From the sequence record L26366.1: DNA of 519 nt. One strand, written 5' to 3'. Source of the stretch: a phage. Made by a program: the position numbers and the translations under genes. The notes under the pieces are model-generated. The model was not told the DNA's origin. It worked only from the letters and a program-made list of their open reading frames with translations, and ran no database searches. Of this stretch, positions 1 to 519 are shown one piece after another (within the stretch, counting starts at the first letter, position 1; the number at the start of each line of letters is the position of its first letter).

Positions 1-80
1 GACAGTGAGTCACCACACTGAAAGGTGATGCGGTCTAACGAAACCTGACCTAAGACGCTCTTTAACAATCTGGTAAATAG

Positions 81-114
81 TTCTTGAATGCATGACTAGC
101 GGATAATTCAAGGA
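81..114 (+). ncRNA. RNA stem-loop in the early-transcript leader, candidate upper stem of an R0.3-like RNase III processing site
   Basis: Seen in sequence: 81-89 (TTCTTGAAT) pairs with 106-114 (ATTCAAGGA), giving 9 contiguous pairs (89-106 U-A, 88-107 A-U, 87-108 A-U, 86-109 G-C, 85-110 U-A, 84-111 U-A, 83-112 C-G, 82-113 U-G wobble, 81-114 U-A) around a 16-nt loop (90-105). Established knowledge: T7 has an RNase III site (R0.3) about 35 nt upstream of the gene 0.3 start, which maps to roughly window 134 by recalled coordinates. I could not trace the lower stem or the exact cleavage position by eye. Confidence 0.5.
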
Positions 115-155
115 TATCGCAAGGTGCCCTTTATGATATTCACTAATAACTGCAC

Positions 156-160
156 GAGGT
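156..160 (+). promoter_or_regulatory. Shine-Dalgarno sequence (GAGGT) for ocr
   Basis: Seen in sequence: GAGGT at 156-160, 8 nt upstream of the ATG at 169, complementary to the 3' end of 16S rRNA. This matches the well-studied T7 gene 0.3 translation initiation region. Confidence 0.8.
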
Positions 161-168
161 AACACAAG

Positions 169-519
169 ATGGCTATGTCTAACATGACTTACAACAACGT
201 TTTCGATCACGCTTACGAAATGCTGAAAGAAAATATCCGTTATGATGACATCCGTGACACTGATGACCTGCACGATGCTATTCACATGACTGCCGATAAT
301 GCAGTTCCGCACTACTACGCTGACATCTTTAGCGTAATGGCAAGTGAGGGCATTGACCTTGAGTTCGAAGACTCTGGTCTGATGCCTAACACCAAGGACG
401 TAATCCGCATCCTGCAAGCGCGTATCTATGAGCAATTAACGATTGACCTCTGGGAAGACGCAGAAGACTTGCTCAATGAATACTTGGAGGAAGTCGAGGA
501 GTACGAGGAGGATGAAGAG
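169..519 (+). CDS. ocr: Ocr (gene 0.3 protein; overcome classical restriction), DNA-mimic inhibitor of type I restriction-modification and BREX; all 117 sense codons present, stop codon just beyond the window (3'-partial by the stop only)
   Basis: Seen in sequence: ATG at 169 with SD 8 nt upstream; frame open to the window end; translation [117 protein letters not shown]. It is very acidic (16 Asp + 17 Glu of 117, versus 6 Lys/Arg) with an acidic C-terminal tail. Established knowledge: this is near-identical to the T7 Ocr sequence as I recall it (117 aa, same N-terminus [10 protein letters not shown] and C-terminus EEYEEDEE). Confidence 0.95.

Follow-up and report, generated by a model that had tools for sequence, protein, structure and literature searches.

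Pair-preserving changes in the early leader of an apparently mutagenised phage T7 fall in an inverted repeat that competes with the R0.3 RNase III hairpin

The R0.3 site in the early leader of phage T7 is a textbook RNase III site, a local hairpin with a two-stem architecture, an asymmetric internal loop and a AACUCAAGG...CCUUUAUGAUA motif; its cleavage coordinate we take to be T7 890 (Dunn and Studier, 1983). Leaders of the rrn type also have a BoxA element ahead of an RNase III stem, although that stem is a long-range helix flanking 16S rRNA. Attenuators and riboswitches use alternative pairing, in which an upstream arm can pair with the 5' half of a stabler hairpin downstream, and classical covariation, as evaluated by R-scape and RNAalifold, recognises RNA pairs from changes on both sides in natural alignments.

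Here we describe a DNA window of 519 nucleotides (L26366.1; "the window" refers to this whole stretch, numbered from its first letter). It aligns with phage T7 over its full length at 98.5% identity, corresponds to NC_001604 757-1275 and begins 7 nt downstream of the start site of promoter A3 (T7 750). It comprises the early leader that follows promoter A3, including BoxA and the R0.3 RNase III site, and gene 0.3, with the following features:

57-67, plus strand: BoxA-type element GCTCTTTAACA, an exact match to GYTCTTTAANA, upstream of the stem
81-89, plus strand: 5' arm of the stem, TTCTTGAAT (in T7 CTCTTGAGT), with C81T and G88A, both private to the window
106-114, plus strand: 3' arm of the stem, ATTCAAGGA (in T7 ACTCAAGGG), with C107T private to the window and G114A common to isolates K and K115
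97-145, plus strand: R0.3 RNase III hairpin, from annotation in relatives, the T7 minimum-free-energy fold and covariation
112-141, plus strand: alternative helix, 112-119/134-141 enclosing a 122-125/129-132 hairpin, the minimum-free-energy fold in the window
134-135, plus strand: expected RNase III cleavage (T7 890/891), on the 3' side of the 97-145 internal loop and inside annotated R0.3
169-519, plus strand: gene 0.3 (ocr, type I restriction inhibitor), ATG at 169, all 117 codons, with the stop just past the window end

Window 97-145 is the same locus as the T7 R0.3 site and keeps its two stems, internal loop and motif, with G114A in the upper stem and C107T in the internal loop. In contrast, the stem formed by 81-89 and 106-114 overlaps the 5' half of R0.3, excludes R0.3, and contains neither an internal loop nor the cleavage position. 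As in rRNA operons, the BoxA consensus match precedes the RNase III hairpin, here by ~30 nt, and a role for Nus factors is putative; the RNase III stem of the window, however, is a local hairpin. The likeness to attenuators and riboswitches lies in the complementarity of an upstream arm to the 5' half of a stabler downstream hairpin, and in the prediction that this arm pairs first and is then displaced, whereas no regulatory output, ligand or factor is known for the window hairpin, and the comparison is based on thermodynamic prediction and one mutational pattern. Likewise, each of two G-C pairs has been turned into A-U by two transitions, and 88/107 could have passed through G.U, as in classical covariation; however, these changes come from one laboratory lineage under a GC>AT mutagen and none of them is found in the natural alignment.

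The locus is already known, being the early leader of T7 with its R0.3 site and ocr, here from a laboratory mutant. No phage record is identical to the window, the highest identity being 98.5%, and the 34-mer at 81-114 had no exact match in viral, metagenome or genome contigs. An Rfam scan of the window returned two chance-level snoRNA matches only (E = 3), and no family covers the leader. We take a minus-strand ORF at 10-435 (141 aa) as the antisense of ocr.

The alignment to NC_001604 contains exactly eight differences, four in the leader (81 C>T, 88 G>A, 107 C>T and 114 G>A) and four in gene 0.3 (207 C>T, 234 C>T, 289 G>A and 388 G>A), and all eight are GC>AT transitions. Within Ocr, C207T (D13) and C234T (N22) are synonymous, while G289A and G388A give A41T and D74N; the exact protein carrying these two substitutions was absent in a protein search. 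Both substitutions are also present in isolate K, which has D13N and D115E in addition. Fewer acidic residues in the DNA-mimic Ocr are compatible with relaxed selection on a restriction-deficient host.

Four of the derived alleles (114A, 234T, 289A and 388A) are common to the window and the T7 isolates K and K115 (AY264775, AY264776), and none is shared with isolates P and P82. K and K115 are presumably mutagenised T7 from the Bull laboratory (Bull et al., 2003). Relative to T7, the whole genomes of K and P carry 415 and 305 substitutions, respectively, 94% of them GC>AT, and 5'-RG sites (G after a purine) are mutated 3-7 fold more than 5'-YG sites in both. This 5'-RG preference is the signature of nitrosoguanidine. 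The window has the same GC>AT spectrum, with a 5'-RG context in six of its eight differences (81, 88, 107, 114, 207 and 289), but differs from K in lacking 11T, 205A, 393T and 513G and in adding four private changes (81T, 88A, 107T and 207T). A passage of PMC2680503 attributes AY264774, the companion record of K and K115, to Bull et al. 2003, and GC>AT changes are described as dominant after nitrosoguanidine or hydroxylamine treatment of T7 in a passage of PMC6042481. Since all differences are GC>AT and four alleles are common to K and K115, the window is identified, as judged from its sequence, as laboratory T7 after mutagenesis of the alkylating-agent type, a sister of isolate K and not a natural T7 relative. 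Moreover, G114A is common to K whereas the other three leader changes are private, and G114A is therefore the older change; in K and K115 it stands uncompensated opposite C81, and thus the 81/114 swap arose in two separate steps.

Several lines of evidence place the R0.3 RNase III site at the hairpin 97-145. In Yersinia phage R (JX000007), R0.3 is annotated at exactly this interval, and T7M and phiSG-JL2 (NC_047867 and NC_010807, among the annotated records) have a stem-loop annotated at the equivalent place. The lower stem comprises 97-99/143-145 and 101-105/137-141, the internal loop 106-109/132-136 with a lone 107-135 pair, and the upper stem nine pairs (110-118/123-131) closed by a GCAA loop at 119-122. 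In wild-type T7 the hairpin has a predicted energy of -17.0 kcal/mol and a pair probability of ~0.95 in every sequence context tried. Across 21 distinct natural leaders, five of its pairs, in 30 cells, were changed on both sides, the covariation score was 0.289 compared to 0.139 for shuffles (0 of 500 shuffles as high), and the RNAalifold consensus is the 97-145 hairpin. A pattern search of viral contigs yielded 35 stretches, which were pooled with loci fetched earlier into 28 distinct hairpin regions; about 20 of the 28 fold into the R0.3 architecture, with different stem sequences and often with GCAA, GAAA or UUCG caps. R1.1 has the same dot-bracket architecture and also contains AACTCAAGG, the conserved motif of T7-family RNase III sites that lies within 106-114. 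In the independent mutagenised line P (and P82), G102A replaces a wobble pair in the R0.3 lower stem, G102.U140, by A-U, with a slight predicted stabilisation of R0.3 (-18.0 compared to -17.8 kcal/mol).

The stem between 81-89 and 106-114 had been proposed in the initial annotation to be a conserved, R0.3-like RNase III structure supported by covariation. Its arms are indeed complementary, forming nine stacked pairs (ten with G80.U115) that enclose a loop of 16 nt; the T7 arms quoted in that annotation agree with the alignment to NC_001604, and the four leader changes fall in exactly two pairs and keep both paired (C81-G114 to U-A and G88-C107 to A-U). Taken alone, the stem is unremarkable: T7 contains 189 helices of at least 9 bp with a span of at most 60 nt, ~1 per 210 nt, and the isolated hairpin has an energy of -6.7 kcal/mol in the window (z = -1.76) and -10.3 kcal/mol in T7 (z = -2.68). 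The stem was absent from the minimum-free-energy folds of window 55-150, which had been suggested as a check with absence counting against the proposal, of window 1-200 and of T7 811-906, and in full-length leader RNA its predicted probability was at most 0.04 in all 16 genotypes at 81/88/107/114. Furthermore, both swaps together destabilise the stem hairpin, from -12.3 to -8.1 kcal/mol.

Within R0.3, the same bases 106-114 provide the 5' side of the internal loop and the bottom of the upper stem. The stem and the R0.3 hairpin overlap at 97-114 and are therefore mutually exclusive; the stem competes with the R0.3 hairpin instead of forming R0.3. It is a single 9-10 bp helix without an internal loop, not the two stacked helices (~20 bp) of a T7-type RNase III site. 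Cleavage had been placed at about window 134, and this position does equal T7 890; it is 20 nt 3' of the stem and outside it. No additional lower stem beneath 81-114 of the kind that had been suggested was found, the flanks being taken by the BoxA region and the R0.3 hairpin. These results show that the stem is a separate inverted repeat, whose 3' arm coincides with the conserved R0.3 motif AACUCAAGG.

Natural relatives likewise gave no indication of conserved pairing in the stem. Among the 21 natural sequences, double changes occurred in 0 of its 9 pairs and all changes were one-sided, and its covariation score of 0.034 was at the shuffle level (305 of 500 shuffles reach it). The 81-114 pair is unpaired in 10 of the 21, with a mismatch in T3 and K11 types, one natural T7-type phage has an A87.C108 mismatch, and the 5' arm is missing from at least six natural R0.3-type sites. 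The inverted repeat itself is conserved in T7-, T3- and K11-type leaders, with a loop of 15-23 nt between the arms; the core CTCTTGAG of the 5' arm is nearly invariant in these phages and absent from other natural R0.3-type loci.

That the stem is the upper part of a conserved R0.3 substrate, and the swaps natural covariation, would fit the preserved pairing and a cleavage position nearby. However, the annotated, covarying and thermodynamically dominant hairpin 97-145 excludes the stem and holds the cleavage position in its own internal loop, natural sequences show no covariation of the stem, and the differences are those of laboratory mutagenesis, with G114A breaking an R0.3 pair. We therefore regard this explanation as highly improbable. 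The covariation argument itself stood in part: the changes are pair-preserving and unlikely by chance, but they do not reflect natural divergence, all being GC>AT in a window with four alleles common to K and K115. The apparent covariation relative to T7 is a comparison of wild type with a chemically mutagenised descendant, and since such a mutagen makes only G-C to A-U transitions, the logic of covariation has to be replaced by a mutagen null model.

For this null model, GC>AT site rates by trinucleotide context were taken from K and P and the load was scaled from 415 to 830 mutations per genome. The event scored was a helix with at least two doubly compensated G:C pairs, for which the expectations were:

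This helix: 1.4e-5 to 4.7e-5
Any helix of at least 6 bp in the window: 1e-4 to 4e-4
Genome-wide: 0.002 to 0.04

The complementary geometry of the four changes is thus unlikely by chance. The simplest rival explanation is nevertheless coincidence, that is, four independent mutagen hits at 5'-RG hot spots that happened to fall in two pairs of an existing inverted repeat, the leader being under relaxed selection. G:C partners in an inverted repeat have a matching strand context, so that a hot G is mirrored on the opposite arm and apparent compensation becomes more likely. The four sites are all in hot contexts (AGC, AGT, AGT and GGT; 0.023-0.033 per lineage compared to 0.003-0.012 for 5'-YG), and the left end of K has ~2x the genome-average mutation density. 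Single compensated pairs number 4-7 per genome (helices of at least 6 bp), and the pairing is without support from natural relatives. Clusters of four mutations in 34 nt are also ordinary, with 1.6 expected per genome and three in K. One cluster in K (3962/3968/3987/3993 in T7 coordinates) is symmetric (3962+3993 = 3968+3987) and non-complementary (C/C, G/G), and symmetric clusters can therefore arise by chance in these genomes. Clustering was rejected as a sufficient explanation, since 4-in-34-nt clusters are common and the complementary geometry is not. Moreover, even with context weighting and doubled density, the expectation is ~4e-4 for the window and at most 0.04 genome-wide, and no helix with two compensated pairs was found in the K and P genomes. 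Coincidence is accordingly not the most likely explanation for the stem 81-89/106-114, and we consider it possible but doubtful.

In K, G5852A and C5894T turn a G-C pair of the R1.1 RNase III lower stem (T7 5847-5899) into A-U, and G5875A and G5877A lie near the R1.1 hairpin loop. About 4 compensated pairs are expected per genome over ~3,400 helices, and it is notable that one falls in the real R1.1 RNase III stem. This pair-preserving double change suggests selection on RNA pairing in the K lineage.

The geometry could also have arisen at the DNA level, by quasi-palindrome template switching. A stalled nascent strand would fold back on the 9-10 bp repeat and copy the arm already mutated by G114A and C107T, converting C81 and G88 together and regaining the perfect palindrome without RNA selection. 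Alkylation lesions stall replication, and both E. coli and T4 provide documented examples of quasi-palindrome template switches. The two arms, separated by 16 nt, form a near-perfect inverted repeat, and a single conversion tract fits the distribution of the changes, both 5'-arm changes being private and one 3'-arm change older. However, the rates known for such events (~1e-8 to 1e-5 per replication) are no higher than those of two more hot-site hits (~0.03-0.05 each), no other instance was found in K or P, and sequence alone does not separate such an event from the other explanations. We judge both the switch and the joint conversion of C81 and G88 to be decidedly unlikely.

We favour, with about even confidence, pair-preserving fixation acting on a short-lived hairpin upstream of R0.3 that would arise as the leader is transcribed. 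The stem would be complete at base 115, before the polymerase reaches 123-131, the 3' side of the R0.3 upper stem, and it is predicted to dominate the folding of wild-type nascent transcripts whose 3' ends lie at 115-126 (P ~0.97). Once base 131 is transcribed, the R0.3 hairpin would displace it (-17.0 compared to -12.3 kcal/mol). In the proposed order of events, G114A comes first, because it is common to K, and would damage both the stem and the R0.3 hairpin. C81T would follow, restoring the outer pair of the transient hairpin (predicted occupancy 0.58 to 0.99), and C107T and then G88A would lead via a G.U intermediate to an A-U pair; in the reverse order, with G88A before C107T, an A.C mismatch would reduce occupancy to ~0.06. 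The predicted occupancies of the transient hairpin are:

Wild type: 0.97
114A alone: 0.58
81T and 114A: 0.99
81T, 107T and 114A: 0.90
All four (window genotype): 0.92
88A before 107T: ~0.06

These modelled occupancies fit a monotonic single-transition path and are compatible with compensation. Under heavy GC>AT mutagenesis, each step would be one accessible transition at a 5'-RG hot spot, and even weak selection for pairing would leave none but the pair-preserving combinations. We rejected the rescue of occupancy as discriminating evidence, since 18-25% of GC>AT triples drawn at random, with 114A already present, do equally well. Furthermore, selection on the transient hairpin is argued against by K and K115, which retain C81.A114 without compensation, by the swaps, which weaken the hairpin, and by natural relatives, which lack covariation. 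According to a passage of PMC2680503, IJ1133 is a restriction-deficient laboratory host without mcrC-mrr. Gene 0.3 is probably dispensable on IJ1133, whose use for the window lineage we infer; if it was the host, selection on the leader may have been weak.

G114A also affects the R0.3 hairpin itself. It breaks the covarying G114-C127 pair at a cost of ~7 kcal/mol, and with the A114.C127 mismatch the R0.3 hairpin of the window is predicted to be weakened from -17.0 to -9.8 kcal/mol and to fall to a probability of 0.33-0.70. Conversely, the alternative helix 112-141 gains: its probability is 0.00 in wild type and 0.15-0.57 in the window genotype, since G114A both disrupts G114-C127 and converts G114.U139 to A-U. 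A pairing of GGATATC with 135-141 had been noted before and is real, although the coordinates were one base off, GGATATC being 112-118 and not 111-117. In the minimum-free-energy fold of the window genotype, the expected cleavage dinucleotide, U134 and G135, is enclosed in a short perfect helix where T7 has an internal loop, and the mutant leader may thus be processed differently by RNase III or not at all.

The consensus BoxA sequence is GYTCTTTAANA (PMC5725501), and one match occurs in the window compared to 0 in 200 shuffles. The BoxA-type element is conserved across T7-, T3- and K11-type leaders, and the CUCUUGAG arm is nearly invariant in the same leaders. We propose, as an unlikely extension, that CUCUUGAG is a functional anti-R0.3 arm, which would pair with AACUCAAGG on the nascent early transcript and delay or gate the RNase III hairpin, possibly together with an adjacent BoxA/Nus complex. 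Upstream complementarity to the R0.3 5' half was also considered as a strong general natural feature and rejected, exceeding shuffles only slightly (z = -1 to -2.6) and missing in several loci. The viral contig IMGVR_UViG_2706795353_000001 is without the CUCUUGAG arm; ~20-40 nt upstream of its R0.3-type hairpin it has a different segment, CUUCGAGUUAUCC, whose complement GGAUAACUCAAG lies in the 5' half of that hairpin, with a predicted duplex energy of -17.6 kcal/mol (z = -2.2). CUUCGAGUUAUCC may be an independent version of the anti-R0.3 arm.

The textbook picture of R0.3 as an RNase III site is unchanged by these findings, and their only new lead is a possible unannotated anti-R0.3 hairpin adjoining BoxA. 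If the anti-R0.3 arm exists, the double compensation in the mutagenised lineage would be the first genetic evidence for it, and the hairpin, if real, would provide a simple, testable case of co-transcriptional gating of an RNase III site beside BoxA.

Follow-up and report, generated by a model that had tools for sequence, protein, structure and literature searches.

The 519-nucleotide stretch of phage DNA analysed here (sequence record L26366.1, referred to at its full length as the window) is, with a probability of about 0.95, the early region at the left end of a genome of the bacteriophage T7 lineage, made up of the transcript leader and, after it, gene 0.3 (ocr). The gene product is T7-type Ocr, a known element, and its identification brings no new biology. 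The identity, the gene position and the sequence features of this ocr copy are demonstrated in the present analysis, while the copy itself is a previously unrecorded T7 variant, absent from all the collections searched. The features on which the argument is built are given below, with coordinates in the window, strand, description and, in brackets, the basis of each assignment.

1..168, + strand: 5' leader of the early transcripts made by E. coli RNA polymerase in T7, collinear with T7 nt 757-924 (gap-free alignment)
9..29, + strand: conserved leader hairpin, stem 9-13 paired with 25-29 (RNAalifold consensus of 17 leaders)
57..68, + strand: rrn-type boxA GCTCTTTAACAA, a Nus-factor binding / antitermination motif (exact 12-mer match)
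80..115, + strand: hypothetical alternative hairpin (stem 80-89/106-115) that cannot form together with R0.3 (subsequence folding)
97..145, + strand: hairpin of the RNase III processing site R0.3, with a lower stem, an internal loop and an upper stem 110-118/123-131 (homologous annotation, covariation)
156..160, + strand: Shine-Dalgarno sequence GAGGT, 8 nt before the ATG (read from the sequence; conserved in most aligned leaders)
169..519, + strand: ocr (gene 0.3) coding sequence, 117 sense codons from the ATG (open frame; PDB, Pfam and PHROG matches)
10-435, - strand: antisense open reading frame of 141 aa with a TTG start (longest in the program-made ORF list)
81 C>T, 88 G>A, 107 C>T, 114 G>A, + strand: leader substitutions relative to T7 (alignment to T7)
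207 C>T (D13), 234 C>T (N22), + strand: synonymous substitutions in the coding sequence relative to T7 (alignment to T7)
289 G>A (A41T), 388 G>A (D74N), + strand: amino-acid-changing substitutions relative to T7 (alignment to T7)

The ocr gene at the left end of a T7-lineage genome

When the whole window was compared by megablast with 50,697 phage records, it aligned without gaps to T7 nt 757-1275, all 519 of its 519 nucleotides being covered at 98.5% identity with 8 mismatches. In the T7 reference, gene 0.3 occupies 925-1278, carries the annotation 'inhibits EcoB and EcoK host restriction', and stands first among the coding sequences downstream of the early promoters A1, A2 and A3 (annotated at T7 498, 626 and 750, respectively). 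The window is collinear with this part of the genome and starts 7 nt past the A3 promoter start point (T7 750), the promoters A1-A3 themselves lying upstream of it. A consensus scan found neither a sigma-70-like promoter nor an intrinsic terminator in the window, the lack of a promoter being expected because A3 is located upstream. Moreover, an Rfam scan of the whole window at E values up to 1 returned no family, and no megablast match to the window was found among PLSDB plasmids and complete E. coli genomes. The closest natural relatives are at most 93.5% identical to the window region in DNA, so that the window has to be regarded as the T7 lineage itself plus changes.

As regards the coding sequence, the ATG at 169 is the earliest possible start, since an in-frame TAA is found ahead of it at 160-162. 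From there the frame runs to the final base of the window, which is the end of codon 117, and it was missing from the program-made ORF list because it runs off the window end without a stop. In T7, the TAA at nt 1276-1278 comes directly after codon 117 and overlaps the ATG of gene 0.4, whereas the window ends before the position of the stop. A preliminary description of this DNA had placed a highly acidic protein of 117 aa on the + strand at 169-519, and both coordinates and length were borne out, the translation containing 33 D/E and 6 K/R residues as compared with 34 and 6 in T7 Ocr, values which agree with the 34 acidic and 6 basic residues per monomer published for the T7 protein (PMC4872106). 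The same description had called the gene complete, a term valid for the coding part only, since the window includes every one of the 117 sense codons but not the stop codon.

The identity of the product was established at three levels. A phmmer search of all PDB chains gave 115 of 117 identical residues with 1S7Z chain A over residues 1-117 (E=6.9e-72), and nine other entries, 2Y7C included, were also matched. PF08684, 'DNA mimic ocr', was the sole Pfam family recovered, with 211.9 bits (curated cut-off, 25 bits), E=1.7e-63 and coverage of profile positions 1-101 of 101. Finally, PHROG 2568 (phrog_2568), 'ocr-like anti-restriction', was matched with E=1.6e-56. The preliminary description had named the protein as T7-type Ocr and had proposed comparing it with the T7 gene 0.3 protein, and the DNA with the T7 left end; the name agrees with all three matches, and the two comparisons gave the full-length protein identity of 115/117 and the gap-free alignment already mentioned. 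The assignment to T7 thus stands as far as lineage is concerned, but the sequence is that of a variant carrying A41T and D74N, and not that of reference T7.

In terms of organization, the window shares with T7 the 117 codons, the ribosome-binding site, the acidic C-terminal tail of Ocr and the position of gene 0.3 as first coding sequence after promoters A1-A3 and the RNase III site R0.3. It differs from T7 in A41T, D74N, two synonymous and four leader changes, the acidic count falling from 34 to 33. The Ocr homologues of other Teseptimavirus phages (N30, EG1, phiA1122 and SYGE1) belong to the same family and have the leader architecture of the window, but protein identity to them is only 84-95%, DNA identity does not exceed 93.5%, and their C-terminal tails vary, T7 being much closer.

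Eight transitions and the origin of the copy

All 8 mismatches to T7 are G:C>A:T transitions. Of the 1,275 differences that set T7 apart from its natural relatives in the same region, 31% belong to this class and, against that spectrum, the probability of finding eight out of eight is 0.31^8, or about 9e-5. Three of the substituted leader positions do not vary among 19 other leaders, which represent three genera. Furthermore, the exact protein was absent from a collection of 15 billion sequences, and the 21- to 43-mers bearing the variants were absent from IMG/VR, JGI metagenomes and GTDB genomes. The uniform direction of the changes reasonably suggests a chemically mutagenised or deaminated T7 stock. 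T7 populations mutagenised with MNNG are on record (Springman 2010, as cited in PMC8923235), and heat has been reported to raise G:C>A:T rates in T4.

These data open a serious alternative as to the state of the gene, according to which the copy is ocr by descent but comes from a T7 lineage mutagenised by chemicals or enzymes, or damaged in some other way, in which it is drifting, impaired or dispensable, its changes representing mutational load and not adaptation. The one-sided spectrum, the changes at otherwise invariant leader positions, the distance to every natural relative, which leaves T7 itself plus changes, the absence of the variant from every collection searched and the documented MNNG-treated populations all speak for it, as does the fact that gene 0.3 is non-essential and frequently deleted in laboratory lines. 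Nevertheless, the reading frame is intact and only two conservative substitutions are found in the protein, one of which occurs in nature. In addition, the four leader changes are pairwise compensatory in one helix, an arrangement that random load does not predict (1.4e-4), and a window of 519 nt is too short to reveal a genome-wide spectrum. On balance, mutational load in a damaged lineage is given slightly less than an even chance.

How far the two amino acid changes would affect the protein can be judged from published mutants. The Ocr literature numbers the mature protein without Met1 (PMC3439906), so that D74N corresponds to mature D73N and A41T to mature A40T. Within the segment 59-73, D73 is reported to be the only acidic residue near the EcoKI target-recognition domains (Roberts et al. 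2012, PMC3439906), and the addition of D73C to a five-site Ocr mutant abolished its residual inhibition of modification (PMC3439906). In the mutants published, however, the loss of Ocr activity required the removal of many acidic residues (PMC3439906). The comparison of homologues showed that N at position 74 is natural in phage SYGE1, while position 41 was A or V in the 24 homologues compared, with T only in the window. Since SYGE1 carries N74 and inactivation took many acidic removals, the window Ocr would be expected to have retained its activity in spite of A41T and D74N, possibly in a slightly weakened form, and the removal of a charge by D74N may entail some loss of potency.

Two further alternatives concern the identity of the gene and fare much worse than the reading of the changes as mutational load. 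The product might belong to the Ocr family without being T7 Ocr, and have other targets, like the more distant Ocr-like proteins of other Autographiviridae. Ocr homologues at 59-77% identity do occur in other phages, but identity to T7 reaches 98.3% for the window Ocr and 97.6% (164/168 nt) for the non-coding DNA beside its gene, and this near-identity of both protein and DNA to T7 effectively refutes such a reading, which is considered highly improbable. Even less credible, to the point of being negligible, is that the antisense ORF of 141 aa (10-435, - strand) represents a genuine gene that overlaps ocr: although it exceeds in length all other ORFs reported for the window, its frame is broken by stop codons in 7 of 19 relatives while the sense protein is conserved in all 19, no gene is annotated there in T7, and it is open by composition because the acidic sense codons are GAN-rich, so that it was rejected as a gene.

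RNA structures in the leader of gene 0.3

The 168 nt that precede ocr contain several conserved elements of the T7 early leader. The first is the hairpin at 9-29; for three of its five pairs, both bases differ among the leaders (UA to GC, AU to GC and CG to GC). These double changes separate a T7-like from a T3-like group, and the location of the hairpin, before boxA, resembles that of a boxB. The second is boxA itself, whose 12-mer GCTCTTTAACAA was matched in 0 of 200 shuffles and is invariant in the aligned leaders. In the transcribed strand, positions 57-67 of the window fit the boxA consensus GYTCTTTAANA (PMC5725501). Of the 47 related loci fetched (L001-L047), 43 have the same consensus ahead of gene 0.3 on the + strand, and the more distant Ocr-encoding phages among them (L026-L036) carry two to three copies. 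Some 30 nt separate the motif from the RNase III site downstream. The presence of boxA in the T7 leader has presumably been noted already in the T7 literature. The layout recalls that of the E. coli rrn operon leader (boxB-boxA, then an RNase III processing stem): in both, a hairpin comes before a boxA of the same sequence, and an RNase III site comes after it. The window, however, represents a phage mRNA leader. The likeness is one of motif and layout only, and Nus-factor binding is putative.

The third element is the R0.3 hairpin. A homologous stem-loop is annotated as R0.3 at the aligned position in T7M and phiYeO3-12, and in a set of 20 leaders from Teseptimavirus, Teetrevirus and Berlinvirus, 96.4% of the cells were paired and 5 pairs showed double changes, with 0 of 500 shuffles as extreme. 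In the window, G114A turns one pair of the upper stem into an A114.C127 mismatch, which breaks it, and C107T turns another pair of the hairpin into a U107.G135 wobble. It is because of this mismatch and this wobble that R0.3 is predicted to be weaker than in T7: the calculated stability of 93-148 passes from -18.0 kcal/mol in T7 to -10.8 kcal/mol in the window, i.e. about 7 kcal/mol weaker, and the predicted pairing probability of the upper stem from about 1.0 to about 0.4. If these folding predictions hold, the processing of the 0.3 mRNA and its expression might be changed.

The leader is not restricted to phages that encode Ocr. In T3-like phages and in phages of Klebsiella, Salmonella and Yersinia (L002, L003 and L038-L044; Teetrevirus and Berlinvirus), the same leader is followed by a SAM hydrolase gene. 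Such T3-type loci have, like the window, the boxA, the pair formed by CTCTTGAG and CTCAAGG, and the R0.3 hairpin in a homologous leader, and their gene 0.3 shares with ocr the first early position and the anti-restriction role. The coding sequence, by contrast, is unrelated, its product being a SAM hydrolase rather than a DNA mimic. The same leader thus stands before non-homologous first genes, and its conservation therefore does not depend on the anti-restriction gene that it precedes.

The four leader substitutions of the window fall in this conserved part in a particular arrangement. All of them are located inside 80-115, where they form two compensated pairs, 81/114 and 88/107, of a core helix 81-88/107-114 that can be extended to 80-89/106-115, and both of its G:C pairs become U:A or A:U. 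When choices of four leader G/C sites were enumerated, only 173 of 1,215,450 gave two nested G:C pairs in one contiguous helix, which corresponds to the value of 1.4e-4 set against random load above. The subsequence fold of this hypothetical hairpin reaches -13.3 kcal/mol in T7 and -9.1 kcal/mol in the window, and its helix overlaps R0.3 at 106-115. Across the 20 leaders, 93% of the cells of the helix were paired, but the double changes were solely the window's own. Its arms, CTCTTGAG and CTCAAGG in DNA, are invariant in the 19 other leaders, even though the adjacent upper stem of R0.3 exists in three covarying versions; as RNA, CUCUUGAG and CUCAAGG, they are thus invariant across three genera. 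Because the arms are invariant in those 19 leaders, the alternative helix has no independent support from covariation.

Two mutational routes to the same pattern were considered and discarded. Three of the four leader substitution sites lie in a GA[G] context, which makes a context-specific mutagen a partial rival. A purely context-driven mutagen, acting on GA[G]/GG[G] hot spots, would nevertheless produce the leader pattern with a chance of only about 0.025, and 0 of 12 GA[G] sites in the coding region are altered. A single template-switch event copying one helix arm onto the other is ruled out by the U82.G113 wobble (a T/G mismatch in DNA), which was left uncorrected. The reading which these observations invite is that the leader changes are truly compensatory, that the alternative helix (80-89/106-115), hitherto undescribed, competes with R0.3, and that the early leader of the T7 group acts as a conformational switch timing R0.3 processing and hence the expression of Ocr or of the SAMase; as a whole, this proposal is considered unlikely.

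Function of Ocr and meaning of the variant

The mechanism that would operate in this phage is drawn from published work on the T7 protein, which is 98% identical. The 117-aa product would adopt the known fold of the Ocr homodimer and imitate about 24 bp of bent B-DNA through its shape and the carboxylates on its surface, and unmodified phage DNA would in this way be shielded during its entry into the cell. As such a mimic, T7 Ocr blocks type I restriction-modification enzymes competitively (PMC2806950, PMC3439906, PMC4872106), and it inhibits BREX by binding BrxX/PglX (PMC7261183), a crystal structure of the PglX:Ocr complex being available (8Q56, PMC11341690). At this level of identity, with 2Y7C and 8Q56 as references, the window Ocr would likewise be expected to bind and inhibit, as a homodimer, type I restriction-modification enzymes and the PglX of BREX. 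Two further interactions would accompany this role. Ocr would also bind the host RNA polymerase, as the T7 protein does with the E. coli enzyme (PMC7064336, structures 6R9B/6R9G), and it would be sensed as a trigger by PARIS through AriA, a system in which Ocr releases AriB from AriA (PMC9122126, PMC11464382). The preliminary description had attributed to the protein all of these properties, namely the dimeric mimicry of bent B-DNA directed against type I enzymes, the inhibition of BREX, the binding of host RNA polymerase and the triggering of PARIS, and each is documented for T7 Ocr in the works cited. It had also regarded the gene as a known and not a novel anti-defence system, a view which is shared here, as the gene has already been thoroughly characterised.

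Ocr is a textbook DNA-mimic anti-defence protein, and in this respect the finding amounts to the correct annotation of a known gene. Two small points are of some value. The first is the variant itself, an unrecorded T7 sequence in which all the changes are G:C>A:T and one of them removes a charge at mature D73. The second is that the doubly compensated leader pairs hint at an alternative RNA fold overlapping R0.3 which, if real, would matter for the expression of the first anti-defence gene in T7-like phages.
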